Source: Planctomycetota bacterium
GTDB lineage: Bacteria; Planctomycetota; UBA8108; SXIK01
Direction of reading: 5' to 3'
Length of the DNA stretch: 64,000 nt
NCBI GenBank assembly: GCA_965223265.1
Contig: OZ244999.1
Span: 4,448,001-4,512,000 of the forward strand
In this document: one piece after another, positions 1 through 64,000 of the stretch
Numbering within the stretch: position 1 is the first letter of the stretch
Layout of the letters: each line of letters starts with the position of its first letter
Notes under the pieces: generated by a model
What the model saw: the letters and a program-made list of their open reading frames with translations, nothing else
What the model was told of the DNA's origin: nothing
Databases searched by the model: none
Translations under genes and position numbers: made by a program

Positions 1-412
1 TACCGATCGTCATGTTGGCGAGCTGTTGACCGCCTCCATCGAACACTCGCAGCTTGCCACCTTTCTTTTCATCCACTTCGAAGTTGGCGTGAGATCCGCG
101 CTGGTTGCCGAACTGCTCAGGGTCTTCCAACTCACCAAGCGACTTGAGGATCTTGCCGACCTTTTCGTCGTCCGCCGGGTAATTGAACGACGATGCAACG
201 AGCCACTGACCGCCCTCCTTCTTGAGCTCGACCTTACCTTCTCCCTTGGCGATCTCGATGCGGGCTGCGTCGTCGATCTTCGCCTCCTGCAAGCGCTGAA
301 AGCCGGCGGAGACCTCCCCTTCGTGGGTGACGTAGGGCGTCCGATCGACGAGAAAAAATGCAACGACAAGCACGACGAGCACGACGAGCGCGCCGATGAT
401 CGATTTATTCAT
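1..412 (-). CDS. DUF4340-like membrane-anchored protein (3' end runs off the window)
   Basis: Not in the ORF track. My translation from ATG 412 is MNKSIIGALVVLVVLVVAFFLVDRTP...ARIEIAKGEGKVELKKEGGQWLVASSFNYPADDEKVGKILKSL, open to the edge. N-terminal TM plus 'W...YPAD' pattern, directly downstream of a GldG-like gene, which is the usual DUF4340 position. Confidence 0.75.
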   Translation of the reverse strand, partial: MNKSIIGALVVLVVLVVAFFLVDRTPYVTHEGEVSAGFQRLQEAKIDDAARIEIAKGEGKVELKKEGGQWLVASSFNYPADDEKVGKILKSLGELEDPEQFGNQRGSHANFEVDEKKGGKLRVFDGGGQQLANMTIG

Positions 413-469
413 GACTGCGTCAGCCTCATTCTACGAAGACGGCAGGTTTTTGATTTTCTGTTCAGCGAC

Positions 470-2842
470 TCACGCACCGCGGGCTTGGTGCTGTTCGATG
501 TAGCGACGTTCATAGCCGATACTCCGGCTGCGTCGAACGAGAAAGACGACGATTCCGAAGACGGCCACGAGGACAGGGACGAGAAAGTTGAAAAAGATAA
601 TCGACTGGTACGAGTTCTCGGCGCCTGGCTTGAAGAATCGCTGCGTGAGCTGCTTGCGACGGATTGTCAGCAGACGTTCGTCCGCGCCGAACACCTCGAC
701 CGCATTGATCAGGAACGTCAGGTTGCCCTGACTGCCGCTCCCGTTGATGTACCCTGTCTTCATCATGTCGGCCGAAGAAACGAGAAGCAGTCGGCCATCG
801 ACAGGTGTGATCTCAACCTTGACCGGCACCGGCTTGGCCTCCTCGTCGCTAGCGTCGTCGGCGGCGGCGGCATCGCCTCCTCCCGCACTGGAGTCTCCAC
901 TGTCAGCGCCTGCATCTGTGGCAGTGTCTCCCGCGCCGGCGTTTGACTCCTGCAGCAGAGCCAAATCGTCTGGATCGACAGCGTCGAGGACACCATCACC
1001 GCCGCCCGGCATACCTGGGAAGCCTCCCGGCATGCCCGGGAAACCTCCCGGCATGCCTCCGTGTGGGTTCATCCCTCCAGGAGCTCCGGCATCAGGCTCC
1101 TCGCGCCACTCGGGGGCGGGCTGCCCCTGATACTTAAACGGAAACTTGCCCTGAACCAAAATCGCCAATTTGCGGGAATCTACGAAATCGGGAAACGTGT
1201 CCGGTTTTTCGTGAATCAAATCCTTCTGCTCACTCACCAGGCTTGGAGGTGCGCCGCGATTGAGAGGATTCTGAGCATTGGCGAACGGATTGATCGTTGC
1301 TGTCCACGACTGGTCCGACGACCTCGCCAACACTTCGGACGTGAATCCGAGCTTCTCGAAGATTGAGTCGGTCACGGCCACCCCAGTAGCCATCGGAAAA
1401 ACGAGCTCATTGACACCGTTGAGCATTGAGTGACTACTCTCAAGGTGGTCACGACGTGCGAGGACGCAGGCCGCCGCCGGCACGGCACCAGGGATCGTCA
1501 TCGGTCCGATTCGCTGCAGGAGCCGGATCGTGCCGCGCTCGTTTGATGCCAACGCCTGATGCGGCAGCTCGATTCCCCAGCTTTTGAGTAGATCATCGAA
1601 GTCTGATCCTGGGCCGAACGTCGCGATCGGAACTCCCTGCTGCATCCCCTGCTGCGAGTAATCGAGGCCAAAGCGCGAGGCCAAAAAGATCGTGCTCACG
1701 CCCAAGGAAATCGCCCGGTTGATCTCGAAAACCTGGCGCGGCTCGAGCTGATCCGGCTGCGCGATCACGAGGCAAGAGAGCAGTGCGTAGTCAGCAGGCT
1801 GCACGCCGCCCGCCAGTGCCTGCTCCTTAGCGGCGTCATCGGCACGCTCGTTTTCGCGCTCCCACTTGTCCTCCTTGAGCTTGCGGACAAGATCCTCGAT
1901 CGAATCGGCTTCTTTGATTGCCACTTCACGCAAGTCAAAGAACTCACGTAAGTGGTTCCAGACCGCCTCGTAGTCGGATGGCGGCGGGCGCTGCGGCTGC
2001 ATCGGATTCATCGGCGGGGCTGGAGGCTTGCGACCGTCGAAAACGGCAACCACCGGTTTCTGCTCACGCGTCAGCTTCAGGATGCGGCTAGCGAGTTCAT
2101 ACTCGAGGGTCTCGAGCCGGTGGTGAACCGGGATCACTTCAGGTTGCTTGTCGAGATATGAAATCTTGATCGCGGTGTAGGCTCGAACCTGACGAAACTC
2201 TCCCGCCGTTGACTCCTGCAGCGGGATCGGAAAAATCTGTTCCTCTTCGAGCTTTTGTTTGTACTGCTCCTCGAACTGTCGCCCCAGAATCTCGCGCTCG
2301 ACGTCTCCCTGCTCGCGCCCCTGACGTGCCGCCAACTTCTGAGCGGCTTCCTCACGCTGCTTACGGATTTCCTCGGCGGTCGGCGGCTGGCGCTGACTGA
2401 AGATGTCCTGAATCGTCTGGACGGGCTCCGGCTCTTCAGGCGTCTTACCGGCCTCTTTGGCCTCGTAATACGCGTCGACCTTCTCCCTCGCGTAGTTCGC
2501 CGCCTCTGCGTCGGGGTCACGGATCTCAAAGACAAGCTTACCACCCGAGATCTCGCTGAACTCTTCGAACATATCGCGCGTGTCGCGCACGACCGTCTTG
2601 AAGAAACTCGGCAGCTCCTTCCCGCTCACGTAGTAGTCGACCTTCACCTGGTCGATGAGCTCGCTCAGGATATTCTTCGTCGGCTCTGACACGGTGTAGA
2701 CTTTGTCCGCGGTCAGATCAACTTTGTGACGGCTCAGCGCTCCCGATAGCGGATAGAGCAGGAGCAAGATCACCACACAGATGCAGAGAAAAAGAATGTT
2801 CCCAACGAAGAACTTCTTGCGAAAACTTTGGCTGTCAGCCAT
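470..2842 (-). CDS. GldG-family ABC transporter auxiliary component
   Basis: N-terminal TM, then 'KVDLTADKVYTVSEPTKNIL' and 'LEYELASRILKL', C-terminal TM. Lies downstream of the ABC permease and ATPase. Confidence 0.85.
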   Translation of the reverse strand: MADSQSFRKKFFVGNILFLCICVVILLLLYPLSGALSRHKVDLTADKVYTVSEPTKNILSELIDQVKVDYYVSGKELPSFFKTVVRDTRDMFEEFSEISGGKLVFEIRDPDAEAANYAREKVDAYYEAKEAGKTPEEPEPVQTIQDIFSQRQPPTAEEIRKQREEAAQKLAARQGREQGDVEREILGRQFEEQYKQKLEEEQIFPIPLQESTAGEFRQVRAYTAIKISYLDKQPEVIPVHHRLETLEYELASRILKLTREQKPVVAVFDGRKPPAPPMNPMQPQRPPPSDYEAVWNHLREFFDLREVAIKEADSIEDLVRKLKEDKWERENERADDAAKEQALAGGVQPADYALLSCLVIAQPDQLEPRQVFEINRAISLGVSTIFLASRFGLDYSQQGMQQGVPIATFGPGSDFDDLLKSWGIELPHQALASNERGTIRLLQRIGPMTIPGAVPAAACVLARRDHLESSHSMLNGVNELVFPMATGVAVTDSIFEKLGFTSEVLARSSDQSWTATINPFANAQNPLNRGAPPSLVSEQKDLIHEKPDTFPDFVDSRKLAILVQGKFPFKYQGQPAPEWREEPDAGAPGGMNPHGGMPGGFPGMPGGFPGMPGGGDGVLDAVDPDDLALLQESNAGAGDTATDAGADSGDSSAGGGDAAAADDASDEEAKPVPVKVEITPVDGRLLLVSSADMMKTGYINGSGSQGNLTFLINAVEVFGADERLLTIRRKQLTQRFFKPGAENSYQSIIFFNFLVPVLVAVFGIVVFLVRRSRSIGYERRYIEQHQARGA
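1005..1058. repeat. Imperfect 21-bp coding tandem repeat (GGMPGGFPGMPGGFPGMPGG)
   Basis: cccggcatacctgggaagcct / cccggcatgcccgggaaacct / cccggcatgcct. Confidence 0.85.
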
Positions 2843-2938
2843 GAGCCACTCCTTCGGGCATGGAACACATTCGAATGAGCTTGATTCAAGTCGCAGGCGT
2901 CGGCGATGGACCGTAGTCGTTGGTCCAGCGAGCCGGGA

Positions 2939-3664
2939 TCAATACTTACGCCATTCGACCGCGAAGTTGGTCAAAATCAGAAAGAACGCAGTCAGACTCA
3001 AGGCGTAGACGAAGTCGACGGGGTTCAGTAGGCCACGAATGAAATTCTCGTAGTGCGGGTAGGCGCAGAACCAAGAGATCGCCGTACCGATCCCCAGAAG
3101 CTCGTTCAGTAGATCAACGACCGTGGGGAAACCGAGCGTCACCAGGAGGGCGAGAAGCACCATACTCACCAGCAGGGCGACGATCTGATTCTCGGTCATC
3201 GCTGAGGCCCACGAACCGACGGCGAGGTAGACCGCCGCCATGAGAAAGGCGCCGACGTAGCTGGTGAAAATCACCCCCCAATCGAGCTCAAGAACAAGGC
3301 TGATGCTGAGGGGCACGACCAAGGTCAAGAGAAGCGTCGCTGCCACGACGGTGAAGCCAGCGAAATACTTTCCGAGCACGACTTGCCAGGATCGAAACGG
3401 CAAGGTCATGAGGATTTCCATGGTTCCTGACTTCTTTTCCTCACTCCAAAGCCGCATCGTGATCGGCGGCACGAGAAGAAGGAACGCGAAGATAAGCCAC
3501 TGAAAGTAAGACCGTAGGTCCGGCGACGTCTGCTGAAAAAACTGATTGATGAAGAAGAAGAGCGCTCCCATGAGCACCAGAAAGACGCAGACGAAGATGT
3601 ACGCGATCGGCGAAGTAAAGTAGGACCGCACTTCGCGCCGGTAGATCGTCAGCAAGTTTCCCAT
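2939..3664 (-). CDS. ABC-2 type permease (GldF-like)
   Basis: 'RREVRSYFTSPIAY', 'ITMRLWSEEKKSGTMEILMTLP', about 6 TM helices. Confidence 0.92.
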   Translation of the reverse strand: MGNLLTIYRREVRSYFTSPIAYIFVCVFLVLMGALFFFINQFFQQTSPDLRSYFQWLIFAFLLLVPPITMRLWSEEKKSGTMEILMTLPFRSWQVVLGKYFAGFTVVAATLLLTLVVPLSISLVLELDWGVIFTSYVGAFLMAAVYLAVGSWASAMTENQIVALLVSMVLLALLVTLGFPTVVDLLNELLGIGTAISWFCAYPHYENFIRGLLNPVDFVYALSLTAFFLILTNFAVEWRKY

Positions 3665-3732
3665 GATTTCGAATGACCTCGGTTTATCTGGCCGCCGGCA
3701 CCGGGCCGCGGCGCGTTCTCTCGATGACAGGA

Positions 3733-4689
3733 TTAGGCTGCGCTAGTGCTCGGCTTAGCGTCACTCTTGGTGAGCTGGAGGTACACGTCCTCGAGGCTCC
3801 GCATCTCCGGCTCGAGCGACGCCATCTCCCAACCCGCATCTTTGGCGAGGTGAAAAACGGCACGCCCAACGTCGGCGGATTCCGCGGCGCGTACACGCAC
3901 GTCGTGGAAGTCGCCGTGGTGCCCTAAGAACTCGACGGAATCAACACCGTCGAGCGCCGCAAGCTTCGCTTGGACGTCTGCCTCTGACCCGCTGATCGAG
4001 GCGCGGAATACTTGCTGCCCGCTCGACTTGACCTGCAGCTCCTTGGGGGTGCCGTCAGCGACCAACTTGCCGTCGTTGATGATGATGATCCGCGAGCAAA
4101 CCGCGGAGATCTCCTGCAGGATGTGCGAGCTGAACAGAATCACCTTGCTCTGGCCAAGGCGCCGAAGGAGCTCGCGAATCTCGACGATCTGGTGTGGATC
4201 AAGGCCGCTGGTCGGCTCGTCCAGAATCAGGATCGGTGGGTCGTGGATCAGGGCCTGGGCCAATCCGACGCGCTGTTTGTAACCTTTCGACAGGTGGCCG
4301 ACGTTCTTCTTCATCATGCGAGCGATCTCAACCTGGTCGACGACGCGGTCGATGGCTGACTTCGCCCGTGCCCCGTCAAGACCGCGAGCGCGGCAGACAA
4401 AACGCAAGTAGTCCCCCACCTGCATGTCGGCGTAGACGGCTGTACTTTCCGGCAAGTATCCGATGTTCTGCCGCACTGCGAACGAATCCTCAAGGACGTC
4501 GTGACCGGCGACGCTGACGCTGCCCGCGTCGGCGACGATGTAGCACGTGAGGATTTTCAGCGTCGTCGACTTGCCGGCGCCGTTCGGTCCCAGAAAGCCG
4601 AGAATCTCCCCCGGCTTGACAGAAAAGGAGACGTGATTGACGGCCACCGTGGCGCCATAGCGTTTAACGATGTCTTGGACTTCGATCAT
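3733..4689 (-). CDS. ABC transporter ATP-binding protein (GldA-like)
   Basis: Walker A GPNGAGKS, signature LSKGYKQR, Walker B ILDEP. Start placed at MIEVQDIVKRYG. Confidence 0.93.
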   Translation of the reverse strand: MIEVQDIVKRYGATVAVNHVSFSVKPGEILGFLGPNGAGKSTTLKILTCYIVADAGSVSVAGHDVLEDSFAVRQNIGYLPESTAVYADMQVGDYLRFVCRARGLDGARAKSAIDRVVDQVEIARMMKKNVGHLSKGYKQRVGLAQALIHDPPILILDEPTSGLDPHQIVEIRELLRRLGQSKVILFSSHILQEISAVCSRIIIINDGKLVADGTPKELQVKSSGQQVFRASISGSEADVQAKLAALDGVDSVEFLGHHGDFHDVRVRAAESADVGRAVFHLAKDAGWEMASLEPEMRSLEDVYLQLTKSDAKPSTSAA

Positions 4690-5123
4690 GCATCCTCTCC
4701 GGCGCCACATGCGGTGACGCAAGGTCCTCCAAGGCGACGAACACCCCGGTTCACGAATGAACTCAATGAGTGCCCAAACTCAGTGCCGGCGCGCTCTTCT
4801 CACCGCTTCGGCTCGCCGTGTTTGCGACACTGGGGTAACTATCTGCTCAAAAAATCATTTCTGTACGGCCGGCCCGGCGCCTCGCTGTAACCCTTGAGAA
4901 CCTCAGAGATTACTGCGCAGCGGCCGATACGATTGCCGACAACCAACGGGCGCACCCGGGCGCCTTCGAACCACGACGTCGTCCCTGGCTTGCACCGTAG
5001 TGGCGGGGGGCGAGCGGCTGGTCCCGAAAGAGCAGATGCAGCCGTTGCGGACGATTCGCGAAAAAAGCCGGCGAAACGAAAAGGTCCCTCGCTCGGGGCA
5101 TCCGCCCCACCCGTCGCCGACCG

Positions 5124-5216
5124 CACGTCACGGCCGCACGTCACGGCCTCACGTCACGGCCTCACGTCACGGCCTCACGTCACGGGTCACGGCCTCACGT
5201 CACGGCCACCACGTCA
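5124..5216. repeat. 13-bp tandem repeat (cacgtcacggccN, about 6.5 copies)
   Basis: Directly visible. One unit carries a 7-bp internal duplication. Overlaps the stop codon of the 5200..7530 CDS. Confidence 0.95.
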
Positions 5217-7530
5217 GGAGACGGCGGAGGCTGGCCGCCGCCGCCTCGTGCAGCTGCGCGGCGCCCGGGTCGGAGGCGGAGTCAGAAAAGATGTAGATGA
5301 CCGCATAGCGCTCGGCGGCCGCCGCGGGATCTACGTCCACCTCAGCGTTGGCCTTCTCGAGCTCGTCTCGCAGCCAATGCACGCGTCGCTCCGCCACAAG
5401 GTCGCCGAGCTTCTGCCCCACCGTGCGCGCGAGTCTGAGCAGCAGGTCGCTGCGCGACGGCAGGTCGTCGGGGTCGCTCAGAATCACACCGTCCGCCTCC
5501 GGGAGGACGACGCGGTCGCGCAGGATTTCGGCGGCAGTGACCCATAGGCGCTCTTGGTCGAGCTCAAACTCGAGCGCCAGTGCAGCTTGATAGAGTCTGT
5601 GCTCAGTCGGCGCCGACCGCTCCCCCCAACTCAGCTCGGCCAATTGCCGTGGGAGGGCCTGCGCCCGGACAGTCATGCGGTGCAGACGCTGGGACGCCAA
5701 TCGTCGCCGCTCATCCAACAGGCCGCGGGCCAGAGCCGAACTCGGGTCGGGAGCTTCGAGAAGCTGCTCGAGTTCGTGCTGCGCCGCGTCGAGCTCCTCC
5801 GTCGCTTGCTTGCTGGCTTGGCTCGGAGAGAGCTGCATACCGGCCACCATCGGCTGCCGGATCCACCCCGGGCGCAGCGCCCGCGGTGCGACCCAAAACT
5901 CAGCCTGGCGCAGAACGACGACACCCAGCCCCCCGGCGCGCCCGGCCCGGCGCGTGCGCTTGAGCGCATGGCCCGGGAGGCTCCGCAAGCTGGCCGCTCG
6001 AGCGACGACCTCGAGCAGATCGTCCGCAGCGGCGCGGCGCACACGCCAGAGGTCGCACTTGAGGTCCCACTCGTCGGAGGCAAGGGCGACCTTGAACTCC
6101 AGCGTTCCGGCGGGGCCGCGCCCAGCCAGACGCGCCCGAAGACGGGCGGCGCGCAGGCGCAGTGATTTCGCCTGACACCCCGCGACCTCAGATGCCGCAC
6201 GCACCCCGTCTGTGGTGGAGACGCCGTCGGCGGCGAAGCGATGGACCGTTTCGCAGAGCGTCGTCGCCAGCTGCAAGCAGAGAAGCGCGGTGGCGATGCG
6301 GCCTTCGTCTTCCAGTTCAAAAGCGCGCAGCGTCAGCTCGTCTGTCAGTTCACGCCGAACCGTGCGCTCGAGTTCTGCGACTCGAGCGGCTTCGACCAGG
6401 TTCTGGCCAGAGCCGAGACCCCTTTCCCCCAAACGCGCCATCTCCGCCAGAGCCGCGTAGGCGACATGCCACACCTCGGCGCGAGCGGCCTCGACAGCTC
6501 TTGAGTACGCCCGCTCGATGCGCGCGCGGTGGACCCGGGCCTCGCCATCAGCCGCGGCCTCGAGCCCGGGGTGGGCGAGGCGGGCCGACCGAAAACGCTG
6601 CGCGGCCTGATCAAGCACCCCGCTAGCTTCAGACTCCGCCGCCGCCCGCAGCCACTGCAAACCTCGCCGTACAGAAGCAATGACCGTCGTTGCTCGACGG
6701 CACTCATCGAGATGGCGCTCGAGGAGAACGGCCACGTCGGCATCGGAGGCGACATCGTCGCCGACAGCATCGAGGCCGACAGCATCGAGGCCGAACGCCG
6801 AAGTCGCCCCCAGACGACGATCCAGTTCGAGCTGCGCTTGCGTCAGCTCGAGTCGCAGATTCTCCCACCCAGCTTGCAGTTTCTCGAGACGGCGCTCCTC
6901 GGCGGGCAGAGCCGCCCCGAACGTTCGTTCGCTCAGCTCTCGCGAGCGGCTCTCCACGGCCGCACGCAGCGCCGCCGACCACTCCGGCTGCCGCGCCTCG
7001 GGAGCCATCGACGCGCTAAGGAAATCACCGAGGTGGTGCACTCTCTCCCACGATCCCGGAGGCGCGGCTTCAACACGGCGCTCGAGCGCCGCCAAGTCGA
7101 CGAGCCCCTGTCGCACGCGAGCGTGGTCGTCTGCCACGAAGATCCACTCGGGCGCATACTCCAGGGCGAGACGATAGTGATGGAGAGCAGCAGCAAACTC
7201 TCCCTGCCGCTCGAGCTCGCGCCCAGCGCCGCGCTCGGCGCGGGCAACTTGTCGCCCAGCCTGCTCGCACGCGCGGCGATAGGAGTCGGAATCGGGATTC
7301 AGCCGGATTGCCTGCCAAAAGTCGCGGTAGGCTGATCGATAATCACCGCTCTCGTAGTGCGCCTCACCACGACGAAACTCGGCACGACCGCGGCATCCCG
7401 AGCTGATCAAACCGCACGCCAGTACAGCGGCGAGAGTGCTGAGCGCTGCAGCACGCGCACGGCGGCGAGTCTCGAGACGACGGGAAGCCAGCTCTCGGTG
7501 AAGAAGCGAACCGCGCAAGTCTACCGGCAC
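5200..7530 (-). CDS. TPR-containing putative lipoprotein
   Basis: 776-aa ORF. Hydrophobic segment ending ISSGC, then TPR-like helices (GEAHYESGDYRSAYRDFWQAIRLNPD; GEFAAALHHYRLALEYAP). Start uncertain. Confidence 0.7.
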   Translation of the reverse strand: MPVDLRGSLLHRELASRRLETRRRARAAALSTLAAVLACGLISSGCRGRAEFRRGEAHYESGDYRSAYRDFWQAIRLNPDSDSYRRACEQAGRQVARAERGAGRELERQGEFAAALHHYRLALEYAPEWIFVADDHARVRQGLVDLAALERRVEAAPPGSWERVHHLGDFLSASMAPEARQPEWSAALRAAVESRSRELSERTFGAALPAEERRLEKLQAGWENLRLELTQAQLELDRRLGATSAFGLDAVGLDAVGDDVASDADVAVLLERHLDECRRATTVIASVRRGLQWLRAAAESEASGVLDQAAQRFRSARLAHPGLEAAADGEARVHRARIERAYSRAVEAARAEVWHVAYAALAEMARLGERGLGSGQNLVEAARVAELERTVRRELTDELTLRAFELEDEGRIATALLCLQLATTLCETVHRFAADGVSTTDGVRAASEVAGCQAKSLRLRAARLRARLAGRGPAGTLEFKVALASDEWDLKCDLWRVRRAAADDLLEVVARAASLRSLPGHALKRTRRAGRAGGLGVVVLRQAEFWVAPRALRPGWIRQPMVAGMQLSPSQASKQATEELDAAQHELEQLLEAPDPSSALARGLLDERRRLASQRLHRMTVRAQALPRQLAELSWGERSAPTEHRLYQAALALEFELDQERLWVTAAEILRDRVVLPEADGVILSDPDDLPSRSDLLLRLARTVGQKLGDLVAERRVHWLRDELEKANAEVDVDPAAAAERYAVIYIFSDSASDPGAAQLHEAAAASLRRLLTWWP

Positions 7531-7806
7531 CTCACCTCTCGGCGTGAATGTTTTCGAACCGCTCTACGACGGCCGAAAACACTCTCTCGTGGACCAACGC
7601 TCGCAAACGGCCATGGTGCGCGCACGTGGTGCGTGGCGCGCCGCCATCTCGCGCAAGTTGGGTTCGTAGCTCGTGCCCGGCCCGAAAAACGTACCATCCA
7701 CCGAGACGCGCGACAAAAACTGGCAGCGTTTCGCGGCCTCTTCGACGTGTTTCCCGAGCTTTCGGCGTGACACCGCGGCGGCGTTATCGCCCGATGCTTC
7801 GGCAAC

Positions 7807-8937
7807 TCAGACGAGGTTTCCCTGCACGAGAAGGTCGCGGCCGAGGCGTTTCACTTGCGGTTGTTCAAGCCAGGGGGTCTCCTCCAGCCGCGAGACGCCG
7901 GGGCCTCCAACCGCACTTGGCGCGCTCGTCCCACCTGCGATGCGCGGCGCGAGGTAAACCGCCGCCTCGTGCGCTGCCCCAGCAGCCAAGCACTCACCGA
8001 GAAGGGACGCACCTCCTTCGACAAGGACCTGGGAGATGCCAAGCGCGCCGATGCGAGAGAACAGCTCGGTCAACTCGAATTTGCCGCGGCGCACAGGTGC
8101 GACAAGGACCTCGACGCCTTGGGCCGACAGTCGCTGGCGACGACGAGCTGCGACCGCACGCGTCGTGACGTACCACCGCGCCCCGTACCCCGAGACGTCT
8201 GACTCGGCTTGCAGAAAACGCGACTTCCATGGCAGGCGACCACGGCGGTCCAAAACGAAGCGCGCCGGCGTGCGCCCGCGGGCGGGTCGTGGATCTAGCC
8301 GCGGATCGTCGAGAAGCGCTGTTTGCGTGCCGACGAGCACGGCATCGACGCGCCGTCTTAACCCGTGCGCATGCCTGCGGGCTTTGTCTCCCGTGATCCA
8401 TCGCGACTCACCTGCAGCCGTGGCGATCTTCCCGTCGAGCGTCATTGCCCATTTGAGAATCACCCATGGCGTCCCGGTCTCAACCCAGTGAAAGAACGGC
8501 CGATTGAGAGCCAGCGCATCGTCACGGCAGACACCGGCGACGACTTCGATGCCGTGGCGTCGCAGAAGGCGCGGACCGCGGCCGCGCGCGCGGGAAAATG
8601 GATCCGGCGCAGCGTAGATCACACGACGCACGCCGGCGGCGACCAAAGCGTCGGCACACGGCGGCGTCTTGCCATGATGGGCGCAGGGCTCGAGCGTAAT
8701 GTACACATCGCTGTGCCTGGCGTCACCGGCATCGCGCAGGGCTTCCACCTCGGCATGATCGCCACCGAAGCGTCGATGGTAGCCTTGTCCAACGATGCGG
8801 CCGCCGCGAACAACGACAGCACCGACCATCGGGTTTGGTGACACGGTCTCGAGGCCACGGCGAGCCAAACGCAACGCGAGACGCATGAACTCTTCATCGC
8901 GTGTCCGGAAAGCTGAGCTCTTCACTTGCTTTGGCAT
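7807..8937 (-). CDS. ribD: Bifunctional riboflavin deaminase/reductase
   Basis: SPNPMVGAV, HAE, TLEPCAHHGKTPPC, KWAMTLDGKIA, VEGG motifs. Confidence 0.97.
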   Translation of the reverse strand: MPKQVKSSAFRTRDEEFMRLALRLARRGLETVSPNPMVGAVVVRGGRIVGQGYHRRFGGDHAEVEALRDAGDARHSDVYITLEPCAHHGKTPPCADALVAAGVRRVIYAAPDPFSRARGRGPRLLRRHGIEVVAGVCRDDALALNRPFFHWVETGTPWVILKWAMTLDGKIATAAGESRWITGDKARRHAHGLRRRVDAVLVGTQTALLDDPRLDPRPARGRTPARFVLDRRGRLPWKSRFLQAESDVSGYGARWYVTTRAVAARRRQRLSAQGVEVLVAPVRRGKFELTELFSRIGALGISQVLVEGGASLLGECLAAGAAHEAAVYLAPRIAGGTSAPSAVGGPGVSRLEETPWLEQPQVKRLGRDLLVQGNLV

Positions 8938-9035
8938 CGATCCTCAGCGCTCGGCGCTGGCCACCATCCACCCCGTCGCGACGGAAACCCGCGGCAGATC
9001 TGAACGCGAAACGCACGATTCATTCCGCAGTCGTT

Positions 9036-10499
9036 TCACTCCGCCGGATCGACGCGTTCGCCGACCAAGACGACGTTGGTCGCCTCGCGGATGCGAACAT
9101 CGACCCGTTGACCGATCACGCCCTCGCTCTCAGAGCCCGGAAAAACGACGATTTGGTGGCGCCGGTTACGCCCACACAAGCGCGTTGGGTCAAGCTTACT
9201 CACGCCTTCGACCAACACCTCTTCGACGTGCCCTATTCGCTCCGCATAGATTTCGCGGGCGATGCGCTCGACTGTCTGCAGAAGGCGCTGATGGCGCTCC
9301 CGCTTGACTTCTTCTGGCACGTCGTCGCTCGCCGTCATTGCCGCGCGAGTGCCCGCCCGCTCGGAGTACTTAAAAGCAAACGCACCTTGAAAACGAATCT
9401 CCTCCGCAAGGCGGATCGTCGCGTCAAACTCCGCATCCGTTTCGCCGCAAAATCCAACGATGAAGTCGGTCGCAAGACCCAAATCCGGAATCTTTTCACG
9501 ACACTCGTCGATCACGCGGCGGTAGTGGTCGATTGTGTGGGTCCGCAGCATTCTTTTGAGGACAGCATCGTGGCCCGATTGAACAGGCAGGTGTAGGTAT
9601 CTCTTCACCTTGTCGAGGACCGCCATCGCCTCGATGAGCTCAGGAAACATGAAGCGGGGATGCGACGTAATGAAGCTAATGCGCTCCAACCCACGAATTT
9701 TTGCTAGCTCGTAGAGCACATGGTGCAGTCCGATCTGGCGACCCTTCGCCAGTCGCTTGCCGTACGAGTTGACCGTCTGCCCGAGAAGCGTGATCTCCCG
9801 CACTCCCTGGTCGACTAAAACACGAGCTTCCTCAACGATGTCACGCACTGGTCGGCTGACTTCCTTGCCGCGTGTCGTCGGCACGACACAAAACGTGCAC
9901 GCCTGATCACAGCCACGCATGACCGAAATGAAGGCTTGAAAAGGCGTCGGTCCAAGATTACGTCGGCGATGAAAGTGCGGCTCGACCTCGAGATCGAGAG
10001 CAGCCACCTGCGCGCCGGCGCGCGCCTTCGTGATGAGCTCTGGGAGGCGCAGAAACTCTCCTGGGCCACAAACGATGCCGACTTGCGGATAGCGCTTGAA
10101 GATCGTTTCGCGATGGTTCTGCGCACTGCAACCGAGCACGCCGATGACGACATCAGGGCGCCGCTCTTTCAACGGCCGGAGCGAACCGACCTTAGAGAAG
10201 ACGCGATTCTCAGCCTGTTCACGGATGGCGCACGTGTTGTAGAGAACAACTCCGGCATCTCGGACGTTACGTGTCAGGCGGTAGCCCTCGTCGTACAGGA
10301 CGCTCATCATGAGCTCCGCGTCCAGTTTGTTCATCTGGCAGCCGAACACCTCAAAGTAGACCCGTTTCTGGCGCGGCACGCCGGCGGCTTCAGCTTCGTC
10401 GACGTCGACGCCGTCCTCAGCGTGGAGGAAACTCGAGAGGTAGCTGCTGGCACCACGCGAAGGCGCGGTGGAAGGTTTGACAACGGGCAACGGCTGCAT
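9036..10499 (-). CDS. miaB: tRNA methylthiotransferase (radical SAM)
   Basis: FGCQMNKLD, NTCAIREQAE, CxxxCxxC (GCDQACTFC), YSERAGTRA, C-terminal TRAM domain. Confidence 0.95.
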   Translation of the reverse strand: MQPLPVVKPSTAPSRGASSYLSSFLHAEDGVDVDEAEAAGVPRQKRVYFEVFGCQMNKLDAELMMSVLYDEGYRLTRNVRDAGVVLYNTCAIREQAENRVFSKVGSLRPLKERRPDVVIGVLGCSAQNHRETIFKRYPQVGIVCGPGEFLRLPELITKARAGAQVAALDLEVEPHFHRRRNLGPTPFQAFISVMRGCDQACTFCVVPTTRGKEVSRPVRDIVEEARVLVDQGVREITLLGQTVNSYGKRLAKGRQIGLHHVLYELAKIRGLERISFITSHPRFMFPELIEAMAVLDKVKRYLHLPVQSGHDAVLKRMLRTHTIDHYRRVIDECREKIPDLGLATDFIVGFCGETDAEFDATIRLAEEIRFQGAFAFKYSERAGTRAAMTASDDVPEEVKRERHQRLLQTVERIAREIYAERIGHVEEVLVEGVSKLDPTRLCGRNRRHQIVVFPGSESEGVIGQRVDVRIREATNVVLVGERVDPAE

Positions 10500-10603
10500 A
10501 GGTCCTCGTGGCGTTGAAAGGAACTATGTTAAAGCGATGCGAAGAGGTGTCAAGCTGGCGCGCCGAAGGCCGGGGAAGACAGATCTTGGCGACGCGGTTC
10601 GCG

Positions 10604-10628
10604 TGCCACCTGCCACCTGCCACCTGCC
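10604..10628. repeat. 7-bp tandem repeat (tgccacc x3 plus partial)
   Basis: tgccacctgccacctgccacctgcc, upstream of miaB. Confidence 0.8.
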
Positions 10629-10763
10629 GAGGCACGTCGGAAGCCAAAGCCTGCCGTCTGGAGCCCCGGCTCACGTCCCTCGGTCTTGTCGGCTGGTGCC
10701 CGAGTCGAACGTCGACCGAGTCGACAAAGGTCAGGCGCGGAGGCCGTCGGGCACGCTCGGAGG

Positions 10764-12410
10764 TCAGGAGCGAAGAAACAAACGTGCGATGAGCACGCCG
10801 GCAAGCGCGAAGCCAAGAAGCCCCATAACGACCGGCAAACGGTCCGTCTTGAGATCACTGCCGGCGAGAAGAATGGCCGAGCTAATGGCCAAGCCGCAGA
10901 TCATCAGGGCAACCGGGACGCGGAGCGAAATCTGCTCGAGACGTCGTTCGACGCGGTCCATTTCACGCAGGTTCATTTGCAATTCCAGTTTCCCTTCGGC
11001 ACCTCGCCGCAGGATCTCTGCCAAGTTGGCCGGGTAGGAGCGAGCCGCACTCAAGATCTCCGCTGTCTCACCGCGTAAGTCACGAAGGACACGGTCCGGC
11101 GACCAACGACGGCGGAACATGTCGAGCGCATAGGGACGCACCGCAGAGACGACTTCCAGATGCGGTGCGCACAGGCGTAGGACGCTCTCGAGCAGCACGA
11201 GCGTTCTCCCCACTTGAACGTACTGCGTCGGAAGCGAGATCCCATTGCGCACAACAATCTCGAAAAGCGAGTTGAAGAGCTCGTCGACGTGGATCTCTGC
11301 AAGCTCGGTGCCGTAGAGAGGATCAAGAGTTTCCATGAGCTCAGCGGCCAATGTCCGGACGTCGATCTCATGCTGCAGCTTTCCTTGCTTCAACGCCCAG
11401 CGTGCGACGGCATCGTAGTTCCTGCGAACGAGCGCAATGATCAAGGTCAGCATATCGTCTGTCATCTGCGGCGTGCAGAGACCGACGTGGCCGAAGTCGA
11501 TGAGCCCGACGCGCCCGTCGGACATGAGGATGAAGTTTCCTGGGTGAGGATCTCCATGGTAGAACCCGTGCTCGAACACCTGTTTCAGCAGTGTGAGTGC
11601 TATTGCGGTCCCAATCTCGGCGCCGCGGACCGGGTCCAGCGGCGAGCTGCGCAGGGACGAGAGCCGGCGTCCTTCGAGGTACTCTACGGTGAGCACGCTG
11701 TCGCGCGATCGCTCCACGTCGACGCGCGGCACGTAGACGACCGAGTCGGAAGGCAACTGCTCGCGAGCGCGGACCAAGTGTCGACACTCGAAGTCGAAGT
11801 GCAGCTCCTGCGTGATGGCACGTTCAAATTGACGGACGATCCCCTCGGCGTCGATGAAGCTCAAGTCGCGCCACCCTGAGAGGAACTCCGCCAGCAGCCG
11901 AAGAACCCACAAGTCTTCCCGAATCAACTTTTCGATGCCGCGCCTCCGCACCTTCACCACGACCGACTCGCCGTCGCGCGTCCGCGCCAGGTGCACCTGG
12001 GCGATGGAGGCCGTCGCCAACGCCTTGGAGTCGATCTCAGCGAAGAACTCGTCGACCTTTCCACCAAAGGCCTCAGCGAGAGTTTTCTCGACTGCGGCAA
12101 ACGGCTCGGCGGCGACGTTGTCCTGGAGCTGGCTCAACTCAGCCACGTAGGCGGGAGGCACGAGATCCGGACGAGTGCTGAGCATCTGGCCAAACTTGAT
12201 GAACGTCGGCCCGAGCTCCTCGAGCGCCATACGCAGCCGTTCGGGCTGCTGGACCGTTTCGCGAGGTTCACGCTTGAGGAATTTGCGCAGTCGCGTCCGG
12301 ACAGGCGCCTGCAGCACGTCCGACACCTGGTGGAATCCGTGCTTGCCAAGGATGAGGGCGATATCCTTGATGCGCGGAATACTCCGGAGCGTCCTCAGCG
12401 AACGCAGCAT
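10764..12410 (-). CDS. AarF/ABC1/UbiB-family atypical kinase
   Basis: LGPTFIKFGQMLSTRPD, ASIAQVH, VVKV, HGDPHPGN, IDFG; two C-terminal TM helices. Confidence 0.93.
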   Translation of the reverse strand: MLRSLRTLRSIPRIKDIALILGKHGFHQVSDVLQAPVRTRLRKFLKREPRETVQQPERLRMALEELGPTFIKFGQMLSTRPDLVPPAYVAELSQLQDNVAAEPFAAVEKTLAEAFGGKVDEFFAEIDSKALATASIAQVHLARTRDGESVVVKVRRRGIEKLIREDLWVLRLLAEFLSGWRDLSFIDAEGIVRQFERAITQELHFDFECRHLVRAREQLPSDSVVYVPRVDVERSRDSVLTVEYLEGRRLSSLRSSPLDPVRGAEIGTAIALTLLKQVFEHGFYHGDPHPGNFILMSDGRVGLIDFGHVGLCTPQMTDDMLTLIIALVRRNYDAVARWALKQGKLQHEIDVRTLAAELMETLDPLYGTELAEIHVDELFNSLFEIVVRNGISLPTQYVQVGRTLVLLESVLRLCAPHLEVVSAVRPYALDMFRRRWSPDRVLRDLRGETAEILSAARSYPANLAEILRRGAEGKLELQMNLREMDRVERRLEQISLRVPVALMICGLAISSAILLAGSDLKTDRLPVVMGLLGFALAGVLIARLFLRS

Positions 12411-12419
12411 GAAACGGCG

Positions 12420-12752
12420 CTACCCTTCCGAACTTGGCTCGACGACGTCCGGCGCTTCAGCCGCAAGACGCTGCTCAAGCGCTGTGACCCTTTGCTCGAG
12501 GCGCTCCAGCTCCTGGCGCGCAGCGAACGGAGTCTTGCTGATCCAACGCTCAAGCTCGGACTGAATGCGTTCCGAGAACTCCCGACTCTCCTCTTCGCCC
12601 TTGGCGGCAAGGGTCTCAACAACCTTCGCGCCCTGATCCTTCGTCAGCTCCCCTCGCGAGACGAGATCATCGATCGACGTTTTGAGCTTTTCCTGGGCGA
12701 CGGAAAAGGCACCGAGACTCGCGTAGAGAGTTGTTCGCAGCGAATCGAGCAT
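12420..12752 (-). CDS. Phasin-like small coiled-coil protein
   Basis: 'LYASLGAF...IDDLVSRGELTKDQG...ELERLEQRVTALE'. GGAGG lies upstream of ATG 12752. Confidence 0.8.
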   Translation of the reverse strand: MLDSLRTTLYASLGAFSVAQEKLKTSIDDLVSRGELTKDQGAKVVETLAAKGEEESREFSERIQSELERWISKTPFAARQELERLEQRVTALEQRLAAEAPDVVEPSSEG

Positions 12753-13086
12753 GATGTAATCACCTCCAAATGATAAGCGACGGGTAGAAAGCCGCATCTT
12801 CTTCTTCGGCCGTTGATCTCACTGTCCACACTCGGAGGCCGCTCTCGGAGACTGCTCCCGGAGATCACTCTCGCAAATCGCAGCGCCGCCTCGCGTGAGC
12901 ACTCAGCTACGGCGCCGGGGTGGAGCCTCGAAACGGCCCACTTTTCCTGCGCGCAACCCGGGACTTCTCTGTGGCGCCGCAAGGCAGTCCGTAACCCGGC
13001 TTCGTGTCGCAGCGTCCACCGATCGTTAGAACCGGGGCTGTCATGCAATCGAGCCGGACGCGGGACGTCTAGCCTCAGGGCGCTCT

Positions 13087-14112
13087 TCAAAGGGCTTCCA
13101 GACAGCGATTCAGTTTGTCGATCAGGTCAGGCAACGCTCCGGTAAACCGACAACCGGCGGCCTTTGCATGTCCACCACCACCGAACTCGCGAGCAATCGA
13201 TTCCACCTCAGCGTCGCCCGTCGCCCGCAAGCTCACTTTAAAGCTGTTCGGCTCAGTTTCAACCACGAGAGCGAAAATGCGGGCGCCACGAATCGATTTG
13301 AGCTGGTCGATCATGCCGTCGAGCTCAGCGAGGTCGAGACCGGCTCGTTCATTGAGGCGGATCACGGACCAAATGAAGTCGCCGTCGCGCTCAACGCGGA
13401 CATTACTCAATGAGACGCCGAGAACTCTCGCTCGCTCCGGCGACAAGTCGTGATAAATCTGGTCGTGGAGGGATTCAACATCCAGGCGATGGGCGGAAAG
13501 CCTCGCCGCGTCGGCGAGCGCCCACGGTCCCGTGTTCGAAAACCGGAACCAACCGGTGTCGGTCGCGATCGCAATCCAGAGAGCCTGTGCCATCGTATCG
13601 TCGAGTTCGATCTCGAGGCGGTCGAGCAGCGCCAAAACAAGCGACCCCGTCGCGGGAGCCTCCGGCACCACGAGCTCGTGGTCGTAGCGGCCCACCTCCT
13701 GTGTCCTGTGGTGATCGATACAGATGCGACGCGCCCCCGGCGCAAAGAACAGCGGCTCGAAGTCCCCGATGCGGCTCGGCTCGCTGGTGTCCAGGGCCAC
13801 GAACCAGTCGGTCGGTGCGAGCTTGGCCGCGAATTCATCGGGGTTGACCTGACTCATGACGCCGGGCGGCATGAGAGGCTCGTAGCGCTTCGGAATCTGC
13901 TGCGCGGTGACGGCGCGCGCCTCTTTGCCGAGCGAGCGGAGTCCGAGTGCCAACGCGACGGCCGAACCCAGGGCGTCACCGTCAGGACCGACGTGGGTCG
14001 CGATCACAAAGCTCTTCGACGCCGAAATTGCGGCGGCCATCTCATCGAGGATGTCGGCCGCAGGACGTCCAGAAAGCGAGTCGCGCGCTAGATCGATCGG
14101 GAGTGAGCTCAT
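13087..14112 (-). CDS. nrnA: DHH/DHHA1 phosphoesterase (NrnA-like)
   Basis: HVGPDGDALGS, LD, IDHH, ATDTGWFRFSNT, SLR, GGGGHAKAAG. Confidence 0.92.
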   Translation of the reverse strand: MSSLPIDLARDSLSGRPAADILDEMAAAISASKSFVIATHVGPDGDALGSAVALALGLRSLGKEARAVTAQQIPKRYEPLMPPGVMSQVNPDEFAAKLAPTDWFVALDTSEPSRIGDFEPLFFAPGARRICIDHHRTQEVGRYDHELVVPEAPATGSLVLALLDRLEIELDDTMAQALWIAIATDTGWFRFSNTGPWALADAARLSAHRLDVESLHDQIYHDLSPERARVLGVSLSNVRVERDGDFIWSVIRLNERAGLDLAELDGMIDQLKSIRGARIFALVVETEPNSFKVSLRATGDAEVESIAREFGGGGHAKAAGCRFTGALPDLIDKLNRCLEAL

Positions 14113-14165
14113 GGAACGGTAGGACACCCTATGGCCGCAACCGGAGCTGGCGCTGAACATCTGGG

Positions 14166-14210
14166 AAAATATTGACTAAACGCCATATTTTTATTTTGTT
14201 TCAAAACTAT
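14166..14210. promoter_or_regulatory. AT-rich divergent promoter region with inverted repeat AAAATAT-N12-ATATTTT
   Basis: Sharp local drop in GC. TTGACT hexamer overlaps the inverted repeat. Lies between the divergent nrnA and XRE genes. Confidence 0.45.
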
Positions 14211-14760
14211 CTGGATGGGACGATCGCCTGAAAGAACCCAATCGCATTGAATAGCGCGCCATGAGTCCCCCGCTGCATCGTCACCCGCTGCATCGTCACC
14301 TGCCGTCCACGTCGGCAAGGCGGCAGATCGACAGGAGGGGCTGCGAATTTCGCCGCGACCACGGCGCAGACAGCCAACAAATGCCGGATCACCGATCCAA
14401 CTTCGGCACGCTCGCGGGTTGCGCTTGTACTCGCTTCTACGGAATCTCGTCAAGCCTGCCGCTCGGCGATTGTTTTTGACGACATGGAGTTGCTACGATC
14501 CAATATGTTATCTCCCCTTTTTGGCTTCTGGAAGCAACCGTGTTCGGTTGTTCTCAGCGAAATCCGCGCGGGATGCAAGACAGATGGTGGTGTTATGGTG
14601 GTCTCCGATTGTGCGGCTGGCAGAACCACACTGTCGACAGGTCCGGCTGGCGATGGCTGCCCGTCCATTCGGGAAGGGTCGTTTGCCGCGGCGACGTCAG
14701 GAACTGCGACGGGAGCGACGTCGGGAGCCAGTCACGGAGCCACTTACGGAGCGGGTCCTG

Positions 14761-15315
14761 ATGCAACCAGGTAGAAAGATTCTGAATCTACGCTGCGACA
14801 GAAAGATCTCTCAGCAAGATCTCGCCAAAGCCTGTGACATCACTCCGAGCGCCTTGTCAAAAATCGAAGCCGGCATCAACTCACCGCGTGCCAACATCAT
14901 TTGGAAGATCGCTCGCAACCTTGGAGTCACGGTCGAATACCTCCTCGATGAGGAGATGCCCTATCCATACCCAAGTCAGAACTACCAGGAAGGTGAGCTC
15001 AGCGTCGACGACGAGAACGCGCGACCGCGCGTCCGTATGGATGTCCGGCCACAGGAGAAGGCGTTCCTTGAGTCACTGCGCGGATCGCATTCGATCTGTC
15101 GCGAAATCGCCTATACCCTACCGCACGCGAATGTCGAGACGATTCGTCTGATCCACTTTTTGCTCAACCACTCGAGAATTAAGAACCCCAGCCATAAGTT
15201 TCTGAAGAACTTCGAGTTCTTGCTGACGAACGGCGACTTGCCAGGGAAAGCCGAGACGACGCCGGCCAAACCGCGAAAGAAGATCGCGAAGAAGAAATCT
15301 TCGAGTCGCCGTTAG
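14761..15315 (+). CDS. XRE-family HTH transcriptional regulator
   Basis: 'ISQQDLAKACDITPSALSKIEAGINSPRANIIWKIARNLGVTVEYLL'. Start placed at ATG 14761. Confidence 0.9.
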   Translation: MQPGRKILNLRCDRKISQQDLAKACDITPSALSKIEAGINSPRANIIWKIARNLGVTVEYLLDEEMPYPYPSQNYQEGELSVDDENARPRVRMDVRPQEKAFLESLRGSHSICREIAYTLPHANVETIRLIHFLLNHSRIKNPSHKFLKNFEFLLTNGDLPGKAETTPAKPRKKIAKKKSSSRR

Positions 15316-15414
15316 CCTGCATGCTCACGCGCCGCGGCCAGACAATGAAAGGCGAAAGACGAATGCGTTTGGGGCGTTCGCGTTGCACGCAATTGATCAG
15401 CCCTGTTGGACATC

Positions 15415-16287
15415 TCAGTTGAGCAGCGCGGCCATAGCCTCGCCGATCTTGTCGGGCGTCTCACTGATGCCGCATCCAGCCGCCGCCAGCGCCTTGACCT
15501 TCTCCGCCGCGGTCCCCTTACCGCCGGAGATGATCGCTCCGGCGTGCCCCATTCGCTTGCCGGGTGGGGCGCTCTGGCCGGCGATAAACGCAGCGACAGG
15601 CTTCGTGATCGAAGCCTCGATCAACTCTGCTGCTTCTTCCTCAGCGGTGCCACCAATCTCTCCAATCATGACGATCCCTCGCGTCTCAGAATCGGCCTCG
15701 AAGAGGCGCAGGGCGTCGACAAAGTTCGTGCCGACGATAGGATCTCCTCCGATTCCGATGCATGTCGATTGTCCCAGCCCGAGCGCAGAAAGTTGGAATA
15801 CCGCTTCGTAGGTGAGCGTGCCACTTCTGGAGACGACGCCAATGGAGCCGGGCTGGTGAATGTATCCCGGCATGATTCCAATCTTGCACTGGCCCGGAGT
15901 AATGATTCCCGGGCAATTCGGGCCAATCAGACGCGGGGCGTCCTCACCCTTGAGCACCTCCGTGACGACGGCCATGTCACGCGCCGGAATACCTTCCGTG
16001 ATGCACACAATCAGCGCTACACCGCTATCCGCAGCCTCCAGAATCGCGTCCGCGGCGAACGGCGGCGGCACGTAGATGACGCTGGCATTGCCGCCAGTCT
16101 CCTGGACGGCCTCTTCCATGGTATCGAAGACCGCAATGCCGTCGACGTCAGAGCCGCCGCGGCCAGGAGTCACACCGGCAACAACTTGCGTACCATACTC
16201 GACCGCCTGCCGGGTGTGAAACGTCCCCGTGCGTCCCGTGATCCCCTGAACGATGAGGCGCGTTTCCTGGTTGACCAGAATACTCAT
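15415..16287 (-). CDS. sucD: Succinyl-CoA synthetase alpha subunit
   Basis: MSILVN...[28 protein letters not shown]. Confidence 0.98.
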
Positions 16288-17450
16288 GAGTTTCCTCCGG
16301 CGGCGACGGCCTTGGCGGCAGCGTCAGACAGGCTCTTAGCGAGTGTGATCTCGAGGTTCGACTCACTGAGCAGTCGCATGCCTTCCTCGACTTTGGTCCC
16401 CTCAAGGCGAACGACAAGTGGTACGCTCAATCCAACCTTGGCGGCAGCCGCCACGATGCCCTCCGCGATGACATCGCACCGCATGATGCCACCGAATATG
16501 TTCACCAAAATGGCCTGGACGTCCTCATCGTCGAGGATGATTTTGAAGGCCTCGGTGACCTTTTCGGCGGTGGCACCGCCGCCGACGTCGAGAAAATTCG
16601 CCGGCCGACCGCCAACGTTTTGGATGATGTCGAGCGTTGCCATGGCGAGACCCGCTCCGTTGACCATACAGCCGATCGTTCCATCGAGTTTGATGTAGCT
16701 AAGGTCGAACTCTCGCGCGCGGACTTCCTGCGGGTCGTCTTCGTGCGGGTCCCAATAGCTTTGGATGTCCTTGTTTCGATAGAGCGCGTTGTCGTCGAAG
16801 CTGAACTTTGCGTCAAGCGCGACGATCTGGTCATCCCCGGTGAGTACGAGCGGGTTGATCTCGGCAAGCGAGGCGTCCGTCTCCAAAAAAGCACGCGCAA
16901 GATTCCCGAACACCGTCGCTGCGGAATTCAAGACTTTACCACTGAGCCCCAGTCGCCGGGCGACACGGCGCCCTTGAAACGGCTGTAGTCCCCGCGTCGT
17001 GGAAAACGGCTCTTTCAGAATCTTCTCGGGACTGCGAGCTGCGACCTCTTCGATTTCGACGCCTCCCTCCGAAGAGACCAGCAGCACCGGCTTGCTGACG
17101 GCTCGGTCGAGGACGATCCCGGCATAGAACTCTTGCGCGATGTCGCACCCAGCTTCGATCAGAACCTTGCGGACTTTTTGCCCCTCCGGCCCTGTCTGCT
17201 TGGTCACCAGCTGCATTCCCAGAATGTCTTCACTCGCCTGCAGCGCCTCTGACCTGCTGCGGCACACCTTCACGCCGCCGCCCTTGCCCCGGCCGCCGGC
17301 ATGGATCTGCGCTTTCACAACCCACACGTCGCCGCCCAGACTCTCGATCGCAGCGGCGGCGTCTGCAGCATCCGTAATCACCCGTCCCTCAAGCACGGGA
17401 ACACCGAAGCGCGCGAGAACTTCCTTCGCCTGAAACTCGTGGACTTTCAC
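16284..17450 (-). CDS. sucC: Succinyl-CoA synthetase beta subunit
   Basis: [42 protein letters not shown]; ATGA overlap with sucD. Confidence 0.98.
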
Positions 17451-18132
17451 CGTCGTGTCTCCATGACCGTTGTCGTCGATCCGACCCGGGAGATGTCGCT
17501 GGACGGAGAAACGGTCAACACCGCGTCGACGAAGTTACGGGCCGAAAAACCGACCCCCTGACGCCAGATCGGCGGCGGAGAGACCGGCTTCAGCTGTGCG
17601 CACTTCTGCGACGGGCTGCCAAGCAACACCGCTACCACGTTCGCTCGCGGTTGCCGCACGATAGTTCTGGTGAGGCGATCCAGCGATCGATCAGGTTATC
17701 AGACGACGAAAGCGCTCTGACCAGCCGTTTCCGGGACAAGGAAAGGCAAAATTATAAAAAAGTCGATAGACACAGCAAGGGGAAAAGAGCACCCGCAACG
17801 CATCTGGCGACGTCGCTCGCCTGCCCTGCCCGAGACGATGGCCCGAGTTTTTCATGAGTTTCCACGAAGATCCAGACAGCTCCACTCCTGCGCCGGCCTC
17901 AGGCGCGCGTCCGATGTTCGCGCCGGATCGAAGACTCGCGGAGCTCAGCCCGGTGCAAGTGCGTCCCCCTCCTGCCAAATCAACCCGTGCCGCCATGGCT
18001 GTGGCCAGAGCCTTCAGACATGCGCTGCCGCGTCAGAGAAAGCTTCTGCCTGAACACATCAACGCGACACATCAACGCGTGCAGAGCGATCGTGGTGCGC
18101 CACGATCTGCGGTCGCCTCTTGGAGATATCCA

Positions 18133-18855
18133 ATGAATTGGTCCAAGTCCCACTCAACGATGGAACATCTCAGACGCCTCTTGAGTCGCGTCAACCACAC
18201 GATCGGGTGCCTGACTCGGTGCTTTGTCGTTTCGGCACTTGTCGTGACGGCGGGCTGCGCGCACTACGCTGCACGCGGGCTTGACGATCTTCAGGGCGCG
18301 GGCGCCTCCGTGCAGCAACGAGAAGCAGACGGCCTCTACATCGCAGTGGAAGACCTGACCAACCCAAGGGAATCAGTGAAATACTTCGATCGCAGTCTGG
18401 TCGATCACGGATTCGCACCGGTCATCGTGCTTCTCGAAATGGACGTCAACTCGAAGGCTCGCTTCGACGTCAACAAGGATGACATGCGTCTCGTACTCAA
18501 TACCGGTGAACGACTTGAACCGGTCGAGCCGGACGCTGTCGCCGAAACAGTTGCGTACTCGTACTGGCGTTCAACTTTCGGCTTTCTGTTCCTGGTCCCA
18601 GGGTTTTTCGTCGTTTCATCAGTGAGCGACGCCAACGCGGAACTCCTTGACGATTACCAATCCAAAGCATTCAAGAACGTTCGCATTCACCCAAACTTTC
18701 GCTCTTTGAGCGGAGTCGTCTTCTTCAAGCTGCCACCGGAGAGCGCGCCGCTCGACATGCGAGACAGCTTCGTTGAGGTGAAGGTCTACAAACACGGCGA
18801 AGACGGCGCTCTCGGTGACGTTTTCGATCTCGCCGTACATTTCCACGACAGCTGA
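18133..18855 (+). CDS. Hypothetical lipoprotein
   Basis: GGAG upstream of ATG 18133; lipobox-like VVTAGC; internal hydrophobic stretch FGFLFLVPGFFVV. Confidence 0.65.
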   Translation: MNWSKSHSTMEHLRRLLSRVNHTIGCLTRCFVVSALVVTAGCAHYAARGLDDLQGAGASVQQREADGLYIAVEDLTNPRESVKYFDRSLVDHGFAPVIVLLEMDVNSKARFDVNKDDMRLVLNTGERLEPVEPDAVAETVAYSYWRSTFGFLFLVPGFFVVSSVSDANAELLDDYQSKAFKNVRIHPNFRSLSGVVFFKLPPESAPLDMRDSFVEVKVYKHGEDGALGDVFDLAVHFHDS

Positions 18856-18991
18856 CGCGACGAACTATGCGGCTTGATCGCGCGACGACCTTTCACGACT
18901 CTGACGACCTCGGCGAAGGCGTCCGATCTGAACGCAAAGACGTCCTTCTGACTCAGCTTTCCAACCGGCGTCCTGAATTAATTGAGGCCAC

Positions 18992-21544
18992 ATGACTCGT
19001 ACACGAGATCGATTCGAGAATCAGCCAGCGCGCAGTTCGCTCTTCGTCCCCTGGATCCTACTCGCAGCCTTAGTGGTTCCTGGCTGCGGTGGACTGAGTC
19101 AACGATCGCAGGAGTTGTACGAACAAGCTCAGCTCGCCCTCGACAACAAAGATTGGCAGCGAGCGCATCAGCTGCTCTCCGAAGTACTTGAGCAGAATCC
19201 CGAGTTTCCTCCTGCCTACATCGCGCGTGGACAGGCTGAGTTCGGCATGAAGTCGTTCGACAAGGCGGTCGAAGATTTCGACGTAGCCCTGAAGCGCGGC
19301 GGCCTGAGCCCGGACGAACGTTTCGTCGCCCTGACGTTCAAAGGACGCTGTGTCATCGAGAAGGGAAGGGACTTGCGTCGGGACTTGAACGGCATGGAGA
19401 AGGGCGCGCGTTCGAAACTGCTCAAAGAAGTAAGAACGACCTTCGTCCGCGCCAACGCTCTTCTCGTGAAAGCAGTGGAGCTCAAACCGGATGGATACGA
19501 CGCCGTCCTTTGGCGCGCATACTGCTTCGTGCAGGTGGAAAACCACAAACGAGCTCTTGAGCTGCTCCGCACATGCGAGAAGGTCGCGCCGAATCGATGG
19601 GAACATCGATTCGTCAAGGCTCTGGCAACCGAAGGTCTCTACAAGATCAACCCTGAAAGTCTATCTACCTATCTCGAATTGGCGCGTACCGGACGCTCAG
19701 ACGAATACGCCGTCGTGTTCGAGCACCTCATCACGACGTTTCCAAAAGTTGAGCAGGACTCACAGCGGCGCATCTTTCGCTATGTCGAGAACTTCGTCAA
19801 AGCAGTGCCAGGCCACCCGTCGACGCTGGACTCGTTCCTGAATGAGACCCAGGAGCAGATTCTGCGCGAAGAACGTGAGGAGCGGATCCGCAACGGCATC
19901 GCCCGAGCCGAAGCGTTCGCAGAAAATCAAAAGTATCAAAACGCGATCGAACTTCTTGAGACACTCATGGCCAAAGAAGGGGACTCGGAAGTTGCAGCTC
20001 AGTCTCTGCAGGACGTTCGGGAACGCTGGTCTCTGTCCCTCGAGGCGCGGGCGGTCACCCGTTCGACGTCGGACGACAAAGAGCAGCTACGAGCTGCGCT
20101 CGAAGACTACCAGATGGCACAACGCTTGACGAAAAAGGTCGACCGTCTCGGGACACTTCAGCAGAAGATCAATGCTGTCACGCTCGTCCTAACGCGCCGG
20201 GAGACGGCACTGAAGCTTGAACGCAGTTTCGAGCAGCTCAAGAAGGAACTGTTCGCCGAAGCGCTCGCAGAGCTCCGTGGAATCTCTCTCGATGATCTCA
20301 CGCCGGAGGATACGGATCTCTACCACTACCTGCGAGGCGTGGCCAGCTACCACCTGGGTCACTGGAAAGTGGCGGCGAAATCCCTCGAGCAGATCGTGCA
20401 CCGCGACTACCCGAACATTGATACTCTCCAGGGAATGGCGCTCATGAAAGGAGACGACGCCGAAGCCGGCGCTCGCATACTCATCAACGTTCCCGCAGAA
20501 CGTCGAACTGACGAAGTCCATCGCAGTCTTGCTGAATACTTCCTCAAAGGTAACGACCTTGAGAAGGCCATTGGCTACCTAGGAGCCATCAAGAAGAAGA
20601 CGAACGCGGACTTCGAAGCAGAGCTCGAAGCACGTGAGACGCTCGGACGTCAATTCTTCGAAGACCATAGGTACGATGCCGCGAGAGATCACCTCGTCGC
20701 CGCAAAGAACCTCCTGGAGCAGAAGCTGGACCGCAAAGCCCCCGACGTTTACCTCTATCTTGGGCATAGCTACTTTCATAGCGAGGACTTCGAACGAGCA
20801 AAGAAAGCGTACACGGACCTCAGCAGCTCGCGGCTGACCGAGGCGGAAAGAACTCGCTGTCGCGAACTCTACCTTCAACGTGCCAAGATCTACCTGCAGG
20901 AACGACTCCCTGACCTTGCCTACGAAGATTTGTCGACGTTCGAAAGACTGGGCGGCGAGTTTGCGGACGAAAGTCTCGTTCGAAAGTATTCCTGGCTAGT
21001 TGCCACGTACGCCGACTATATGCCACTGACCAAAATCCACTACTGGACCTACGTCAACGTAACGACCGGCAAAAGCTCGCGCCTGTCCGTCGGGAATCAA
21101 GTGGACGGCGTGTACAAGATTGAGCGACACGAAGATCACATGACGACCGAGGAGTCGTGGGCGAAAGAAGGGACGACTCTCATCAGAAAGCTTGGGGGCG
21201 ACATTTGGCGTCTGCCGATCAATCTGGAGCCGGCGACGGACACCTTTCCGAGCCACGAGTATCGCGCCGACGAAGGAAGAGTGAAGATCGAATACAAGTC
21301 GGAGATTCAGTCGAACGGGGAAGTGGTCGAGCTCGCTGACGGCAGGACGCTTCGAAACTGCATCAAGGTGCAGCTCAAAAAGACGCGCTCCGAGCCTGGC
21401 AAGGCGGTCTCGTTTCTCGTCTACGTGTTCTACTTCGCACCCGACGTTGGCGAGGTGAAGCGCGAGGTACTTCTCGACGGAGAGAAAGTCTCCGAGGTCG
21501 TGCTCTCAAGTTGGGCGTACCGCAGCGACACGCTGGGCAATTAA
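18992..21544 (+). CDS. TPR lipoprotein with C-terminal beta-rich domain
   Basis: LVVPGC lipobox, many TPR-like repeats, C-terminal '...NCIKVQ...YFAPDVGEVKRE'. Confidence 0.8.
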   Translation: MTRTRDRFENQPARSSLFVPWILLAALVVPGCGGLSQRSQELYEQAQLALDNKDWQRAHQLLSEVLEQNPEFPPAYIARGQAEFGMKSFDKAVEDFDVALKRGGLSPDERFVALTFKGRCVIEKGRDLRRDLNGMEKGARSKLLKEVRTTFVRANALLVKAVELKPDGYDAVLWRAYCFVQVENHKRALELLRTCEKVAPNRWEHRFVKALATEGLYKINPESLSTYLELARTGRSDEYAVVFEHLITTFPKVEQDSQRRIFRYVENFVKAVPGHPSTLDSFLNETQEQILREEREERIRNGIARAEAFAENQKYQNAIELLETLMAKEGDSEVAAQSLQDVRERWSLSLEARAVTRSTSDDKEQLRAALEDYQMAQRLTKKVDRLGTLQQKINAVTLVLTRRETALKLERSFEQLKKELFAEALAELRGISLDDLTPEDTDLYHYLRGVASYHLGHWKVAAKSLEQIVHRDYPNIDTLQGMALMKGDDAEAGARILINVPAERRTDEVHRSLAEYFLKGNDLEKAIGYLGAIKKKTNADFEAELEARETLGRQFFEDHRYDAARDHLVAAKNLLEQKLDRKAPDVYLYLGHSYFHSEDFERAKKAYTDLSSSRLTEAERTRCRELYLQRAKIYLQERLPDLAYEDLSTFERLGGEFADESLVRKYSWLVATYADYMPLTKIHYWTYVNVTTGKSSRLSVGNQVDGVYKIERHEDHMTTEESWAKEGTTLIRKLGGDIWRLPINLEPATDTFPSHEYRADEGRVKIEYKSEIQSNGEVVELADGRTLRNCIKVQLKKTRSEPGKAVSFLVYVFYFAPDVGEVKREVLLDGEKVSEVVLSSWAYRSDTLGN

Positions 21545-21612
21545 TTGACCACGTAGACGGCGTCGCGTCCGCGCACACAGGGTCAGTGGCCTCGAGTCCG
21601 ACCAGACCGTTG

Positions 21613-23664
21613 TCAGTTGCCGACGGCGTGCCGCTTGCTCGAACGCAATCGGACGATGCCGGCGCGACTCGTCGCGTTTCCCTTGTCGAGGTACTTCAGC
21701 ACAAACTGAAACTGCCGCAAGGCGTCGAGTCCGCGCCCCTCCTGTTCGTAGAGATAGCCGAGCAGGTTCCGGACACCGACCTCATGTTCCTTGAGGCCGC
21801 TCTCGCGGTAAGTGACGAGCTCGCCAAGTTCCGACGAGAGAAGGTCGATCGCGCCCGCATGGTCCTTCAGTAATGACCGTATGCGAGCAGCGCTCAACAA
21901 GTAGTCGAATTTATGTTGACGGTATGCTTTGCGGATCTGGACGACGGAGCGGTTGTGGGTACGGCGGTCGAATGCGAGCTCTCCACTGAGTGGTAGGTCC
22001 TCAAGCGTCATCGTTACCAGATGCCCACGTCGATCCCCGAGCGCGGCGAGAGCCTTCTCGTACGCCTCGAGAGAACGTTTCAGTAGGGTCTCCCGCTCGG
22101 TGCTCGTGAGACTGAAGTCGCCCGTCGCGACCTGAAGCGCCAACTCGGCGAAACCAAGCGTCCCTTGGAGTTGGCCAGCCTCGTGGAGTATGCTCGCTTC
22201 ATACGCTGCCAGCGCCTTTCGCTGATCGCCCAGACGGCGATGACAATGCCCTTCGTATAGGTGAAGCCAAAACCGGTCAGATGTTTCGACCCCTGGTCGC
22301 GTATGGTAATTCGTCGCCTGGAGAATCGTCAGCGCCGTTTCCGCGTCGTTCTTCTCCACGATGTGAATCATAGCCAAACAAATGTGCGCACGCAGGAATA
22401 ACGGGTCGACACTTCGGGCCTGCTCGAGTCGCTCCAAAGCGTAGTCCACATCTCGCTCACCGTAAGCGCGCGACGCCTCCTCCCAAAGCTGCGTGGCCTT
22501 CTCGCGCTCAGGTGTCATCTCCTTGCGGTCGGCGAGGATCTTGTAGCTGAACTGCCGTATCCGCTCCTCGTTCTCGGTCCACCAGTTCCACCAGCGTGAG
22601 ATCGCTTGCCGCCTAGCCTCAGGAGCGCCGTCCGGTCGAAAGCGGAACGTCTGATCAGTGAACTCGCGTAGCAGGCCGATCGCCATACGCCGCGCCGGCT
22701 CTGCAAGCTCAAGCGCTTCGATGATCGTCGGCAATCCCAAGAGGATCTGGTTCTTGCAGAGAGCAACCGCACTCGCGAATTGTGTTCGCCCTGCGCTCTG
22801 ATTGTAGATGTCTACGAGCTCTCGATTGCGCTGAGTCCGCCGGAGAAAGTCGATCGAATAACCTCTGACAACGTCGTCCTGCTGTTCGCTGAGGGCGAGG
22901 TGCACAGCCAAAGGCACGACCTCGTCGGCGAAACGAAAAAAGAGGAAAACGAGGAGATTCCGCTTCTCCTCGCTCGTTCCATTCGTCAGCACGTCGAAGA
23001 CCTGCGTGTCGTAAGCTTCGATCTTCGGATCAGTGACTCTCTTCAGCTCGTAGGTGCGAGCGACCCCCTCGAACGCGGCCTTTGCCTCAGCTGAAACCGC
23101 CTCGTCCGCCAACGCGGCCCTGACTCTATCGATGGCAAAGATGCCCCACTTGCTTAGGAACTGCACGTCCGTCGCTGTTGAGGCCTGCCCTGGCTCAGCG
23201 TCGATCACGCGCTGCAGAGATGCATCGATCGACCGAGCGAGCTCCACCGTGTAGAGCTTGTCGTGGCTCTCCACAGTCTGTCCGGCAAGAATGATGTCAC
23301 TCACCTCTGCCCGTGGGATGACGACGCGAGCGCCTCCCGCGAGCGTGACGCGGATCTGCTGGCCCCCGGCAAGCTCTTCAACCTTGCCGTTGATGCGAAA
23401 CCCGTCGGCATTGATCACAGCGTCAGTCTTGGCGACTTCGCGAGCAACGCGCCCTTGATCCAAATCAACGCTTACAATATCGCGCCTACGGATGACCTTA
23501 CTGCCGCCGCGACAGCGCATCTCAAGCTGCGACCCGCCAAGTTCAACAAGGTCGCCCTCGAGGCGAGTGCCGTCGCTCAGCTCAATTCGATCGGCACCGA
23601 GTGATAGAGACGAGAGGAGAGCGGCGCAGACGAGCGCCGAGAAGACGGTTAGATTTCGTGTCAT
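21613..23664 (-). CDS. Exported HEAT/TPR-repeat protein
   Basis: Signal peptide MTRNLTVFSALVCAALLSSLSLGA. Two 'D.I...DG....G.+' beta modules, then helical repeats. Confidence 0.75.
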   Translation of the reverse strand: MTRNLTVFSALVCAALLSSLSLGADRIELSDGTRLEGDLVELGGSQLEMRCRGGSKVIRRRDIVSVDLDQGRVAREVAKTDAVINADGFRINGKVEELAGGQQIRVTLAGGARVVIPRAEVSDIILAGQTVESHDKLYTVELARSIDASLQRVIDAEPGQASTATDVQFLSKWGIFAIDRVRAALADEAVSAEAKAAFEGVARTYELKRVTDPKIEAYDTQVFDVLTNGTSEEKRNLLVFLFFRFADEVVPLAVHLALSEQQDDVVRGYSIDFLRRTQRNRELVDIYNQSAGRTQFASAVALCKNQILLGLPTIIEALELAEPARRMAIGLLREFTDQTFRFRPDGAPEARRQAISRWWNWWTENEERIRQFSYKILADRKEMTPEREKATQLWEEASRAYGERDVDYALERLEQARSVDPLFLRAHICLAMIHIVEKNDAETALTILQATNYHTRPGVETSDRFWLHLYEGHCHRRLGDQRKALAAYEASILHEAGQLQGTLGFAELALQVATGDFSLTSTERETLLKRSLEAYEKALAALGDRRGHLVTMTLEDLPLSGELAFDRRTHNRSVVQIRKAYRQHKFDYLLSAARIRSLLKDHAGAIDLLSSELGELVTYRESGLKEHEVGVRNLLGYLYEQEGRGLDALRQFQFVLKYLDKGNATSRAGIVRLRSSKRHAVGN

Positions 23665-24014
23665 TGTCGGTTTCCACGAACGATCGACTTGGGAGGAAAG
23701 TTCGAGCGAGGAATGGGAACCGGTCGCGCTGCACTCATGCAACGGAACGCAACAGAAGTACAAAACTTTGGAGGCGACCGTTTCGGTCCCGACGCGGCGT
23801 CGCTCCGCGGGGCGCGGGTTGGTGGGTTCACAGAACGATTATAGATCATCCCACAAACCGAGCCAACCCCTGCTCTTGTTTCGCTGCAATCACCACAGTA
23901 TCCTGATCTCGGCGTAGGTTCGTGGCGCCGGTCTTGGCCATAGCCTTGGAAACGACGCGCCACCCCCTTCCAAGATCTTGATCGACAATCACTTGCGGAA
24001 TACCCCAACTCCGA

Positions 24015-25028
24015 ATGAGACCACAAGCGACACAGCAGCAGAAAACGACATCTGGCAGATCCAAGTCCGTCGCCGAGCTCAAGAAAGGGGATCGAGTCCG
24101 CGGTGACGTGTTCATGATCGAGACCGCAAACTTTAAGCAAACTCGCGATGGGAAATTCTTCGTCCAGATGACGCTACGGGACAAGACCGCGTCCGTGCGG
24201 GCGATCCGCTGGGAGGCAAGTCGCGACCTCTATGCCTCCATATCTAACGCCCAGTTCCTACGCCTCGACGGACGTGTCGAGGAATTCCAGCAAAACCTTC
24301 AAATCATCGTTGACCGCCTTGACGTCGTCGACCCGCACGAGGTCAAGTTCGATGAATTCCTCCCGGTTTCGGTGCGCGACCCACTCGAGATGGAGAGAGA
24401 GCTACTCGAGCACATCGCCACGGTAAAACAGGACGATATCCGCCGTCTTCTCGTCGCGTTCGTCGAAGACCCAGAGATTCGCGAAGGTCTGCTGCGCTGC
24501 CCAGCCGGCAAAACCCTTCACCACGCGTACGTGGGCGGACTGCTGGAGCACATCCTCTCGCTGGTGAACGCAGCGAAGTTGGTGACGAAGAACTACCCGC
24601 GACTCGATCGCGACGTGCTCGTCGCGGCAGCTGTGCTGCACGACATAGGCAAGATTCGCGAGCTGACGTTCACGAGCGCGTTTGGCTACTCCGACGTTGG
24701 CCAGCTCGTCGGCCATGTCGGGCTGGCACTGCAGATGCTGCAGGAGAAAATCGCGAAACTTGAGTCGTTCCCGGAGCCAATGCGTATTCACCTCGAACAC
24801 ATCATTGCCAGCCATCACGGCCAACTTGAGCACGGAGCGCTCAAAGTCCCGATGACTGCCGAAGCCATCGCGTTCCATTTCCTCGACAACCTTGACTCGA
24901 AGATGGCAATGATCGAAGACATGTCGAACGAGATAGCCGCGGGGTCGGGTACACGGCCAGGCAGCGGACAGTGGACTGAGTTCAAGCCGGCGCTCAGCCG
25001 GAGAGTCTTCTTCCCCGGCGACGTCTGA
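24015..25028 (+). CDS. yhaM: OB-fold/HD-domain 3'-5' exoribonuclease (YhaM/Cbf1 family)
   Basis: LRDKTASV OB region; PAGKTLHHAYVGGLLEH; LHDIGK; SHHG; DNLDSKM. Confidence 0.88.
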   Translation: MRPQATQQQKTTSGRSKSVAELKKGDRVRGDVFMIETANFKQTRDGKFFVQMTLRDKTASVRAIRWEASRDLYASISNAQFLRLDGRVEEFQQNLQIIVDRLDVVDPHEVKFDEFLPVSVRDPLEMERELLEHIATVKQDDIRRLLVAFVEDPEIREGLLRCPAGKTLHHAYVGGLLEHILSLVNAAKLVTKNYPRLDRDVLVAAAVLHDIGKIRELTFTSAFGYSDVGQLVGHVGLALQMLQEKIAKLESFPEPMRIHLEHIIASHHGQLEHGALKVPMTAEAIAFHFLDNLDSKMAMIEDMSNEIAAGSGTRPGSGQWTEFKPALSRRVFFPGDV

Positions 25029-25075
25029 GTCCCCAGGCCATCGCCAGGCCACCGACCAATCCTATCGGAGGGTGT

Positions 25076-25942
25076 ATGTTTCACGGTTCATACGTCGCTC
25101 TCGTGACGCCACTTCGTGACGGTCGCATTGATCTAGAGAAAGTGGACGAACTCGTCGACTGGCACGTCGAACAGGGCACCGACGGCATCGTCCCGTGCGG
25201 CACCACGGGCGAGTCAGCAACCTTCAGTCACGAGGAGCACGAACTTCTCATCCGCCGCGTCGTCGAGCGCACTGGTGGCCGCGTCGCCGTGCTGGCGGGA
25301 ACCGGCTCGAACAGCACCGCCGAAGCGATTCGCTTGACTCGGTTTGCTCAGGACGTCGGCGCAGATGGCGCGCTTCTGATCACGCCGTACTACAACAAGC
25401 CGACGCAATCAGGTCTTGTCCGCCACTTTGAAGCGGTAGCTCGCGAAGTCTCCCTGCCGCTCGTGCTCTACAACGTACCGTCGCGCACCGGCGTCAACAT
25501 GATGCCGCCAGCTGTCTTGGAGTGCGCGCGCATTCCTAACGTCGTTGGTATCAAAGAGGCCAGCGGCTCGCTCGATCAGACGTCGGAAATCATCCGTGGC
25601 TCCGAGCTGAGCGTACTGTCTGGCGACGACTCACTCACTCTCGGCCTCATGTCGATTGGCGCAAAGGGCGTGATCTCTGTCGCAGCCAACGTCGCTCCGG
25701 CGGCGGTAGCGGAAATGACACGGCTCGCACTCGACGGCGACTTCGACGCAGCCCGTCAGCGACATCTGGAGCTCTATCCACTGTTTCAAGCGATGTTTCT
25801 TGAGACAAACCCGATTCCGGTCAAGGCCGCGATGGCGCTTCAATCCCGTATCGCGAACGAACTACGTCTCCCCATGACGCAGTTGTCAGAGGGCTATGTC
25901 GAGAAGCTGCGCCAAGTGCTGCTCGAGCTGGACCTGCTGTAG
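25076..25942 (+). CDS. dapA: 4-hydroxy-tetrahydrodipicolinate synthase
   Basis: CGTTGES, TPYYNKP, YNVPSRT, GIKEA, SGDD, ETNPIPVK. Confidence 0.97.
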   Translation: MFHGSYVALVTPLRDGRIDLEKVDELVDWHVEQGTDGIVPCGTTGESATFSHEEHELLIRRVVERTGGRVAVLAGTGSNSTAEAIRLTRFAQDVGADGALLITPYYNKPTQSGLVRHFEAVAREVSLPLVLYNVPSRTGVNMMPPAVLECARIPNVVGIKEASGSLDQTSEIIRGSELSVLSGDDSLTLGLMSIGAKGVISVAANVAPAAVAEMTRLALDGDFDAARQRHLELYPLFQAMFLETNPIPVKAAMALQSRIANELRLPMTQLSEGYVEKLRQVLLELDLL

Positions 25943-26221
25943 CCTCGAGTTTGGCATTTCGTGCCGGCCTCACCGGACGAGTTTCGCTGGGATTCAAAGG
26001 CCCTTTCGACTTTTTGCACCCTGAGAACCCTTGTTCAAAAACTCCTGTCCGGCCCTTCGGGGAATGCCAATACGCAGGAACTTGTTCGATGGAACCATCG
26101 TCGCCACACGGCGGGCTTCTTTTGCGTAGATTCCCTTCCCAAGTTGGACGGATGGGTTTTCAGCGGCCTGTTAGCGTAGCGGCTCGCCTGAAAAACTCAT
26201 TCGGCCGAGAAACTGGCCTCT

Positions 26222-27625
26222 TCAGTACTGCCGACGGCTCGCTTCGATCGCAGCACAAATCTCGTCCGCGCTACTCTGCGTCGACTCATGGTTCGGGCCT
26301 TCGACCATAACGCGCGCCAGCGGCTCGGTGCCCGAATACCTCAAGACCACCCGCCCCTCGGCTCCGAGGCGCTCCTCGACACGCTGGACAGCCTCAAGCA
26401 CACCGGCAAGCTCAGCGAATGGCACCTTCTCGTCCACTTCGACATTCTGAATGAGCTGGGGAAATCGGCGCATGATCGCGCTCTCAGCATCCAGATCTAG
26501 ATCGTCTGTCTGCAGCACATCCAGCAGACGGATCCCGGACAAGATGCCATCGCCGGTCGGTGCATCGTCGAGGAAAATAGTGTGCCCAGACTGCTCGCCA
26601 CCGATCGGGTGACCACCGGCGACCATGGCATCGTAGACGTTTCTATCACCCACGTCAGTCCGCAGGAGCTGCAGCTGCTGATCCCGAAGGGCCAGCTCAA
26701 GCCCAATGTTCGACATGGACGTTGCGACCAGCGTCTTCGTCGGGAGCCTACCGTTCGCAAGAAAGTAGCGCGCCGCCAGAGCGATCACAAAGTCGCCGTC
26801 GAGCACCTGTCCCGTTTTCGTGATCGGGATCATGCGGTCTCCATCGCCATCGAAACAGAGCCCAATCGTCGCTCCACCGCCTTCACCGGTGAGCCTCTCT
26901 GCCAGCGCTTCTGGATGCGTGGCTCCGGTGCCGGCGTTGATGTTGAACCCGTCGGGTGCGTCCCCGATGACGTCCACGACCATACCGAGGCGACGGAAAA
27001 CCTCGGGCGCAACGCGGTACGTCGCTCCGTTCGCGGTGTCGAGCGCAATGCGGCGTCCGCGCAGACGACTCGGATTCCAGCACGAAGCGACCAAGTGATC
27101 GACATAATCGGCCCGGCCCTGAGCTGCACGATCTTCCGGATCACTAGTCGCGCGCACTTCCACAGCGTCGACACGGGCAAACGCCTCTTCAACCGCACGC
27201 TCAAACTCTGGGGAAACCTTGGCACCGACCGGCGAAAAGAACTTAACCCCGTTGTCAGCAGCGGGATTATGAGAAGCCGAAAGTACAATCCCAAGTGCTG
27301 CGTCCTGCGCACGACTTGCCAGATGGGCGACGCCCGGGGTCGGAAGCACACCGACGTCCACGACGCCGAATCCCCGCGCACCCAAGGTCTGTGCGATGAG
27401 CTTGAGAAGATGCGGCCCCGAGTCCCGCGTGTCTCTGCCGACGAGCACACGGCTCCCAACGCGCCCAACTGGAAAATCGACTGGAAAGTTCTCCGGCTGA
27501 CTGAGCACCCGTGCGGTGGCTTCCAGGATTCTCCGGACGCTGTCATCCGCAAGAAGGCCTTGGCCGGCCTTGTCGCGCACCCCGTCGGTGCCAAAAAGGC
27601 GCCGATCATCACCCATAGGACTCAC
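26222..27625 (-). CDS. glmM: Phosphoglucosamine mutase
   Basis: FGTDGVR, SASHNP, DGDGDR, GGEQSGH, RYSGTEPLARVMVEG. Confidence 0.96.
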   Translation of the reverse strand: MSPMGDDRRLFGTDGVRDKAGQGLLADDSVRRILEATARVLSQPENFPVDFPVGRVGSRVLVGRDTRDSGPHLLKLIAQTLGARGFGVVDVGVLPTPGVAHLASRAQDAALGIVLSASHNPAADNGVKFFSPVGAKVSPEFERAVEEAFARVDAVEVRATSDPEDRAAQGRADYVDHLVASCWNPSRLRGRRIALDTANGATYRVAPEVFRRLGMVVDVIGDAPDGFNINAGTGATHPEALAERLTGEGGGATIGLCFDGDGDRMIPITKTGQVLDGDFVIALAARYFLANGRLPTKTLVATSMSNIGLELALRDQQLQLLRTDVGDRNVYDAMVAGGHPIGGEQSGHTIFLDDAPTGDGILSGIRLLDVLQTDDLDLDAESAIMRRFPQLIQNVEVDEKVPFAELAGVLEAVQRVEERLGAEGRVVLRYSGTEPLARVMVEGPNHESTQSSADEICAAIEASRRQY

Positions 27626-27670
27626 TCCTCGCTGGATTGGACAGACCGCGCCGCATGACCCCTTCCGCGT

Positions 27671-28744
27671 TTACTCTTGGCACGGTTTGATGACGTAGTA
27701 CCACGGGCCTGGATCACTAGCATCCGCCTGCACGCGAACAAGCGGCCAGCGTGGAACGATTAAGGAGGAAGACGTGAAGGTCCCAGAAGTCTCTTCGCCC
27801 GAGCCGGTCGGAAGTGAGTCCGCTTCGATCGCGAAGTTCACCGACACCTGAGAATTCTCTTTTGCAAGCTCCTCCTCGAGGCGCTCAATGTCGTCCTGAG
27901 GTCCGACCAACACAACGGCCACGCGGTCTGGACACTCAATACTCAGGGGCTCAGTGAATGGAGGAATGCGCAGCGTCAACGGCATCACGCGCTCGATACT
28001 CTTCTCGCTGAGTTTGAGAGAGACGTGGACATCCACCTTCAGAGGATCAACTTTCACGACATCCAAAGCGGCTTGATCGACGTTGGGATCAAGCGAAAAC
28101 ACTCGAACCGCGACCGTACCGTCATATTTTAGCTCACGCAGATCGGAATCGGTCAGCTCGGTGTCAATACTGATCTGCAGCGACGAGATAATCGAATTCG
28201 GCGCCTGCACAGTGACCTCGCCTGGATCGACGCGCTTTAGGTCAGCCTCATATGGCGCTCGCAGGGACACTTCAAGTCCGCTCGCGATGTTCGTGAAAGT
28301 TCTGGTCGCCCATTCGTCTTGCACCACTCTCACAGACTCCGGGCGGATGGAGCGAATCGTGACTCCCTTCTGAGGAAATCCGAAGTCCTCCTGCTTGAAG
28401 TGGTAGATCTCTTCGTCAGGCGGGATGTCGATCACGAACCGAGGCGAGTCCGTGTCGTAGCGGCGCCGCAGTTCTTCGATCTGTTTGCGGGGACCTGATA
28501 GCGTCACACTCAACCGGCCGTCAAAACGCGGTTCGGTGCCACCCTCGAATTGGGACGCGGGTACGGCCTGCCGGATGATGACATGACGTTCGCTATCTTG
28601 CGGCCGCAGGTCGACTGTCAGCCCCGCCGGATGCTCCTGCTTTTCCGATTGAAACGCTACAAACCAGATCGCCACGGCGAAGAAGAACGCGACGCCCTTG
28701 TTGCGCCAGTCACCGAGGAACATGATGCGCAGGAGGTTCTTCAT
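27671..28744 (-). CDS. cdaR: YbbR/CdaR-like diadenylate cyclase regulator
   Basis: N-terminal TM 'NKGVAFFFAVAIWFV', repeated beta modules (VTLSGP; VDPGEVTVQAP; VAVVLVGP), position between cdaA and glmM. Confidence 0.75.
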   Translation of the reverse strand: MKNLLRIMFLGDWRNKGVAFFFAVAIWFVAFQSEKQEHPAGLTVDLRPQDSERHVIIRQAVPASQFEGGTEPRFDGRLSVTLSGPRKQIEELRRRYDTDSPRFVIDIPPDEEIYHFKQEDFGFPQKGVTIRSIRPESVRVVQDEWATRTFTNIASGLEVSLRAPYEADLKRVDPGEVTVQAPNSIISSLQISIDTELTDSDLRELKYDGTVAVRVFSLDPNVDQAALDVVKVDPLKVDVHVSLKLSEKSIERVMPLTLRIPPFTEPLSIECPDRVAVVLVGPQDDIERLEEELAKENSQVSVNFAIEADSLPTGSGEETSGTFTSSSLIVPRWPLVRVQADASDPGPWYYVIKPCQE

Positions 28745-29607
28745 CAGCGTTTCCCCCCGTTCTCCACAACGCCTTCAGGCTCCAAACGCCCGGAGCCATA
28801 CGCCTCCGCTTCCTCAAGCTGAGCGTAATACTTTCGAAGGAGGTCTCGCATGCGTTCAACGTCGACCGATCGTTCCAATTTGCCGTCGTGAGCGAACGAC
28901 ACGGCGCCCGTCTCCTCGGAGACAACAACGACGATCGCGTCGGTTTCCTCGCTGATGCCCACCGCAGCTCTATGGCGAGTCCCGAGGACATTGCCGAGAC
29001 TCGGGTCGTCGCTGAGCGGAAAGAGGCAACCAGCCGCGGCAACGCGTTCTTTCTGGATCACAACGGCTCCATCGTGGAGGTCAGACCCGGGAAAGAAAAC
29101 CGTCGACAAAAGCTCACTCGTGACAACCCCGTCGATCGATGTACCGCGCTCGATGTAGTTCTTTAGTCCCACCTCACGCTCGATCGCAATCAGAGCACCG
29201 ATCTTCCGCCTCGACATGCGGTACGCGGCTTTGACGATCTCATCGACCATCCCCTCAGCCTCACCGCGTAGGAACATGCCGAAGATGCGAGTTTGCCCAA
29301 GCCGGATGAGCGCTCGTCGCAGCTCCGGTTGGACGATGATCACTAAGACCGGAATCGCGGTAGCGCCAAAAAACTTCATGATGCCGAGCAAACGGTCAAG
29401 GACACCGAATTGGTCGGCGATGATGGTCACGAGCATCGGCACCGTCAGGATAACCAACGCGATGCCCTTGAGGATACCTTCGCCACGCGTCCCTTCCATG
29501 AAACGAAGAAACGCATAGATCAAGAGGTAAATGACTATGATCTCGATGACGTACTCGACGTAGATCGAATCCGCGAAGGATCTCAAACTGTCGAGCACGT
29601 CAGACAT
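28744..29607 (-). CDS. cdaA: Diadenylate cyclase
   Basis: Three N-terminal TM helices, QPELRRAL, HDGAV, GTRHRAA, VVSEETG. Confidence 0.95.
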   Translation of the reverse strand: MSDVLDSLRSFADSIYVEYVIEIIVIYLLIYAFLRFMEGTRGEGILKGIALVILTVPMLVTIIADQFGVLDRLLGIMKFFGATAIPVLVIIVQPELRRALIRLGQTRIFGMFLRGEAEGMVDEIVKAAYRMSRRKIGALIAIEREVGLKNYIERGTSIDGVVTSELLSTVFFPGSDLHDGAVVIQKERVAAAGCLFPLSDDPSLGNVLGTRHRAAVGISEETDAIVVVVSEETGAVSFAHDGKLERSVDVERMRDLLRKYYAQLEEAEAYGSGRLEPEGVVENGGKR

Positions 29608-29613
29608 TTTCTC

Positions 29614-30582
29614 TCAGCCTTCAACTGGCGATGCCAATGGTCCAATAGCGGCGACCATGGCGACAAGATCACGGGTCAAAGCGGCATTGTGGACCCGAAG
29701 AACATCTGCACCGGCGTAGATCGCGGCCGCATTTGCCATCATAGTCCCGATGTCTCGATCGCCGACGTCGCGATCGAGGATCGAGCCAATGAAGCCTTTG
29801 CGCGACAGGCCAACAAGCACCGGCAGGTCGCAAGACCGTACTTCCTCTATGTTTCGGATCAGTTCTAAGTTGTGCTGAAGCAGCTTCCCGAAACCAATCC
29901 CGGGATCCAAGATCACCCTGGAGCTCTCGACCCCCCAGTCACGCAGAGCGTCGAGCCTGCTCCGAAAAAACTCGCGCACGGCGACGGTTACGCCGTCCGG
30001 ATAGTGAGGATTTTTCTGCATCGTGCGGGGCTCGCCGAGCATGTGCATGAGGATGATCGGAACTTCCCATTCCGTCACCACCCGATCCCACCCGGGAGCC
30101 TGGCAAGCTGCGACGTCGTTGATGACGTCCACCCCAGCGGCAAGCGCCTCGCACGCGACCTCGGGTAGGCGCGTGTCGATCGAAAGCGGGGCGTCGGTGG
30201 CCTCTCTGAGTCCTCGCACAACAGGCAAGACGCGTGTGAGCTGCTCTCCTGCTGCCACAGGCTCGGCCCCCGGACGCGTGGACTCGCCACCGATATCGAG
30301 CACATCGGCGCCGTCTTCCAGGAGCTGCAGGCCATGGTCGATCGCTCGCTTCGCATCACAGTGCACACCACCGTCGGAAAAGGAATCGGGTGTCACATTG
30401 ACGATTCCCATGATCGAGGGTCGATCGGGGCCTATCTCCCAACAGCGCCCGCGCGCTAGCTCATAGCGGTAGCTCCGACCGCCGGGACGAACTTGTGGTG
30501 GTTTTCGGGGTCGATCCATCTGCGATGCTGGCGGCTCACGGCCGATTAGGAGTGCCTCGCCGGCGGCGTCCGCAGGCGACAA
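29614..30582 (-). CDS. folP: Dihydropteroate synthase
   Basis: MGIVNVTPDSFSDGG, GGESTRPG, DPGIGFGK, SRK, RVH. True start is probably downstream of 30582. Confidence 0.95.
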   Translation of the reverse strand: MSPADAAGEALLIGREPPASQMDRPRKPPQVRPGGRSYRYELARGRCWEIGPDRPSIMGIVNVTPDSFSDGGVHCDAKRAIDHGLQLLEDGADVLDIGGESTRPGAEPVAAGEQLTRVLPVVRGLREATDAPLSIDTRLPEVACEALAAGVDVINDVAACQAPGWDRVVTEWEVPIILMHMLGEPRTMQKNPHYPDGVTVAVREFFRSRLDALRDWGVESSRVILDPGIGFGKLLQHNLELIRNIEEVRSCDLPVLVGLSRKGFIGSILDRDVGDRDIGTMMANAAAIYAGADVLRVHNAALTRDLVAMVAAIGPLASPVEG

Positions 30583-30604
30583 CAGGGACCAGGCGACGAC
30601 CGCG

Positions 30605-32698
30605 TTACGCGGGAAGAGCGCCCGGGTTCACTCCCGTCGCGCCGTCGGTGGTCGGCTCAACGTCATCTACAAGCTGACTCCGAACCTCGGGCGACTTCTG
30701 CGGCGGCGCAGAAGTCGTCTCCAGCTCGACTGGCGGCAGTGGCTCGCCGCGTACGAGCTGCGCGACCTCTTCGCCGCTGAGCGTCTCTCGCTCGAGCAGG
30801 GCGGCGGCGATGCGCTCCATCGCTTCGCGATTCTCTTCGATCAATTCTTCGGCAAACTTGTAACACTCGTCGATCGTTCGACGCACCTCTTCGTCTATCC
30901 TCAGAGCGATTTCTTCGCTATGATCGCTACTCTTGGTTACTTCGCGGCCAAGGAACAGAGTCTCTTGATTCTCTGAATAGCGAATCGGGCCGATCGCTTC
31001 AGACATGCCCCATTCGGTCACCATTCGCCGCACAAGCTCGGTCGCCCGTTCGATGTCGTTGGCGGCACCGGAGGTGATCTCGCCACAAAACTTCTGCTCA
31101 GCGATCCGGCCGCCGTAGAGCAGTTTCAATTGCCCAAGCAGTTGCGTCTTCGAGCTGCTGTAGCGATCTCGCTCAGGCAATTGCATGGTCAGCCCCAACG
31201 CCATGCCGCGAGGAATGATGGACACTTTGTGGAGCGGCTCGACCTCTGGGAGCAAGTGGGCGATCAGGGCATGGCCAGCTTCATGATATGCGGTGACACG
31301 CCGGTCTTCCTCGTCTGGAACCCAGCTCTTCTTCTGCAACCCAAAACGAATCTTATCGCGTGCATCTTCAAGATCGATCTCGCGGATCGAGTCCTGATCA
31401 CGCATCGCCGCGACGATCGCCGCCTCGTTGATCAACGCGGCAAGCTCTGCGCCACTGAACCCTGGGGTACCGCGGGCAACGCGGTGCATATCAACGTCGG
31501 ACGACAGTTTCACCTTCTTAGCATGGACGTTCAAAATCGCCTCACGACCGCCCAGATCCGGTGGATCGATATAAATCTCACGATCGAAGCGACCCGGGCG
31601 GAGGAGGGCAGGATCTAGAACGTCCGGTCGGTTCGTGGCCGCGATCAGGATGATTCCCTCATCAGAGTCGAACCCATCCATCTCGACGAGAATCGCATTC
31701 AACGTCTGCTCGCGCTCATCATGTCCGCCGCCCAGACCGGAGCCTCTTCGGCGCCCCACGGCGTCGACTTCGTCGAGAAAAAGGAGACATGGCGAGCTCT
31801 CACGCGCTTGCTTGAACAGATCGCGGACGCGCGCTGCGCCGACACCGACAAACATCTCAACGAAGTCCGAACCACAGATACTGAAGAACGGCACGTCCGC
31901 TTCGCCGGCGATAGCCTTGGCGAGCAGCGTCTTGCCCGTGCCGGGTGGCCCTACAAGCATCACACCGCGCGGAATCCGCCCACCCAAGCGCTGAAATTTT
32001 TGCGGATTCTTCAGGAATTCGACGATTTCCTGTACTTCGTCGCGGGCGACGTCGATGCCCGCGACGTCGTCGAACGTGACCCCGGTAGCCTTCTGACCTT
32101 GAAGTTTCGCTCGACTCTTACCAAATGAAAGAATGTTTCCACCTGGGCCGCCTTGAGCTCTCAACTGGCGGAAGAAGAGAAAGTAGATGATGACGAAGAA
32201 GAGAATCCAAGGCGCGATCGCGGCGACAAACTGCCAGAATTGCTTCTGCGAGTCCTTCACCGTCCAATCGACGACCTTGTTGCCTTCTTGCGCGTTGTGC
32301 CAGGCGATCGTCTCAGCGTAGAACTGGTTGACCAGATCCTCGGTGGCGAATCTGACTTCGACAACGTTCGCCTTGCCCTCCGGCTCGGTGAGCCGCGCGC
32401 GGAATGTCCCTTTGTCCTTGATGAAGAACATCGACTCCAAATCAATCTTACCAGCGCGGAACCACTCGACGGCGACGCTCGTGTTACGCTCGATCGAGTC
32501 AGCGCCATAGCCTTCAGGACCGCCATGAAAGGCCGCGATGACCAGCAGAACAGCGAGCAGAATTGCGACGAAGACAAATCCGCGCGGCCGCCGTTTCGTC
32601 GCACCTGCGGCGGACTCGTTTCCGGCACGCTCTGGCGGCGTCTCGGCCGATGGCTTTCCGGAGTCCTCTGAAGGCTGGCGACTCGATTCCTGACTCAT
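30605..32698 (-). CDS. ftsH: ATP-dependent zinc metalloprotease
   Basis: Two TM helices, [33 protein letters not shown]. Confidence 0.98.
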
Positions 32699-32901
32699 CC
32701 TGACTCAGCTTCCTAACTCAAATTCTTGGCCCAACCGCGCCGCGTAGATTCTCGTCGACACGGCCGGGACCGAAGTGACGCTCAATCCATGAATTCGGCA
32801 CAACATGGCACCGACCCGTACCTGGCAGTGCGCAAAAAAACGCTCTGAGTCGTCGTTAGGGTCATTCGCGCATAGAACCGGTTGCTCGCACGTATTCAAC
32901 G

Positions 32902-32920
32902 CCATAATAGATCATTATGG
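32902..32920. promoter_or_regulatory. Perfect 7-5-7 inverted repeat upstream of ftsH
   Basis: ccataat-agatc-attatgg. Confidence 0.4.
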
Positions 32921-32991
32921 GAAGAATCGTCCGCGATGCCAGTGCACGTTTCGGCTGGTGGGCTCGCTCTCCCGCTCGACACCGGACCCTC

Positions 32992-33501
32992 TTACCACGA
33001 TTCCATCGTGTTCACAATCTTTTCCGCCAAATTGCCAATCGCACGCTCACGCGCGGTTCGCAGGGTCTCACCGATTTCGATGGACACAGGCTCGTTGACG
33101 ACGACTCGCTCACTGCGGCGCTGCGAGTTGACGTAGTCCTCGATCACGAGCTCAACCGTCATATAAAGTCTCGACTCGGTTTTTTCATCAACAGGGCTCT
33201 CGCCGACGACACGTTCGTCGAAACGAGTAATCGCTCCAAAGAGGATAAGGTCGGCTTGCTTCGAATCCACGAGCACGAGTGGGGTGCGCGTCTGAACCTC
33301 CTTGCGCACCGCATCGGTCAGATCGTATTCGAGTTCGCGTCGCAGACGAAACGTACGGTTGTCAAAAATCGGTACCGCAATAGTGCTGACCCCCGGGGTC
33401 TCCTGGTAGCCCATCGAATATCCGCAGCCCAGGAACTCCAATGCGCCCAGGAGCGCGACCACCGGGACGGACAAGACGCAGCGAATCTGCGCACGTGCCA
33501 T
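32992..33501 (-). CDS. lptE: LptE-family lipoprotein
   Basis: Lipobox FLGC-GY; 'TIAVPIFDNRT...LEYDLTDAVRKE...ADLILFGAI...LAEKIV'; adjacent to bamD-like gene. Confidence 0.8.
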   Translation of the reverse strand: MARAQIRCVLSVPVVALLGALEFLGCGYSMGYQETPGVSTIAVPIFDNRTFRLRRELEYDLTDAVRKEVQTRTPLVLVDSKQADLILFGAITRFDERVVGESPVDEKTESRLYMTVELVIEDYVNSQRRSERVVVNEPVSIEIGETLRTARERAIGNLAEKIVNTMESW

Positions 33502-33506
33502 AAAAG

Positions 33507-34613
33507 CTACTCACTCCTCAAGGTCAGGCGATTGAGCTGGCGCTGGATTTCCCGCGCCTCGCGAGCGGCGCTCGAGCTGGTGTAACGGTCGAGTACGAGT
33601 CGCAGATAGATTTCAGCGGCACGTGGCTCGCTCTCGCGAAGGTAGTACTTGGCGATTTCGAGATACTTCTTCGCCAACATTTCAAAGATCGTGTCGAGAT
33701 AGTCGCGAGCATCGCTGGCATAGGGTCCCGGTTCGTCGAGATACCGTCGAAACTCCCTCTCCGCCTGGCTGATCGTCTTTTCATCGTATTCGGCGCCGCG
33801 AATCTGCCGAAACCAGCTGACGCCAAGCTGAAACTGCGCCGTGCTCGCCCAGCTCGAACCGCGGTCTCTCACGCGCTCGTAGATGGGAATTGCCTCCGGG
33901 TACTGGCGCTCGTCAAAGTAGTACTTTCCGATCTCCATGAGCGCCTCGTCCGCGAAGACGAGGTCGCCGTATTCAATGATCAAGCCATCGTCGCCGACGA
34001 GGAGATCGATGCCGTGCCGCGGACAACGGTAGCCAAAGCCAAGCGCAGAGCAGAGCGCTCTTCCGTGCAGGAAGTCCATCGCAATTTCGTAGATACGCTG
34101 GTAACACTGAGAGGCGACGCTCTGCTCAGGCTTCCCCTCACGATAGACTTTGCGGTAATACACCACCGCGTCATCGTATCGACCTAGGTGATAGTAACAC
34201 TCCGCGATGCGAAAGTGCGTGACTGTCTGTGCCGGGATATCGTCGTCTTGCATCTCCTCGAGTTCTAGGAGGCCGACGAGCGCGTCGCTGTGCCGCCCTG
34301 CATCGAACGCTTTTTGCACCTCACCAGCGAGCGATGCGGCGTCGCCCCAATCGCCGTCCGTCGGCTGTAGCCACCCCCTTTCCACCTCCCATGCGTACGC
34401 ACCCGAGCCCTCAATCTCTGCGAGACGCGGTTCGATGTCCTTCACCTCAACAGTTCCCGACGCGCAGCTGAAACTCCCCACGATCACAGCTGGTAACACC
34501 ACCAAACCCACGTGACGCACTGCTCTGGCACCCCGTCTGCGTTCGATGCTCCAGCGGCAATCGGTTGTGGGGCAGCGTGCAGCCAGTTTTTGGAACCATC
34601 TCTTCAGCTTCAC
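33507..34613 (-). CDS. bamD: BamD-like TPR lipoprotein
   Basis: SFSC lipobox; 'YDEKTISQAEREFRRYL', 'LAKKYLEIAKYYL...AAEIYLRLVLDRY'. Confidence 0.72.
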   Translation of the reverse strand: MKLKRWFQKLAARCPTTDCRWSIERRRGARAVRHVGLVVLPAVIVGSFSCASGTVEVKDIEPRLAEIEGSGAYAWEVERGWLQPTDGDWGDAASLAGEVQKAFDAGRHSDALVGLLELEEMQDDDIPAQTVTHFRIAECYYHLGRYDDAVVYYRKVYREGKPEQSVASQCYQRIYEIAMDFLHGRALCSALGFGYRCPRHGIDLLVGDDGLIIEYGDLVFADEALMEIGKYYFDERQYPEAIPIYERVRDRGSSWASTAQFQLGVSWFRQIRGAEYDEKTISQAEREFRRYLDEPGPYASDARDYLDTIFEMLAKKYLEIAKYYLRESEPRAAEIYLRLVLDRYTSSSAAREAREIQRQLNRLTLRSE

Positions 34614-34626
34614 AGTTCGCCGTTCC

Positions 34627-35433
34627 TCAAGTGTTGACTCGCGCGCGACGCCATGGCCGCGTTCGTCTGCTGCGACGCAGCCCGAGCTGCTCCGAAGTTA
34701 GTTCACGCTCCAAGAGGCGAGTCCTCAGATCCTTGACCGCACGGCAGAGAAAGCGCTCGTGGCTTTGCCAATCATTGCAGACCTCGGGATCAAAGACGAT
34801 GCTTGTGGACTCCGCCATCCGGTCCATGAAGCGCACCGCGCGTCCGGGCACGCACGATGCCCGCAGCTGGGCTCGCCGCTGGCGACACGCCCGACATAAC
34901 AGCCCACCGGCGTCGAAGGAAAAATAGACGTCGCCGTCGGTACGCGGCCAAACGCGACCGCATCCCAGACACTCCGCGAGCGGCGGCAGCAACCCGAGAA
35001 GCCGCAGAGCACGGAGATCGAAGCGCGCCAAGACTGCCGGGATCAAGGATTCGTGGCCTGCCTCAAGTCGGTGCAGCACGTCGACCATGTGGCGAAAAAG
35101 CGCGGCCTCGCCCGTACCATAAGTGGCCACGAGACGGATGAACTCGAGGACGTGAAGACAGCCGCGATATCGTGCCCAAGAGCTTCGCAGCCCACGAAAC
35201 CCGTCCTCAACGGTCGACTCAACCAGCGTCGACAGCCCAGTGGCACGATCGAAGAACACTGCACGATAGAGGACAGCCAAGTCGAACGGCCCCTGAAAGG
35301 AGCTCTTCGGGCGATGGGCGCCCTTGGCGATGCCTTCGAGCAAACCGACCTCCTCTGTGTACAGCGCGACGACTTGGCTCGTATTGCTATACTCGGTGCA
35401 GCGGATCGGAATCGCCAGTGTCTCGCGCCGCAT
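34627..35433 (-). CDS. recO: DNA repair protein
   Basis: YSNTSQVVALYT...GIAKGAHRPKS; zinc finger CLGC...GGLLCRAC. Confidence 0.92.
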   Translation of the reverse strand: MRRETLAIPIRCTEYSNTSQVVALYTEEVGLLEGIAKGAHRPKSSFQGPFDLAVLYRAVFFDRATGLSTLVESTVEDGFRGLRSSWARYRGCLHVLEFIRLVATYGTGEAALFRHMVDVLHRLEAGHESLIPAVLARFDLRALRLLGLLPPLAECLGCGRVWPRTDGDVYFSFDAGGLLCRACRQRRAQLRASCVPGRAVRFMDRMAESTSIVFDPEVCNDWQSHERFLCRAVKDLRTRLLERELTSEQLGLRRSRRTRPWRRARVNT

Positions 35434-35436
35434 AGA

Positions 35437-36825
35437 TCACTCCCCGGCTTCTATGCCAGCTTTGGGTACATCGGGAAGCTCGATTCGCAAACGGCGAATA
35501 CGGGTCTTGTCAGCCGCCGTGACCAGGAGGCGCACCGACGATCCAAGCTTGTGGACTTCGCCGACCGTTGGGATACGCCCCATCTGGGCGAACACCAGCC
35601 CGCCGATGGTTTCATAGGTGTCATCTTCCGGCAGATCGATGCCAAGTTGCTCATTTAAGTCATCGACGTGAAGAGCAGCGTCCACTTCGACCACGTTTGG
35701 TGCCACTCGAGTGAGAGACTCACCGGCGACGACGTCATGCTCATCGATAATGTCGCCAACAATCTCTTCAACGATGTCTTCGATCGTGATCAAACCTGTC
35801 GTGCCGCCTTGCGCGTCGCGCACAATTGCGATGTGAAAGCGCTGTGTCTTGAACTTCTGCAGCAACTCCCCGATGTTCTCATCTGGCGAAACGTAGTGAG
35901 GCTCACGCACGAGCTTCGGCAAGTCGACGGCCGCATCGTGAAGCAGGTCCTTAACGTACAGGATTCCGACGATGTTATCCTTCGACCCCTGATAAACGGG
36001 AATCCTCGAGTGGCCACACGCCGCCGCCAGCTTGACGTTCTCTTCGAACGGATCATCAACGTCGAGACAGACCATCTCGGTCCGCGGGGTCAGCACTTCT
36101 GAGACGGTTTTGCCGCCGAAGCTGATAATCGACTCGATCATGTCGATATCACGCGACGCGAGAAGTCCATCGCGCTCACCCTCTTCGGCCACGGAGAGGA
36201 TTTCCTCTTCGAGCGCGTCGACACTCGGCGTGTCCATTTTTCCACCGACGACTGCTACCCCAACGCGCACGACGCCCTGAAAAGCGCGTCGGAAAGGTGA
36301 TGAGACGCGGTAGACGAGATCAATCGTTCGCAGCATTCGTAGCACCCACGATTCGGGGCGCACGCGAGACAGGATCCAGGGCAAGACCTCGAGGAAGATC
36401 ACGAAGATCACGAGGACTTCCACGGTTAAACGCAGAGCCGCTAAAGCCTGTGTCGAGAAGGGTGAAGTAACGACATCCGCGTCGGCAGCGTCGCCGACCG
36501 CAAACCAAGCACGCGGATCGGCCAAAACACGTCCGAACGTCAAGGTCAACACTAGCCCCAATCGCAGCAGCAGATCGAGGCTTCGCAAGCTCGACAGGTA
36601 TTCGTCGCGGTGATCGAGGTAACGCGCCAGCTCACCATGCCGATCCTTGGGAGCTTCGGTGAACAGCTTCTTGCGTGAAAAAACGTCGAGCACGCGCCGG
36701 CAAAGCGAGGCATAGACACCGGCCACCAAGAGACAGATCGCTGGAATCAGCCAGCGGAGATCAAATCCCGCGTACAGATAGGTCTCATCGACGATCAACT
36801 CTGCTAACAGCAAGCCGTCGTTCAT
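35437..36825 (-). CDS. CNNM/HlyC/CorC-family CBS-domain protein
   Basis: TM region with 'IFLEVLP', TPRTEM, GHSRIPVY, TIEDIVEEIVGDI, YETIGG. Confidence 0.9.
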   Translation of the reverse strand: MNDGLLLAELIVDETYLYAGFDLRWLIPAICLLVAGVYASLCRRVLDVFSRKKLFTEAPKDRHGELARYLDHRDEYLSSLRSLDLLLRLGLVLTLTFGRVLADPRAWFAVGDAADADVVTSPFSTQALAALRLTVEVLVIFVIFLEVLPWILSRVRPESWVLRMLRTIDLVYRVSSPFRRAFQGVVRVGVAVVGGKMDTPSVDALEEEILSVAEEGERDGLLASRDIDMIESIISFGGKTVSEVLTPRTEMVCLDVDDPFEENVKLAAACGHSRIPVYQGSKDNIVGILYVKDLLHDAAVDLPKLVREPHYVSPDENIGELLQKFKTQRFHIAIVRDAQGGTTGLITIEDIVEEIVGDIIDEHDVVAGESLTRVAPNVVEVDAALHVDDLNEQLGIDLPEDDTYETIGGLVFAQMGRIPTVGEVHKLGSSVRLLVTAADKTRIRRLRIELPDVPKAGIEAGE

Positions 36826-38015
36826 CGCTCAAATAGCGGCAGATAGCCGAGAGGGACCTCTAGGATCAACAGCGCGACAGCCGTAGCGTACTCTCTTCCG
36901 AACGTACTCTCCCAAGCGCCCTCAGCGTTTTGGGTTCGCAGCAAATGTCGGCGCACGTCGGTAAGCCAGTTTTGCCAGAGATCGCCACCGCGTCGGTAAA
37001 ACGCCTGTGCAGCATAGAAGTTCGAGTAGTAGGGGTACTCCTCCGAAGCAGGATTCCACGCGTCCTTCGGACGTCTCTTCAGGTGACGCTGCAAATACTC
37101 GAGTCCGAGCGCCAATTCACGCGAGTCATACACGCCAGCGGCGTGCATCGTCGATACGGCAGCAGCCGTCAACGCGTACGTCCGCTGCTCCGGTTTGTTC
37201 AACGCGTACGCAACACTTCCGTCCTTGTGCTGGCAGCGCTTGACATATCGCATCGCAGACTTGATGCGCAGCGCAGCCACCTGAAAACCGGCGTCACGCG
37301 CCGACCTCAAGGCTTGCAGCGCACAGACTGTCACAGAAGCTTCATCTTGATTGTCTGAGTTGTTTGGCTCGTAGTACCATCCACCCTCACGGCTCTGCGC
37401 TCGTTCGATTACCCGGACCCCGCGCTCAACGACTCCCGAAACGCGCTGATCCAGCTCCGGGGACAAAGATCCAACGGCTTGCGTCAAAAGCAGGATCGCA
37501 TAGCAATGACCATGCATTCGACTGCTGCTCTCACCGCCGTCGGTGATGTAGCCGCTCACGGCTCCAACGCCAAATGAGCGCTGTTCGCTGGCGACGATGT
37601 AGCGAATGCAGCCCTCCAACAATCGACTGTAGCGACCTTCTCGTGGTAGATGTCCGGAGCCCAGCACCGCGAGGCCGGTCAAACTCGTGACGGCAACAGG
37701 AAAGGCGGACCCGACCGCGCCAGTCTGCTCTACCTGCTGGCGTTCGAGAAAGCCAAGCCCGCGCTGCACGGCTTCCGCTACGTCAGGCGGCCAGTCCAGT
37801 CGACGCGACGCGACAACCTCCGGGGTCGGCTGAACCTCAGGTGTTTGCGCGGATGCAATCGTCAGCCAGCTGAGACCGCACAGCAGCGCGAGGAGAGCCG
37901 TGATCACGAGGCGCACACCGCGGCGCGTGAGCCGCGTCCTACCCACCGCGCCAACCCGTAACCTCCGCCCCCACGCGCCGTGCGCGTCCAAAAACTCGTG
38001 TGGCTCTTCTTCCAT
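36822..38015 (-). CDS. Exported prenyltransferase/squalene-oxidase-repeat (QW-repeat) protein
   Basis: Signal peptide ending ASA-Q; AQSREGGW, CQHKDGS, TQNAEGAW; SVTVCALQALRSARDAG. Confidence 0.85.
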   Translation of the reverse strand: MEEEPHEFLDAHGAWGRRLRVGAVGRTRLTRRGVRLVITALLALLCGLSWLTIASAQTPEVQPTPEVVASRRLDWPPDVAEAVQRGLGFLERQQVEQTGAVGSAFPVAVTSLTGLAVLGSGHLPREGRYSRLLEGCIRYIVASEQRSFGVGAVSGYITDGGESSSRMHGHCYAILLLTQAVGSLSPELDQRVSGVVERGVRVIERAQSREGGWYYEPNNSDNQDEASVTVCALQALRSARDAGFQVAALRIKSAMRYVKRCQHKDGSVAYALNKPEQRTYALTAAAVSTMHAAGVYDSRELALGLEYLQRHLKRRPKDAWNPASEEYPYYSNFYAAQAFYRRGGDLWQNWLTDVRRHLLRTQNAEGAWESTFGREYATAVALLILEVPLGYLPLFER

Positions 38016-38087
38016 CGAACTCTCGAAAGCCCTAACGGTTCGCGCTGTGCGACCTACGCAACGCGAGTCTCGCCCCTTTGTCGCATC

Positions 38088-41000
38088 CTATTCGTCGGAC
38101 TTCAACTCCGGATCCCCCACTGGGTTTTCGCCTTCGCCGTCCGTCTCTTCGGTGCCCGGCCGTCCTGCGGCCTTTTCGAACTCCCGCAAGACAGCGTTGA
38201 GCATCTCTGAGACGCTCTGCTGCTTCTGAGACAGTCGATCGAGCGCCCTGCCCCACGCCTCAGAGGGTTCCCCGTCTGACGCCGCCCGAAACTCTTCCAG
38301 TTCCTCCGTCTTGCCGTTGACGCCGGTTTGGAGATCACGAAGCATGAGCAGCTCCGCCATCATCGAGACGAGGCGTTGCTGATCGCCACCTGGGCCGGGC
38401 TGCTGCTGCTCCTGTTGCTGCTGCTCCTGTTGCTTTTGCAGTCGCTCCATCTCTTCCTTAACGGCCTGCATCAACCGCTCGAGTTCGCTGATCACCTCGG
38501 TGGCCAGGAACTGGGTGTAGTCCCCGGTATCAAGCTCCCGCAGATTGTTTTCGATCTGCTTCATGTCCGCGCCGATGCTCTCCATGACGAACGAGAAGAC
38601 ATGTGCAGACTCGGCGGCCAAACGGTCCTTAAGACCGCCGGCACGGCCGGCCAGTTCGGCCTGATCGGCCGCCAATTTGACCAGCCGCTTCTTTAGCTGC
38701 CGCTCTCCGCGTCGCCCGAGCCCACCGCGGCGTGCTTGTCGCTTTTCATGCTCGGTGACGACGGACTCGAGAACAGCCTCTTCCCCGCGCTTCATGTCGT
38801 CGAGCTCTTGAAGGACGTCCTGCATCTCCTGTTCGCGTTTCAGCTGCGCCAGCCTCTCCTCTTCCTCCTCCAACTCGTCGGCAACTTCCTTGAGCTTTTC
38901 GAGCGCCGCCTCCTGAGACTCCGCGGCGCCCTCAGCATCCTCTTGCGACATTTGCTCGCTGGCCTGCTGCATGTCACCCGCTGCGTCCTGAAGCTGGCCT
39001 TTCTGCTGCTGATTGGACGGCTCGCCGAGCTGTCCAACCTTCTCCGCTGCCGCGCGCGTCTGACCCGCCAACTCGTCCTGCGCCTGACGATCCTTCTGCA
39101 GCTTTCGGCGTTCGAGTCGCTCGAGCGCCTCACGCTTCTCGCTTTCTATCGACTTCTTCGCGGCCTCGAGTCGTTCGAGAGCCTCTTTTTGCTGCTTCTT
39201 CATCATCTGACGCTTCCCCTGCTCTGCAGCGTCGGAAGCCGCTTCCATGGCCGCCGCAGCCTGGCGTAAAGCCTCCCGGGCAGCCTCGATCTCTTCGCTC
39301 TCGTCGGGTCCCTTCTTTTTCTTCAGCTCGTCGAGCTCGTTGGCGGCCTCCTTCGCCTGACGCCTGAGCTCACGCTCGAGATCAGCTTGTCGCTGCAGAT
39401 CATCCCGAGCGCCGAGCCTCTCGGCGGCCTCATCGAGTGCCTTCGCGGCCTGACTCAACTGCGCCTCGGCCTGCTCCCCTTGCGCCTTGGCCTGGGCTTG
39501 CTCGCCGCCGGCAAGCGATTCGGTGACCTTCCTCATCGCCTTCTCTGCCGCCTTCATGAGCTGCGAGGCCTGCTCCATTCCCGACTTCGCGGCCGAGCTG
39601 CTCGCCTCCGATGCCTGCTGTTCTGCCTTCGCGGCGGCTGACGCCGTCTCGCGCTGCAGGAGTCCTTGCTCCTGAGACAACGCCGCCGTCTCCGCGGCGT
39701 TGCCGTCCCGCGCACGCTCTAGCTGCTCGCGCACGGCCTCCTCAGCCGCACGGAGCTGGCGCACAGCCTCGTCACTTTGGCGCGCAGCCTCGGCGTGATC
39801 CTCAGACGCATCCGCAGCGGCAGTTTTCTCCGTAGCGCTCTGCGCCTGAGACACCGCTTGACTGGCGTCGGCGGCGACACTCGATTCAAGGCGCGAAGCG
39901 ATTTTGGCGAGCTGTTTCTGCAGAGAAGCGGCGCGCTCGGCGAGTGAGGAAGAAGAATCAGAATCGGTATCAGAGTCAGAGTCGGTATCAGAGTCAGAGG
40001 CAGAGTCAGAGGCAGAGTCGGAATCGGAGTCCGTATCTGAGCCGGAGTCAGAGGCAGAATCCGAGTCAGACTCTGAGTCTGTATCCGTCTCTGAATCTGA
40101 TTCTGCATCTGCCTCTGACTCTGATTCTGTATCTGTATCTGTATCTGTATCTGTATCTGTATCTGACTCTGACCCTGAATCTGCACCCGTCTCAGAATCT
40201 GAACCCGAGTCTGTCTTCGCTCCCGGCTTTGTGCTCTTGCGTGCTTTAGCCTCGGCCTGTTTTCGGATCGATTCAGCCTTCTTTGCGGCGGCCTCGAGGT
40301 CGCTGAGGACCGCCTCCAACTCTGCAAGCGGGCGCGATTCTTCAGAGAGAGTCTGCTGCGCCTTTTGGTTCCAGCTCTGCTGCGCCTTGGCGAGCTGCGC
40401 CACGCGGCGCTGCGCCGCCTCGATCGCGGCTCTCTCGCGGGCTTCAAGCTCGGGATCTATCCGGCTCGGATCTTCGCCCTCAACGGCCTTCCTCTGCTTT
40501 TCGGCCAGATCTTCGATGTCCTCTGTGAGAGCCTCCATGCGCTCGGCGTCTTGCTTCTGGCTCTGCCTCTCTCTCGTCTTTTCCAGCAGCTTTCGCTGCG
40601 CGCTCGCGAGCTTCGACGCCAACTCTCGCGCCAACTGCAGACCGTCGAGTTTCTTTTGGAGAGCCTCGCGGTCGAAGCTGTTGTCCTCCAAAAACTCAAT
40701 CAACGCGTCGAGCTTCTCGAGAGCTCCAGCCTGATTAAGAACCGCCTCCAGCGCGTCCGCCTCACCAAGGGCAGAGGATGCCCGGCCGAGCAAATCCTCG
40801 AGACGTTCGGCCTGGATCATCTCCACCGCCTCGCCGAGACGCCTGGCATCGCTCGCTTGCTCTTCAGTTCCGGAATTCATCGTCTTCGAGAACTCCTGCA
40901 TGCGCGCACGCAAATCGGTCAACACCTCTCGCACAGTGGACTGCTGTTGAGCGAGCGACTCGAGCTCCCTTCCGGTGTCAGCCTCCTGTCCCGCCAGGTG

Positions 41001-41156
41001 CGGTGCGATGCTGCTTGCAATCAAGATGAAGAGGCACAAAACGACGCGGAGACCGAGTGCGTCGAGGAGGTGGAAATTGCAGCACGGCACGACGCCTGCT
41101 CGGCGGCGAATCGGTTGCCTCGTAGAGATCGAGTTGGGCGCAAGAAATCTCGTCAT
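38088..41156 (-). CDS. Long coiled-coil protein (DUF4175-like) with SD/DT-repeat insert
   Basis: N-terminal hydrophobic segment; A/E/Q/K-rich heptads ('A...Q..A...L' units); poly-Q linker; C-terminal '[10 protein letters not shown]'. Confidence 0.8.
39945..40215. repeat. Ser/Asp/Thr dipeptide coding repeat, including (TCTGTA)6 at 40126-40161
   Basis: Visible 6-bp periodicity; encodes DSGSDSE...[12 protein letters not shown]...DSDSDSASD. Confidence 0.95.
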
Positions 41157-41223
41157 GGTGAGACTGGCCTGTCTGTTGTCAGGTTTCGAGCCCCGCGTGT
41201 CGACGCTGGGGCTTCCTCACAGG

Positions 41224-43512
41224 TCACTTGGTGTTCATTACAGCACGTGTTTTGTCGAGGAGTTGTTGCTGCGCTTGCCGAAGTTCACGCAGACGCTCGA
41301 CAAACGCGTTCACATCGCTGAAGTTGGTCATACGTGCAATCAACAGCTCGAGATCATTCTCCAACCGCCGCTGCGCACTCACGATCGACTGCGGAGAGAC
41401 TTCGGCGGCGACGCTCTGCTCCCGGTCCACCAACTCGCGAAGCTGGACGAAAGACGCGTCGATCGCCGGCGCACGATCGGAGGCGAGCTGACCGATCTCA
41501 CGCCCTAAGCTGCGCACCCACTCGCGCCAACGCAGCTCACCGACAACGTTGTCGGCTGCGCGCTGCAGAAGGTCAGCGATCGTCTGCGCCTGACGCTCAA
41601 GCCCAGCGCGAACACGTCCTTGATCGTTTCCAAGACGGTAGATCTGATTGATTTGCCCGCGACCAACGCTACCGCCGATTCGGGCGTGATCGCGCAATTC
41701 TTCGGTGTCCTTGCGAACCGATGCTTGACGCTCGCGCAGCTCCTCGAGTGCGTCGCGCACACTGCCGAGTTGACGATTCAGGGCTTGCGTGAGTTCCTCA
41801 GGGCTCACGACTCGAAAGAACTGTGGGTCGGTTTCCCCCAGATTGCCGGCGTGATCGCGCATCTGCAGAATGAACTGCAAACGGGCGTCCGGTTCGAGAC
41901 GATCAGGCGTCTGCCCCACTAGTTCCGCAAGTGGACGTCGCAGCTCGCACACGTAGGTGCGGTCGCCCCGGCGACCACTCACGGAGATGCCGCGCCCTGG
42001 CGCTTCCGGTGTGTCGGTGGACTTGGACAACGTAACCTCAAGAGGGATCTCAAGGTCACGGCCTGCTTCCTCCCCCTTAGGGATGAATGTAGCTGCGACC
42101 TGGCCACTCTCGATGCCATAGTCGTCGGATGCGCGCGCGCGGATCGTCACGGTGGCCTGTGGGGTTACGTCCTCCAAGATCGCTACAGGTCGTTCGACGA
42201 CGACCGCCGGGGAACGATCAGGAAGGGCCTCGATGCGGAACTTTTCCGGATCGAGACTTCGGAAGCCATCAACGGTTTCGAGCTGTATGAAATAGTAGCC
42301 ACTCGCCTCGACCGTGAACTCGCCAGAGAAAAAACGTTCTTCGCGCACGGCGAGTTGAACAGCGTCAGGATGCGGCCACACCGGCTCCGTCGCCGGACGC
42401 TCAATATTGTCGCTTGCCATGCCGACGACGCGCCGCCTCTCCTCCACGACGGCGTATGCGGCCTGCACCGGTCCATTGGCCGCCATATCGAATCGGACTC
42501 GAGTTCCGACCGGAACCTTCAAATTGCCAAAGCGAACCGGCTCGTCCGGCGGCGTCGAGGCGAGCCCAAGATAGGCAGGAAACTCGAACCAGAGCCGGAT
42601 CGATTCCATGTCGAGCCGTGGCCGCAGCCGCACCTCCACCAGGAACGGACCGAGTGACGCGTCCCCTCCTTCGACGGTGAAGGAGAACGGCCTTGAGACG
42701 TTTTGAAAGGTCTTCGTGAACAACCCGTCGGTGGTCTCCGACATGGAATCGACGTACTCCTTGCCACCTTCAGAAGTGGAGGTCACGGTGACAAGCGAAG
42801 GACGTCGGCGCAGTGAACGCACAGTGATCGGCAGGTCGTCACCGACAGCTACCACGACCGGTCGCTGCGACGGCGACTCCAACTCAAGCTCGTTCATCTG
42901 CGGCCACGTCAGATTCGTCAGGAGTAGATTCCTCTGCAGCCAAACCGATGCAAGGTCAGGTCGCCAAAACGCGGCGCCAACGAGCACGGCGAGCACCACA
43001 CCGGCCGCCGCGAAGCGCCGCCAAACCGGCGCCTGGTTCACGACGCGCGACGTTCCCAGTCGCACCACGCGACTCTCCACATCCTGAACAACCGCCGCGA
43101 GCAAGTCGGTGGACACGTAGCGCGCGGTCTCACCACCTCGCGACAATTCCACGGCCGTGACGAGCGACTGCTGCAGCTCGGGATAGCTTCGCTCGAGAAG
43201 CGCAGCCAATTCGCTGTAGTCGAATGAGCGCTGAAGCGGGGCCAGCACCTTTCTTCGAAACGCCACAACGAGTGTCGCAGCGAACAACCCAACCAGGATC
43301 GCCCTCACCCCCCAAGGCAAACGCAAGCTGTAGTCGAGCACAAACGATACAGCGACGGCGGCGAGTGCAATCAAAACGATCGCACCGAGACCATCGAGCA
43401 ACAGAGCCCTTTTCAGTCGCCGCCGCAACTGATCGAGCACAGCGAATGCACGACGCGGCTTGCTGGCGCTCGCAGGCGACGACGAATTCAGCGATGAATG
43501 ATCTTCTTGCAT
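41224..43512 (-). CDS. Membrane protein with 3 TM helices, Ig-like domains and coiled-coil tail (DUF4175 N-terminal-like)
   Basis: 'LERSYPELQQSLVTAVEL', 'PDRSPAVVVERP', 'ASDDYGI' motifs. Confidence 0.8.
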   Translation of the reverse strand: MQEDHSSLNSSSPASASKPRRAFAVLDQLRRRLKRALLLDGLGAIVLIALAAVAVSFVLDYSLRLPWGVRAILVGLFAATLVVAFRRKVLAPLQRSFDYSELAALLERSYPELQQSLVTAVELSRGGETARYVSTDLLAAVVQDVESRVVRLGTSRVVNQAPVWRRFAAAGVVLAVLVGAAFWRPDLASVWLQRNLLLTNLTWPQMNELELESPSQRPVVVAVGDDLPITVRSLRRRPSLVTVTSTSEGGKEYVDSMSETTDGLFTKTFQNVSRPFSFTVEGGDASLGPFLVEVRLRPRLDMESIRLWFEFPAYLGLASTPPDEPVRFGNLKVPVGTRVRFDMAANGPVQAAYAVVEERRRVVGMASDNIERPATEPVWPHPDAVQLAVREERFFSGEFTVEASGYYFIQLETVDGFRSLDPEKFRIEALPDRSPAVVVERPVAILEDVTPQATVTIRARASDDYGIESGQVAATFIPKGEEAGRDLEIPLEVTLSKSTDTPEAPGRGISVSGRRGDRTYVCELRRPLAELVGQTPDRLEPDARLQFILQMRDHAGNLGETDPQFFRVVSPEELTQALNRQLGSVRDALEELRERQASVRKDTEELRDHARIGGSVGRGQINQIYRLGNDQGRVRAGLERQAQTIADLLQRAADNVVGELRWREWVRSLGREIGQLASDRAPAIDASFVQLRELVDREQSVAAEVSPQSIVSAQRRLENDLELLIARMTNFSDVNAFVERLRELRQAQQQLLDKTRAVMNTK

Positions 43513-43550
43513 GAGGTTTCTGGCGCTAAGTCGCGAAAGTCAAAACGCAA

Positions 43551-44819
43551 TCAGCTTTCAGTAATCGGTAGGTACTGATTCGGCATCTGCAAGATAATGA
43601 CGGCGACAGCAGTAGCATAGTTTTGGCCGACGAGATCCTCCCAGCTGCCATCCGCTCGCTGGAGCGACAGGAGCTCGTCGCGTATCCGATGGTACCACCG
43701 CTCCCAGTACGTCCCGCCAGCCTGAAATGCCGCCTGTATCCCATAGTAGTGACCATAGTAGAAATCATACCGATCGCGAGGCTCAGAATGCGCGCGGTGG
43801 ATGGAGTCCCAGTCTCTCCAAAGGAGTTCCAACCCTTCCCGTATCTCGTAGGACTCGTATTCGCCCGCGCCGTAGAGCGTGGCGACGCCACACGCGTTGA
43901 GTGCGAAAGATTGGCGGCTACCGCGGTGAAACGGGAGCAACTGGTAGCTGAAGCCCTTGCCTCGCAAGTAACTGTTTTTGACGTAGCGAATCGCCGCGTC
44001 GATCGTCGAGCGCGGCACAAAGATGCCCGCGTTTCGTGCCGCGCGGAGTGCCATCACTTGGCACACCGTCACCGACATATCGGCATCGACCGCGCGCGGC
44101 AGGTAACGCCACCCGCCCTGCTCATTCTGCGACTGAACGATCAGGCCGACCGCACGTCGCAGCGCATCTTCGAGTCGCTCAGCCTCAGGATAGAGGCTCG
44201 CCCCGTACGCCTCTGCTAGAAAGAGGGTAGCGAACGCGTGACTATACATGCGCGAGTTGGAAACGCTGATGAACCCTTCCGGCGAGGTGCTATCAATCAC
44301 AAAATCGAGCGCTCTGCGGATAGATCGGCAATAAGCCTGACGCGGCCCCTCGGTCGGCAAAGCGCCACTCGAGAGAAACGCAAGACCAGCAAGCGCCGTC
44401 GAGCCGACGTGACGAGACTGCGTACAATCGTAAAAATAGTGAACTTTGCGACCAACAAAGTCAGTCCACGAGCCATCCGGATTCTGGCTGCGGTAAAGAA
44501 ACTCGAGACCGCGATCGATACTCTGGCGAGTTGACTGATCGACAGCAATCGAACGTGGTGCGCGGCGATCAATCGCGGGCGTAGGCATGGCCTGCGCATC
44601 GATCTCAATGAAAGGCAGCCCAGATAGAAAAAGAGCACCGGCGATCACGAGCCAACATCTTCCCGGCCGGTGGCGCGAACCCTCACCAGAGCAGACGGCA
44701 GCAACGTCAGACGGTACCAGACCGGCAGAGCGAGAGGAGCGAAAGAGACCCCAGCGCTCGGCGCCGTACGTGCCGGAGACTCTTCGTGGGCACTGAGGAG
44801 GGAATCTACTCTGCATCAT
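43551..44819 (-). CDS. Second exported QW-repeat (prenyltransferase-like) protein
   Basis: SQNPDGSW, SQNEQGGWRY, LQRADGSW; ADMSVTVCQVMALRAARNAG. Start placed at the ATGA overlap with the upstream stop. Confidence 0.85.
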   Translation of the reverse strand: MMQSRFPPQCPRRVSGTYGAERWGLFRSSRSAGLVPSDVAAVCSGEGSRHRPGRCWLVIAGALFLSGLPFIEIDAQAMPTPAIDRRAPRSIAVDQSTRQSIDRGLEFLYRSQNPDGSWTDFVGRKVHYFYDCTQSRHVGSTALAGLAFLSSGALPTEGPRQAYCRSIRRALDFVIDSTSPEGFISVSNSRMYSHAFATLFLAEAYGASLYPEAERLEDALRRAVGLIVQSQNEQGGWRYLPRAVDADMSVTVCQVMALRAARNAGIFVPRSTIDAAIRYVKNSYLRGKGFSYQLLPFHRGSRQSFALNACGVATLYGAGEYESYEIREGLELLWRDWDSIHRAHSEPRDRYDFYYGHYYGIQAAFQAGGTYWERWYHRIRDELLSLQRADGSWEDLVGQNYATAVAVIILQMPNQYLPITES

Positions 44820-47269
44820 GACCCGCTCTCCGCGACGCCGGATACGTAAGCGAGCACGTCTTCGTGCGACGTCAACAAGACCAGACTCTCTGAGACTTGC
44901 ACTCGCCACGGGCGCTCCCGCAGATCCTCACGTCGACTCGTGAGATTCTTGACGTCGCCGAAATCGAAACTGATCAGCTTCAGGAAACCATCGTCGACGA
45001 CCAGCAGACCTTGGTCTGTCAGCGCGCCGGGACCAGCGATCTTTCTCACACCGAGCTCCGGAGGCGCTGTCTCCAACGTGCCGCGCTGATTCTCAGCCGC
45101 GTCCCGCACGTTGAGTCGAGCAACTCCGACATGCTCGATCGCAAAATAGAGGTAGTCGTCGTGATAACCGAGGAGATGCTTGTACTGTCTCGAGCGGGCG
45201 TGCGATCGATAGATCCAGCGCACGGTTCCGGCCTGTGCACGACCACCGGGTCCGAGTCCGGTGTCGATCGCGTAGAGCACCTGCGAATCACGCGGCGTCA
45301 CAATCAAAAGGTCGTCGACCAAGAGGAGGGAATTCGCGCCCCAGTGGATCGACCGGTGCTCCGGGTCTTTCCTCAGCGTGTTGGGGATGGGAATCGTCTC
45401 GTATGTTGTCGCCCAGAGCGGATTCCCAGTTGCGAGTTCAATCGCGCACACCAGCCCTAGCTGCGTCGCGTAGAAGACGACACCTTCGTGCTCAAGAATC
45501 GCTCCGGGCAACGGTTCGCGGCCAAGCTCGCCGAACATTGTTTGCTCAACCTGAAAGCTGGCGAGGCGACGTTCCCATACGAGGTTGCCGTCGCGAAGAT
45601 CGTGCGCACGCAAACGCGAGCTCAGGAACCCCCGCTGCATCCAACCACCTGCGACGACGAGCCCCTCCTTCACGACCACCGGTGAGTGGTAGCTAAACGC
45701 TTTCTCCCCGGCGCTGGCCCCGGCGCCACGGAGCTGGCGCAGCGTCCGGGCGTCTCGCCTCGGCCGCCGCGGCGACGGCACACGCGCGGACTCCTTCTTA
45801 GTGGCCCACAGGACACGGTCTGGCTGCGCCGCATCGAACGCCACCAGGCCGCGAATCGGAAGCGGCTCGTTGATGGTGTAGCCGGAGTACTTTGCTTGCG
45901 ATACCGCGTCGCTCAGAAAGGTTCCGACGAGCACCTCGTTGGGCAGGTCCGCCAAGAGTTCACACTGCTCCCGTGAACGGCGCCAGAGCGTCACGTTGTG
46001 CAAGTACGTCGTGCTTGAGCTGTGCCCAAAGCGATCGCGCAATCCCGGGCGCGCGAAGCGCTCCACAAGCCGACCGCAATCGGCACGCGCGTCGAGGTGA
46101 TGCAAGGCCCACGGACACGCGATAAAAAGACGGTCATCATCTAGGAGCGGCAGCACCGCCTGGCCAAGGGGAGGACCCCTCGATGAGACTCGAGCAGCCC
46201 CGGGCGAAGACCAAAGGGAATTCTTCCAGCTCAATGACAACACCGTCGATGCGAGGTGGGGAGGCCCGCTGGCACCCAGCTCTCCCCCCCAGCGTGACGG
46301 CGAATCGATGTCAGCAGGCCGAAATCCACTCACGACAGCCCAGCGAAAAAGCGTCTCCGGATCGTCGCCAGCCATCTGCCGCTGCGTGAGTCGCTTGCCG
46401 ACCTCGAGATGGTAAGGCAGCTTTTTGAGAATCGGATGCGCATCTGCGGTGGTGATCGGAAGATGCCCCGCCGGCCCGATCGCTGCCATCTCGCCGCGCT
46501 CCAAGACGCGCCACCCTAGCGAGCGATAGGCCATCCAGAGTTTTGCACGAACGCGCACGGTGTCGCCGCCACCGTTGACGACGCGCCGCCACCACCGGAG
46601 GGCCACTAACCTCTTCGAGTTCTCCCAGCAAACATCTCCGAGTAGCTCGGCGGCGCGGCGCCCATCTGAAGTATGAAAGAATCGGCGAGCCACCTCCTCC
46701 AGACGCCCGACGTCGCCGCTACGTTCGAATTCTTCAAACAGCGCGGCTGCAGTGGCGTCGTAGCGTTCGCGGTACGCCGACTTGAGGTCTTCTGGAAGAT
46801 GCTCCACGATCTGTTCAGCCACAACAGACGCCGGCAGAAATCGACGGGGTGACCACCGAGTCTGAGGTCGCGATCGCACGCGGCTGGCCCGCGTCGGCGT
46901 CACAGCCTTCGGCGCCACCGGGGCGGCTTCGACCGCCGTCGCCAATGGCGCGGTCAAAAGAGATTCATGACGCACTTCGAAGAGCGAGGAGGCGCCGCCC
47001 TCGATTGCCTCTTGCAACAACTCCAGGCCACGCTCGCGACGCGGTGAGGTCAACGCCGACAGCGCTCGCGCGACATGCCGGCGCCACTTCATGTCCTCAA
47101 GCGGCACCGAAACCTGATCATTGCTGAAAATCGGCTGCTGCCCCAGAGCCGCTACCGTCACGACGACCATCACCACGAGGCGACGACGAGCCGTTCGCAA
47201 ACGGCTCGCGCGCGTTTCGTCCGCCTCCGGCGATACGTTCTGGAAGAGCATCGTCCGTCTCGTCATCAC
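44816..47269 (-). CDS. PQQ-type beta-propeller protein with N-terminal helical region
   Basis: Repeats AHDLRDGNLVW, AIELATGNPLW, LYAIDTG...RW; N-terminal hydrophobic segment. Confidence 0.8.
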   Translation of the reverse strand: MMTRRTMLFQNVSPEADETRASRLRTARRRLVVMVVVTVAALGQQPIFSNDQVSVPLEDMKWRRHVARALSALTSPRRERGLELLQEAIEGGASSLFEVRHESLLTAPLATAVEAAPVAPKAVTPTRASRVRSRPQTRWSPRRFLPASVVAEQIVEHLPEDLKSAYRERYDATAAALFEEFERSGDVGRLEEVARRFFHTSDGRRAAELLGDVCWENSKRLVALRWWRRVVNGGGDTVRVRAKLWMAYRSLGWRVLERGEMAAIGPAGHLPITTADAHPILKKLPYHLEVGKRLTQRQMAGDDPETLFRWAVVSGFRPADIDSPSRWGGELGASGPPHLASTVLSLSWKNSLWSSPGAARVSSRGPPLGQAVLPLLDDDRLFIACPWALHHLDARADCGRLVERFARPGLRDRFGHSSSTTYLHNVTLWRRSREQCELLADLPNEVLVGTFLSDAVSQAKYSGYTINEPLPIRGLVAFDAAQPDRVLWATKKESARVPSPRRPRRDARTLRQLRGAGASAGEKAFSYHSPVVVKEGLVVAGGWMQRGFLSSRLRAHDLRDGNLVWERRLASFQVEQTMFGELGREPLPGAILEHEGVVFYATQLGLVCAIELATGNPLWATTYETIPIPNTLRKDPEHRSIHWGANSLLLVDDLLIVTPRDSQVLYAIDTGLGPGGRAQAGTVRWIYRSHARSRQYKHLLGYHDDYLYFAIEHVGVARLNVRDAAENQRGTLETAPPELGVRKIAGPGALTDQGLLVVDDGFLKLISFDFGDVKNLTSRREDLRERPWRVQVSESLVLLTSHEDVLAYVSGVAESGS

Positions 47270-47440
47270 ACTCGATCAGACCTCGTTGGACTCAAAAACG
47301 ACTCCAATCATGTCGTCAGCGGTTTCGTCGAGATCCATTCAGCGACTTCCTCAGCCTCGCACAGTCGTTCGGTTTGGGTGTGTGGCCACCAACAACAGTT
47401 TACCTCAAGTCGGACGCGGTCGCCGCCTGGGGATCGCACG

Positions 47441-49978
47441 TCAGAGAAGACGAAAAGCCTTTCGCAGCATCCACTCGATGGCGATCAAAGTCGTGAAAGC
47501 GATCAGTACCCACGGCTCGTCCCACACCGAATCGTCGTGGAAACCGCCGCGCTGCAGCTGCGACCGCCCCTTCACGCCGTCGATCAACTCACCAGCCCGA
47601 GACATCTCATACACCGCGCCGCCTGTCGTCGCGGCGATCTCCTTGAGCACACCGTCATTGCGGCGCGGGTCACGAAGCTCGACGGTCGGTACGGCGACGT
47701 TCACAGCTCGAAACGTCAATTTCTCAGCCGCCGTTCCCAGCCACAGCTCGTGCGTCCCAAGACGATCCGCAACCACTGTGCCGAAGTACGTGCCGCGCCC
47801 ACGCACTGGATCGAGATCGAGCTGAACCTCGCGCGGCAAATCAGCGTCACCGAGCGCTTTGTGGTAAACGGTCAGCTGTGGATCCGAAATCGGTCGCAAA
47901 TTCGCATCAAAGACCCTGCACTGCACGTTGATCGACTCACCCAGTTGATACGTGCTCTTGTCCGTCGTGATGCTATATCGAGGCGTTTTTCCTAGCAGTC
48001 GCCCGGTTGCAGCGAAACGACACACCTGTCCCCAAAAACGTTCGACAAAGCGCGGATCAAGCGCACGCCAACGCCAAGTCGCATCCACTGCGCTAAAGAA
48101 CGTTCGTCCTTTGCCGTAGTTCATGTATGCAAAAATCGGCATCGCCTTGCCATCGTCGAGGTGCCGGATCTTCTCTGGGTGAGTCGCCAGCACGACGGCC
48201 CCCTTCTTGGCACGCCCGACTTCGGCGAACCAAAAGAAACCAGGTAGATTCTCAAACGCTCTCTTGAGTGGATTCTCCCACAACTCAATGTTGCGCTCGG
48301 GGTCGTTGTCGAGCCGCATGAGGCTGTGTTCCTTACCTGCGGGCGTCAAACGAACGTTGAACGACTGCGTGATCGGTGCATCGTTGTAGACCCATGCGAC
48401 GCTCTGACCTTCCGGCACTTCCACTGGCAACAGACTATAGAGTTCGGTGTCGCGGTAGTGCACGGGGTTGGCGCTGTCACCGGCAATGAACACGACGCCG
48501 CCGCCGGCCTCGTCAACGAATTCTTTGATGAGCGCCATTTCGTTTGCGGACAGAAAACGCGCGCTTCCGGAACGATCCGTACTGACGTCACCAATGATGA
48601 TGACGTGGTACTTGAACAGCTCACTTTTCTCCGCCGGAAAGCGGCGCAGCGGTGGGACATCGCGTGAACTCTCCTGGATGAAATCGTCGTCCGCGGAATA
48701 GAGCAGCACCTGCGCTTCCACCGTCGGGTCGCGCACCAGCGTCGACTTCAGGAAGCGATACTCATAGCGTGGACGCCCTTCGACGTAGAGGACGCGAATC
48801 TTCTGATCGAGCACTCGAATCGGCTTGGACTTCCGATTGTTGTCGGCGAAGAGTTCGCCGCCAAGCACCTCCACCTCGACTGTTGCGGTGAAATCGCCCG
48901 GATCTGGTGGCTGATACTCAAGGCGCACGATTTGCCGTCGGCCGTCACCCTCAAGGACGACGGACTCACTGTCGACGGTGAGAGCGTCGAACTTCAAATC
49001 GACGCGGACGGACTCGCCTTCGAACCCATCAGCAACAATCGAGACGTCAAACGGGACCTTGTCTCCGGCCAAAACGACGTCATTCGCTTCCAGGTGGATC
49101 AGGCGGATGTCCTTGGGTTCATTCGGGTTGCCGACGGCGATGCAGTGGACAGTGATTCCTCGCTGTCGAAGGCGCCGTGACACATCGCCGATCGTGTTGG
49201 CTCCGCCTGTATCCTGCCCGTCCGAGATCAGGACGACGCCGGCAATGTCTCGGTGCCGCGCTCCGAAGCCGCCGCCGCGAGCACTGGCGACCGAATCGAT
49301 CAACGCATCGGCAATCCTCGTTTGCCGCACGCGCTCGTCGACACGAAGCTTCGAGTAATCCGGGAGCATGTCGGCAGCCCGTGACGCTTCGGTGGCATCG
49401 TCAAGCACCGCGGCGTCCTTTTCTTTAAGCCGCGTCAGCGTATCCAGTCGCTGAATAGCCGACGAAAACGAAAACACCGCCACCTCCGCCTTGGAACGGA
49501 GACGATGAATCAATCGGATCTCGTCGTCGCGAAACAGTCGCCGCACAAGATCGTAGCGCTTCGTCGACTCAATGGTGTCTGGGCTGGCACGAAAGAACGC
49601 CGCAAGGTCGTCCACCAACTCTCGATCCGAGTACTTGTCCGCGATATCCATGCTCAAAGAATCATCGACAAGCACAACGAACACCGACTCTTGAACGAGG
49701 AACTTGGTCGTCCGCACGACTGGCTCGCCGATCATGAGAAGGATCATCACGATGACCGCCACACGAATAGAGATGAGCCCCCATCGCACAACACGACCGC
49801 CCGAAAGGCGCTCGCGCCGGTAGATGAACCGCACAAACAGCACAACGACCGGCAAGATCACGAGCAGAAAAAACCACGCGGGAACACCACTCAGCCAACG
49901 AAACTCTCTGAGCGTTTCCTCCTCGGCCTGCGCCAACATGACAGGCGCAGAGCGGAACATGTCGATTAAAGGGTTCAT
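47441..49978 (-). CDS. Membrane protein with vWA, Ig-like and GATase1-like domains
   Basis: Two N-terminal TM helices; MIDAS DDSLS..T..SDG; VLYVEGRPRYEYRFL; GGGVVFIAG; TWRWR; C-terminal IEWMLRK. Confidence 0.85.
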   Translation of the reverse strand: MNPLIDMFRSAPVMLAQAEEETLREFRWLSGVPAWFFLLVILPVVVLFVRFIYRRERLSGGRVVRWGLISIRVAVIVMILLMIGEPVVRTTKFLVQESVFVVLVDDSLSMDIADKYSDRELVDDLAAFFRASPDTIESTKRYDLVRRLFRDDEIRLIHRLRSKAEVAVFSFSSAIQRLDTLTRLKEKDAAVLDDATEASRAADMLPDYSKLRVDERVRQTRIADALIDSVASARGGGFGARHRDIAGVVLISDGQDTGGANTIGDVSRRLRQRGITVHCIAVGNPNEPKDIRLIHLEANDVVLAGDKVPFDVSIVADGFEGESVRVDLKFDALTVDSESVVLEGDGRRQIVRLEYQPPDPGDFTATVEVEVLGGELFADNNRKSKPIRVLDQKIRVLYVEGRPRYEYRFLKSTLVRDPTVEAQVLLYSADDDFIQESSRDVPPLRRFPAEKSELFKYHVIIIGDVSTDRSGSARFLSANEMALIKEFVDEAGGGVVFIAGDSANPVHYRDTELYSLLPVEVPEGQSVAWVYNDAPITQSFNVRLTPAGKEHSLMRLDNDPERNIELWENPLKRAFENLPGFFWFAEVGRAKKGAVVLATHPEKIRHLDDGKAMPIFAYMNYGKGRTFFSAVDATWRWRALDPRFVERFWGQVCRFAATGRLLGKTPRYSITTDKSTYQLGESINVQCRVFDANLRPISDPQLTVYHKALGDADLPREVQLDLDPVRGRGTYFGTVVADRLGTHELWLGTAAEKLTFRAVNVAVPTVELRDPRRNDGVLKEIAATTGGAVYEMSRAGELIDGVKGRSQLQRGGFHDDSVWDEPWVLIAFTTLIAIEWMLRKAFRLL

Positions 49979-52284
49979 ACCGCTCTCCTACCGAAGAGCC
50001 ATGCGAGGACCGACTCGCAAACCAGCAGAGCCAGAACTGCGGCGATCGCCGCGCGCCAAAACTCTCGACCGCGAGCTAGGGACTGCTCCTCCGCGACGTC
50101 CTCAAGACGCTGCTCGACGTCAAGCGCCTGAAATTTCAAGTTATCGTACACGCGCCGCAAGTCATCCTCTTCGAGGCGTGTCAGATCGCCTTCGTCGCCC
50201 TCAACGTTGGCGCAAAAATACTCGACCGTGTCTTCCTCAGGCGAGTGGGGCCGACGAAGGTCGAGTCTGTAGATGCCAGGAATCGCAGTATCCTCGTGGA
50301 GAATGCGAAACGACTTTTCGGTTTCGTCCTGACGCATCGTCTTGTGCGCGTTCCGAATGCGTTCACCACCACTCAGTCCGGCGAAGTCAATCGGCAACTG
50401 CAGCGTCACCTCCGACGCGAACTCCTCCGCCGGGTAGACGCGCGCGAACGGCATTCCGACACGGAGGTTCGAGGTGTCCGATCTGAAGGTCATAAGATAG
50501 TTGATCGTCTCGTGCAGCAAGATGACGAAGTCGGGATAGTCGGACAGATCTGTCCACGCTTGATCCGCAGTCGCGTTCACCCAAAACACTCTTCCCCTTC
50601 CATACGCGGCGTCGAAGAGAGCCGGCGTCTTCTCAGCATCCGTGTAACGGTGGCTGATCCGAAACCTGCGCGATTCCTCAAGCAGCGGCTCGACAGCAAA
50701 GTAGCGGGTAAACGAAGCGAGCGGTCGATGTAGGTCCGTCTCCGTCGCGTGGTCGTGGAAGTATTTGGCCAGCGGATGCGCGCCGTCGCTCACACCGAGG
50801 TGAATGGGAAACGCTGGATCGCCTCGCACGTCGCCCAATCGCACGGGCAGGAGACTCTCGCCGCCCTCCTCGTGAAAAAGCTCGTGGTAGAGGTCAGCTT
50901 GAACGCGATCCCCGAAAAAACCAAGAAGGAGGCCCCCACCCTTGACGAATGCCTGCATGCGCTTGACGTCAGCGCGCGCGAACGAGCCGACGTTGGCACA
51001 AACGATGAGCGAAAAGTCGTCTAGCTCTACATCTGACAGCTGCTCGGCCTGCACGACGAGTGGCTCGAAGGGTGTCAGGCGCCCCTCGATCGAGGCCATG
51101 GAATCGTCCTCGGCCGCCAGCGCCAGTTGCAAATGAAACGTCTCCGCGTCGAGCGGGTCCGTGCCAGGATCGCCGTCGACGAGAAGGACGCGAACCGCTT
51201 CCGCCACGTTCGTGACAAGAAATCGCTTGTTGTCGAGCCCCAGCCCGTCGGAGCGCAGTTCAGCAACGACACTGTGGTCGCCAGCGCGGTCAAAACGATA
51301 TCGCATCGTCCGGGTGACGAATCCGTGTGCCGGCACGCGGACGACATGGCCGAGCTGCGGTTCCGCTGCACCTTCGGAGAGGTCGGGGTCGACTTGAATC
51401 GTCAGGTCAACGTTGTCTATGTCGGTATCGCCGAAGTTCTGAACCGTGGCGCTGAGCTCGACCCAAACGTCGCGCGCCACGACAGTCGGAGCCACCGACA
51501 GGTCCGCAAGCGCCAAGTTAGGTCGAACCGCACCCGGACCGAGCACAGCAAGAGAAATCTGCCCACCATCAGCTTGCAGCTTGTCAATAAACTGACGGAC
51601 GCCTGGATAGCGCGGCTCGTCCCCGGTCAGCCAGTCCTTTCGTTGCAGGTCGCTGAAGAGAACGATGCGTTTGGCTTCGGGATCTCCGGTGTCAGTGACG
51701 AATTGATTCGAAAGCTCTTCAAGGACTGCGAAGCTTGCGCCAAGATCGACCGAATCAGAGCTCAGCGAGAGTCGCTCAAGCTCAGTTCGAAGAGTCGAAG
51801 CGAACGCATCCGTGACGATCGTGCGCGGCACGAGGACTCGTGGCTGCCGCTCGAACGTCATGACAGCAACGGCATTTCCCTTATCGATCAACGTCTCGGC
51901 AACTTTCAGAAGCGAGTCGCGCGCCGCGTCGAAGAGACTCTGGTTGTCTTCGTCATAGCTCATGCTGTACGAGGCGTCGATGGCAAGAATCCAGTTGCGG
52001 TCGTCCCCCGCCACACCTCCCAGGCTAGTTGTGCGGAACACTGGCCGCGCCATCGCCAGCGCCAAGAAAAAGAGGATCGCACAGCGAATCAACAGGAGGA
52101 GAAGATTCTGCAGCTGAATCCTCTTCTGATGCCTCTTCACTGCCCGCAGCAAGAACTCCATCGCGGCCCAGCGCCGGCGGCGGTAGCGATGTCGCTGGAA
52201 CAGATAGATCAGGATCGGCACCGACACGAGCAGCATGCCGAAAAGAAGCTGGGGCTGGAGAAAAAACTGGCTCAAGGTCGGCAC
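49975..52284 (-). CDS. BatA-domain / vWA / CARDB-like membrane protein
   Basis: 'VPILIYLF...RWAAMEFL...LLLLIRC...ARP' BatA N-terminus; DASYS; FSDLQ; DNKRF; C-terminal TM ending CESVLA. Confidence 0.88.
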   Translation of the reverse strand: MPTLSQFFLQPQLLFGMLLVSVPILIYLFQRHRYRRRRWAAMEFLLRAVKRHQKRIQLQNLLLLLIRCAILFFLALAMARPVFRTTSLGGVAGDDRNWILAIDASYSMSYDEDNQSLFDAARDSLLKVAETLIDKGNAVAVMTFERQPRVLVPRTIVTDAFASTLRTELERLSLSSDSVDLGASFAVLEELSNQFVTDTGDPEAKRIVLFSDLQRKDWLTGDEPRYPGVRQFIDKLQADGGQISLAVLGPGAVRPNLALADLSVAPTVVARDVWVELSATVQNFGDTDIDNVDLTIQVDPDLSEGAAEPQLGHVVRVPAHGFVTRTMRYRFDRAGDHSVVAELRSDGLGLDNKRFLVTNVAEAVRVLLVDGDPGTDPLDAETFHLQLALAAEDDSMASIEGRLTPFEPLVVQAEQLSDVELDDFSLIVCANVGSFARADVKRMQAFVKGGGLLLGFFGDRVQADLYHELFHEEGGESLLPVRLGDVRGDPAFPIHLGVSDGAHPLAKYFHDHATETDLHRPLASFTRYFAVEPLLEESRRFRISHRYTDAEKTPALFDAAYGRGRVFWVNATADQAWTDLSDYPDFVILLHETINYLMTFRSDTSNLRVGMPFARVYPAEEFASEVTLQLPIDFAGLSGGERIRNAHKTMRQDETEKSFRILHEDTAIPGIYRLDLRRPHSPEEDTVEYFCANVEGDEGDLTRLEEDDLRRVYDNLKFQALDVEQRLEDVAEEQSLARGREFWRAAIAAVLALLVCESVLAWLFGRRAV

Positions 52285-53303
52285 TCCTCCGTACCCCCGT
52301 TCGACACGGACGACATAGAAGTGCTACTACGTCGCTCGACGGCGACAGACGAACCACGCGCCAATCCGTGTGCAGAGGTCTGATTCGAGATCACGTCGTC
52401 ATACTCCCGGCGCGCTTCGCGAGAAACGACGTCAAGGCGACGTGAAGCTTCTGGCGCGTGTCGAGTTGGACGTAGTCGATCTGATTCTGACGACACACCT
52501 TTCGCAGCTCCTCTAGGTACGCGTTTAACTCCTCTAGATAGCCGCGCCTGAGCGCCCGCGGATCGGCCACGAGCTCCGGCAAAGCCTCCATGCCCTCAAA
52601 GAGCGTCATGCGCTGGAAAGGAAACGTCAGCTCCTCGTGATCGAGCACATGAAAGACCAGAACTTCATGCTCTTTGTAGCGCAAATGCTGTAGGCCGCGC
52701 GTGACGTTTTCGATACTGTCGAAACAGTCGGAGATAATCACGACCAAGCCCTTGCGCTTGATGCGGTCTGCGAACTCATTGAGGATCATTCCGAGATCGG
52801 TCTTGCCGGCTCGTGGCACCGTGTCGAGTACGTCGAGAACGTTCTGCAGCTGGCCGGGACTCGAGCTCGGAGGCACAAACTGGCGGACACGATCATCGAA
52901 CACAGCCATCCCCACCGCATCCTGTTGCCTCAAGACGAGGTAGGAGAGCGCTGCCGCAATGTACGTCGAGTACTCAAACTTCGAGATCACCGGATCGTCG
53001 CCGCGACGCCCGCCTCCCGCCTCCGGGTAAGCCATTGACTCGGAGGCATCCAGCAGGACATAGAGCTTGAGGTTCGTCTCCTCTTCGTACTGCTTGATGT
53101 AAAACCGGTCGGAACGCCCGAAGACCTTCCAATCGATATGGCGGATATCGTCGCCGGGCACATATTCGCGATGTTCTGCGAACTCGATGCTCAGGCCGTG
53201 ATAAGGGCTGCGATGAAGACCTGAGATGAAGCCCTCAACGATCAGCCGCGCCTTGAGCTCGAGACGCGAGATATTGGCCAGGACCTTCGGATCTAGATAG
53301 CGT

Positions 53304-54404
<1,101 letters not shown>

Positions 54405-55105
54405 TGTCCTGACTCCTTCTCTCTTTGGAGCACCTCACCGGAGGAATCCCTCGGCTTCCACCAGACGGGTCGCGTCGATGGTGCCAGGTCGCAGACTTCT
54501 CGCAGATCCGCGGCGATAGCCTGAGCTCCTGGCGGCGCCTGCCGCAGTCGCCACAGGCCGCCTCTCAACTCCGAGCGACTTCTCCCTGGGAAGCTGCTAA
54601 AGCCTTTCTTCACAATCAGTTTCAAATGCGGTGCCCCATCTTAGGGGGACCCTTGTGGCATTGCAATTGGCGGTTTGCGCCGCGCTGTCGGGCGCGGCTC
54701 GCACCACCCCATCATCTTGTCGGCCTTTTGGGGAGATAACACGACTAAATCCTTGATTTCCGCGACCACAAACTTATCCTTAGGGCCCCCTGTAATGATC
54801 CAACTCGTAGCGATTCTCCAGGCGCTGGCTTTCTTTCAGCGCGGTGGCTTTCTTCAGCCGCGCATTTCTGAGGCTGCGCCTAGCTCAGGGGCCCAGCGGT
54901 TGCCACTGCGAGTGGCTCCCCTCTCCTCCGCCGCCTCGCAGCGCAGGGCGCCGGCTCTGCGAGCGATGGGATCAGGCCCTCGGTGGCCGAATTCATCGCG
55001 CCCCCGTGGAGAAACGCCGCCGCGGCGCGGTAGCATCTGTGGCGATCGCTGTCGCGGCGCTAGCGCGACGTGCACCGCCGGAACAAAGCATCAATGAGGA
55101 CAGCC

Positions 55106-56614
55106 ATGGACGGCGAAAGCGCGCAGGAACTATTCGGTAGTCGGCAAGGGCTCACCTACAACGACTTCATCCTGCTACCGGGCTATATCGACTTCGCGGC
55201 GGACGATGTCGATCTGTCGACGCGAATTAGCCGCAATATTACGCTCAAGGCTCCGATCGTCAGCTCGCCGATGGACACGGTCACCGAAGCGCAGCTAGCG
55301 ATCTCGCTGGCACTGCAGGGCGGGATCGGCATCGTCCACTACAACAACACGATCGAGGCGCAAGTGAAGGAAGTGCGCAAGGTCAAACGCTTCGAGAACG
55401 GGTTCATTACGGACCCGATCGTGCTCAGCCCGGACCACACCATTCGCGATATCGACCGTATTCGCGAGAAGGAAGGATTCTCTGGGATTCCGATCACCGA
55501 GGACGGAACCCTTGAGACGCCCCTCGTCGGCATCGTCACCAATCGTGACATCGATTTCGAACCCGAACGCGACCGACCGCTCGGCGAGATGATGGTGAAG
55601 GGAAACGATCTGATCACCGCCCCGGAGGGAGTCTCTCTGGCTGAAGCGAATCGCGTCCTACGACAATCCAAGAAGGGCAAACTACCAATCGTTAACAGCG
55701 AAGGGTGCCTGGTGTCCCTCGTTTCGCGCACTGATTTGAAGAAGAACCGAGACTTTCCCGAAGCCTGCAAGGATTCGAGCAAACAACTCCGAGTCGGCGC
55801 TGCTGTGTCGACGCGGACGGACGACCGTGAACGCGTCACCGAGCTCGTCAATGCCGGGGTCGACCTGATCGTGATCGACAGCGCGCAAGGCGACTCCGTG
55901 TTTCAAGCCGGGATGCTCGAGTACATCAAATCCCGGCACCCGGAGGTGGAAGTCGTCGCCGGCAACGTCGTCACGTCAGAGCAATGTGAACACTTGATCA
56001 GAGCAGGCGCTGACGGCATCCGAGTCGGCATGGGCCCTGGCTCTATCTGCACGACTCAGGAGACGATGGCCTGCGGACGTGCCCAAGCGACGGCCGTGTA
56101 TCACTGCGCACGCCTCTGCCGCGAGCACGAGATTCCGGTCATCGCCGACGGCGGCATCGCCACCACCGGCGCACTGACAAAAGCCCTGTGCTGCGGCGCC
56201 AACGCGGGCATGATGGGGTCCCTGTTCGCCGGCACTCACGAAGCACCGGGCGAGTACTTCTACAAAGACGGGGTTCGCGTTAAGAAGTATCGAGGTATGG
56301 CGTCTATGGAGGCAATGGCCAAGGGTGGCGGCAAGAGGTACTTGTATGACGACAATCACCTCACGGTAGCGCAAGGCGTCTCCGGCCTCGTCGTCGACAA
56401 GGGGTCGGTTCTCGACCTCATTCCCTACATCGTTCAAAGCCTGCGACAAAGTCTGCAAGACCTCGGGCGCCGAAGCATTCAAGAACTCCATGAAGCGGTG
56501 TTCTCGGGCGACCTACGCTATGAACGACGCAGCGCGTCGGCTCAGCGTGAGGGGTACGTGCACAGTCTAATGGCGTACGAAGAACCAGTCCTCGGCGTCA
56601 AAGAGAAACAATAA
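55106..56614 (+). CDS. guaB: IMP dehydrogenase (eukaryote-type sequence, with CBS pair)
   Basis: [17 protein letters not shown] (catalytic Cys), IADGGI, KKYRGM; GAGGA upstream of ATG 55106; adjacent to guaA. Confidence 0.97.
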
Positions 56615-56618
56615 GCTC

Positions 56619-58157
56619 ATGGCAGAGCTCGTCGCTATTCTTGACTTTGGGTCGCAGTACACACAACTCATCGCACGCCGCGTGCGAGAGAATCGCGTCT
56701 ATTGCGAAATCCTTCCTCACGACACCTCCGCGGCGGAGCTTGCGGCGACACCCAAGCTCAAGGGTGTCATCCTTTCGGGAGGGCCGGCGAGCGTCTACGA
56801 GCCGGACGCACCTGGCTTCGACCCCGAGATTCTCCACTTGGGCATTCCTGTTCTGGGGATCTGCTACGGCATGCAGCTCGCTTGCCGCGCTCTGGGCGGA
56901 CGCGTCCTGCGCGCCGAGCGCCACGAGTACGGTGCTGCTACGGCTGAAATGACAGACGATGCACTCTTTGCCGGAATCCACAAGTCCACGACAGTGTGGA
57001 TGAGCCATGGCGACCAAGTTGATTTCGTCGATGACTCGTTCGTCACACTAGCGACAACGGACACGTGCAAGTACGCCGCCGTCAGACATTCGGCAACAGG
57101 ATTCCTCGGCCTGCAGTTTCACCCGGAAGTAACCCACACGCCGGAAGGTAAGCGGATCCTGAACAACTTTCTGTATCAAATCTGCGCCTGCCGGGGCGAT
57201 TGGACACTCAGCAGCTTCATCGAAGAGCAAGTGACTGCGATTCGCGACAAAGTCGGCTCGGCGTCCGTTGTTTGCGGACTCTCGGGCGGCATCGACTCTT
57301 CGGTCGTCGCACTGTTGATTCACCGCGCGATCGGCAAACAACTCCACTGCATCTTCGTCGACAACGGCCTCCTGCGCGAAGGCGAGCGTGAACAGGTGAT
57401 CGTCACATTCGAAAAGCACTTCCAGCTGAACTTTCACCTTGTCGACGCCAGCGAGAGGTTCCTCGAACAGCTCAGAGATGTCACAGACCCTGAGACCAAG
57501 CGCAAGCGCATCGGCCATGCATTCGTTGATGTTTTCAAGGAGAAGGCGCAGCAGCTGCAAGATGTGCAGTTCCTGGCGCAAGGCACGCTCTATCCGGACA
57601 TCATCGAAAGCGTCTCTCCCCGCGGCGGACCTTCCGCGACGATCAAAAGCCACCACAACGTCGGCGGTCTTCCCGAAGAGCTCGGCTTCGAGCTGCTGGA
57701 GCCTCTTAAATATCTTTTCAAAGATGAAGTGCGAGCAATCGGCAGCGAGCTTGGACTCCCAGATCAAATCCTGTACCGCCAACCGTTTCCGGGTCCTGGC
57801 CTTGCAGTGCGGGTTGTCGGCGCGGTCGATGAAGAGAAACTCGCGATCCTTCGCGCCGCGGACAACGTCGTCCAAGAAGAAATCGAGAGCTTCGAATTTC
57901 ATCGCGAAATCTGGCAGTCATTCGCAGTCTTAGTGCCGGTACGCACCGTGGGAGTCATGGGTGATCGACGCACCTACGACTACGTGATTGCGCTGCGCGT
58001 CGTGGAGTCGACCGATGGCATGACAGCCAACTGGGTCTATCTACCACGCGAGCTGCTCGGTCGCATCTCGAACCGGATCGGCAATGAAGTGAACGGTGTC
58101 AACCGCGTGGTTCTAGACGTCAGCTCAAAACCACCGTCAACGATCGAGTGGGAATGA
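56619..58157 (+). CDS. guaA: GMP synthase
   Basis: LDFGSQYTQLIARR, GICYGMQ, QFHPEV, SGGIDSS, IKSHHNVGGLP, KPPSTIEWE. Confidence 0.98.
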   Translation: MAELVAILDFGSQYTQLIARRVRENRVYCEILPHDTSAAELAATPKLKGVILSGGPASVYEPDAPGFDPEILHLGIPVLGICYGMQLACRALGGRVLRAERHEYGAATAEMTDDALFAGIHKSTTVWMSHGDQVDFVDDSFVTLATTDTCKYAAVRHSATGFLGLQFHPEVTHTPEGKRILNNFLYQICACRGDWTLSSFIEEQVTAIRDKVGSASVVCGLSGGIDSSVVALLIHRAIGKQLHCIFVDNGLLREGEREQVIVTFEKHFQLNFHLVDASERFLEQLRDVTDPETKRKRIGHAFVDVFKEKAQQLQDVQFLAQGTLYPDIIESVSPRGGPSATIKSHHNVGGLPEELGFELLEPLKYLFKDEVRAIGSELGLPDQILYRQPFPGPGLAVRVVGAVDEEKLAILRAADNVVQEEIESFEFHREIWQSFAVLVPVRTVGVMGDRRTYDYVIALRVVESTDGMTANWVYLPRELLGRISNRIGNEVNGVNRVVLDVSSKPPSTIEWE

Positions 58158-58409
58158 GTCCGGCCCGGGTTCTGCGTCAGCAATGCAGCCGCGCGAGGGC
58201 CGAAAAAACCGGCGCGGCGGCGCGGTCGTGGGATGAGGCGTCAGATGGTCGCGCGAAACGAACGACAAAGGAACAGGTTGGTCCTGTTGACAGAGTCGGA
58301 GGCAGAGACAGAGGCGGAGGCAGAGTGGCACGCAGGAAGACCAGACAGAATCGGAGCGGCGGCTATCTGGGCTCCCTGGCGGCTGTGACTCCCTCGACAC
58401 GGAAGCACC

Positions 58410-58889
58410 ATGAAAGAAATTGAAGGTCACCTCGATGCTCGCGGCCAGCGCTTCGCCCTCGTCGCCTCACGTTTCAACGACCTCATCGTTGAGAAGCTCG
58501 TTCAGGGAGCTCGGGCAATGCTCTTGAAGCTTGGCGCCCGTGATGACGACTTGACGACGTACTGGGTCCCGGGCGCGTTTGAGATTCCCCCGGTCGCCAC
58601 GCGCCTTGCCCGCGGCGGGCAGTACAGCGCCGTAATCTGCCTGGGCACAGTGATCCGCGGCGCCACGCCTCACTTTGACTACGTCGCCGGCGCGGCGGCC
58701 CGTGGGATCGCCGCAGCCTCTCAGGAGAGCCCCGTCCCTGTCGTCTTCGGAGTGTTAACGACCGAGACGATCGAGCAAGCGCTCGAGCGCGCCGGCTCGA
58801 AATCGGGAAACAAGGGCGCCGAAGCGGCAGAAACCGCGGTTGAGATGGTGCAGCTCTACCGACGGCTCGACCAGCCGCCAGGACCTTAG
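58410..58889 (+). CDS. ribH: 6,7-dimethyl-8-ribityllumazine synthase
   Basis: SRFND, VPGAFEIP, IRGATPHFDYV, EQALERAG..GNKG. Confidence 0.97.
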   Translation: MKEIEGHLDARGQRFALVASRFNDLIVEKLVQGARAMLLKLGARDDDLTTYWVPGAFEIPPVATRLARGGQYSAVICLGTVIRGATPHFDYVAGAAARGIAAASQESPVPVVFGVLTTETIEQALERAGSKSGNKGAEAAETAVEMVQLYRRLDQPPGP

Positions 58890-59286
58890 CAAGAGAGAAA
58901 GTTGCTGCGTCGACGCGATCGTCGGGCGTCCGGCCCGGGCAGTCGGGCGGCAGACGCTGGTCACGGCTTCGTCGCTCCCGCGTCGCACGCCAAGCAGTTG
59001 GGCAGGGCGAGTCCCGCAGCGCTCAGACAGGCAACTTTTTCGACCGTCTGCTTGCTCTGAATGCGGCACCGATCACCGCCCGCGCGGAGCCTGGTACGCG
59101 CCCGAGGCGTGTGCTACGATGCCGCGGCTTGATAGTCCATCCAGTCGTCCCCAGCCTTTCGAGTTCGCCTCCGCTGCGGCGCGGAACCGACGGACTCGCC
59201 ATGAGGGGGCGAATGGATGGAAGAGTAGACGACCGGTGTTGCGGTCGCCGCCTGGCTGCCCCCTTAGGATTCACCTCAAGAGCACG

Positions 59287-59778
59287 ATGCGTTCGCGAAC
59301 CCAAGCACGAGAAGTCGTGCTACAGTCTCTCTACCAGTTCGATCTCCTCTCTCAGCTCGACGCCGAGCATCTCGCTACCAGCCTTGATGCGTTCGAGGAG
59401 ACGCTCCTGGCGAGCGATGTGGATAGCGCCGGGCGCGACTACGCCCGCTGGCTTCTCGCAGGCATCCTCGCGACGGTACCGCAGCTCGATCGACACATCG
59501 CTGAAGTTTCGGAGAACTGGAGGCTGCAGCGGACTGCTGCCGTCGACCGCTGCGTCCTGCGCATCGGACTCTTCGAGCTGCTCGAGTCTGAAGACGTCCC
59601 ACGAAAGGTTGCGATCAGCGAGGCCATCGAACTAGCAAAGAAGTTCTCTGCGTCCCAATCCGGCGCGTTCGTCAACGGCATCCTCGACCGACTCTCAAAC
59701 GAACTTGGGGCGAGTGCAGCGCGCGGAACGCCGCTTTCTCCATCCGTCCGGCGCGAGAAGAAGAAAGCAGAGAGCTGA
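59287..59778 (+). CDS. nusB: Transcription antitermination factor
   Basis: RTQAREVVLQSLYQ, DRCVLR, VAISEAIELAKKF, FVNGILD. Confidence 0.95.
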   Translation: MRSRTQAREVVLQSLYQFDLLSQLDAEHLATSLDAFEETLLASDVDSAGRDYARWLLAGILATVPQLDRHIAEVSENWRLQRTAAVDRCVLRIGLFELLESEDVPRKVAISEAIELAKKFSASQSGAFVNGILDRLSNELGASAARGTPLSPSVRREKKKAES

Positions 59779-59809
59779 CTGGGCCTCCCTCACCGGAGTG
59801 GTTGACAAC

Positions 59810-60880
59810 ATGCTGAAGAAGTGGTTCGGGAAAAAGGACGAGGAACCTTCAAAGCCGTCGGCGCCTGAGACGCAAAACGTCGGCGCCGCCGAGGAACCCA
59901 CCGGTGCGCCGACAACTGAGGTCAGCGCGGACGACAAGAGCGACGAAGCGCCAAAGAGTCGCTGGGGACGGTTTACCGCCGGCCTGGCGAAAACTCGAAA
60001 GAGCCTGCGCACACTGTTTAGCTTTCGCCGCGCCCTCGATGACGATTCGCTCGACGAAATCGAAGCCGAGCTTTACGCGACAGACTTTGGCCCCGGAGTC
60101 GTCGACTTCTTGGTCAACAGCGACGACGGCATTCGAGCGGCGTGGAAACGCGGTGAGATCAAGGAGCCGAGCGAGCTGCGTGACCACCTCAAGAAACTCC
60201 TGCGCGGTCTTCTCGAAACCCGCGACACGAACTTGCTGACCGCGCCGACGTCCCCGAGTGTCATCCTCGTGGCAGGCGTCAACGGCACCGGCAAGACGAC
60301 CTCGATCGCCAAGCTTGCGCAGCGCTTTCACCGCGACGGAAAGCGCGTCGTGCTCGCGGCCGCAGACACATTTCGCGCCGCCGCCGTGGAGCAGCTGACG
60401 ATCTGGAGCGAACGCATTGGTGTTGAGATCGTCACCGGAAGCCCGGAAGCGGATCCCGCATCGGTGGCTTTTCAGGGCGCCCGACGCGCACTCGAGACGA
60501 ACGCTGACTTTCTCATTGTCGATACCGCGGGCAGGCTCCACACGCAGAAGGGTCTCATGCGTGAGCTCGGCAAGATCCACGGCGTACTCGGCAAGCAGAT
60601 TCCTGGTGCGCCGCACGAAGCGCTCCTCGTCCTCGACGCCACGACCGGTCAAAACGCGCTCACTCAAGCTCGACTCTTTGGAGAGCAGATTCAAGTGACC
60701 GGAATCGTGCTCACCAAGCTCGACGGTACCGCCAAGGGCGGCATCGTCGTCGCCATCAACAATGAACTCGACATCCCCGTGAAGTACGTCGGGCTCGGCG
60801 AGGGAGTCGATGACCTCGCGCCCTTCGACCTAGACCGATTCGTCGACGCACTGTTCGAGTCAGAACCGACAACCGCGTGA
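59810..60880 (+). CDS. ftsY: SRP receptor GTPase
   Basis: GVNGTGKTT, DTFRAAA, DTAGR, DATTGQN, TKLDGTAKGG. Confidence 0.97.
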   Translation: MLKKWFGKKDEEPSKPSAPETQNVGAAEEPTGAPTTEVSADDKSDEAPKSRWGRFTAGLAKTRKSLRTLFSFRRALDDDSLDEIEAELYATDFGPGVVDFLVNSDDGIRAAWKRGEIKEPSELRDHLKKLLRGLLETRDTNLLTAPTSPSVILVAGVNGTGKTTSIAKLAQRFHRDGKRVVLAAADTFRAAAVEQLTIWSERIGVEIVTGSPEADPASVAFQGARRALETNADFLIVDTAGRLHTQKGLMRELGKIHGVLGKQIPGAPHEALLVLDATTGQNALTQARLFGEQIQVTGIVLTKLDGTAKGGIVVAINNELDIPVKYVGLGEGVDDLAPFDLDRFVDALFESEPTTA

Positions 60881-60894
60881 GGCGCAGGAAGTTG

Positions 60895-60961
60895 CCGCCG
60901 CGTTTCTCCGCGAACCTGCAGGCGGCGAGCGCCGCCATGGATTTGCGGGGAAACGCGGCGG
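60895..60961 (+). terminator. Long hairpin between convergent genes
   Basis: ccgccgcgtttctccgcgaacc pairs with ggatttgcggggaaacgcggcgg, with inner stem ggcggc/gccgcc. No U-tract. Confidence 0.55.
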
Positions 60962-60997
60962 GATCAATGCAGATCCTTTGTCGCCCTGACTGACGCG

Positions 60998-63900
60998 TTA
61001 CGGATCGATGAACAGGCAGTCGGTGTCCGGCAGAACCGCGTAGCTGTAGCGCACTCTGACTTCGCGCAGCGACTGGGTCTCCTGCGAAAGCACATTGGTC
61101 AGGAGCGGCACGCGGAAACGCACGAACTCACGCTCTTCAAGTTCTCTAATATCCTTGACGCGCTGCCGAAACTCACCCGGGAATCCATGTCGATCGAGGC
61201 TTTCCGGCGCCCCCTCCCAGAGGACGACTGACGACGTCCCGAGCGGCAGGCCGAAGTCGTGGTAACGCACCAGACCGGCTTCCAAGTTCATCCCGACTGA
61301 GCGGACCGTCTGTCCCGGTCCAACAGCAACCTCGAACGGCAGCGAGACTCCAACGCTGCGCGCCGCGCCGATCGAAAACGATCCGCCGCTGACGCTTGGG
61401 TTGAATCCAGAGACAAACGCGTTCGAATCAACCGGGACCTCAACGCGCACGCGCCCAGGCGCGCCGTCGCCACCAACACCGCCGAAGAACGAATCGACTA
61501 GGGCGAGTTGAGCGCGGTTGAGATTCCCCTCGTAGACCGGAAGCTGCTGCGCCGTATCGAACGGCACAGACTGATTCGCGCGGCCGCCGCGAACGTCGAT
61601 CGACGCCCCCGGAGCAATCGAGATCGAATTACGCGCTTGAATAAGGACGTTGCCTCCGGCACCGCCTCCACCGTTGCCACCAAGGTCTATGCTCTGAAAG
61701 GCGTCGCCACCACGAGAGAGAATCCGTCCAGTCTCGCGCAGCAGCAAGTTCTCGGCGACCAGTCGCAGAACGCCGCCACCGCCGCCGCCGCCGGTTCCTG
61801 GCGCATGACTTGCCTTGGGCAAAGGCGACTGCACGCCGCCGAAGACAACCGACCCAGGCGGTGCAATTCCCTGCTTGTAAGACGCAGAGACCTGCGGGAA
61901 CGCACCGCCGCCTGCGCCGCCGACTCCCCCGTAGGGCCAAAAGTCGCCGCCGAAACGCAAGTTCGAGATTCCAAAGACACTGCCACCAGCACCGGAAGCT
62001 TCCGGCGCGAAGGGTGGGAAGGCGATGGCTGGACCGCTCGAGACGTTCGCGTCGCCACCTGCACTACTGTTGCCGCCACCAGCGCCACCGCCGGCGGTGG
62101 TCTCACATGGACCAGGATTATCCTCCGTGTCACACGGCTGGCCTCGGGCCGTCGCCCCACCAGTCGGACGCGTGAGCGCTGGGAACACCACAAGGTCGTC
62201 CTCGCCCGATCCGCGGCCGATCGGGACGGGAGTCTGATCCCATGCCTCCGGTACGCCGGGCGGCAAACCGCCGGGCTGGCCGGGTTGCGGCAGCGTGTTC
62301 GCCGGTGCTTTGTTGCTCAGGTCGCCATCGACGAACGTGACAAAGCCGCCGTCACCGCCAGCGCCGCCTCCTGGTCCGGGCTCACCGCCCACACCATGCT
62401 GAGGACTGGTTGGTTCTCTCGTGCTAAATCGCAAGCCACCGCCATGGCCACCGCCAACGTCGATGGTGCCAGCGATATCCGCCAGACCAGCGACCGAGAT
62501 CACCATCGGGCGCGAGCCGCGGCCGCGAAGAATCGTGTTCTCGTCGATCAGCAGCACGGTGACGTCAAGAAACGACGGATCATCGGATCTGACCTCGCGG
62601 AAGGGCTCCCCTTCGGGCGTCAGGATCACGCCAGAATCCGTGTCGAACGTCCAAATCGAAATCACTTCGCCCGTGGTGGCGTCGATCAGCGGCTCACCGG
62701 TCGCAGGGTCGAGACTGGGCAAGAATCTGATTTGCAGCTCGCCGTCCCGACCACGACCCGGCTCGATCGGATCCGAGACTTGGACGATACCACCGTCGGG
62801 GAGAACAGCCGAGTCGTCGAACGGCTCGAGTGCGCCGCGCAGCACAACGCGCGCACCAGCGTTGAAGTTCAAGGGTTCGGTGCCGTTCGCTCCCCGGCCC
62901 AACCCCTCGAGGTTGTTGCCGTTGCGGGCGAAGTAGACCATTTCTTCGGTGCCGATTTCACCGGTGAGCTCGGCGCAGTTGCCGCCTTGGTCGAGATTGA
63001 GCGTCTCGCCGATCACCACGATGCGCCCGGAAGGCGGGAAGTCGGAAGCATCGGCAAGCGCCAACATCGACCGATCCGCCGGCAAGCAGGGCTCGATCAT
63101 ATTGTCTGCACCGGCGATCCCGGCGAGTTCGGTTTCGGCCGTCAACGACGGGCATGACGGCGCCCCAAAGCTCGTCTCGATCTTGATGTAACCAGGCGCA
63201 CCGACGCCCGCTCCCGCGATGAGGTTCTGCACGACTTCAACGCGTCGATTGTTTGGAGGCCCGATCACATCGCCGGAGATACCTGGAAGTCCACCTTCAA
63301 CGTCAAGGCTGTCGCACGACATCTGGGCAGCACCGGTCACTTGGACAAGAATCGTTCCACCACTGCCACCGCCACCTGGGCCACCGCCGGCGATGCGTCC
63401 TGGTGTGTTGCCGCCCGTGGCGGGAATCTGGGCACGGTCGCCAAGTGACGATCCACCCTCACCACCGCGGGCCGTAATGAGGCCAGAATCCGTGACAACG
63501 ACGCTACCGTCGGCAACGATGTGGCAGATACCACCACCCCCACCGCCGCCTGCGCCTCCCATGACAAAGTGCCCCTCGGTTCCGAGTCGCGTGATGGTTG
63601 CGCCGCCACCGCCGCCGCCGCTTCCCGGCGTCAGCTCAACCAGCGTCGGCTCACCACGCGCCGGGCCGCCCTGGCCGCCGCGGGGAGGTTGGTACTCGAC
63701 CGGCGCCGGGGTCTGCGGATCGCCATCACCGCCGACACGGGAGTGCCCCCCGCCACCGCCAGGAGCGCCCCAAAACTTTGAGGTGCCCTGCGTAAAACCG
63801 ACTGCCGCGGTGGTCTCGCCACCGCCGCCACCTTGGAACTGGCCGTCCTCAGCGGGAAGAAGCGCCTGGACTCTTGCACTGGAGGTCGGGCTGGACAACA

Positions 63901-64000
63901 CGAGGGAGGCGCCGTTGCCACCGAAGCCCCCGCCTGGCCCACCCAAGCCACCACCGCCGCCGGTTTCCATCGCCTGGCCGACGACGTAGATTCCTCCGAT
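60998..64000 (-). CDS. Large glycine-rich putative surface protein (5' end outside window)
   Basis: Frame is open to the window edge (IGGIYVVGQA precedes the ORF-track Met). Repeated poly-Gly / 'I.A.GG.GG' modules and cysteine pairs. Confidence 0.85.
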   Translation of the reverse strand: MGGIYVVGQAMETGGGGGLGGPGGGFGGNGASLVLSSPTSSARVQALLPAEDGQFQGGGGGETTAAVGFTQGTSKFWGAPGGGGGHSRVGGDGDPQTPAPVEYQPPRGGQGGPARGEPTLVELTPGSGGGGGGATITRLGTEGHFVMGGAGGGGGGGICHIVADGSVVVTDSGLITARGGEGGSSLGDRAQIPATGGNTPGRIAGGGPGGGGSGGTILVQVTGAAQMSCDSLDVEGGLPGISGDVIGPPNNRRVEVVQNLIAGAGVGAPGYIKIETSFGAPSCPSLTAETELAGIAGADNMIEPCLPADRSMLALADASDFPPSGRIVVIGETLNLDQGGNCAELTGEIGTEEMVYFARNGNNLEGLGRGANGTEPLNFNAGARVVLRGALEPFDDSAVLPDGGIVQVSDPIEPGRGRDGELQIRFLPSLDPATGEPLIDATTGEVISIWTFDTDSGVILTPEGEPFREVRSDDPSFLDVTVLLIDENTILRGRGSRPMVISVAGLADIAGTIDVGGGHGGGLRFSTREPTSPQHGVGGEPGPGGGAGGDGGFVTFVDGDLSNKAPANTLPQPGQPGGLPPGVPEAWDQTPVPIGRGSGEDDLVVFPALTRPTGGATARGQPCDTEDNPGPCETTAGGGAGGGNSSAGGDANVSSGPAIAFPPFAPEASGAGGSVFGISNLRFGGDFWPYGGVGGAGGGAFPQVSASYKQGIAPPGSVVFGGVQSPLPKASHAPGTGGGGGGGVLRLVAENLLLRETGRILSRGGDAFQSIDLGGNGGGGAGGNVLIQARNSISIAPGASIDVRGGRANQSVPFDTAQQLPVYEGNLNRAQLALVDSFFGGVGGDGAPGRVRVEVPVDSNAFVSGFNPSVSGGSFSIGAARSVGVSLPFEVAVGPGQTVRSVGMNLEAGLVRYHDFGLPLGTSSVVLWEGAPESLDRHGFPGEFRQRVKDIRELEEREFVRFRVPLLTNVLSQETQSLREVRVRYSYAVLPDTDCLFIDP

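What the first reader, a model, noticed from the sequence alone, without database searches (positions are those of the whole stretch)
55106..56614. Eukaryote-type IMP dehydrogenase inside a bacterial guaBA operon
Seen: [83 protein letters not shown] and [15 protein letters not shown]. Established (sequences recalled from memory): human IMPDH2 has GLTYNDFLILPGYIDF, RVGMGSGSICITQ, VAQGVSG and SAQVEGGVHSLHSYE, whereas typical bacterial GuaB has [21 protein letters not shown] and VPEG[IV]EG. The adjacent guaA looks normally bacterial. Inference: either in-situ xenologous replacement or membership of a bacterial clade sister to eukaryotic IMPDH (I recall Leptospira enzymes being similar, so the type may be known). 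This predicts mycophenolate sensitivity and possibly GTP allostery. The N-terminal Tyr used for human filament assembly is absent.
Basis: partly seen in the sequence, partly recalled or inferred. Interest (0 to 1): 0.72.

Follow-up and report, generated by a model that had tools for sequence, protein, structure and literature searches.

The report
Eukaryote-type IMP dehydrogenase in a planctomycete
The only IMP dehydrogenase gene of this large planctomycete genome is of the kind typical of eukaryotes, down to the residues through which GTP switches off the fungal and human enzymes, and it belongs to a bacterial branch shared with Leptospira whose relation to eukaryotes remains unresolved.

Summary
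ORF 55106-56614 (+), 502 aa, is a full-length IMP dehydrogenase, and all nine quoted motifs are present. It scores 625 bits against IMPDH1 structures but at most 388 bits against chains I recall as bacterial. It is 52-61% identical to most named eukaryotic IMPDHs and 38% identical to E. coli GuaB. It is the only IMPDH in its 9.18 Mb genome and lies 4 nt upstream of a bacterial-type guaA.

The gene is not a recent import. It belongs to a supported bacterial clade (96/89) found in 39 of 201 sampled Planctomycetota, 37 of 121 sampled Spirochaetota (named loci are Leptospirales), and two Armatimonadota MAGs. The remaining matched genomes have lower-scoring matches; those listed or fetched are canonical GuaB at 38-46% identity. 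A second bacterial group (Vampirovibrionia) also carries the eukaryote type.

A site-heterogeneous ML tree puts the clade with all eukaryotes (96/98), away from canonical GuaB (100/100). Sister versus nested position is unresolved (AU p = 0.24).

The clade keeps the KKGK motif, the "eukaryote-exclusive" third GTP site, the Arg/Gln mycophenolate pair and the eukaryotic NAD adenosine-subsite residue. I predict eukaryote-like GTP feedback and mycophenolate sensitivity. Neither was tested. It is a new member of a known kind, of moderate interest.

The parts
55096..55100 (+). Shine-Dalgarno-like GAGGA, 5 nt before the ATG at 55106
   Evidence: Read directly. No functional test was done.
55106..56614 (+). 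guaB: eukaryote-type IMP dehydrogenase, 502 aa (P0001). It is the only IMPDH of the genome.
55397..55771 (+). Bateman (CBS pair) regulatory domain, about residues 98-222. It holds the residues of canonical nucleotide sites 1 and 2 and of the non-canonical GTP site 3: N98, G99, L178, N182, V206, L211, K222, with K226 just beyond.
   Evidence: Pfam CBS gives 2 stretches. Residues were mapped from Buey 2015 through. The boundaries are approximate.
55670..55681 (+). KKGK motif (K189-K192). Gly191 stands where canonical bacterial enzymes have the Mg-ATP-binding Glu.
   Evidence: Gly in 91 of 91 clade members, Glu in 11 of 11 canonical GuaBs. The meaning of the motif comes from PMC4660370.
56021..56059 (+). 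Active-site loop [13 protein letters not shown], with the catalytic Cys315 (56048-56050) and Arg306, the equivalent of human Arg322.
56366..56386 (+). VAQGVSG with Gln423, the equivalent of human Gln441 and of Glu431 in prokaryotic enzymes.
   Evidence: Gln in 90 of 91 clade members, Glu in 11 of 11 canonical GuaBs. PMC2525682 covers the Glu/Gln difference.
56619..58157 (+). guaA: bacterial-type glutamine-hydrolysing GMP synthase, 512 aa (P0002), 4 nt downstream of guaB.
   Evidence: NF000848 scores 781 bits over 1-512/512. PDB 1gpm scores 587 bits over the full length.

Best explanation
The ORF is the genome's single, working guaB. It encodes an IMP dehydrogenase that makes XMP from IMP with NAD+ and feeds the guaA product encoded 4 nt downstream. 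The enzyme belongs to the eukaryote-type branch of the IMPDH family, not to the canonical bacterial GuaB branch. It sits in an old, purely bacterial sub-clade of that branch. The sub-clade is found in a minority of Planctomycetota (including all ten sampled genomes of the window's own class and the anammox lineages), in Leptospirales and in a few other MAGs. In these genomes it generally stands in place of the canonical enzyme, so an ancient horizontal transfer followed by displacement is inferred. The direction of transfer relative to eukaryotes is open. From the conserved residues I infer that it works like fungal and human IMPDH. That means NAD+ bound with its adenosine in the same-subunit pocket, water activation by the Arg-Tyr dyad only (Gln in place of the prokaryotic Glu), sensitivity to mycophenolic acid, and feedback inhibition by GTP/GDP. 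The feedback would act through canonical site 2 plus the non-canonical site 3 of the Bateman domain and compact the octamer. It would not form vertebrate-type filaments. Shown here: gene, family, clade, distribution and residue conservation. Inferred: all the biochemistry.
For: Family: TIGR01302 scores 630.5 bits (cut-off 481.5), PF00478 scores 446 bits, and there are two CBS stretches. One unbroken alignment covers residues 2-493 against IMPDH1/2 structures at 608-626 bits. The best chains I recall as bacterial score 388, 378 and 346 bits (1vrd, 3tsb, 4dqw).

Sole copy: a PF00478 search of the 9.18 Mb one-contig genome finds one match over the cut-off and one at 20.3 bits.

Native gene: GC is 0.594 and GC3 is 0.726, inside the range 0.63-0.757 of the 33 long open frames of the window. 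The nearest relative is 79% identical, and the 8 rows with an organism name among the 120 best hits all say Planctomycetota.

Clade: in the IQ-TREE LG+C20+F+G4 tree (73 rows, 499 columns), canonical GuaB splits from the rest at 100/100. All 31 eukaryotes plus both bacterial groups form a clade at 96/98, and the window's bacterial clade of 20 rows is supported at 96/89. A 5-residue insertion near the C-terminus is shared with eukaryotes and absent from canonical GuaB.

Distribution: 39 of 201 sampled Planctomycetota genomes carry the type at 60% identity or more, two of them as partial matches (G076, G118); this includes 10 of 10 in the window's own class. So do 37 of 121 sampled Spirochaetota. 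The 80 named loci comprise 35 Planctomycetota, 37 Leptospirales/Spirochaetota, 2 Armatimonadota, 2 other phyla and 4 unlabelled.

Residues (91 clade members against 11 canonical GuaBs): site 3 has N98 in 90, G99 in 91, L178 in 91, N182 in 91 (canonical E/R/L/K), L211 in 86, K222 in 91 and K226 in 87 (canonical Gly in 11 of 11). KKGK Gly191 is present in 91 (canonical Glu 11 of 11). R208 is present in 91 (canonical I/V/M). Arg306 is present in 91 (canonical Lys 11 of 11) and Gln423 in 90 (canonical Glu 11 of 11). Cys315 and Arg396 are invariant in the clade and in canonical GuaB; Tyr395 is Tyr in 89 of 91 and 10 of 11 (Phe otherwise).

the equivalent of human Phe282 is Tyr or Phe in 91 of 91 (canonical Asn in 10 of 11). 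The equivalent of human Gln277 is Gln in 91 of 91 (canonical His in 11 of 11, the bacterial A-subsite His of PMC4342496).

The meaning of the residues comes from PMC4660370 (passages), PMC9375230 (passages) and PMC2525682 (passages).
Against: No activity, inhibitor or nucleotide-binding datum exists for any member of this bacterial clade in what I could search. Everything about regulation rests on conserved residues.

Site 1 is not identical to the fungal one: Ashbya Ser166 is Asn146 here, and Thr184 has no clear counterpart (my reading). Site-3 Leu224 is Val206 (V39, M34, L8, I6 in the clade), as variable as in eukaryotes. Eight of 91 members lack the second Lys of KKGK; L. interrogans reads SKIGK.

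Whether the bacterial (p)ppGpp pocket is also present was not mapped.

Displacement is inferred from single-copy status. At least five sampled genomes (four of family f25, plus G099) hold a second full-length IMPDH-family gene.

The backbone of the eukaryote-type clade is a polytomy.
Confidence: 0.85

Rival explanations
1. Origin, version A. A eukaryotic IMPDH gene was transferred into a bacterium after eukaryotes had begun to diversify. It then spread between Planctomycetota, Leptospirales and others, so the clade is nested within eukaryotes.
For: Two FastTree runs put the clade as sister of Opisthokonta, with plants, alveolates and stramenopiles outside (SH-like 0.999; 0.896). In the careful tree none of 200 bootstrap trees has eukaryotes as one group. 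A second bacterial group (Vampirovibrionia-like) is intermixed with Amoebozoa (95/90 for a 9-row set). The patchy distribution in two phyla and Leptospirales nested among planctomycete rows show that the gene moves between bacteria.
Against: The site-heterogeneous tree dissolves the Opisthokonta link into a polytomy. Eukaryote monophyly is not rejected: delta lnL is 18.1 and p-AU is 0.242. In that tree three long-branch unnamed proteins, two of them on contigs of 24 and 167 kb and so possibly prokaryotic, join the clade at 83/88. Short-branch and long-branch effects could produce the FastTree result.
Confidence: 0.4
2. Origin, version B. The bacterial clade is sister to, or the source of, the eukaryotic enzyme. 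Eukaryote-type IMPDH with its third GTP site arose in bacteria and was acquired by the eukaryotic stem.
For: Eukaryote monophyly is not rejected. The rows that branch between canonical GuaB and the eukaryote-type clade lie on long metagenome contigs, and their nearest Atlas clusters are bacterial (weak leads). At least two separate bacterial groups carry the type with fully conserved site-3 residues. The clade is deep, with members only 60-65% identical to each other across phyla.
Against: No tree made here recovers eukaryotes as one clade (0 of 200 bootstrap trees). The distribution in bacteria is a minority in both phyla sampled. No archaeal sequences were identified in my set, so an archaeal origin of the eukaryotic gene was not tested.
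Confidence: 0.3
3. The enzyme is eukaryote-like in sequence but is regulated like other bacterial IMPDHs, by ATP against (p)ppGpp or by GTP at site 2 only. The site-3 residues would then be conserved for structural reasons.
For: The host is a bacterium, which presumably makes (p)ppGpp. Published work finds a (p)ppGpp pocket in most bacterial phyla (PMC9462843). I did not map that pocket here. Kinetoplastid IMPDHs show that eukaryote-type enzymes can abandon site 3 (PMC9375230).
Against: Seven of the eight site-3 positions are kept in 86-91 of 91 members over a divergence of about 40%. That pattern fits purifying selection on a binding pocket. The Glu that binds Mg-ATP in prokaryotic enzymes is Gly in 91 of 91.
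Confidence: 0.2
4. The gene is a recent import or an assembly contaminant of eukaryotic origin.
For: Only the high similarity to eukaryotic IMPDH.
Against: The contig is a single 9.18 Mb sequence. The gene lies 4 nt from a bacterial guaA and has bacterial neighbours: MoxR, DUF58 and BatA on one side, ribH, nusB and ftsY on the other. GC3 is typical of the window. The best eukaryotic identity is 61%, against 79% to another planctomycete. The type is present in 39 of 201 genomes of the phylum.
Confidence: 0.02
5. It is a canonical bacterial GuaB that converged on eukaryote-like motifs.
For: None beyond the logical possibility.
Against: The similarity runs over the whole length. The tree separates it from canonical GuaB at 100/100. 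It shares an insertion with eukaryotes.
Confidence: 0.01

Closest known systems
Human IMPDH1 / IMPDH2 (PDB 7rer, 1b3o and others; that these entries are human is my recollection, the tool gives only molecule names)
   Same: Full-length collinear alignment at 608-626 bits. It shares the catalytic Cys and the Arg-Tyr dyad. It also shares Arg322/Gln441, KKGK, Asn198/Leu227/Lys238 of site 3, Arg224 and Asp226.
   Different: The first 14 residues with Tyr12 are missing, and Glu340 stands where Arg356 makes the filament contact. There are two 2-residue deletions. The host is a bacterium and the gene is in an operon with guaA.
Ashbya gossypii IMPDH (PDB 4z87, 5mcp, 5tc3), the enzyme in which GTP sites 1-3 were defined (PMC4660370)
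   Same: 558 bits. Seven of the eight site-3 residues are identical and one is conservative. Site-2 residues Ile121, Phe145, Gly147, Thr227, Asp228, Lys231 and Lys210 are all matched.
   Different: Site-1 Ser166 is Asn146. There is a 2-residue insertion before the site-1 strand, so Thr184 has no clear counterpart.
Canonical bacterial GuaB (E. coli K-12 b2508, and the GuaB of most Planctomycetota)
   Same: Same reaction, the same barrel plus Bateman layout, the same position upstream of guaA, and the same catalytic Cys/Arg/Tyr.
   Different: Only 38-44% identical. Canonical GuaB has a KVEK/RVEK motif with Glu, a Lys/Glu pair instead of Arg/Gln, and the A-subsite His instead of Gln. It has no site-3 Asn or Lys and lacks the 5-residue C-terminal insertion.
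IMPDH of Leptospira and of anammox planctomycetes (Kuenenia, Scalindua). They are annotated in public records only as 'IMP dehydrogenase'.
   Same: Same bacterial clade (96/89), 59-63% identical, with the same regulatory residues.
   Different: No adjacent guaA within 4 kb in any Leptospirales or Brocadiia locus. Adjacency occurs in 20 of 80 loci, all in the window's own subclades. L. interrogans reads SKIGK.
Cryptosporidium parvum IMPDH, a bacterial-type enzyme in a eukaryote (acquisition by gene transfer is recalled from the literature, not read here)
   Same: IMPDH type and host domain are mismatched, showing that this gene crosses domains.
   Different: It is the mirror image: there a eukaryote carries the prokaryotic, mycophenolate-resistant type (250 bits to the query).

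Membership tests
IMP dehydrogenase (TIGR01302 / PF00478) | Full-length match to the family model above the curated cut-off | tested here: met
   TIGR01302 scores 630.5 bits against 481.5, covering 1-450/450. PF00478 scores 446.1 bits, covering 1-345/345.
IMP dehydrogenase (TIGR01302 / PF00478) | Catalytic Cys in the GSIC loop and the Arg-Tyr dyad on the flap | tested here: met
   Cys315, Arg396 and Tyr395. Cys and Arg are invariant in 91 clade members; Tyr is present in 89 of 91. Roles come from PMC9375230 and PMC2525682.
IMP dehydrogenase (TIGR01302 / PF00478) | Bateman (CBS pair) domain inserted in the barrel | tested here: met
   Pfam CBS gives 2 stretches. The protein is collinear with full-length structures.
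IMP dehydrogenase (TIGR01302 / PF00478) | NAD-dependent oxidation of IMP to XMP (rather than GMP reductase activity) | not testable with these tools
   GMP reductase and GuaB1 models score far below their cut-offs.
Eukaryote-type IMPDH branch | Branches with eukaryotic IMPDHs to the exclusion of canonical bacterial GuaB | tested here: met
   96/98 for the joint clade and 100/100 for the canonical split.
Eukaryote-type IMPDH branch | KKGK motif (Gly) instead of the prokaryotic RIEK-type motif (Glu), named in PMC4660370 as the footprint of GTP-inhibited enzymes | tested here: met
   K189-K190-G191-K192. Gly occurs in 91 of 91 clade members, and Glu in 11 of 11 canonical GuaBs.
Eukaryote-type IMPDH branch | Non-canonical GTP site 3 residues (Ashbya N118, G119, L196, N200, L224, L229, K240, K245) | tested here: met
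   The counterparts are N98, G99, L178, N182, V206, L211, K222 and K226. Seven are identical and one is conservative.
Eukaryote-type IMPDH branch | Arg/Gln pair (human 322/441) in place of the prokaryotic Lys/Glu. The link to mycophenolate sensitivity is recalled from the literature. | tested here: met
   Arg306 and Gln423. The Glu-to-Gln change in the eukaryotic branch and in 'a few prokaryotic IMPDHs' is stated in PMC2525682.
Eukaryote-type IMPDH branch | Same-subunit NAD adenosine subsite (human His253/Phe282) | tested here: inconclusive
   The Phe282 equivalent is Phe266 (Tyr or Phe in 91 of 91). Position 253 is Arg237, as in IMPDH1, but is variable in the clade (R42, K27, L14). The bacterial A-subsite His is replaced by Gln in 91 of 91.
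Eukaryote-type IMPDH branch | Allosteric inhibition by GTP/GDP with octamer compaction | not testable with these tools
   Needs enzyme kinetics and SAXS or cryo-EM.
Canonical bacterial GuaB | Glu of the RIEK-type motif, the Lys/Glu active-site pair, the A-subsite His, and placement in the bacterial branch | tested here: not met
   Gly191, Arg306/Gln423 and Gln261. The tree split is 100/100.
Canonical bacterial GuaB | (p)ppGpp pocket of the Bateman domain (S. coelicolor E118, R125, N144) | not tested
   I had no alignment to the S. coelicolor chain and did not map these residues (one search gives the residues).
Vertebrate filament-forming IMPDH | N-terminal tail with Tyr12 contacting Arg356 of the opposite tetramer | tested here: not met
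   The protein starts at the equivalent of human residue 15-16. The two upstream in-frame starts add no Tyr. Position 356 is Glu340.

The most novel reading that the evidence does not exclude
The third, guanine-specific allosteric site and the KKGK footprint are described in print as exclusive to eukaryotic IMPDH. On this reading they are in fact a bacterial invention. The Planctomycetota/Leptospirales clade, and separately the Vampirovibrionia group, would descend from the lineage that gave the eukaryotic stem its IMPDH. These bacteria would then preserve the ancestral form of eukaryotic GTP feedback control.
Probability: 0.3. Interest if true: 0.75.

Novelty: new member of a known kind. Interest (0 to 1): 0.5.

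Why it matters
Papers on IMPDH regulation divide the family into 'eukaryotic' enzymes (inhibited by GTP through three sites, sensitive to mycophenolate) and 'prokaryotic' ones. They state that site 3 is not found in bacterial enzymes (PMC4660370, PMC9462843; passages read).

This gene, about 90 relatives from two bacterial phyla, and a second group in Vampirovibrionia carry the full eukaryotic residue set. The rule therefore needs a qualification that can be tested with one recombinant protein.

Three consequences follow. Inhibitors designed to spare the human enzyme by exploiting 'bacterial' features may not act on Leptospira-type IMPDH. Mycophenolate-type compounds may hit these bacteria. 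The clade is also a natural outgroup, or ingroup, for asking where the eukaryotic enzyme and its GTP feedback came from.

For the window itself the gene is ordinary housekeeping: the only route to XMP.

Tried and rejected
1. Phylum-wide trait. My first reading after one search was that all Planctomycetota have this type. One search refuted it: 39 of 201 genomes.

2. Sister of Opisthokonta. FastTree suggested it twice. The LG+C20 PMSF tree and the AU test do not uphold it.

3. Naming the unnamed cluster representatives. Across three cluster-member runs, 11 of 30 proteins asked about could be tied to an organism or a eukaryote transcript collection. Two Atlas look-ups of the rows that branch below the eukaryote-type clade gave only mixed bacterial leads. 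I therefore cannot say what the prokaryotic sister of the whole eukaryote-type clade is, and no archaeal row was identified.

4. A riboswitch or other known RNA in the 700-nt leader upstream of guaB. Rfam gave 0 matches at E up to 1.

5. Compositional sign of recent transfer: none.

6. Literature. Searches found no paper that describes a eukaryote-type IMPDH in Planctomycetota, Leptospira or Vampirovibrionia. The nearest is one sentence in PMC2525682 that Glu431 is Gln 'in a few prokaryotic IMPDHs'. Supplementary trees and alignments were closed: Fig. S4 of PMC2525682, Figs S8-S10 of PMC9462843, and Suppl. Figs 10B and 13A of PMC4660370. They may already show such sequences.

7. Earlier findings of this scan were not open.

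8. Not done: structure prediction, complex prediction, and mapping of the (p)ppGpp pocket. At 60% identity to solved structures a fold would add nothing. I had no stored S. coelicolor sequence to map the pocket.
Full report
THE OBSERVATION

The window has one open frame at 55070..56614 on the + strand. The in-frame ATG at 55106 gives a 502-residue protein, P0001. That ATG follows a GAGGA at 55096-55100 by 5 nt.

The protein matches the NCBIfam IMP dehydrogenase equivalog at 630.5 bits (cut-off 481.5) and Pfam IMPDH at 446 bits, with two CBS stretches. The next gene starts 4 nt after its stop and matches the full length of the bacterial GMP synthase model (781 bits, 1-512/512). Its best solved relative is 1gpm at 587 bits, while the 697-residue 2vxo reaches 313 bits over part of the length. 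That these are the E. coli and human enzymes is my recollection.

HOW EUKARYOTE-LIKE IT IS

Against all PDB sequences, P0001 aligns in one stretch (2-493) to IMPDH1 at 622-626 bits and IMPDH2 at 602-608 bits. It scores 558 bits against the Ashbya gossypii enzyme, 528-531 against 4af0 and 506-507 against 8c53, 8c51 and 6rfu. After the truncated Ashbya construct 4xtd (410 bits), the next chains drop to 388 (1vrd), 383, 378 (3tsb), 360, 352 and 346 bits. The tool gives molecule names only, so the organisms behind these codes are recalled.

By BLASTP it is 52-61% identical to most named eukaryotic IMPDHs. Examples are Pythium 61.3, Phytophthora 60.9, Dictyostelium 58.7, Bombyx 57.0 and Candida 53.7. 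Five long-branch rows fall to 43-49% (Olea, Aphelenchoides, Siedleckia and two MMETSP transcripts). It is 38.0% identical to E. coli GuaB and 39.8-44.2% to ten canonical planctomycete GuaBs.

IT IS A NATIVE, SINGLE-COPY GENE

The window lies in a single 9,179,496-base contig. A Pfam IMPDH search of that genome finds this gene and one 20-bit match below the cut-off, so there is no second guaB.

GC (0.594) and third-position GC (0.726) sit inside the spread of the window's 33 long open frames, 0.63-0.757. Neighbours are ordinary bacterial genes: a MoxR-type AAA ATPase, DUF58 and a BatA/VWA protein upstream on the other strand, and lumazine synthase, NusB and an SRP54-type GTPase (by my reading FtsY) downstream. 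The 700-nt leader holds no Rfam family at E up to 1.

WHO ELSE HAS IT

The 120 best hits among 5.8 billion proteins are 66-79% identical, apart from one 806-residue diatom transcript at 56% (P0073). All 8 rows that carry an organism name say Planctomycetota.

In one genome per species, the 80 best loci are 59-79% identical. By record title they are 35 Planctomycetota (including Kuenenia, Scalindua and Brocadiaceae) and 37 Leptospirales/Spirochaetota (including L. interrogans, L. borgpetersenii, L. perolatii, L. fluminis and Turneriella). The rest are 2 Armatimonadota, 1 'Proteobacteria' MAG, 1 Thermodesulfobacteriota MAG and 4 unlabelled.

The type is not phylum-wide. Among 201 sampled Planctomycetota genomes of at least 80% completeness, 196 have a match. 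The scores are bimodal. Thirty-nine genomes hold a copy at 60% identity or more, two of them as partial matches (G076 and G118). They include all 10 genomes of the window's own class and families f25, f32, f35, f56, f69, f74, f78 and f85. The other 157 matched genomes have only lower-scoring matches; the rows listed are 40-46% identical, and a few genomes have only weak or partial matches.

Among 121 sampled Spirochaetota, 37 hold the type at 58-66%. The others hold canonical forms at 38-46%, shorter CBS-less forms or more divergent forms, and 8 have no match.

In the genomes I checked, the eukaryote type is usually the only IMPDH: G000, G120, G156, G175, G152 and the Leptospira genome G201. 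Four genomes of family f25 also hold a 287-307-bit paralogue, and the 12.3 Mb MAG G099 holds two strong copies.

A profile of non-opisthokont eukaryotes also pulled out a second bacterial set. It contains Vampirovibrio chlorellavorus, Vampirovibrio sp., a Vampirovibrionales MAG and two 'cyanobacterial' MAGs, plus unnamed proteins on contigs of up to 2.87 Mb.

THE TREE

I built a set of 73 rows:
- 20 rows of the window's bacterial group.
- 8 rows of the Vampirovibrionia-like group. Four of these are unnamed proteins on 253-665 kb contigs, which I took to be prokaryotic.
- 31 eukaryotes (Opisthokonta, Amoebozoa, a plant, stramenopiles, alveolates, and eukprot/MMETSP transcripts).
- 10 unnamed cluster representatives that branch lower.
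- 4 canonical GuaBs.

From the 331-row set I left out the two bird isoforms with odd inserts, one near-duplicate alga and most redundant rows.

IQ-TREE under LG+C20+F+G4 (PMSF), with 1000 ultrafast bootstraps and SH-aLRT, gave the following:
- Canonical GuaB splits from everything else at 100/100.
- One clade at 96/98 holds all eukaryotes, both bacterial groups and three long-branch representatives.
- The window's bacterial group is monophyletic at 96/89. Leptospirales and Armatimonadota sit among planctomycete rows, so the gene has moved between phyla.
- The Vampirovibrionia-like rows are intermixed with Amoebozoa (95/90 for a 9-row set).
- The backbone is a polytomy.

FastTree had put the window's group next to Opisthokonta (0.999, 0.896). 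The better model does not uphold this.

An AU test of eukaryote monophyly (31 rows against 42) gives delta lnL 18.1 and p = 0.242. So 'sister to eukaryotes' and 'nested within eukaryotes' both stand.

A 5-residue insertion before the C-terminal strand is shared by eukaryotes and both bacterial groups and is absent from canonical GuaB. A Gly-to-Ala change (YRGMAS) is seen in all eight rows of the window's bacterial group that were printed and in none of the other 18.

WHAT THE RESIDUES PREDICT

Buey et al. 2015 (PMC4660370, passages read) defined three GDP sites in the Ashbya enzyme. [quoted passage not shown] The 2022 papers repeat this (PMC9462843; PMC9375230).

I mapped their residue numbers in three steps. 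The first was the HMMER alignment of a fungal protein to chain 5mcp_A. There every residue named in the paper has the stated letter at chain number minus one. The second was the IMPDH1 alignment. The third was a MAFFT alignment of 331 sequences.

P0001 has the following, counted over 91 members of its clade against 11 canonical GuaBs:
- Site 3: N98 (90 of 91 members), G99 (91), L178 (91), N182 (91; canonical E/R/L/K), V206 (V/M/L/I), L211 (86), K222 (91), K226 (87; canonical Gly 11 of 11).
- KKGK: Gly191 in 91 of 91 (canonical Glu 11 of 11).
- Site 2 and interface: F125, R208 (91; canonical I/V/M), D210, K213.
- Active-site pair: Arg306 in 91 (canonical Lys 11 of 11) and Gln423 in 90 (canonical Glu 11 of 11).

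Min et al. [quoted passage not shown] That is the only printed hint of such bacteria that I found. That Arg/Gln confers mycophenolate sensitivity is recalled from the literature.

The aromatic residue that stacks the NAD adenine in human IMPDH2 (Phe282) is Phe266 here, and Tyr or Phe in 91 of 91 members. The His that does this job in bacterial enzymes is Gln in 91 of 91 (PMC4342496).

The vertebrate filament contact Tyr12-Arg356 (PMC7018514) is absent. The protein begins at the equivalent of residue 15-16, and position 356 is Glu340.

Not everything matches. Site-1 Ser166 is Asn146. Eight of 91 members lack the second Lys of KKGK. The bacterial (p)ppGpp pocket was not mapped.

THE OPERON QUESTION

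guaA follows the eukaryote-type guaB within 50-241 nt in 20 of 80 loci. All 20 are in the window's own subclades, and none is in Leptospirales or Brocadiia. Five loci end less than 1 kb downstream.

Among ten canonical planctomycete loci, guaA follows guaB in three. One further own-class locus has the arrangement, and four loci of families f35 and f56 lack it.

Replacement of a canonical guaB inside an existing guaBA pair is thus possible but not demonstrated.

VERDICT

The gene is the housekeeping IMPDH of this planctomycete and belongs to a bacterial sub-clade of the eukaryote-type IMPDH branch. By sequence alone it carries the whole apparatus for eukaryote-style GTP feedback and mycophenolate sensitivity.

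It is a new member of a known kind, since the mechanism would be the known eukaryotic one. It nevertheless contradicts a repeated statement in the IMPDH literature and can be tested with one recombinant protein. The direction of transfer between bacteria and eukaryotes is open.

Searches found no description of this clade. Closed supplements may hold one.

Noticed in passing
P0466, P0491, P0496, P0479, P0485 and about 40 unnamed proteins (not in the window): A second, separate bacterial group with eukaryote-type IMPDH: Vampirovibrio chlorellavorus, Vampirovibrionales and 'cyanobacterial' MAGs. In the careful tree it is intermixed with Amoebozoa (95/90). All site-3 and KKGK residues are conserved in 46-48 of 48 rows.
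   Followed up: partly
G020, G052, G154, G170 (family f25) and G099 (family f69): These planctomycete genomes hold the eukaryote-type gene plus a second full-length IMPDH-family gene: 287-307 bits in f25, and 466 bits in G099. G190 holds two eukaryote-type copies (64% and 62%). Whether these are paralogues, GMP reductases or binning artefacts was not examined.
   Followed up: no
window 54405-55105: A 700-nt non-coding stretch lies between the divergently oriented moxR-like gene and guaB. It has no Rfam match at E up to 1, and only spurious-looking open frames cross it.
   Followed up: partly
window 49975-54404 (- strand): A BatA/VWA, DUF58 and MoxR-type AAA ATPase gene row lies immediately upstream of guaB on the other strand.
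   Followed up: partly
P0073 (eukprot/MMETSP diatom transcript, 806 aa): It scores 782-991 bits in three searches but aligns to only 71-74% of the query. It may be a fused, duplicated or chimeric IMPDH transcript.
   Followed up: no
L039 ('Proteobacteria bacterium' MAG) and L076 ('Thermodesulfobacteriota' MAG): Both carry the eukaryote-type gene. In the trees L039 pairs with a planctomycete row (100/100) and L076 falls inside the anammox group. These could be mis-binned contigs rather than further phyla.
   Followed up: no
G267 and G277 (Spirochaetota): The eukaryote-type match contains in-frame stops (1 TAG; 2 TAA). They may be pseudogenes or assembly errors.
   Followed up: no
Unnamed representatives P0131, P0134, P0149, P0150, P0152, P0161, P0136, P0127, P0145, P0138: These long-branch IMPDHs, several on 24-184 kb metagenome contigs, branch between canonical GuaB and the eukaryote-type clade, or in one case next to the window's clade (83/88). 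Their organisms are unknown, and they may be the key to the origin of the eukaryote type.
   Followed up: partly
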